Assembly (NCBI GenBank): GCA_964355525.1
Contig: CAYHDY010000005.1
Coordinates: 1-39,061 of the forward strand
Direction: 5' to 3'
Length of the DNA: 39,061 nt
From: an uncultured Gammaproteobacteria bacterium
GTDB taxonomy: Bacteria; Patescibacteriota; Patescibacteriia; UBA9934; GWF2-40-263
A program made the position numbers and the translations under genes. Of this stretch, positions 1-39,061 are shown piece by piece. Position 1 is the stretch's first letter. The number at the start of each line of letters is the position of its first letter. The notes under the pieces are model-generated. The model was not told the DNA's origin. It saw nothing but the letters and a program-made list of their open reading frames with translations, and did no database searches.

Positions 1-315
1 AAGTGGAACGGTTCCTGTATTTTCATAATGAACGGCATACGAAACAGGAGAACCCGCATGAACATCTGTGGGTCCGTCGATTTTGACGGAGAGCGTGTCT
101 CGTTTTTGAAAGAGACCGTTCGAAAAAACAAAAAAACCAGTCCATGCGAGAGCAGAGAGGACGAACAAAAAGATAATGCCTTTGATTAAGAAGCGGTGAA
201 GTCCTGATTTTTTTCGTGCATTCATACGTGACATATCCGGAACCGTTCCGTCGCGTCCTTCATAGATGACACGCAGATCTTTTCGAATGTCTCGCAACGA
301 AGATTTTTTTTGCAT
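1..315 (-). CDS. Membrane-anchored hypothetical protein (5' part only, runs off the window)
   Basis: ATG at 315 just after the DUF4012 gene stop. Open frame MQKKSSLRDIRKDLRVIYEG... with a TM segment, then Ig-like VKIDGPTDVHAGSPVSYAVHYENTG. Not in the ORF track because it is truncated. Confidence 0.75.
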   Translation of the reverse strand, partial: MQKKSSLRDIRKDLRVIYEGRDGTVPDMSRMNARKKSGLHRFLIKGIIFLFVLSALAWTGFFVFSNGLFQKRDTLSVKIDGPTDVHAGSPVSYAVHYENTGTVPL

Positions 316-318
316 AGA

Positions 319-3063
319 TTATTTTTCTTCCAATAACATGCCTAGAAATCCATCTGTGTTATTTCCAAAATGGATTTGTGCGAGATCGGACGAACTCCAG
401 AGGGTGTGAAGAGAATCGGGAATATGCAGATTAACGATTGTCGTACGATCAATGACACCGGATTGTTTTTGAACGAGAAGGGAATACGTGTTCGTTTTTG
501 GAATACCGAGGAGTGATCGAATGGTTTCTGTGGTTGGATTTTGTGTGAGGAGATTTGAGAGATTAAAAGGAAGTGCATAGGTGAATTGAACGGTTGTTGT
601 TTCACCCGGCTTTGTTTGCGTCCAGTTTCCGAAAACGGTTTTTCCATTTTCTGTGTAGGTTTGCGTACCGCTCACCTGATCAATAGAGAAACTGTCGTCG
701 GCATATTGTAAATCCGGATCAACGATCCATGACGGATCCGGCGTTTCAAACAATTGCCCCGCAGGAATGATGAAACCGGATGAAGTTAAAAGTTTACTTC
801 CGTTTGGAACATACAATCGCAAATAGTTTACGTTGTGCTCTCCTGTAAACTCTTCTCCGAGAACACCCTTGTGTGTTCGTGTGATCGTTACCGTGTTTTC
901 GATGGTTCCTGCGGAGTTTATGTTTACATCAACGTTGATTTTTTCTTCCATGACTCCGTCTGTTTTTCCTCCGCCCAAATTTGTGTCGATAAGCATGAGA
1001 TAATCTTTGTCTGTCGCTTTAATCTCACCGCTCCATCCGCGTTCACGAATTGTGCGTTCCGTCGCGTCGTCATTGAAATACATCTGAATTTCTTTTTGTG
1101 CGAGTCCTGTTTGCACATGATTTGCGAGATCAAGAAATGTTTCGGGGGATTTGTGCAAAGCTTTTTCAATCAGTTTCGGCGCAAGATCTCCGATGAATGC
1201 TTTCGGTTTGTTTTCCGTTTTGTCGTATTCATTCTCGACGATTTTTTGTGTTTCCAAAAGAAAATTGTTTTGATCAATGATGCGTCCGTATTCCGGCATG
1301 TCGACCGGACCGAGCAGTCCGAGAAGATCTGTCACAAAATTTGCATTGATCGCGATGACTCCATCAACATCGGATCCGCCGGCGTCTTTGTAAAATTGAA
1401 TCATCTGTCGTGCGCTTGTTGGGAAATCCGGAAACCAGTTTGCATCTTGGAATTGCCATTTTGCAGAAAGAAGTTGCAATGGCCATGGAGAAACAAACGA
1501 TGTTCGAAGTTGTCCTTGCAAATCATACGTTCCGCCGCCCGGAACCGTGAGAGAATCCATGAGCCCGTTGTGCACCGACAGTTCTGCGAAGCTTCCCATG
1601 AATCCGCCGGTCGGTCGGATCTCCGTGTTGTTTTGAAAAATCAGGAGATAGCGTTTGGTTCCGTTTGTTCCCATGATGGATTGAACTGTGTCCGAGAGTG
1701 CAAGAAATTCTTTGGTGGAATCGACAAGCGTGGGAAGCGATGTTTGTAATTGTGTGAATGTTTGTCTGTTCGATTCATCAATCGCATTTGCATCCACGTC
1801 CAGCATCGCTTTTTGTGCGGCTTCAAGATGGGGAATCGCGGAGGTGAGATAGAGTGTCAACAATTGAACGCGCGAGGAAGGGGTCGGACTCAACTCTTGT
1901 TGCATGGCCGCGAGTCCGTCCGAGACGCGCGATCCGGCGATCGAGAGTTCTTCGCCGACCGTGAGAAGCGCCGCATTTGTTTTGTATGTTTTTTGTGTTG
2001 GGCCGAGTGTGGAAAGCAGAAGTTGCACGCCGCCGCCCAATTGTTTGATCGCTTGATCCGCTTGTCCGAATTGTTCGCTCGCGCGCGAGAAGGATGCTCC
2101 CGCCGCAGAAGGGTTCGTTACAAGATTCGCGCCCGCCGCCGCTTTCAAACTCGCAAGCGCTTGTTCGCCGTTCGACTGTGCACTCGTCTTTGCGCTGCGC
2201 AATTGATTCAATACTTGCATCGCATGAAGCGGAAGAACGAAAACGAATGACGCGAGTACAAACCCGCCGATCGCCCGTTGCCATCCAACTGGCATCTCAA
2301 CCGCAAAAGAAAATCGCGGCCATCGAAATGAACTCGTTCTCTCCCCTTTGGTAAGGGGGAGTAGGAGGGGGACGTCTTGTGTTTCATTTTGTGTCGAAGC
2401 AACGAGATCCGCCAATTCAAAAATTTCTTCTGTCTCTTCTTCCTGTGCCGATTCATCCTCGGGCAAATCAAAATACGACATCAGATTTTCTGGTGTGAGT
2501 TTTGGAATGAATGCATCAGCGGAAACGTGAATGTCATTGCGGGAAATGTGCAATGGAATGCTTTCAAGATGTTTGTGCGAACGCGACGGAAAAACATTGT
2601 GAAGTCGAGACGTCAAAAATCGCATCGTAGGGGAGGGTCGAGACCCTCCCGCAAACGAAACACCCAATTGTCGATTCACCTCGTCCGCCGAGAGAACAAG
2701 ATCGTTTGTTGTGTCGACAATGTGAGCTGGTTTATCGTTGGATGATTCAACAAAGTTGGTAAGAAAATTTAACGGTGCCGGTGTATACGAATCTTCCGCA
2801 ATCAATTGCTCCGGCATGGGAACGTTTGCACGCAGTTCAAGAACGAACGGTGACAGTTCGGATAGATGTGTTTGCTCGATGTGTGGGATTTGTAATTTCG
2901 GATGTCGTGAGATGAGTCCGAGAGATCGTACATCGTCCGGTAACGATTCATCATACAATCGCGTTGCACTGTTGATGGTTTTTCTTCGGCGAATGGCGTG
3001 CAAGATCGCGCGATCTCCGGCGGAGCCGGATCCGGCTCCGCCGGAAAAAGAAACACGAGCCAT
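319..3063 (-). CDS. DUF4012 domain-containing membrane protein
   Basis: YLLIFQNNTEIRPTGGFMGS and DANWFPDFPTSA motifs typical of DUF4012, with one TM helix. Start placed at ATG 3063 (GTG 3117 is an alternative) because the track ORF overlaps the GT gene. Confidence 0.85.
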   Translation of the reverse strand: MARVSFSGGAGSGSAGDRAILHAIRRRKTINSATRLYDESLPDDVRSLGLISRHPKLQIPHIEQTHLSELSPFVLELRANVPMPEQLIAEDSYTPAPLNFLTNFVESSNDKPAHIVDTTNDLVLSADEVNRQLGVSFAGGSRPSPTMRFLTSRLHNVFPSRSHKHLESIPLHISRNDIHVSADAFIPKLTPENLMSYFDLPEDESAQEEETEEIFELADLVASTQNETQDVPLLLPLTKGERTSSFRWPRFSFAVEMPVGWQRAIGGFVLASFVFVLPLHAMQVLNQLRSAKTSAQSNGEQALASLKAAAGANLVTNPSAAGASFSRASEQFGQADQAIKQLGGGVQLLLSTLGPTQKTYKTNAALLTVGEELSIAGSRVSDGLAAMQQELSPTPSSRVQLLTLYLTSAIPHLEAAQKAMLDVDANAIDESNRQTFTQLQTSLPTLVDSTKEFLALSDTVQSIMGTNGTKRYLLIFQNNTEIRPTGGFMGSFAELSVHNGLMDSLTVPGGGTYDLQGQLRTSFVSPWPLQLLSAKWQFQDANWFPDFPTSARQMIQFYKDAGGSDVDGVIAINANFVTDLLGLLGPVDMPEYGRIIDQNNFLLETQKIVENEYDKTENKPKAFIGDLAPKLIEKALHKSPETFLDLANHVQTGLAQKEIQMYFNDDATERTIRERGWSGEIKATDKDYLMLIDTNLGGGKTDGVMEEKINVDVNINSAGTIENTVTITRTHKGVLGEEFTGEHNVNYLRLYVPNGSKLLTSSGFIIPAGQLFETPDPSWIVDPDLQYADDSFSIDQVSGTQTYTENGKTVFGNWTQTKPGETTTVQFTYALPFNLSNLLTQNPTTETIRSLLGIPKTNTYSLLVQKQSGVIDRTTIVNLHIPDSLHTLWSSSDLAQIHFGNNTDGFLGMLLEEK

Positions 3064-3097
3064 ATTCTTTTTTGGCTTTGCATTTCCGTCCGTGATT

Positions 3098-4303
3098 TTA
3101 AGCGGATTTTTTTCCACACGTTTCGTAAAGGGCGATGATTTTGATCGCCATGGTTTTCCAAGAAAATTGTTTGATGTGTTGTGTTCCTCGTTCGATGAGT
3201 ACTGCGCGTTTTTCGGATGAGACCAATAGGTCGGATACGACCGATGCGATCCGTTGCGAATCATTCGGGTCAAAGAAAGCGGCTGCATTGCCAAGAATTT
3301 CTTTGAGCGATGGAATGTCCGACGCGGCAACCGCCACACCGACCGACATTGCCTCAAGCGGCGGAAGCCCGAAGCCTTCGACTCGTGACGGAAAGACAAA
3401 CAGAGTTGCTTCGCGATAAAGTCCCGCAAGTTGTTCATCCGTCGGATTCGGAACGAACGTGATTCCCTCGTAATAGGCGGGGTCCCTTGATCCCGTCACG
3501 CCAGACCCCGCACGCGATTGCAACAATCGTTTGTAAAAAATCGATTCACCACCCGCAAGAATCAACTGCGCATTCGGATGTGTCTTTCGAATGATCGCGA
3601 ACGCTTCGAGTAACCGTTCCAAATTTTTATGCGGATACGCGTTGCCGACATATAAAAGGTTCCGGGCTGCATCCTCCCCCGGCCCCTCCTTTGCAGGAGG
3701 GGAGAAGTAAATTCCGCTCTCCTCCCCTGCAAAGGGGAGGCCGGGAGGGGTCTCGAGTCGAGTCACTCCCTCGTAAATCATTTCAATTTTATTTCTCGGA
3801 ACATCCGGAAAAAACTTGATGATCGCATCTTCGGTCGCGTGAGACACTGCGACGATTTTCTTCGATCTACGAATCGCATGGGACAAAACGATTTTATAGC
3901 CGACGTACTTGAGAAAAAAGATAAACGGGTTTCGTGTTGTGACTTTCGACGATCGTGGTTCTTCGAGCAAGATCAAATCGTGAATGGTCACGACAAACGG
4001 CGTCTTCATCAACACGGGAACGTTCCAATGCGGGAAGTGAACGAGATCAAGTTGCTCGCGATCGACAATGCCACCGAACTTCATCTGCTCTCCAAGTGTG
4101 TACCAATGAATATCTGCGAGTCGCTTTTCGAAATGCGGATTGACGATGCGACACGCGTCGAAGTTTTCTTTTTTGAGGAACAAAACATAGCGGTTCTCGG
4201 TGTCGTTTGCTTGCAACTCCGTCACAAGCTGTTCAACATATCGTCCAAGACCGCCCCCACCCACCGTCGGGCCAAACATCCGTGCATCGATTCCGATTTT
4301 CAT
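3098..4303 (-). CDS. Glycosyltransferase family 4 (GT-B)
   Basis: MKIGIDAR N-terminus, VVTIHDL, YVGNAYPHKN, EGFGLPPLEAM. Confidence 0.95.
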   Translation of the reverse strand: MKIGIDARMFGPTVGGGGLGRYVEQLVTELQANDTENRYVLFLKKENFDACRIVNPHFEKRLADIHWYTLGEQMKFGGIVDREQLDLVHFPHWNVPVLMKTPFVVTIHDLILLEEPRSSKVTTRNPFIFFLKYVGYKIVLSHAIRRSKKIVAVSHATEDAIIKFFPDVPRNKIEMIYEGVTRLETPPGLPFAGEESGIYFSPPAKEGPGEDAARNLLYVGNAYPHKNLERLLEAFAIIRKTHPNAQLILAGGESIFYKRLLQSRAGSGVTGSRDPAYYEGITFVPNPTDEQLAGLYREATLFVFPSRVEGFGLPPLEAMSVGVAVAASDIPSLKEILGNAAAFFDPNDSQRIASVVSDLLVSSEKRAVLIERGTQHIKQFSWKTMAIKIIALYETCGKKSA

Positions 4304-4350
4304 GGGTCAATTATAACAAACGAAAAAGAAAGTAGGAAGCTTTTTACTGC

Positions 4351-4411
4351 GTCATCCTGAGCGAAGGCTACTGATCGGTCACAGCCGAAGCCGAAGGATC
4401 TTCGTTCGAGC
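4351..4411. repeat. REP-like element (GTCATCCTGAGCGAAG...CGAAGGATCT type)
   Basis: gtcatcctgagcgaagg...gccgaaggatct with an internal insert, in intergenic DNA. Confidence 0.5.
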
Positions 4412-4434
4412 GCGAACAGTTATTTTCGAGCCTG

Positions 4435-4500
4435 TAAAAAATAAAAACACACCCGCACGACAGGAGAACACGGATGTGTTTCTGTCGCGCATGGGTGCGT
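4435..4500 (-). terminator. Long hairpin plus U-tract closing the small-gene array
   Basis: caccc/gggtg, cgacag/ctgtcg and aacac/gtgtt stems, followed on the minus strand by tttttattttt. Confidence 0.65.
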
Positions 4501-4514
4501 GAGGACTTCTTCTG

Positions 4515-4781
4515 CTAGAGCGAACTCCAGACCACGAACGACAAGCGTTCGGGGCGCGTTTTCTTGCACTGGCCGGCATTCGGACGCGGCGCTTCGCACA
4601 CATCCGTCGTGTAGTCGTGGACGGGCATGCTCAACTCCTCCCCCAGCTTTTGCATGTCTTGCATCATCTCGAGGTGCATCTGCGCCCGATCGAGATATCG
4701 ATCTCCTCGGCGCAGTTCTAGGAATTGTGTCGCAAGGAATGCAACGAGTGCCATCGCAATGAGCGATACGGGAACTTTCAT
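4515..4781 (-). CDS. Hypothetical protein with N-terminal TM/signal (array gene 11)
   Basis: 88 aa, GGAGG SD at 4786-4790, GC3-rich codons. Confidence 0.7.
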   Translation of the reverse strand: MKVPVSLIAMALVAFLATQFLELRRGDRYLDRAQMHLEMMQDMQKLGEELSMPVHDYTTDVCEAPRPNAGQCKKTRPERLSFVVWSSL

Positions 4782-4974
4782 GAGGCCTCCAATGTTTCGA
4801 GTTCTATTCCATCAAACGCTATTTGCGCAGACAGTTCTGTCGATTGTTCAAATTTCGAATCACCAACGCTCGATTCAATCAAACGTCTGTGAAAAGGCCC
4901 GAACGATTTTTGATCATTATTCCGGCAGTTCCGGACATGGATCGCAATCGCTCAGGCAGTTGTCGAAAGGACGT

Positions 4975-5556
4975 CTACTTCTTCGGAGCCCAGCAAAACG
5001 CTCGGGTGTACACGTCGCAATCGACTTCGTACTCGGTCGTCTGGCTTCGGTTGAGCTTCATGACGCAAAGCAACGGTTCCTTGCTGTCACCGATGAACAT
5101 TGCGCAGACTTCGCGGAAGGCCCTGCCGCCTATGTTCCAAACGAGCGGGACACACTTCTCGCTTACCAGATCCGGCAGTTTACGGTCGATGTTTTCCTGT
5201 ACCGCCGTCGCCGTCGTATCTTCCTCGAGTTCGAGGTCGAATTCCTCCGGCTTGTTGTCGGCTGCCGTCGGTGTCGAGTCTTCTTCGAGATCGAGATCGA
5301 TCTCTTCCTTGCCGTTGATCAGTCTGAGTGGCACGTCTTCTTCGGTCGTGTTCGTCACCGCAGGCACCAGCGGCTCCGGGTGGTTCGCATAGATGGTCAC
5401 CTTCACGGGCGGCGGAACGTACCTGATCACCGCCTCAGTCGCGCTCTTGTCGGTTTCGTCTTGCGGCAAGGGCGGAATCACGCCTCGTCCGCACGCCGAG
5501 ATGCCGAACGCCAGGACGAGAACAGCGATTACGAAACGGGAAAAGTTGAACTGCAT
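4975..5556 (-). CDS. Putative lipoprotein with acidic tandem repeat and Cys-containing C-terminus (array gene 10)
   Basis: Signal peptide ending in the ISAC lipobox; GGAGG at 5562-5566. Confidence 0.8.
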   Translation of the reverse strand: MQFNFSRFVIAVLVLAFGISACGRGVIPPLPQDETDKSATEAVIRYVPPPVKVTIYANHPEPLVPAVTNTTEEDVPLRLINGKEEIDLDLEEDSTPTAADNKPEEFDLELEEDTTATAVQENIDRKLPDLVSEKCVPLVWNIGGRAFREVCAMFIGDSKEPLLCVMKLNRSQTTEYEVDCDVYTRAFCWAPKK

Positions 5557-5620
5557 GATTGCCTCCTTGAATGTTGGCCGAGGTGCCCCTCGACGTCGAG
5601 CGTGATTGCCGACGATTTTC
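5554..5620 (-). repeat. Array intergenic repeat A, copy 1
   Basis: gttggccgaggtgcccctcgacgtcgagcgtgattgccgacgattt, shared with copies at about 6722 and 8663. Confidence 0.95.
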
Positions 5621-5677
5621 TAACACGATTTCGTCCACCGCAACCCTGCGATGTTCGAACTTCTTCACCTTGCAAAA

Positions 5678-5809
5678 CTAGTACATGATCGCCTTCGCGC
5701 CGGTCTTGTAATTCCACGCGCGGGTATCGCCAACGCAGCGACACCAACCCGTGTATCCGCGACCTTCGGGATCCACTTGGTACTCGAATTTTCCTAGTTG
5801 TTGCCACAT
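5678..5809 (-). CDS. Small hypothetical protein, 43 aa (array gene 9)
   Basis: MWQQLGKFEY... preceded by a GGAGGG SD. The upstream part of the track ORF is the B3 repeat. Confidence 0.6.
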   Translation of the reverse strand: MWQQLGKFEYQVDPEGRGYTGWCRCVGDTRAWNYKTGAKAIMY

Positions 5810-5855
5810 GCTGCCCTCCGTTCTGAACTTGAGTCTTCGATCAAGAGAGTTGATC

Positions 5856-5924
5856 GATTCCTCGAGTAAAGGCTCGACACGATCCGGAATTTCCGAAGCG
5901 TGTCGAGCAAGTTTGGAAAGGAAC
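5856..5924 (-). repeat. Array intergenic repeat B, diverged short copy (B3)
   Basis: gattcctc..taaagg, then the gctcgacacg/cgtgtcgagc hairpin, then agtttggaaaggaac. Colinear with B1/B2 but lacks the second hairpin. Confidence 0.7.
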
Positions 5925-5930
5925 TGCGGA

Positions 5931-6212
5931 CTAGAGCGAGATCGTGTTGCCACTGTGGCCGTGCATCATGACCATGACCATCGCCCCGTTTTTCAGCGTG
6001 AGGCCGCCGAGTGCACGAACGATGGCTCGAGCTTCACGACCAGCATCGTCGGTCGGTTGATGGCTCGTGATCGCGATGCTGTACGGATAGTTCAGCTCAC
6101 TCTTGAGTCGACGTTTGACCTCGTCCTCATCTATGGACGTCCGGACGATGTCGATCGCTGCCACCTTGAGTTCCGCGTCCGTCATGTCATGAAAGGTCTT
6201 GCCTGCATTCAT
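5931..6212 (-). CDS. Hypothetical protein, 93 aa (array gene 8)
   Basis: GAGGA SD at about 6218-6222; GC3-rich. Confidence 0.7.
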   Translation of the reverse strand: MNAGKTFHDMTDAELKVAAIDIVRTSIDEDEVKRRLKSELNYPYSIAITSHQPTDDAGREARAIVRALGGLTLKNGAMVMVMMHGHSGNTISL

Positions 6213-6287
6213 GATTTTCCTCTTCTTGCTCCACTTTGTGAGTCGAGCGTTCGCACGTTCATTTTAAGAATCGGTTGCGATGTACGT

Positions 6288-6707
6288 TCAGCTGCGGCGC
6301 TTGCTCCGGCATTTGTCGATCAACCGTTCGATGGTGGGTCCGAAGGTTTCCTCCATCATATTGTCGAATCGACGTTGCAGAACTTCCAAGGTGTCCAACG
6401 CACTGGGTTCGGAACGCCGCACGACGAGCCATGCACTGAACAGGCCGACGAGTGACAGCAGAGTGTCCTCGTTGCCAGCACCGTCTATGGCGAACAGCAC
6501 GACGACGCCGGTGAAACCGATGATCAACGCAAGTGCGACGAAGCCGATGATGATAGTGGCGACGTTTTCGATTCGCGATATCGCCGGCGGTCGTTTCATG
6601 AGGAGAGATTCCTTCAGCCCCTCCAAGCAGACAGCTGCTATCATGCCGACTACTTGGCCGACTGCGATCACACAAACATAGAACTGCAAAAAGGTGGGGA
6701 ACTGCAT
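6288..6707 (-). CDS. Hypothetical membrane protein, about 3 TM (array gene 7)
   Basis: Three hydrophobic segments; GGAGA SD within repeat A2. Confidence 0.75.
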   Translation of the reverse strand: MQFPTFLQFYVCVIAVGQVVGMIAAVCLEGLKESLLMKRPPAISRIENVATIIIGFVALALIIGFTGVVVLFAIDGAGNEDTLLSLVGLFSAWLVVRRSEPSALDTLEVLQRRFDNMMEETFGPTIERLIDKCRSKRRS

Positions 6708-6770
6708 GGTTGTCTCCGTGGGTTGGCGCGAGGTGCCCCTCGACGTCGAGCGTGATTGCCGACGATTTCT
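6699..6770 (-). repeat. Array intergenic repeat A, copy 2
   Basis: Core nearly identical to A1. Similarity extends into the first three codons (ATG CAG TTC). Confidence 0.95.
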
Positions 6771-6801
6771 GAATGTTCACGCGACACACATGGCCGCGTG
6801 A

Positions 6802-7197
6802 TTACGAATCGAGCAGAAACTTTTTCGCATCCGTCGCGGTCATCACTTCGAACGTGACTTCCGACCACATGCGTGTCGGTGGCGGATTCGGTTTGTAGAA
6901 ATCGACCAAGATCTTGCGACCGCAGCCGATGATGAAGTGTGCGTTCTTCGCGACTGTCTCGGCGTCTTCCTTGCGGAGCGTCGACATGACCACGATGAAC
7001 AGTTCGTCCGGATCGATCTCCGTGGCGATGCGTTCGATATCGGTGGCGTACAAATCGCCATGACCAATCCGCTCGCCGCACTTATTGTACCAATACGCAT
7101 TCGTCGCGACCGCCGCGCCGAATGAGAACTGGCCGGACTTGATTCCGAAGGCGGGCGAAGTTCCTTGCACATCGAACATGTTTCGAGTCAATTGCAT
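6802..7197 (-). CDS. Hypothetical protein, 131 aa (array gene 6)
   Basis: GGAGG SD at 7204-7208; contains a WYNKCGERIGHGDL segment. Confidence 0.8.
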   Translation of the reverse strand: MQLTRNMFDVQGTSPAFGIKSGQFSFGAAVATNAYWYNKCGERIGHGDLYATDIERIATEIDPDELFIVVMSTLRKEDAETVAKNAHFIIGCGRKILVDFYKPNPPPTRMWSEVTFEVMTATDAKKFLLDS

Positions 7198-7210
7198 CTT
7201 TCGCCTCCAG

Positions 7211-7371
7211 TTGATTCCTCAATCCATCCGCAACGTAAATCGTCACGAAGGTAATAAAGGGCTCAACGCATCCGGGACCATCCCAGAGTCGTTGAGCAGG
7301 CCAGGCAGTTGCCGCGGAGATGTTTTACGTCTCCGCGGCTGTTGCCTGGCGAGTTTGAGAAAGAATTTTCG
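7211..7371 (-). repeat. Array intergenic repeat B, copy 1 (161 bp, two hairpins)
   Basis: Near-identical to 8129-8289; hairpins at 7261-7297 and 7300-7350. Confidence 0.97.
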
Positions 7372-7375
7372 AAGA

Positions 7376-7702
7376 TCAATCGTCCCACTTGCCGAGGCAG
7401 GCGTCGCGGATGCTGGCGTTCAGCTCGTCCGTCAGAGCCTGATCGATTCGTTCGTAGTTGAACACGACCGCGACCGCCCACTTCTCGTTTCGGATTTGCG
7501 GCTTGATGATCAAGATGCGCCGAAACTTTTTGGCCTGCGGGGTCCACTCGAATCGATCTTGCTCACGCAAGGCGATGATGATTGGAACTTCGCATTCCGC
7601 CATGTCCCGATCTTGCACTCCGTACTGCTTGCAGAACCGGCGCAGCGTGTGGAGCGCGAGTTCAACCAGTTCCACAGGAATCAGTTTTTTCACGTCGTTC
7701 AT
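7376..7702 (-). CDS. Hypothetical protein, 108 aa (array gene 5)
   Basis: Start MNDVKKL with a GAGGA SD at 7711-7715; the longer track start overlaps the next gene. Confidence 0.7.
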   Translation of the reverse strand: MNDVKKLIPVELVELALHTLRRFCKQYGVQDRDMAECEVPIIIALREQDRFEWTPQAKKFRRILIIKPQIRNEKWAVAVVFNYERIDQALTDELNASIRDACLGKWDD

Positions 7703-7710
7703 GGTTTTTT

Positions 7711-7758
7711 TCCTCGTGTCCCGCGTCATACGCCGGACGAATGTGTTGTTGTTCGAAC
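7711..7758 (-). repeat. Array intergenic repeat C, copy 1
   Basis: tcctcg..cccgcgtcatacgccgg..ttgttgttcgaac matches 9136-9177. Confidence 0.75.
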
Positions 7759-8114
7759 TAGATGAGTGGCAGGCTCTGGATTCGCGGGTCGTCTTTGTTG
7801 TACAGCCCTTCGTCCGCGACGAGAACGGTTTCTTTTCCGTCCGCATCGATTCCGAAGAACGTGCAATCCTCGTGTCCGATGCGAACGCGGAATCGACGCT
7901 CATAGGTGAATTCCGAGCTGAGCATCGTCTTGCCGCAAAAATCGCGGTAACCAACTCGACACGCGCGGCCGAGCATCACGTTGTTCAGAACCGCCTGCTT
8001 CTTCCATCCGAAGAACAGAAGCCACAGCAAATTCCACCAACGCGTCGGCGCCGCAGTCTTGTCACCTTTGACGAGCTCACCATTCTCGATTTCTTTGTCG
8101 AACTTCTTCCACAT
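7758..8114 (-). CDS. Hypothetical protein, 118 aa (array gene 4)
   Basis: GAGGTG SD upstream; Trp-rich hydrophobic patch. Confidence 0.75.
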   Translation of the reverse strand: MWKKFDKEIENGELVKGDKTAAPTRWWNLLWLLFFGWKKQAVLNNVMLGRACRVGYRDFCGKTMLSSEFTYERRFRVRIGHEDCTFFGIDADGKETVLVADEGLYNKDDPRIQSLPLI

Positions 8115-8128
8115 GCCTCACCTCGATA

Positions 8129-8289
8129 TTGAATCCTCAATCCATCCGCAACGTCATTCGTCGCGAAGGTAATAAAGGGCTCAACGCATCCGGGACCATC
8201 CCAGAGTTGTTGAGCAGGCCAGGCAGTTGCCGCGGAGGTTTTTTACGTCTCCGCGGCTGTTGCCTGGCGAGTTTGAGAAAGAACTTTCG
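8129..8289 (-). repeat. Array intergenic repeat B, copy 2
   Basis: 161 bp, only a few substitutions relative to 7211-7371. Confidence 0.97.
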
Positions 8290-8296
8290 GCCGAAC

Positions 8297-8647
8297 CTAC
8301 TTGATGATCACGATGTGCGGAGTCGCCTTCGGAAGGTCTTCCTTGCTGATCGTGATCACTGCATTACCGCTCACGACCTGTCGGATCGTCATGCTGCTGT
8401 CTTTGTGCTGTGTGCAGAAGAACGCAAGGCCACCGAAAGTGCACGGCATGGTCGGATCCATGTTATCGTGCAGAGCCAATCGCTCCTCGCACATCTTCCG
8501 CGCGACGTGCGCGCTCCAGGACGGTTTGTTCCAGTTCTGGTCAGTCACCGCACTGCAGGTTGTCGCCACTTGCTTCTGTCGTTCCTTGTTGACCGAACAA
8601 CCGACGAAGCAAGAAGCTAGAACGATGAGGATGAGAATGTAGCGCAT
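8297..8647 (-). CDS. Putative Cys-containing lipoprotein, 116 aa (array gene 3)
   Basis: Signal peptide with the FVGC lipobox; GGAGG SD at 8653-8657. Confidence 0.8.
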   Translation of the reverse strand: MRYILILIVLASCFVGCSVNKERQKQVATTCSAVTDQNWNKPSWSAHVARKMCEERLALHDNMDPTMPCTFGGLAFFCTQHKDSSMTIRQVVSGNAVITISKEDLPKATPHIVIIK

Positions 8648-14973: not shown

Positions 14974-15957
14974 TTACGCCATTCCGATTTTATTTCTCAC
15001 ATCCATCATTTTCTTTTGCGCGATGATTCGTGCGTTGTGCGCTCCTTGTTCGAGAATGTTTCGAAGAGCCGATTCATCTTCGAGCAATGTTTGAATTTTC
15101 GTTTGAATCGGCACGAGAAATTTCGAAATATGTCCGGCAAGGGCAATCTTAAAATCACCGTAGCCTTTACTTGCGAATTCCTTTTCAATTTCTTTGATTG
15201 TTTTTTTTGTGACCAGCGAATAAATCGTCATCAAGTTTGCAACAGCCTTTCGCGATTCATCGAAAAGAATCGTTCCTTCCGAATCCGTGACGGCACTTTT
15301 GATTTTTTTCAGAACCGTCGCTTCGTCGTCCATGAGCGAAATGTAATTTTTGTCGCTTGGTGCAGACTTTGACATTTTCTTTTCCGGATCGTCGAGTCCC
15401 ATGATGCGCGCGCCTTGTTTTCGAATGACGGGTTTTGGAATAACGAAGGTTTGTCCAAATCGTTTGTTGAATTTTTCTGCGAGATCGCGCGCGAGTTCGA
15501 CATGTTGCTTTTGATCTTCACCAACGGGAACGATCTCTGTGTCGTACAGCAAAATGTCCGCTGCCATGAGTACAGGATAATCGAAAAGTCCGACCGAAAC
15601 CGATTCACCTTTGACACGCGCTTTATCTTTATACTGTGTCATGCGCTCCACTTCACCCATCGACGCGACGCAATTCAATACCCACGCAAGCTCCGTGTGT
15701 TCCTGCACGTTTGATTGTCGAAATAACGTCGTCTTTTTTGGATCCACACCGGCAGCAAGATATGCCGCGACGGCAAAGACAATGTTTTGGTGAAGTTCTG
15801 CCGGATCTTGCGGAACGGTAATCGAATGATAATCCGCCACAAACAAAAAATTCGCATCGCCTGACGCCTGTTGTTCCAAAAACGGTTCGATCGCCCCGAA
15901 ATAATTTCCGATATGCAAAATGTTCGTCGGTTTGAGTGCGGTAAGAGTGCGGGACAT
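14974..15957 (-). CDS. trpS: Tryptophan--tRNA ligase
   Basis: HIGN and KMSKS motifs, YPVLMAADIL, VPVGEDQKQH. Start MSRTLTALKP. Confidence 0.97.
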   Translation of the reverse strand: MSRTLTALKPTNILHIGNYFGAIEPFLEQQASGDANFLFVADYHSITVPQDPAELHQNIVFAVAAYLAAGVDPKKTTLFRQSNVQEHTELAWVLNCVASMGEVERMTQYKDKARVKGESVSVGLFDYPVLMAADILLYDTEIVPVGEDQKQHVELARDLAEKFNKRFGQTFVIPKPVIRKQGARIMGLDDPEKKMSKSAPSDKNYISLMDDEATVLKKIKSAVTDSEGTILFDESRKAVANLMTIYSLVTKKTIKEIEKEFASKGYGDFKIALAGHISKFLVPIQTKIQTLLEDESALRNILEQGAHNARIIAQKKMMDVRNKIGMA

Positions 15958-15972
15958 AAATAAATATAATTC

Positions 15973-15998
15973 GTAGGGGCGTGGTCTTGTGCCCGCCC
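15973..15998. repeat. GTAG-family REP palindrome
   Basis: gtaggggcgtggtcttgtgcccgccc. Confidence 0.8.
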
Positions 15999-16053
15999 TC
16001 AATTCGAAATCATTGTAACAGGCACTGTAAATGGCGCAAAGGGTTCGGAAATT

Positions 16054-16080
16054 AAAAAACGCAATCGAGGAGCGATTGCG
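16054..16080 (-). terminator. Intrinsic terminator
   Basis: cgcaatcg/cgattgcg stem with a U6 tract immediately after the stop. Confidence 0.75.
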
Positions 16081-17520
16081 TCAGGTGGGTCGTCGGGCCG
16101 GAAGGTGCGAGACGTTGCTGTTGCGCTGGCGAGGTTCCCAGTTCCAGAGTTCTTTCGCTTGCGCCGCATCCTTGCAGAGCCAAGGCTTTTTCTCGTAGTG
16201 CAGATCTCCGTGACCGTTCTTGGCGAGGAATTCATCGAGAAGCTCGACTCCTTCATCACCCTTCTTGGCCGCAGCGATGTACATGGCGGTGACCGGGCCG
16301 TCGACGTGTGTGTTCCAGAGTTTGCGCAACATCGCGTTCAGGTCATCGAGCGATTCGACACCTTGCTCGAGATCCGTATCCACGGCTTTGCGCCAGGTGG
16401 AAATGGCTTCCATCGCTGGCGTTGCCTTGATACCGATTTCATCGAGCGCCGCGACACGTGCCGCCTTGATCGCGTCTTGCAGATCTTTCATGTAGTACTC
16501 GGCAAGGTCGCGCGTTGCGAGATTCCGGGCGAAGAACGGCCCAAGTTCGAGGATGAACACGAGAGCGAAGCATCCGAGGAGGCCCCACCACACGGAAGAT
16601 CCTTTCGTCTTGGGAAGTTCGCTGTACAGCGTCCCGATCTGATCGATCATGCCGGTCTTGATCACGACGCCGTACTTGCTTTCGACCTCGGCGTTCGAGA
16701 GCGTTTGCAGATTTTTCTCTTCTTGTGCCTTTTTCACACGCAGGGTGGTGACTGTGTCTTGCGGACCTTTGCGTTTTCCGATGATTTTCGCATCGAACGC
16801 ATCGGTCTCTTCTTTCTGCTTCGTTCGCAAGGTTCCGATTGCATCGTGTTGCGCCCCCGCGTCTTTTCGGAGGATCTTCACTTTCGATGCGGCGTCGAGG
16901 GCGATCGAGGTGCGTTCCGTCTTGCGTCTTACAGCATCTACGGCCGCCTTCTCGAGTTCGAGTGCCTGATCCATTTCTTTTTTCTGTGCCTCGGCCATGT
17001 TCGTGCGATCCGTGTCGATCTGCTTGTTCACGGTCACGACGTTGTCTTCCGCGGATTTGATCTGGGGATTCCAGACCGCGTTGATCTTGTCGTGTGCCAC
17101 CGTGACAATCGTTGCACGTTGCAGGTCTGTGATGTCACCGTGAAAGAAGTCGAGTTGCCACGCGAGCGATGTGAACAGGGTCAGAACGAACGAGATTCCG
17201 ATGCGGCCGTAGTTCACCCATGAACTGGTGCGCTTTTCGTTCTTCACGAAGTTCAGGATGTCCATCACGAGGATGAACGCCGGCAGAACGATCGCAAGAG
17301 CGATGGCGAATCCGAGCGAGAAGGCGATCAGGCCGAACTTGAACCAGACGAACGAGATGAACCCGCTGAACACGAGCGCAAGAGGTGCCCAGATGTTCAT
17401 GACGGTTCGCACCGTCTTCTCCTTGGGGATTCCGTATGGCTGCAGTTGCATGAGCTCCCGCAGCCAGTTCATCCCGTCTTTTCCCTTGTTTTTCTTGTCT
17501 TTTTCTTGCGGCATCGTCAT
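16081..17520 (-). CDS. Membrane protein with long coiled coil (DUF4407-like architecture)
   Basis: Three N-terminal TMs, a coiled-coil region and a fourth TM ending FILELGPFFAR; GGGAGGTG SD; GC3-rich. Confidence 0.7.
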   Translation of the reverse strand: MTMPQEKDKKNKGKDGMNWLRELMQLQPYGIPKEKTVRTVMNIWAPLALVFSGFISFVWFKFGLIAFSLGFAIALAIVLPAFILVMDILNFVKNEKRTSSWVNYGRIGISFVLTLFTSLAWQLDFFHGDITDLQRATIVTVAHDKINAVWNPQIKSAEDNVVTVNKQIDTDRTNMAEAQKKEMDQALELEKAAVDAVRRKTERTSIALDAASKVKILRKDAGAQHDAIGTLRTKQKEETDAFDAKIIGKRKGPQDTVTTLRVKKAQEEKNLQTLSNAEVESKYGVVIKTGMIDQIGTLYSELPKTKGSSVWWGLLGCFALVFILELGPFFARNLATRDLAEYYMKDLQDAIKAARVAALDEIGIKATPAMEAISTWRKAVDTDLEQGVESLDDLNAMLRKLWNTHVDGPVTAMYIAAAKKGDEGVELLDEFLAKNGHGDLHYEKKPWLCKDAAQAKELWNWEPRQRNSNVSHLPARRPT

Positions 17521-17587
17521 TCACCTCCCTTTGAAACTGAAGCAAAATTGCTTTGTTTACGGCAAACGGTATGCGCGTAGACCGATG

Positions 17588-17616
17588 ACTGTACACGAAA
17601 ATGACGATTTTGTCAA
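17588..17616 (-). promoter_or_regulatory. Sigma70 promoter of the 16081-17520 gene
   Basis: TTGACA, 17 bp, TACAGT. Confidence 0.7.
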
Positions 17617-17653
17617 CCAAAAAACCCGTTTCCTCGAAACGGGCCATTTGTTC

Positions 17654-17681
17654 GTACTGGACGGTCGCGACCGTCCACTAC
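17654..17681. repeat. GTAG-family REP overlapping the rnj stop codon
   Basis: tggacggtcgcgaccgtcca palindrome flanked by gtac/ctac; siblings at 21903 and 30576. Confidence 0.8.
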
Positions 17682-19507
17682 ACCTCGATAATCACTGGCA
17701 AGATCATCGGGCGGCGTTCGGTTTTTTTGAAGAGGAATTTTCCGACTTCATCGCGAATCTGATCACGGATGTATTTTGAATCCGCTTCCGATTGCGCGTC
17801 TCCGACCTTTGCGCCGACCTTTCCTTGTTCCATAATCTTTTTAACTTCTTTGCGTGTGCCTTCAATGAGTTCAATGTGATCCTTCATGAAGATGAATCCG
17901 CGGCTCACGATATCTGGATTACCGACGAGTTTGCCTGAGCGTTTTTCAATCTGCACAATGACGACGACCATTCCGTCTTCCGCAAGCGCGATGCGATCTC
18001 GTAACACGACCTGTGAGACATCGCCCACACCGAGTCCGTCGACGAATACGTAGTCGCTTGGAACTTTTTCTTGCGTGAGTCGTCCGCCGTCTTTCCAAAA
18101 TTCCATGACCTGTCCGTTGTCGACGATGAAAATATTATCTTCATGCCATCCCATCGATTGCGCAACCATTCCGTTCTCGCGAAGGAGAAAATGATTTCCT
18201 TCAATCGGAACATAGTATTTTGGTTTGAACAGAGCAAGCATGAGTTTGATGTCTTCTTTTTTGGCGTGACCTCCGGCGTGCACATCCATCATTTTGTAGT
18301 TGATGACCTTGCATCCTTTGCGGTAAAGCGTGTCCATGAGACGTTGCACCGAGTTTTCATTTCCCGGAATGACGGAACTTGAGAAGATGATTGTATCGGA
18401 CTTTCGCACGCGAATGACGCGGTGTTCATTGTTTGCGATACGATTGAGTGCGGCGTTCTTTTCTCCTTGCGCTCCCGTACAAATCAAAACGAGTTTGTCG
18501 TCCGCGTAGCTGTCCATTTGTTCCGGTTTGATCAAAGTTGAAAGTTGGCACTTGATGAATCCGAGTTCCTTTGCGATTTCAATGTTGGTACGCATGGAGT
18601 ATCCATCGATCGCAACTTTCTTTCCGAGCGACTCCGAGATTTCGATAATCTGTTTGACGCGAGCGAGAAGGGAAGCGAATGTTCCGATGATGACGCGGCC
18701 CGGTGCTTTTTCAATCACGGCGCGCAATTCATCTTCGATTACTTTTTCTGAGACTTGGTGACCTGGAACGTTTGCGTTTGTGGAATCTCCCATGAGAACA
18801 AGCACGCCTTTTTTTCCGATTCCGGCGATCTGTTGAAAGTCTGCGTGTACGGTTCCTGCGGGATGGAAATCAAATTTCCAATCGCCTGTGTGACAAACCG
18901 TTCCAACGGGAGTCTCAACGACGATTCCGACGGAATCTGGAATGTTGTGGTTGATGTGGAAGAAGGAGACTGTGAAAGCTCCGAGTTTCAAGATGTCCGT
19001 GTTCTTTGTGACTTTGAGGTTAAGTGGACGCGTGTGAAAATCTTCCTGGCGACGTTTGATGATCCCGGCAGACATAGGTAACGCGTAAATGGTTGGGTTG
19101 CCGATGTTTGGGACGACATGAGGAATGGCACCGATGTGGTCATAGTGACCGTGTGTGATGATGACACCGCGCACGTTTTTCTCTTTGCCTTTCAAATACG
19201 ACATGTTCGGGATGATGTAATCGATTCCTGGCATGTTCTCTTCCGGAAACTGAAGACCCAAGTCGATAATGATAATGTCATTTTTGTATTCGATGAGCGT
19301 GCAGTTACGTCCGACTTCTTCACATCCACCGAGAACCATAATACGCAACTTATCTCCATTTGGCGCAGAAACGGTTTTAACGATGGGAGTAATAGAAGAT
19401 TGATGGACAGTGACAGGACGTTTTGCATGAAAGACACGGCCGCGAAATTTGTTTCCTCCGCCGCCAGCTGGTCGAGGAGGTTGTGGTTTTTGTTGTGGTT
19501 GAACCAT
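17678..19507 (-). CDS. rnj: Ribonuclease J
   Basis: LGGCEEVGRN, THGHYDHIGA, HTGDWKFD, CTGAQGE, VHAGGHA, RRPMILPVIIEV. Confidence 0.97.
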   Translation of the reverse strand: MVQPQQKPQPPRPAGGGGNKFRGRVFHAKRPVTVHQSSITPIVKTVSAPNGDKLRIMVLGGCEEVGRNCTLIEYKNDIIIIDLGLQFPEENMPGIDYIIPNMSYLKGKEKNVRGVIITHGHYDHIGAIPHVVPNIGNPTIYALPMSAGIIKRRQEDFHTRPLNLKVTKNTDILKLGAFTVSFFHINHNIPDSVGIVVETPVGTVCHTGDWKFDFHPAGTVHADFQQIAGIGKKGVLVLMGDSTNANVPGHQVSEKVIEDELRAVIEKAPGRVIIGTFASLLARVKQIIEISESLGKKVAIDGYSMRTNIEIAKELGFIKCQLSTLIKPEQMDSYADDKLVLICTGAQGEKNAALNRIANNEHRVIRVRKSDTIIFSSSVIPGNENSVQRLMDTLYRKGCKVINYKMMDVHAGGHAKKEDIKLMLALFKPKYYVPIEGNHFLLRENGMVAQSMGWHEDNIFIVDNGQVMEFWKDGGRLTQEKVPSDYVFVDGLGVGDVSQVVLRDRIALAEDGMVVVIVQIEKRSGKLVGNPDIVSRGFIFMKDHIELIEGTRKEVKKIMEQGKVGAKVGDAQSEADSKYIRDQIRDEVGKFLFKKTERRPMILPVIIEV

Positions 19508-19678
19508 ATATGAAATAGTAAGTGAAGTCGTTGAGTCGTTAAGTTGTTGAGTCTAGGAGAACACGTGTTTATTTTTTTTGAATAGAAAATAAATTTCCTT
19601 GACTGAACGACTTACAGACTCAACGACTCTTTTTTTTGTTTTCGAATAAATAAAATGATCGAGAAATAAAAACAAAAC

Positions 19679-19708
19679 TCCGCCAAAGGCGGATCCGCCT
19701 CTGGCGGA
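19679..19708. repeat. Tandem TCCGCC-nnn-GGCGGA palindrome
   Basis: tccgccaaaggcggatccgcctctggcgga; the family also occurs at 26701, about 37470, 3016 and about 22278. Confidence 0.8.
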
Positions 19709-19875
19709 AAACACAATCTCGATCAAAAAACTTCAATTGTGAAAGAACAGCTTCTCTCTACACGTCAAAGACCGAACACGTAATCTTTTTGAGATGTTTG
19801 GTTGAACACCCGGAAAAGATTGCGTGACGTCTTCATTGTATCGCGATTCATCGACGCAGGTCGAATCGGATTGTT

Positions 19876-19961
19876 TGGTGCGGATGAGAGGACTTGAACC
19901 TCCAAGGGCTTGCGCCCACAGGCTTCTGAGACCTGCGCGTATACCATTCCGCCACATCCGC
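19876..19961 (-). tRNA. tRNA-Leu (CAG)
   Basis: Canonical cloverleaf with long variable arm, caggt-ctCAGaa-gcctg, CCA encoded. Confidence 0.97.
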
Positions 19962-20027
19962 GGGTGGGTAGCAAGTAGCATGGATCGTTTTCTTTCCAGC
20001 TACCTGCTACTTGCTGCCGGCTCCTTT

Positions 20028-21830
20028 TTATTTTAATGCTTTCTTTGTTTTGATATACCAATCCGTGATGTTCGCGAATCGATCTGAAGGGACGCGTAAT
20101 GAATTTGGGGTGTTGAAGTGAACCTTTTTTCCGATGGCGTAGGAGTAACTTGATTGATAGAGGAATACGGCTGGGACATCTTTTACCAAAAGATCCTGGA
20201 ATTGTCGATAGATGGTTGCACGATCTGCGTCATTTGAAGCGGCTCGTGCCTTTTCGAGCAATGTGTCTACGTCTTTGTTTTGATAATGACTGATGTTTAA
20301 TCCGTTTGTTGTTATTTGGGAAGAATGCCAGAATGCATAGGGATCTGTGTCGACTCCCGCATAGTCTGCTGCGAGTAACAGATCGTAGGATTGAGAATTT
20401 ACGACATCGGACATCAGATGGTCTGCGTCTACCGTTTTGATTGTGATGCTGATGCCGATTTTCTCTAATTCATTTTTGATTTCCGTTGCCACACGAGAAA
20501 ATTCCTCACTCGAAACAGTCACCAGAGTAAACGAGAGGTCTGAAGGTGTTTGAATGGGGGTAGGAGTTTCCGGTTCCTTCTTCTTATTTTTATTTGTTTT
20601 GGTAGGTGTTTCGATTTTTTTTGAAGGAATTTTTCTCCACACAGATCCTTCCGGTTTGAGATACCCAGCTGTATCCAGTGTTGTCATTGCAGAGACGGGA
20701 TCAAAATGATTCGATGCAAAAGATGCATCATAGCCTGTCGATTCATTCATGAGAGGTCCGTTCAATACGATCGCGTGTGTATCGAGAATTGTTTTGACGA
20801 TCGATTCTTTATCGATGGCTTTTGAAATCGCAAGTCGAATGGCGGGATTTTTCAGAATGGAATTTTGTGTGTTGAAGAAAAGATTTGTTGAGCGCGGAAT
20901 CGATGCGAATACTTCGATGACATTATGATTGTTCTCAACCGTTGTGCGATGTTCAAATGCGATATATCCGACCCCTTCCACGTTTTTGTTGATGAGTGCT
21001 TGGGAGGCGGATTCTTCATCCGGATAAAATTTGAAAATCAATTGGTCAATTTTTGCGGATTGATTGTAATAATGATTATTCCGTTTGAGCGTGTAAGAAC
21101 GGATTGAGCCTTTTTTGTCTTTACTGAATTCTTGAAAGACGTACGGACCGCTTCCGATTGGCTGAAGGTTCAAAGAAGCAAGCGGTGCGTTTTGTGCAAG
21201 AATATCTGACCAAAGATTGTTTGGAAGAATACCGATGGTGAGATGTTGTGGAAACGTAGATGAAGCTGTTGGAAGTGTAAAGGAAACGGTTTGATCGTCC
21301 ACCTGTTCGACTTTTACGTTTTTGAAAGAAGCGATAAGTGGACTACGATAAATTGGATTTTGAATGGCAGTATAGGTGAACACGACATCACGCGCTTGAA
21401 CGGGTTCACCGTTTGAAAACGTTGCGTTGGTGCGAAGATGAAACGTGTATTGCGTTTGATCTGCATTGACTTGCATGGAATCTGCAAGATCATTGACATA
21501 GCCTTCTTTTGGTTGCCATTTGAGCAATCCTGAATAAAGAAGGGAAGAGAGGTCCGCGTCTACGTCATTTGTCGAAGCATAAAGTGGATTTACGAATCTT
21601 GGGCTTCCAATAAGTGCCTCTGTGTAGGTTCCACCCGTAGCCGGAATTTCAATGCGATGCATGAATGCGTAAACACCAGCAAGAAACAAACTTGGTAAAA
21701 TGATCAGAGCAAGAGATCCCGCAAACCATTTTTTTTCTCCGACCGTCATGACACTTGGAAGTTGCTCCCACTGTTTCCATGTTGGAAACGAACGCGGTTT
21801 TGTGACAGAAAGAACCTGGCGAAGCGCCAA
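20028..21830 (-). CDS. Peptide ABC transporter substrate-binding protein (family 5)
   Basis: GGTYTEALIGSPRFVNP, FSNGEPVQARDVVFT, PIGSGPY. Confidence 0.92.
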   Translation of the reverse strand: MALRQVLSVTKPRSFPTWKQWEQLPSVMTVGEKKWFAGSLALIILPSLFLAGVYAFMHRIEIPATGGTYTEALIGSPRFVNPLYASTNDVDADLSSLLYSGLLKWQPKEGYVNDLADSMQVNADQTQYTFHLRTNATFSNGEPVQARDVVFTYTAIQNPIYRSPLIASFKNVKVEQVDDQTVSFTLPTASSTFPQHLTIGILPNNLWSDILAQNAPLASLNLQPIGSGPYVFQEFSKDKKGSIRSYTLKRNNHYYNQSAKIDQLIFKFYPDEESASQALINKNVEGVGYIAFEHRTTVENNHNVIEVFASIPRSTNLFFNTQNSILKNPAIRLAISKAIDKESIVKTILDTHAIVLNGPLMNESTGYDASFASNHFDPVSAMTTLDTAGYLKPEGSVWRKIPSKKIETPTKTNKNKKKEPETPTPIQTPSDLSFTLVTVSSEEFSRVATEIKNELEKIGISITIKTVDADHLMSDVVNSQSYDLLLAADYAGVDTDPYAFWHSSQITTNGLNISHYQNKDVDTLLEKARAASNDADRATIYRQFQDLLVKDVPAVFLYQSSYSYAIGKKVHFNTPNSLRVPSDRFANITDWYIKTKKALK

Positions 21831-21938
21831 GCTTTTTGTTTGATCCGTTCCTTTGTGTTTAAAAAAACGCGTGAATGGCAGATAGTCGCGTAAAATAATT
21901 TCGTAGTGGACGGTCGCAACCGTCCTGTTCGAAAATGA

Positions 21939-22163
21939 TTAAGCAAGAAGAATTCCCGCAAGACTGATACCAAAAAAGAGAATAGCGAATACGATGGTCA
22001 ATTGAAATAATTTTTTTTCTGCGCCGCGTTTTGTGCGGAACACGTTTCCACCTCCGCCGAATGCCGCTCCGATTCCCGCTCCGCGTGCTTGCAATAAAAT
22101 TGCTGCGGTAAGCAATACGGCGAGAACAAGCTGTGCAATTTTTAAAATCAAAGGAATGTTCAT
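21939..22163 (-). CDS. secG: Preprotein translocase subunit SecG
   Basis: ILLQARGAGIGAAFGGG...RTKRGAEK, two TMs. Confidence 0.92.
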   Translation of the reverse strand: MNIPLILKIAQLVLAVLLTAAILLQARGAGIGAAFGGGGNVFRTKRGAEKKLFQLTIVFAILFFGISLAGILLA

Positions 22164-22170
22164 ATTTTGG

Positions 22171-22197
22171 ATAATAGGTGGGGTCCCCAGACCCCGC
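22171..22197. repeat. REP-like palindrome (TAATAGGYGGGGTCCCCAGACCCCGC family)
   Basis: Siblings at 3470, 30611, 33438 and 36645. Confidence 0.8.
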
Positions 22198-22254
22198 GCG
22201 TATTCGAATAACGAATAATCAATGACGAAACGATATCAAAATCAACCGAATACG

Positions 22255-22428
22255 TCAACCTACACGAGCGGATTTCCCGGCGGAGCCGGGTCCGGCTCCG
22301 CCGGATCTCGGCGCGCCAAATCGTTTCATGCCTTTTCCTGAGACGATCATTTTCGGATTCATTTTTTTGTGACGACGTTTTGCTCGCGCTTCTTCTTTCG
22401 ATTGTGCAATCTCGTGTGGATGATTCAT
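22255..22428 (-). CDS. Possible small basic protein
   Basis: MNHPHEIAQSKEEARAKRRHKKMNPKMIVSGKGMKRF; the tail is encoded by a palindromic repeat. Confidence 0.4.
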   Translation of the reverse strand: MNHPHEIAQSKEEARAKRRHKKMNPKMIVSGKGMKRFGAPRSGGAGPGSAGKSARVG

Positions 22429-22483
22429 ATCATGTGTTGCATGGAAACATGATATACTTTTTTGAAAGAAATCGTAAATCATT

Positions 22484-23218
22484 ATGTCCGACGAACAAGA
22501 ACATCGCGCGCGCAGTTGGGTTGCGACCATCGTCACTCTTCTGTTTGTGTTTGTTCTCGGGATGTTTGTGTGGCGCATTATTTTTTATACGCAGCAACTC
22601 CGTTCTGGGGGAGTGAATCTGACAGATCTGAATTTTGATAAAACCGTTTCAACCATTTCGAAGTTCGCGTCGAAGCCGATCAAAGATCAAGTCGTTGATG
22701 TGACAACCAAAGATGACCCATCTCTCGGTCGAGAGGGTGCTCTTGTTACGATTGTTGAATTCGCGGATTTTGGTTGTCCGTATTCTCGAGAAGCAAGTTT
22801 TACGTTACGTACGCTCGCGGCGCAGTATCCGGACAAGGTTCGATTTATCTATCGCGATTTTCCGATTATCGAACTTCATCCTCTCGCAGAAAAAGCTGCG
22901 GAGGCAGGGGAATGTGCGCATGAACAAGGAAAGTTTTGGGAATATCATGACAAGTTGTATCAGAATCAGGATTCACTCGATGATGCTTCATTCGATTTGT
23001 TTGCAACGTCATTGAATTTAGATGTTCCAAAATTTCATCAATGTCTTACAAGCGGAAAATATGCATCCGAGGTCGCACAGGATATTGAAGACGGATTAAA
23101 TGCAGACGTCCGAGGAACACCAACGTTTTTTATCAACGGCAATCTTATTGCCGGATCCGTTCCGAAAGATATTCTTGAGAAAGTTATTTTGACGGTAAAC
23201 GATCAGACAAAGAAATAA
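22484..23218 (+). CDS. DsbA/thioredoxin-fold protein (CxxS variant)
   Basis: VTIVEFADFGCPYS, YRDFP, QGKFWEYHDKL, VRGTPTFFING. Confidence 0.92.
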   Translation: MSDEQEHRARSWVATIVTLLFVFVLGMFVWRIIFYTQQLRSGGVNLTDLNFDKTVSTISKFASKPIKDQVVDVTTKDDPSLGREGALVTIVEFADFGCPYSREASFTLRTLAAQYPDKVRFIYRDFPIIELHPLAEKAAEAGECAHEQGKFWEYHDKLYQNQDSLDDASFDLFATSLNLDVPKFHQCLTSGKYASEVAQDIEDGLNADVRGTPTFFINGNLIAGSVPKDILEKVILTVNDQTKK

Positions 23219-23224
23219 TGTTTT

Positions 23225-25285
23225 ATGCAAAAAATCAGATCCATTTTTTTTTCACAGATGGTCGTGATTTGCGCGATCGTCTTTGCAAACATCGCGATCA
23301 TGGCCCCATCGGCATATGCGATCTGTTCTTGTTCGTGTAAAGGGGCGGGTGCATCCGCGTGGAGTGTTCAACCGGGAACGGTTCCGGGTGATGCTGAATG
23401 TGCGAAGGAGTGCGGAAAAGATGTTCAATCCAAATGTGAAGTTCCGTCCGGTGGAACGTCTTCTGCGGGGAAATGTCTCACGTGTTTTTGTCAGACAAGT
23501 GACGGTGCTGTCGGAGTCGGATCTTTGACTCCGTCTGCATGTCTTGCCGCCTGCACCAAACAAAATAGTCCTGCCGTTTGTGCATACACTATCGATCAGT
23601 ATCCAGACAGAAATTTGCAATGTTTTACAAAAACACAGTGTGAGACGCCTTACGCGGGGAAAGACAAAAATCTCACAGGAAAGAAAATCGGCATTTTTTC
23701 GGACGGAGAAAGTGGAATCCCTAAATTTCAACCGCCTGAATGCATATCTGGTTCGCGTTATTGTTTTCCAAATCCGCAACTTGCAACACCCCTTACATTG
23801 AACGTTGCGATCGGTTCTTTGACCACAGCAATCGATGTTGCGCAATACATTCAGGCTCTTTATAACTGGATGATTGGCGCTGGAGTCACGATTGCGATTG
23901 TTCTCATCATGATCGGTGGATTGCAATACGTTCTCGGTGCGGGTGGAGGCAGTGCTGCGAAGACGGCGAAGAAACGCATTGCAGACGCCATCATCGGACT
24001 CATCCTTCTTCTTTGTGTCAATTTAATTTTGAAAACAGTGAATCCGTATTTGTTGAGCTTGAAAGTTCCACAACTACCGATGATTCGAACAGTTGATCTC
24101 ATTAGAGGGCAAAATGATTGTAAAACATTAGCGGAGAAATATATTTTGACGGATGAAAAAGGGAACGTGATTACAGATCCTGATAGTAAAAAATGCGGCG
24201 ACAAAGCCGTTGTGAAAGAAACAAAAGATCACACGGCCGTGCCGAGTGGATCTTCTTGTGACTTTACGACGTGTCCGGAAGGGGAGGGTGTTTGTTTTGC
24301 GGGAAAAGGAAAACCGCAATGCATGAAATGTGAGGAAGTAGTGGAAGGGAATGATATGAAGATCACTCCAAATTCATCTGTTTGCAGTCAACTTTCTTTG
24401 AAAAATGGAAACAGTGCAGGCTTCTCTGATATTCATCAGTGCGGATGGACGAGAGATAAAGATGTAAATGAAGGGTTTTTTAAAACTGGTTCATTCGGAT
24501 CGTGTGCAATGATAAACATTGATTGTAATCAAGTCCCTTCGTGCGGTGAGTATGGAAGTGTCGGAGAAGTGGAAAATACTCTTTCTTCAGATAAATTGTC
24601 CGGAATCACGGATGAAAATGATTTTGCTTGCTCAGTAGAATCTCTTACACAATCAGGTGGCGGTTGCGGAGATTTCGGAATTAAAAGTATCTGTCAAGAA
24701 AATCCTTGTAGCGCCGCGAAGGGAGGGAAAGTCGGAACAGGTTGCGTGTATTCCCCTGCGGAATCTAAGTGTCTCTCAACGAGTGAGGTTATTACCAAAC
24801 CGTCCGTGACCAACAAAACTTGCGATTCAATTAAATGTGACGCTCCAAGTATTTGTGTGAGTGATGAGACGAAGCCAGAAGATGGTGGACCGCATTTTGG
24901 ATGTGCAACATGCGAACAATTAACGGATGGAAATGCACTTGGACAGGACGGGAAAAAGATCATTCCATCGTCATCTGTTTGTAATCAAATTCCTTCAACG
25001 AAGTTTAATCGATGTAAATGGTCAAAGGCCGATAATTTAACAAATTACAATCCATTTAATGATGTGGGAGCATGTGCCGCCATAAAAATCGATTGCAGTG
25101 AGATCAAGACGTGTGATAAATATCAATTTGTCTCTGCAACGAATGCGACGGTTGCAGGAGATCATTGGTTGTACTTGATTGAACCGGCCGTAGGAGATTT
25201 TTCCTTTCAGAGTATCTGTGAAGAAAATCCGTGTGGTGTTCCAGGAGGATGTGACGGAAGTGGAAAGGCCTGTTCCGCCAAATAG
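23225..25285 (+). CDS. Cys-rich secreted protein with TrbC/VirB2-like pilin domain
   Basis: Signal peptide, pilin hairpin (YIQALYNW..IMIGGLQY..AKKRIADAIIGLILL..TVNP), many Cys residues. Confidence 0.8.
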   Translation: MQKIRSIFFSQMVVICAIVFANIAIMAPSAYAICSCSCKGAGASAWSVQPGTVPGDAECAKECGKDVQSKCEVPSGGTSSAGKCLTCFCQTSDGAVGVGSLTPSACLAACTKQNSPAVCAYTIDQYPDRNLQCFTKTQCETPYAGKDKNLTGKKIGIFSDGESGIPKFQPPECISGSRYCFPNPQLATPLTLNVAIGSLTTAIDVAQYIQALYNWMIGAGVTIAIVLIMIGGLQYVLGAGGGSAAKTAKKRIADAIIGLILLLCVNLILKTVNPYLLSLKVPQLPMIRTVDLIRGQNDCKTLAEKYILTDEKGNVITDPDSKKCGDKAVVKETKDHTAVPSGSSCDFTTCPEGEGVCFAGKGKPQCMKCEEVVEGNDMKITPNSSVCSQLSLKNGNSAGFSDIHQCGWTRDKDVNEGFFKTGSFGSCAMINIDCNQVPSCGEYGSVGEVENTLSSDKLSGITDENDFACSVESLTQSGGGCGDFGIKSICQENPCSAAKGGKVGTGCVYSPAESKCLSTSEVITKPSVTNKTCDSIKCDAPSICVSDETKPEDGGPHFGCATCEQLTDGNALGQDGKKIIPSSSVCNQIPSTKFNRCKWSKADNLTNYNPFNDVGACAAIKIDCSEIKTCDKYQFVSATNATVAGDHWLYLIEPAVGDFSFQSICEENPCGVPGGCDGSGKACSAK

Positions 25286-25380
25286 GAAAAGAAAAAGGAG
25301 CGAGCTCCAATGCTTGCTCCTTTTTCTTTTGCGTGATAGACTCGCAGACGATTTTATTTCGATCATCTGTCGAGCTTCCT

Positions 25381-28305
25381 ATGCCTCAAGAATACATTTC
25401 TGTCCGTGGTGCGCGTGTGCATAATTTGAAAAACATTGATGTTGATATTCCAAAAAATAAATTGGTGGTGATCACGGGACTTTCAGGATCCGGAAAATCT
25501 TCACTTGCCTTCGATACGATTTACGCGGAAGGACAGCGCCGATACATGGAATCGTTGTCGAGTTATGCTCGACAATTTCTCGAGCTTCAAGACAAACCGG
25601 ATGTCGATGAGATTCTCGGACTTTCTCCGACGATTGCGATTGATCAGAAATCTTCTTCGCACAATCCGCGCTCAACCGTCGGAACAGTGACGGAGATTTA
25701 TGATTTTTTGCGTGTCCTCTTTGCGCGTGCCGGACGTCCGCATTGTCCGAAGTGCGGAAGACTCGTGACCGAGCAAACGCTCGTACAGATGGTGGATGCA
25801 ATCGAAAAGATGATTGGGAAAGATACAATCTTGTTGTTCGCACCAGTTGTGAAAGAACAAAAGGGAGAACATAAACATGTTTTGCAAGCCGCGTTGAATG
25901 CGGGATTCACTCGCGTTCGTTATGACGGATTGATTGTTGATACGGAGGAGGCAAGCATCATGCGCAAAGATAAAAAGAAAGATCATGATATTGATGTTCT
26001 TGTGTTTACATTTGAAGGCGGCATGACGTATTCGAAAGATCATGTGACAGCGCTCGTGAAGAAAGCGCTTGATTACGGAAATGGATTCATTACACTTGTG
26101 AATGATGAAACAGGCGATGAACGTGCACTTTCGCAAAGCTTCATGTGCGGATATGACGGATTGAATTTGCCAAAGCCGGAACCGCGACTCTTTTCGTTTA
26201 ACTCGCCGTACGGTGCGTGTACGGAATGTACAGGTCTCGGCGAGAAGCTTGTGCTCGAACCGGATCTTGTGATTCCGAATCGTCGGCTCACAATCGAAGA
26301 AGGCGCGATTCGTCCGTGGTCTCGCATTGCGGGAAATCAAACGAGTTATCTTCGTCTTCTCGAAATCGTCGGACGCAAACAAAAAATTCCATTGGATGTT
26401 CCGGTTGAAAAAATTCCAAAAGCAAAATTTGATTTATTGTTGAATGGAACGGGCGATGAGCTCTACACATTCGACGGACAAGAAGTTCCGTTCACCGGCA
26501 TCCTCGCGCAACTTGAACAAAAATATCGCGAGACGGATTCGGAATATGTGCGCGCGGAACTCGAGGGTTACATGCGCCGCATGTTGTGTCCGGGATGTTC
26601 AGGTAAGCGTTTGCAGCCAGCTGTGCTTGCGATCACGATCGCAGACAAATCGATCGCCGACATTGTGAACATGCCGGTCGAGGATGTGTTTGCGTTTTTC
26701 TCCGCCATAGGCGGATCCGCCTATGGCGGAGAATCATTATTGGGGAAGGGTGGAAAGCGAAACAATGTAGGGGCACCCCTTGTGGGCGCCCGCGCGAAAT
26801 CGAATTCGAATGCAATCGCAAGCGGATTATCATCCGACGAAACATTGATTGTTGAACGTGTGGGAAAAGAAGTCTGTGCGCGTCTGAAACAGCTCACAGA
26901 AGTCGGACTTGGATATTTGACGCTTGATCGCTCTGCGATGACTCTGTCGGGCGGAGAATCGCAACGTGTGCGTCTCGCGACACAACTTGGAAGCGGACTC
27001 TCTGGTGTCATTTACATTCTCGACGAGCCATCCATCGGATTGCATCCGCGTGATAATGATCGATTGATTCAGACGATTCGCCGATTGCAGGAATCCGGAA
27101 ATTCCGTGATTGTTGTTGAACACGATGAAGCGATGATTCAAGCAGCGGATTACGTTTTTGATGTTGGTCCGGGTGCAGGAGAATATGGCGGGGAAGTTGT
27201 GGCGGAAGGAACGGCCGCGCAAATTAAAAAGAATAAACAATCACTCACCGGACAATATCTTTCCGGAGTACGATCGATTCCAACGCCGAAGAAATATCGC
27301 AAAGGAAACGGAAAGGCAATCGAGATCATCGGGGCGACCGCGTTCAATTTGCAAAATGTAAGTGTGTCGATTCCACTTGGAAAACTTGTGTGTGTGACGG
27401 GGGTTTCCGGTTCGGGAAAGTCGACATTGATTCTCGACATTCTCGGAAAGTCTCTCTCAAAACATTTTTATCGTGCAAAAGAATTTCCGGGAGCGCATAA
27501 AGCATTGAAGGGAATAGAACATATCGACAAAGTTGTCGCGGTTGATCAATCACCGATCGGACGTACACCGAGATCTAACCCAGCGACATACACAGGTGTG
27601 TTCACTGCGATCCGTGATTTGTTCACGGAAGTGCCGGAAGCAAAGATGCGAAACTTCGATGCAGGAAAATTTAGTTTCAATGTGAAAGGCGGCGGACGAT
27701 GCGAACCGTGTTCCGGTGACGGAATGCGTCGCATCGAAATGCAATTCTTGCCGGATGTGTATGTTGAATGTGCGGAGTGCCACGGCACACGTTATAATCA
27801 AGAAGTGCTTGAGGTTCACTACAAACAAAAAAATATCTCCGACGTCTTGCAGATGACGGTCGAAGAAGCACGTCGATTCTTTGCGGATCAAACCGCGATC
27901 TTCGACAAACTCGATGTTCTTCACGAAGTTGGGCTTGGATACATTCGATTGGGACAATCTGCGACGACTCTTTCGGGTGGAGAAGCTCAACGTGTGAAAC
28001 TCTCAACCGAACTTTCTCGTCGCGCGACGGGTCGAACGTTGTATATTCTCGACGAGCCAACGACCGGTTTGCACTTCGAGGATATAAAACGATTACTCGG
28101 TGTCCTTCACATGCTCGTCGACAAAGGCAACACGGTCGTTATCATCGAGCACAACCTCGACGTCATCAAAGGCGCTGACTGGGTGATTGACATGGGACCT
28201 GAGGGTGGTGTCAAAGGTGGTAAGCTGGTCGCCGAGGGGACACCAAAGGATATTGTGAAAAACAAGGAAAGCGTCACAGGAAAATATTTGAAACCATTGT
28301 TATAA
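25381..28305 (+). CDS. uvrA: Excinuclease ABC subunit A
   Basis: [10 protein letters not shown], two Walker A motifs ([16 protein letters not shown]), LSGGE signatures, Zn fingers. Start MPQEYI. Confidence 0.98.
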
Positions 28306-28393
28306 CGTTGGTTGTAGGGGTAGGTCTTGTGCCTACCCATGCGAAGTAAAATTGAAAAACAGGGGGAAATTCCCCTGTTTTTGATTGAAATCA

Positions 28394-28422
28394 TTGACAA
28401 AATTGAAATTTTGTGCTAGGAT
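28394..28422 (+). promoter_or_regulatory. Sigma70 promoter
   Basis: TTGACA, 17 bp, TAGGAT with extended TG; flanked by the inverted REP pair 28314-28338 / 28453-28477. Confidence 0.7.
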
Positions 28423-28488
28423 TCACCGTTATTCATTGAATATTATTCGAGAGGGTGGGCACAAGACCCACCCCTACGAATACAAATT

Positions 28489-29958
28489 ATGTTGAAAAAA
28501 ACCCTTATTTTTACCTTGCTCGTTGCGGCGGCCATCAGTCCGTTTCTTCCCCGAGCGTTTGCAAACGTTAATGATTGGAAAATGCCGATCGTTGATCGTC
28601 TTTGGAATGAACCGACCTTTCGTGTCGATCGTTTAGCGCTTCCAAATGGCGTCAGTGAACCAATGAAACGTAATGGTGTTGCGTTTATTTCAAATACATC
28701 GAGTCAATGTGCCGATCTTGGTATCTGTGACAAAATCGATCTTTCGATTTTGATGAACGGTAAATTGCAATCCGTAAACGGAGTCGATCAACAATTTTTG
28801 AATCCTTCTTTCGCTGTGGCGCAAAAAGGAAAATTTGTGTTTTTTACGAAATCAATGGCCCCATCAAAATGGGTCGATGTTTTCGCTGTTGATCCAAATA
28901 CGGGAGATGTTCGCGCAGTGACGTCTCTTGATCGCAAGTCGAATGAATTAAGTTTCGTTTCCTTTTCGACGTCTGGTGATCGTTTTTATGCATCCGTCAT
29001 TCAATCGGATCCGAAAACAAAACAAATCAACAGTTCTCTCGTTGCAAAATCCAACGACGGTGCGTACGAAGAACGGAATATCGATTCTAAATTGAACGCA
29101 CCGTATCAACAGGTGATGGATGCGTATAATGATCAAGTCCTCGTCAAATTTATTTTTGCGGGTGGAAATAAACAATTGTGGGTCATCAATGCAAAAACGC
29201 AGGTCATGTCCGCAATTCCAAACACATGGACAGAACCAAGCGGTGATATTCTTTTCCCGCACTTCCTCTCAAACGGAACGGTTGTCTATTTTCAAAACTA
29301 TTTGATGTATACCTATAACCCGTTTGCGAAAGAGGCTGTACCTGTTTCGCACGCAACGTTGAACTGGAATGTTTCACCGGAACAGGTCGTAAAAATCAAT
29401 GGAGATGAAATGACGTGGTCGGATGATAAAAACACCGTTTGGAAATTGGATTCTGAGGGAAACATCAAAATAATGATCGAAAAACAATCCACTGAACTTA
29501 CAGTGACCGATTCAATCGGATCCGTATCGGTTGGAACGGATGCGCAAGGAAACGTTTGGTTTCAAAATACATCCAACAATACTTCGTTGAAACTTGGATA
29601 TGGAACACATCCAGTTTTGACGGACGCTCAACATGTGATTTGGAAGGGAACCGATGGGATGATTTACCAAGCAACTCTTTCCGCTATTCTCGCTATGGAG
29701 AAAACACAGACCGTGGGTGCATCTTATACAAATCCTGCGGGATACGCCCCTGGGACGCGTGTGAAAGCGATCGGCAATCCTCGCGTGTATACGATCGGAA
29801 CGGACGGGAACCTTCACTGGATCGTTTCTGAAACGGTTGCAAATGCTGTCTACGGATCACTTTGGAACAAAGGAATCATCGAAGTGAATTCCACAGATCT
29901 CTGGCGATATACCAGTGGAAAAAATGTGGATTCTGAACAAACGATAAAAGCAATCTAA
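28489..29958 (+). CDS. Secreted beta-rich protein with CPR-type C-terminal surface domain
   Basis: Signal peptide ending AFA; C-terminal GTRVKAIGNPRVYTIGTDGNLHWIVSETVANAVYGSLW. Confidence 0.8.
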   Translation: MLKKTLIFTLLVAAAISPFLPRAFANVNDWKMPIVDRLWNEPTFRVDRLALPNGVSEPMKRNGVAFISNTSSQCADLGICDKIDLSILMNGKLQSVNGVDQQFLNPSFAVAQKGKFVFFTKSMAPSKWVDVFAVDPNTGDVRAVTSLDRKSNELSFVSFSTSGDRFYASVIQSDPKTKQINSSLVAKSNDGAYEERNIDSKLNAPYQQVMDAYNDQVLVKFIFAGGNKQLWVINAKTQVMSAIPNTWTEPSGDILFPHFLSNGTVVYFQNYLMYTYNPFAKEAVPVSHATLNWNVSPEQVVKINGDEMTWSDDKNTVWKLDSEGNIKIMIEKQSTELTVTDSIGSVSVGTDAQGNVWFQNTSNNTSLKLGYGTHPVLTDAQHVIWKGTDGMIYQATLSAILAMEKTQTVGASYTNPAGYAPGTRVKAIGNPRVYTIGTDGNLHWIVSETVANAVYGSLWNKGIIEVNSTDLWRYTSGKNVDSEQTIKAI

Positions 29959-29967
29959 CATCAAAAT

Positions 29968-30006
29968 AAAAAAATCCCGAAAGCATTTTGCATTCGGGAT
30001 TTTGTT
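29968..30006. terminator. Bidirectional terminator between convergent genes
   Basis: aaaatcccgaa..ttcgggatttt. Confidence 0.7.
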
Positions 30007-30420
30007 TTACTTCGCGTATGTGTCTTTGAATTTGCGTTTGAATGGCACGGCGACTTTTTGCAAGAAGGACAATTTCGCACGACGCACCTTTGCTGTTTTC
30101 ACCAATTCGATTTTTGCGATGATCGGGGAGTTTACGGGATAGATACGTTCTACTCCGAATCCGCCGGCGCTGATTTTTCGAATCGTGAGTGTGCGGGAAA
30201 CCCCAGCACCTTTGACCCCGAGGACGATTCCTTCAAAGATCTGAACGCGTTCGCGAACTTCTCCTTTTGGAGTGACGTCTTTGATGCGTTCATGGATGCG
30301 GACGGTTTGTCCGGCTTTGACCTCTGCGGTTTTTGTCGGAACGACAACAGCTTCGGGTTCAACCGTCTCGACGGGTGTTTCTTCGACGACCTCTGTTGGT
30401 TCTGTTTCTTGTTCAGTCAT
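30007..30420 (-). CDS. rplS: 50S ribosomal protein L19
   Basis: GQTVRIHERIK..ERVQIFEGIV..IRKISAGGFGVERIYP..KVRRAKL. Confidence 0.97.
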   Translation of the reverse strand: MTEQETEPTEVVEETPVETVEPEAVVVPTKTAEVKAGQTVRIHERIKDVTPKGEVRERVQIFEGIVLGVKGAGVSRTLTIRKISAGGFGVERIYPVNSPIIAKIELVKTAKVRRAKLSFLQKVAVPFKRKFKDTYAK

Positions 30421-30600
30421 ACGGGTGAGTAATCACGTTCGAGAGGAATACATCGTTTTACGAACGATCAGCATTCATGGACACGTTGATTCAATGTGGC
30501 GAAATGATAACGAATATCATGATTTTCGTCAACCCGGCAGCTGCCGGGTCAATGGTGGTCGTTTTGTAATCGTTTGTAGGGGATGGTCGCGACCATCCCG

Positions 30601-31173
30601 TTAACCCATCGTAATAGGCGGGGTGCCCACACCCCGCACGCATTCGATAACCCGTTCGACAATTGATTCCGGCGTCATCGATGACGTATCAATCACGAGA
30701 TCATAATTCGTTCGATCGAGAAAATCCACGCCATAGTATTTTTGATAACGTCTGGAATCGGATGCAATGCGGTTCTCGATGAATTGTTTCGCTTCGTCGA
30801 CGTCTTTATATGCTGTTTCGTCCGATCGCTCTCCTGCGCGCGATGCTTCGAAAATTCGCGTTGCACCAACATTCGAATCCACGTCAAGAAATAGTTTGAA
30901 CGAGTTCGGAATGAAGTGCCAGGACAATCGTCCGTCGATCACGAACGATTCGCCTCGCTTTCCAAGTTCTGTTTGATAATCATCGACATCTTTATCCGTG
31001 AATGCTTCCGATTCGCCGATCTCATTTAACGCATCGATCGTGATTCCACGTTCCTTCGCCATTTTTCCACGAAGGTCTCCAACCGAATACCAGGGAACAT
31101 TCAATTTTTCGGAAAGCATTTTTACAATTGTTGTTTTTCCGGAACCGGGAAGTCCAGTGATGGTGATGATCAT
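30601..31173 (-). CDS. cmk: Cytidylate kinase (archaeal-type CMP kinase family)
   Basis: IITITGLPGSGKTT, VIDGRLS, SDSRRYQKYYG, YDLVIDTS. Confidence 0.85.
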   Translation of the reverse strand: MIITITGLPGSGKTTIVKMLSEKLNVPWYSVGDLRGKMAKERGITIDALNEIGESEAFTDKDVDDYQTELGKRGESFVIDGRLSWHFIPNSFKLFLDVDSNVGATRIFEASRAGERSDETAYKDVDEAKQFIENRIASDSRRYQKYYGVDFLDRTNYDLVIDTSSMTPESIVERVIECVRGVGTPPITMG

Positions 31174-31175
31174 AT

Positions 31176-33434
31176 TTATTTTGTGAATCGTTTCGATAAT
31201 GCTTCCGCGCGTGTTGTGTCGATTTTGGTCAGTTGATCAAAAAGAATTTTTTCTTGTCGAGTATATCCTCCGTTGTGATAGAGGGTTATGCCGCCTTCAA
31301 GAATGTTGGGAAGTTTCGGATATTTTTTAATCATGTGCGTGATGTAAGGGTTCATATCTTCTGGCCACGCGGGATGTTTTTCCGATCCTTGAATCAACCC
31401 AGTGAAGAATGAAACGTCGCCGTATGTCTGGGCGCCAAGATTGAATGCCTGTTCAAGTTCCTGAAAGGCTTCCGGATATTTTCCTTCCGCAGCATAGACA
31501 CCCGCATTTTCAAACGTCGGTTGTCCTTTTGTTTCTTCGACAACGGATCGTTGTTTCGCCTCATCAAGAAGTTTGTGTGCATCATCGAAACGATTTTGTG
31601 TTCGCGCAATCTGTGCAAGCACGAGGAGAGGCTCTGCACGTTTGGGTGCAAGTTCTTGTGCACGTTCTGCTGTTTGTTTTGCAAACGCTTGCGAGTTCGC
31701 ATCGCCTAATTGTGTTCCTGCAAACCATGCTTGTGCAAACGCGAGTTTTGGATCCGTCGGATGTTCCGTTGCTATTAAGAGAATTGTATTTTGCATGGTT
31801 TTGAGCAGTTGCATCATCTCTTCAGAGTCGATACCAAACATCAAACGCGCCGCTAAGAGAGGTTCATTCATGTGCAGAATCATGTCTGTTTTGTAGGGCG
31901 ATGGATGATTTGTCGCGTGTTTGAACGCGATTGACGCGTTTGAAATTTCTCCCTGCATGAATGCTTCTTCCGCTGTTTTTATACGTAATTCATCCGCGAA
32001 TGGTCGAATGTTTGCAAAGACGATAAGGGGAACGCTTGCAACGAATAACAAGAGGAGGCAGAGGATTGCGAGTGTCGATCGTTTTTTTGACGGATCTGTT
32101 TGTTCTGTTATTTGTATCGAATCGCGCGCAAAGAAAATCGGCAACGAAGCAAAGACAAAAAATAACAAGACTTGTTCGATGAACAGATCGAACAAAAAGA
32201 ATTTTTCGATAAGAAATGCGATGACGAATAAGAAGAATGTAATTGCAATTTTCTTTTTTTCTTCGGTCTGTTCAGAGCGACGTTGAAACAACATCCACAC
32301 AATCGAACTCCAAAGCATCAGATATCCGACAAGTCCGATGATTCCATTTGAAACAAGCAGATCGAGAAATTGATTATGCGCCCGGCTGTACCACATCTCG
32401 GTAAGATTTTGTTTTGATTGCGTTGGATCAAACAGGTTGTTGAATGGAACGGAAAATTGTTCGAGTCCCCATCCAAAGATCGGTTTTTCCGCGGATGCAC
32501 GCAGAGCGATATTCCAAAGTTCAACGCGATCGGATGAATTCGATCGTAAAAGGGAACTGCCTCCTGAGTGTGATTTTTCAAATAAACCTAAACCGACGAC
32601 GCTGACGACGAGGAGAAGAAGAAAAATAGGAAAGAAAAACTTTTTTGGCAAATGAATCGTTTGCTCTACTCGCGCGGCAACCGTCTTTCGAAACAAAATG
32701 ATTGCAACAATACTTGCGACGGCGAGTCCGAGGAATGAAGAACGCGAACCGGTGAGAAGAAGCGTGAACAGTTCAAATCCCAAGATCCAAAACAACGGTT
32801 TTCGATGGGACGGTTTTTCGATCAACAGCAAACAGACGATGAAAATGTGGATGAGAAGATAGGTGGAAAGAATGAGTGGATTGCCGAGCGTTGATCCAAT
32901 GCGACCGAATCCGATTTTGAACCATTCGCAAAATCCGAGAATGGAAACGGCGACAGAAACGTAAGTTGAAAACAAAAAGAGACGCGTCCAGTCTGTGCGC
33001 TCTCGAAAAAGAGATGTCAGAATCAAAAACCAAAATGCAAAATGGATATACTGGAACAATCCCATCATGTCGTTTTGATTTGACCAAAAACTGGCGATCG
33101 GATCGACGCCGAATGCGTGTGTGGCAAGAAGCGTCGCAAGAAAAATTCCGATTCCGATTGTGACGGGAGATGTGAAATTCGGTCGAACACGTTTGTCGAG
33201 AATCATCAGAGGGATCCAACACACGATCATGATCTCAACAAGACTTTGAAACAAAAGTGCTTTTGGAAAAACAAAAGGGAAATCAATGCGAAATCCCGGA
33301 ATGTCCGTGATCAACAAGGGAGACAACAGGATCAGACTGGTTGCGATGACAATGACCGCGCGTAAAAACCGTTGAAATGCCGGAACGGTTTTTGGATAAG
33401 CCGTTCCGAACAAGAATGTTTTTATGCGTGACAT
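31176..33434 (-). CDS. O-antigen ligase (Wzy_C) family protein with C-terminal TPR-like region
   Basis: Many TMs, STLGNP, LTGSRSS, PIFGWG, RAHNQFLD. Confidence 0.88.
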   Translation of the reverse strand: MSRIKTFLFGTAYPKTVPAFQRFLRAVIVIATSLILLSPLLITDIPGFRIDFPFVFPKALLFQSLVEIMIVCWIPLMILDKRVRPNFTSPVTIGIGIFLATLLATHAFGVDPIASFWSNQNDMMGLFQYIHFAFWFLILTSLFRERTDWTRLFLFSTYVSVAVSILGFCEWFKIGFGRIGSTLGNPLILSTYLLIHIFIVCLLLIEKPSHRKPLFWILGFELFTLLLTGSRSSFLGLAVASIVAIILFRKTVAARVEQTIHLPKKFFFPIFLLLLVVSVVGLGLFEKSHSGGSSLLRSNSSDRVELWNIALRASAEKPIFGWGLEQFSVPFNNLFDPTQSKQNLTEMWYSRAHNQFLDLLVSNGIIGLVGYLMLWSSIVWMLFQRRSEQTEEKKKIAITFFLFVIAFLIEKFFLFDLFIEQVLLFFVFASLPIFFARDSIQITEQTDPSKKRSTLAILCLLLLFVASVPLIVFANIRPFADELRIKTAEEAFMQGEISNASIAFKHATNHPSPYKTDMILHMNEPLLAARLMFGIDSEEMMQLLKTMQNTILLIATEHPTDPKLAFAQAWFAGTQLGDANSQAFAKQTAERAQELAPKRAEPLLVLAQIARTQNRFDDAHKLLDEAKQRSVVEETKGQPTFENAGVYAAEGKYPEAFQELEQAFNLGAQTYGDVSFFTGLIQGSEKHPAWPEDMNPYITHMIKKYPKLPNILEGGITLYHNGGYTRQEKILFDQLTKIDTTRAEALSKRFTK

Positions 33435-33437
33435 ATC

Positions 33438-33494
33438 GTAATAGGCGGGGTCCCCCGCCTTCGCCGAGGCTTCGGAGGGCAGGCCAGACCCCGC
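33438..33494. repeat. REP palindrome with a second repeat nested in its loop
   Basis: gtaataggcggggtcccc[cgccttcgccgaggcttcggagggcaggc]cagaccccgc. Confidence 0.7.
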
Positions 33495-33501
33495 GTTTGT
33501 A

Positions 33502-34446
33502 TTATGTTTTCGGGAACGTTTCCAAAATTAATTTTAATTCTTTTGGCAGTGGGGAAGTGAATGTTTTTGCTTTTCCGTTTGCAAGATGAATCGTCAATGA
33601 TTCTGCGTGGAGAAAAATACGGCCGAAATTTTTTTCACGGATGTGGCGCATGTTTTTGACATGATACAAATGATCACCCATCACCGGATGATTGATGGCG
33701 AGGAAGTGCACGCGGATTTGGTGCGTGCGTCCCGTATGAATGCGCACACTCACAAGTGTGGCATTTTTATATCGTTCAACAACGTCATAATCCGTCAACG
33801 CTTCTTTTCCAACTTGATCTCCCGTGCGTGCGACCATACGTCCTTGTCGTTTGGATCGGCTGATCGCAAAGGTGATCGTGTCGTGTTCTTTTGGAAGTGT
33901 TCCGTAGACAAGCGCGAGATAGTTTTTTTGTACGGTTCGTTTTTGAAATTGCTCTTTCAGATTTTCAAACATCGCTTGCGTCTTTGCGACAACCATCACG
34001 CCGGAAACATCTTTGTCGATGCGATGCACAATGCCGGGACGCACATTTTTCTTCCCCGGGATAATCGAAACATCCCCAACCTTTTTCATTTTAGGATGTG
34101 ACTTCAGGAGAATATCCGCGACGTTCGGTCGTGGATCCGCGTCGTTTGAGCGATGAACGATCAATCCCGCGGGTTTGTTTACGACGATAAGATCATCATC
34201 TTCAAACAAAACTTCAAGTTCCGGAGCGATCTGTTTTTTTGCGCGGGTCGTTGCAGAAATTTTTGGATAAGAAATAACATCACCCATTTCAAGAAACTCA
34301 TGCACCTTGCAAGGTTTTCCATTTAAAGTGATTTCGCCAGCTTTAAGATATTTTTGAATTTGAGAACGTGTGATTGTCATGATCTCCGTGAGAACATGAT
34401 CGATACGTTTCCCTTTATTTGTTTCGTCGACGGTGAGTTTCGGCAT
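33502..34446 (-). CDS. RluA/RluD family 23S rRNA pseudouridine synthase
   Basis: S4 domain, NKPAGL, HRIDKDVSG, TGRTHQIRVH. Confidence 0.95.
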   Translation of the reverse strand: MPKLTVDETNKGKRIDHVLTEIMTITRSQIQKYLKAGEITLNGKPCKVHEFLEMGDVISYPKISATTRAKKQIAPELEVLFEDDDLIVVNKPAGLIVHRSNDADPRPNVADILLKSHPKMKKVGDVSIIPGKKNVRPGIVHRIDKDVSGVMVVAKTQAMFENLKEQFQKRTVQKNYLALVYGTLPKEHDTITFAISRSKRQGRMVARTGDQVGKEALTDYDVVERYKNATLVSVRIHTGRTHQIRVHFLAINHPVMGDHLYHVKNMRHIREKNFGRIFLHAESLTIHLANGKAKTFTSPLPKELKLILETFPKT

Positions 34447-34447
34447 A

Positions 34448-39061: not shown

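Follow-up and report, generated by a model that had tools for sequence, protein, structure and literature searches.

Repeat B, a mosaic of predicted hairpins between small genes in a one-directional island of an uncultured Patescibacteria genome

The window, the whole 39,061-nt stretch of DNA analysed here, contains an island of ten called small ORFs plus one 22-codon ORF read by eye, with a GC content of 0.54-0.56 versus 0.43-0.51 in its flanks. None of the island ORFs matched a known family, and those beside the repeat described here (repeat B) have no Pfam family. A simple scan of the array interior found no terminator and one weak promoter-like site (9/12). The ORFs and the junction modules between them all point one way; since the local genes are all on the minus strand, their mRNA reads as the window's reverse complement, and repeat B occupies stop-to-start gaps. 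Islands of this kind, headed by a shared leader motif, number three in this genome and are also present in two congeners. A leader peptide was considered as a candidate feature of this leader and rejected: the mini-ORF within the leader terminator (MFEYFS...) occurs only in some copies, and one copy has no ATG. The outline of the island is as follows.

4440..9364, minus strand: island holding repeat B, from promoter to terminator-like site
9364-9336, minus strand: strong sigma-70-like promoter at the island start
9310-9284, minus strand: conserved leader motif of 27 nt
about 9239-9186, minus strand: leader terminator hairpin
4464-4440, minus strand: terminator-like site at the island end

Repeat B lies in the middle of this array in two full copies, and a related shorter copy (B') is found further along the transcript sense.

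7211..7371, minus strand: repeat B copy 1, the spacer from the stop of gene 7376-7702 to the ribosome-binding site of gene 6802-7197
8129..8289, minus strand: repeat B copy 2, 95% identical to copy 1, the spacer that separates gene 8297-8647 from gene 7758-8114
7261..7297 (copy 2: 8179-8215), minus strand: hairpin 1, whose outer stem of 8 bp (GCTCAACG/CGTTGAGC) leads across a 2x2 internal loop to an inner stem of 7 bp that includes a single U-G pair
7300..7350 (copy 2: 8218-8268), minus strand: hairpin 2, a fixed lower stem and a variable upper stem, belonging to a palindrome family that abuts tRNA CCA ends
7224..7251 (copy 2: 8142-8169), minus strand: third hairpin, from prediction and comparison of the two copies
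7215..7362, minus strand: closing helix of copy 1, a prediction only, formed by the pyrimidine tail (7355-7362) with 7215-7222 so that the three hairpins lie within it
5856..5924, minus strand: short copy B', consisting of tail, hairpin 1 (5872-5908, stem GCTCGACACG/CGTGTCGAGC) and linker, without hairpin 2

A repeat search recovered the two full copies, each 161 nt long, with an identity of 95% and a spacing of 918 nt. A sequence-only reading of this locus had proposed that they are near-identical beside unrelated genes, and this was borne out: the genes downstream of the two copies match each other at an E-value of only 0.17, and those upstream gave no mutual alignment. BLAST of the whole 1.03-Mb assembly returned no full copy beyond these two, the other matches being two chance-level fragments (E 0.27 and 1.7). 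Each copy begins 3-9 nt past a stop codon and ends about 14 nt before the next start, and each gene flanking B keeps its own Shine-Dalgarno sequence. Pairing of the tail with the Shine-Dalgarno sequence of the next gene was considered and rejected (mean z 0.08 versus shuffled tails across 27 spacers); in the same 27 spacers, tails after the stop rank no better for such pairing than other windows. No direct repeat of the kind left by target-site duplication, a MITE trait, flanks either copy. An origin of B in phage was likewise rejected, as B had no match among 50,697 phage records, the 10 island ORFs have no PHROG family, and the hairpin 2 pattern was absent from viral contigs.

Both strands of B fold far more stably than shuffled sequences, with -82.6 kcal/mol for the minus strand (z -8.1) and -77.7 kcal/mol for the plus strand (z -6.8). 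Where the earlier reading had described an element of two hairpins, the predicted fold has three, the extra one at 7251-7224, together with an 8-bp closing helix. The third hairpin is weaker than the other two and has three G-U pairs, which form on the mRNA strand only; a single difference between the copies turns one U-G pair into C-G. Stable folding extends to the 27 island spacers as a set, the mean z for mRNA-strand folds being -3.9. In 18 of the 27 this strand folds more stably than its complement (Wilcoxon p ~0.045), a test that is weak since the copies are related. At Rfam gathering thresholds only four tRNAs pass in the window and none of the models hits B; in E-value mode B is matched best by a microRNA-precursor model, whose 27.6 bits fall below its threshold of 61. 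B corresponds to no Rfam family.

Hairpin 1 is a member of a junction family with at least 17 copies in similar islands of the same genus. Its relatives, and those of hairpin 2, were collected with sequence patterns and BLAST, and covariation was scored by pair counts. The first covariation count for hairpin 1 was partly circular because the search pattern demanded complementary arms, and a linker-anchored set took its place. In that set, located by the conserved 3' linker alone, all 18 island copies have a hairpin in the slot, of differing sequence and ending 1 nt before the linker. The linker matches are co-oriented with the island ORFs in every case (11/11 on contig C9 and 7/7 in genome G006), and the modules of hairpins 1 and 3 occur in islands only, in one orientation relative to the ORFs and in one slot between conserved linkers. 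Hairpin 1 is 37-45 nt long in this family. The short copy had been read from the sequence as a third, modular version of the element with a compensated stem, and the description stands: B' retains the tail, the post-hairpin linker and the gaggaatc motif, its stem is altered to GCTCGAC/GTCGAGC, hairpin 2 is absent, and a small additional hairpin follows at 5838-5854. Judged by comparison with the family, B' is an ordinary junction of the prevailing type, whereas B is derived.

The modularity of B is real and exceeds what had been claimed for it, since hairpin 2 also occurs independently of B. Outside B, in related bacteria, we found the hairpin 2 palindrome fused to tRNA CCA ends only. An ARAGORN-called tRNA adjoins it in five of eight species genomes; among true metagenome matches the figure is 11 of 15. 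In five of the same eight species genomes a GIY-YIG ORF lies at most about 110 nt downstream, and such a small ORF was seen next to the tRNA-Trp-linked copies. At least four kinds of tRNA (Trp, Pro, Leu, Lys) carry the family at their ends, and behind the palindrome the final four bases of the tRNA recur as a direct repeat, together with CCA. The family has fixed arms (CCAGGCAAC-N-GCC and GGCAACTGCCTGG) and a covarying upper stem, a pattern that B fits. Across 23 distinct sequences 96.8% of cells are paired, and 8 of 19 pairs are changed on both sides (50 cells), a level reached by none of 500 shuffles. Covariation extends to the base that follows the 3' arm and the discriminator base of the tRNA (GC 14, AU 3 and GU 2 of 23). 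In B, the 3' flank of hairpin 2 reads CCTGC, the first five of the seven bases that trail the palindrome behind tRNA-Trp; here the hairpin sits about 25 nt past the stop codon of a protein gene, and its first three bases are not the CCA of a tRNA gene. The collections searched held no other copy between two protein genes, and no GIY-YIG gene was found on contigs C5 or C9 of this genome. Hairpin 2 may be a passenger without a role in B. Taken together, the covariation of hairpin 2 and the hairpin in all 18 copies of the hairpin 1 slot support the earlier proposal of a structure under selection, further copies of both hairpins having proved to vary in a compensated way.

The proposal that the two hairpins favour opposite strands held up in part. 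Within B the pattern is as described, with the U-G pair of hairpin 1 on the mRNA strand and the tandem G-T pairs of hairpin 2 on the other strand, where the invariant tandem mismatch of its fixed lower stem reads G-T/T-G; on the mRNA strand it reads A.C/C.A. As a general rule it did not survive larger samples, which show no consistent strand bias. In stems of the hairpin 1 slot, G-U pairs number 20 on the mRNA strand versus 14 on its complement, and folding is stronger on the mRNA strand in only 15 of 25, which is not significant. The tRNA-linked copies of hairpin 2 lie in the same orientation as the tRNA in 17 cases and flipped in five (n=22); the flipped copies suit a DNA palindrome better than a strand-specific RNA.

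A natural variant lacking part of the array is present on a contig from metagenome run X3.

7323..8240, no strand assigned: 918-nt block missing from the X3 contig, comprising one B equivalent and genes 7376-7702 and 7758-8114

The contig (1732 nt, depth 3.76) joins 7322 directly to 8241. The joint falls inside B, 43 nt fit both sides, and depth in X3 over the skipped genes (7539-8072) is 1.2 and 0. A single contig at depth 3.76 across a repeat sharing 43 identical bases could be an assembly artefact. Taken at face value, the length of shared identity is as expected for homologous, not site-specific, exchange.

The account that we favour, at a little under even confidence, is that B is a set of transcribed punctuation hairpins between cistrons which also serve as recombination handles, hairpin 2 having been captured from a mobile element of tRNA ends. 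On this view B is a spacer of mosaic build, separating cistrons in a long run of small, cassette-like genes that all read one way. The backbone is an ordinary island junction, composed of a pyrimidine-rich tail after the stop, hairpin 1, a linker and the third hairpin, with a solo copy of the palindrome (hairpin 2) inserted between tail and hairpin 1. We infer that the island is transcribed from the 9364-9336 promoter through the conserved leader. Among the sequencing runs listed, none contained this stretch as RNA, and two RNA runs from the same samples had almost none of its sequence words. On the mRNA, B would fold as a compact three-hairpin domain that punctuates the transcript, where it would block 3'-to-5' exonucleases, admit a double-strand-specific RNase, or do both, and neighbouring cassettes would thereby differ in their RNA ends and in stability. 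As DNA, the two copies would provide 161 bp of portable homology, and homologous recombination between them would remove (or add) the two genes in between; whether genes were gained or lost is inferred.

B may instead be selfish or neutral palindromic DNA of the REP/BIME or MITE kind, the spacer having collected small hairpins that are mobile or drifting. Hairpin 2 would be what a GIY-YIG element aimed at tRNA genes left behind, as a scar or a solo end, and stems would be kept only since palindromes propagate as palindromes, with no RNA function. This is the leading alternative, which we regard as doubtful. The behaviour of the hairpin 2 family at several kinds of tRNA, with its repeat plus CCA, its occurrence in either orientation and its frequent GIY-YIG neighbour, is what such an element would show; other families of hairpin repeats in the genome, with GTAG and GTAATAG heads, are also found within island spacers; and hairpin 1 shows no significant strand bias. 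The confinement of the hairpin 1 and 3 modules to islands, in fixed orientation and slot, is unlike dispersed REPs, and B itself has two copies only and shows no target-site duplication. No transposase is prominent: the PF01797 (Y1_Tnp) match, at 19.4 bits, falls below the cut-off of 23 and lies on another contig (C64), and contigs C5 and C9 have no GIY-YIG gene. The covariation of the base after the 3' arm with the discriminator base hints, moreover, at selection on pairing beyond neutral duplication.

It is improbable, in our estimation, that the hairpins are read-through signals (nut-like, for processive antitermination) or attenuation signals that act with the leader so that the whole array is transcribed. 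The leader is the attractive part of this idea. The same promoter, 27-nt motif and terminator hairpin head every island (8 copies in 3 genomes), and GCTATC in the motif pairs with a downstream GATAGC, a pairing preserved in the one copy where both are changed (GCGATC/GATCGC). The spacer hairpins themselves have no U-tracts, which leaves nothing obvious to antiterminate, and B yielded no conserved single-stranded motif resembling boxA.

A cassette-like array of small, apparently promoterless ORFs in one direction, from which a block bounded by two spacers is absent in one natural variant, also recalls an integron, in which B would be an attC-like site whose folded strand, in hairpin 1 or the whole spacer, is cut and joined by a tyrosine recombinase. 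The arms of hairpin 1 in B (GCTCAAC/GTTGAGC) do fit the RYYYAAC/GTTRRRY core-site consensus, but only 4 of 17 family members do so (the B copies and two others); most arms are off-consensus, such as GCTCGAC/GTCGAGC, GTTCGAT/ATCGAAC and GTTCGAC/GTCGAAC. attC sites are about 57-141 nt, longer than the 37-45 nt of hairpin 1, and no pattern of extrahelical bases was seen. The best match to the integron integrase model TIGR02249 scores 95.5 bits against a cut-off of 265 and lies on contig C2, which also holds the sole PF00589 match (tyrosine recombinase) in this genome of 91% completeness; no resolvase matched. Combined with the homologous type of the X3 joint, these data make an attC identity very improbable. 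We give equally little credence to B as a PeSL-type regulatory cassette, with a terminator stem-loop and a promoter giving each gene its own transcript: B does lie between small ORFs of unassigned function in a variable region, and its copies appear to recombine (on a single low-depth contig), yet a simple scan found no sigma-70-like promoter in it, its hairpins have no U-tract, and, as described above, B has no phage match and the island ORFs have no PHROG family.

Returning to punctuation hairpins that double as recombination handles, a broader extension is conceivable but unlikely. The islands might represent a gene-cassette system that works without an integrase and has yet to be described, in one Uhrbacteria-like genus, made of leader-controlled operons of unrelated small secreted- or membrane-protein genes, where portable multi-hairpin junctions punctuate the mRNA and are the handles for swapping cassettes between islands and species. 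A single host machinery, be it an RNase or a nuclease of the GIY-YIG type, would recognise tRNA trailers as well as cassette junctions, and hairpin modules would for that reason pass between the two. Should the RNA reading be true, the spacers illustrate a compact, modular route by which a very small genome expresses a changing set of accessory genes off one promoter; if the DNA reading is true, hairpin modules born at tRNA ends are caught colonising operons. Either way, the two copies of B offer a natural example, with its breakpoint, of cassette loss via a structured spacer in an uncultured lineage, and the hairpin 2 family connects the repeats in tRNA trailers of Patescibacteria with those in island junctions.

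Literature searches on integrons or attC sites in Patescibacteria and on REPs in CPR bacteria found nothing relevant, and those on palindromes at tRNA CCA ends found no relevant paper. The REP and BIME sequences of enterobacteria are intercistronic palindromes that stabilise upstream mRNA and are assembled as mosaics. B resembles them as a mosaic of GC-rich imperfect palindromes between cistrons that may be recombination substrates and could plausibly hold back 3' exonucleases. Unlike them, its modules are not dispersed (two to three islands per genome, one orientation and one slot), it has no conserved GTAG-type head and no RAYT above cut-off accompanies it, and one of its modules comes from tRNA trailers. 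With the tRNA-CCA hairpin elements it shares, in hairpin 2, their 13-nt fixed arms and the first five 3'-flank bases of the tRNA-Trp copies, whereas the copy in B lies between two protein genes with no adjoining tRNA or GIY-YIG gene.

RNase III processing hairpins lie between cistrons in the early region of phage T7 and in rRNA operons. Hairpin 2, likewise between cistrons, has a comparable stem, about 20 bp long and interrupted by a small internal loop; its sequence is unrelated. The likeness to attC sites lies in small ORFs arrayed in one direction, with imperfect inverted repeats between them, and in the consensus fit of the B arms, but the family does not keep the core sites, IntI is missing, the hairpin is too short, and the exchange involves long shared identity. 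The PeSLs (promoter-early stem-loops) of T4-type phages lie between small ORFs of unassigned function in a variable region and recombine with one another (PMC2839356). As there, conserved short regulatory spacers flank unrelated small ORFs in a hypervariable region, and recombination between copies deletes or inserts genes; B differs in that a simple scan found neither a promoter nor a U-tract terminator in it, in belonging to a bacterial chromosome and not a phage, and in bringing three hairpins to each spacer.

Repeat B, a 161-nt spacer element, occurs twice in the island, a one-directional array of small ORFs on the minus strand (4440-9364). The two copies (7211-7371 and 8129-8289; 161 nt each, 95% identity, 918 nt apart) were first described as a near-identical pair flanked by unrelated genes, and comparison of the genes on either side bore this out. 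BLAST against all 71 contigs of the assembly (1.03 Mb, 91% complete) found no further full copy. When both strands are read, every local gene around the copies lies on the minus strand. In gene sense, each copy begins 3-9 nt past a stop codon and stops ~14 nt short of the next start codon, so that the downstream gene retains its own ribosome-binding site. As RNA, copy 1 is predicted to fold with -82.6 kcal/mol (z -8.1) on the minus (mRNA) strand and with -77.7 kcal/mol (z -6.8) on the plus strand. Both hairpins proposed by the sequence-only reading are present in the predicted fold, which contains a third hairpin besides.

Predicted fold of Repeat B, copy 1
7350-7300, minus strand: hairpin 2
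7297-7261, minus strand: hairpin 1
7251-7224, minus strand: third hairpin
7362-7355 (tail) with 7222-7215, minus strand: closing helix of 8 bp, a prediction only

The third hairpin contains three G-U pairs that are possible on the mRNA strand only, and one of the ~8 positions at which the copies differ replaces a U-G with a C-G pair within it. The short copy B' (5856-5924) likewise agrees with its first description: it has the tail, the linker and the gaggaatc motif in common with B, both arms of its stem are altered (GCTCGAC/GTCGAGC), and it lacks hairpin 2.

A pattern scan for hairpin 1 returned 17 copies and one off-family match. Eight copies are in the genome of the window, G000 (three on contig C5, five on C9), six in its congener G006, and one in each of the related genomes G001, G002 and G003; in all 17 a pyrimidine tail precedes, and a C(C)TTT linker follows, the hairpin. 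The arms covary (GCTCGAC/GTCGAGC, GTTCGAT/ATCGAAC, GCTCAAC/GTTGAGC and GTTCGAC/GTCGAAC, with U-G in two copies), a count that is partly circular because the pattern required complementary arms. For this reason the search was repeated with the conserved 3' linker alone, which gave 20 unique matches, 18 in islands and 2 elsewhere. A hairpin ends 1 nt before the linker in 18 of the 18 island matches, with many different stem sequences, and none stands at this position in either off-island match. A further hairpin, whose conserved base is the linker itself, has a covarying tip of variable sequence; a pattern based on this hairpin had 15 matches in 3 of 73 genomes. Given this linker-anchored hairpin family across islands, the ordinary junction form is B'; B is derived, with hairpin 2 inserted between the tail and hairpin 1.

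Hairpin 2 has a different distribution. When the island was compared with 201 relatives by BLAST, B was matched via hairpin 2 only, in four genomes of other genera. Searching 162 genomes of the order with a fixed-arm pattern placed it in 9, G000 included, and as a single copy in the other eight; when one genome was taken for each of 185,579 species, the same eight records were the only matches. In five of these eight genomes the first three bases of hairpin 2 are the CCA of a tRNA-Trp called by ARAGORN, in a sixth it adjoins a tRNA-Trp-like 3' part, and the remaining two have no called tRNA beside it, although their flanks share the terminal bases. Searching 241 million metagenome records yielded 17 loci, two of them tandem-repeat false matches; in 11 of the other 15, the overlap with a called tRNA (three Pro, two Trp, three Leu, three Lys) is exactly CCA. 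Viral contigs had no match. On the 3' side of tRNA-linked copies, the last four tRNA bases are repeated, drifting between copies, and are followed by a second CCA that is always kept. Seventeen copies carry the asymmetric middle of the hairpin in tRNA sense, and five carry it flipped.

Across 23 distinct sequences, pairing holds in 96.8% of cells, and both sides change at 8 of 19 pairs (50 cells). Since the lower stem is fixed by the search pattern, the information comes only from the seven upper pairs and from the one pair that the pattern does not cover. This covariation was reached in 0 of 500 shuffles and was far lower in slid controls. Hairpin 2 in B retains CCTGC, the first five bases of the 3' flank of the tRNA-Trp type, and in its upper stem comes nearest to the G018 copy; the pattern is absent from tRNA-Trp in congeners (0 of 7 in the genus). 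The simplest reading of these comparisons would be that an island junction acquired, by copying, part of a tRNA-Trp-end element of another lineage.

A GIY-YIG nuclease match lies no more than about 110 nt downstream of hairpin 2 in five of the eight genomes (G018, G021, G097, G153 and G157), and translation places the start of the same ORF 34-64 nt past the second CCA in all five. In G124 a match lies about 225 nt off, on the opposite side of the tRNA, and the hairpin 2 contigs of G033 and G055 have none. The same ORF follows hairpin 2 in four metagenome loci, starting 35-69 nt past the second CCA in the three where its start is readable. All nine GIY-YIG-followed copies appear to be linked to tRNA-Trp; the copies linked to Pro, Leu or Lys tRNAs lack the ORF within the 220 nt downstream that were examined.

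Other hairpins were seen at tRNA ends. Behind the tRNA-Trp of G000 (G000:C11:23712-24122) stands a different palindrome, perfect over 24 nt and opening with the CCA, then a second copy of the last seven tRNA bases, with a GIY-YIG match 134 nt downstream. Behind 8 of the 34 tRNAs of G000 (Cys, Ala x2, Tyr, Val-TAC, Lys-CTT, Thr x2; contigs C2, C3, C7, C11, C26, C33, C40 and C61), the base after CCA opens yet another hairpin, conserved among them, TCCTACGCTCT...AGAGCGTAGGA, with a common trailer; many others run directly into an intrinsic terminator. In G124 (C12, about 32640-32800; loci L017/L040), a second tRNA-Trp-like copy adjoins the intact tRNA-Trp, the only gene called there by ARAGORN, and by eye its anticodon loop is apparently broken by a GC-rich hairpin of ~28 nt.

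Strand comparisons lean both ways. In 25 stems at the hairpin 1 slot, the mRNA strand has 20 G-U pairs and the opposite strand 14; 15 of these stems are more stable as mRNA. The mRNA strand also has the greater stability in 18 of 27 whole spacers; Wilcoxon tests on these related copies gave p of about 0.045 (energies) and 0.055 (z-scores). Two features lean toward RNA: hairpins 1 and 3 keep one orientation and one slot with respect to the ORFs, and the third hairpin of B depends on G-U pairs. Hairpin 2, with a fixed tandem mismatch that pairs on the antisense strand only and a middle that can be flipped, leans toward a DNA palindrome.

The region is present in four DNA metagenome runs, drawn from two studies; no listed run contains it as RNA. 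One contig of run X3 (1732 nt, depth 3.76, zero mismatches) passes from 5948 to 7322 and then from 8241 onward, omitting 918 nt, with 43 nt at the joint that fit either side; X3 depth over the omitted genes is 1.2 and 0 versus about 3.8 alongside. The joint would be the expected product of an exchange between the two B copies, in the direction of either loss or gain. As a single low-depth contig across a repeat, it could also be an assembly error.

Taken together, these data support the earlier proposal of a structure under selection, which may act as an RNA element or as an ssDNA recombination site. Tentatively, at slightly under an even chance, we favor a transcribed intercistronic punctuation domain, built of island junction hairpins and a captured tRNA-end palindrome, with the two copies also serving as recombination handles. 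The main rival, which we consider rather unlikely, takes the spacer to be a mosaic of selfish or drifting palindromes without an RNA role; the leaning of hairpin 2 is in keeping with it, and that of hairpins 1 and 3 is not.

The island itself (GC 0.54-0.56 at 5001-9000 versus 0.43-0.51 in both flanks) comprises ten called small ORFs and one 22-codon ORF read by eye, all in a single direction. No Pfam family was matched by the nine minus-strand ORFs scanned and no PHROG family by the ten scanned. The flanks code for GT4 glycosyltransferases, an FkbM methyltransferase and a DUF4012 protein. A simple scan found no terminator within the array and a single weak promoter-like site (9/12) inside it.

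Signals at the island ends and copies of the leader unit
9364-9336, minus strand: strong sigma-70-like promoter (simple scan, 11/12 matches, extended TG)
9310-9284, minus strand: conserved 27-nt leader motif, between promoter and first ORF
about 9239-9186, minus strand: leader terminator hairpin, between promoter and first ORF
4464: terminator-like site at the far end of the island (simple scan)
Leader unit: window 9364-9186 (minus strand); G000:C9:25660-25470; G000:C43:2757-2783; loci L069, L070, L072, L073, L075

This promoter-motif-terminator unit also stands at the head of a second island (11 kb, on contig C9) and of another locus, the third, on C43, and has three copies in the congener G001 and two in G006. 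These eight copies fall in 3 of 73 family genomes, and at up to two mismatches the unit is absent from all the others. The motif reads GGGGAGAGAGCTG.GCTATCCAGTCCC; its GCTATC could pair with a downstream GATAGC, and one copy is altered on both pairing sides (GCGATC/GATCGC). The unit has no match in Rfam and may be a cis-regulatory leader or a small RNA. The G001 island occupies the same chromosomal place as that of the window, with different ORFs. Contigs of runs X2 and X3 jump 97 nt within the leader (9237-9335; short sides of only 23 nt), and at the far end (4361-4393) X2 has 73 other letters in place of 31 nt; both may be strain variants or sequence from relatives.

Further repeats occur in the window. 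Repeat A varies on both sides of its first stem (gaacgaaa/tttcgttc versus gcgtga/tcacgc) and has many copies in the congeners G001, G002, G006 and G007, usually behind two more hairpin modules. GTAATAG- and GTAG-headed hairpins (families D6, D7 and D14), which look like REP-type repeats, are scattered in the window and inside the C9 island spacers.

Other repeats in the window
5573-5642, 6723-6792, 8663-8732, minus strand: Repeat A, a second spacer repeat, upstream of three other island genes
3458-3495, 30599-30636: GTAATAG-headed GC-rich hairpin repeat
3017-3045, 19680-19708, 22277-22305, 26702-26730, 37471-37499: perfect palindromes centered on GGATCC (families D2 and D4, 29-34 nt), arms varying between copies on both sides
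38587-38671, 38977-39061: 85-nt direct repeat (family D5) at the window's end, 99% identity, 390 nt apart

An Rfam scan, proposed in the sequence-only reading, was run and matched no family to Repeat B, and our literature searches turned up no publication on islands of this type or on comparable palindromes at tRNA ends. Integron attC sites were rejected: core sites are not kept across the family, the size is wrong, and an integron integrase is absent. REP/BIME elements resemble B in its mosaic look and likely mRNA role and differ in that the modules of B are restricted to islands in one fixed orientation; a RAYT in G000 is marginal at best. The PeSLs of T4-type phages (PMC2839356) differ from B, in which a simple scan found neither a promoter nor a U-tract terminator; for the recombination side they are its closest functional analogue.
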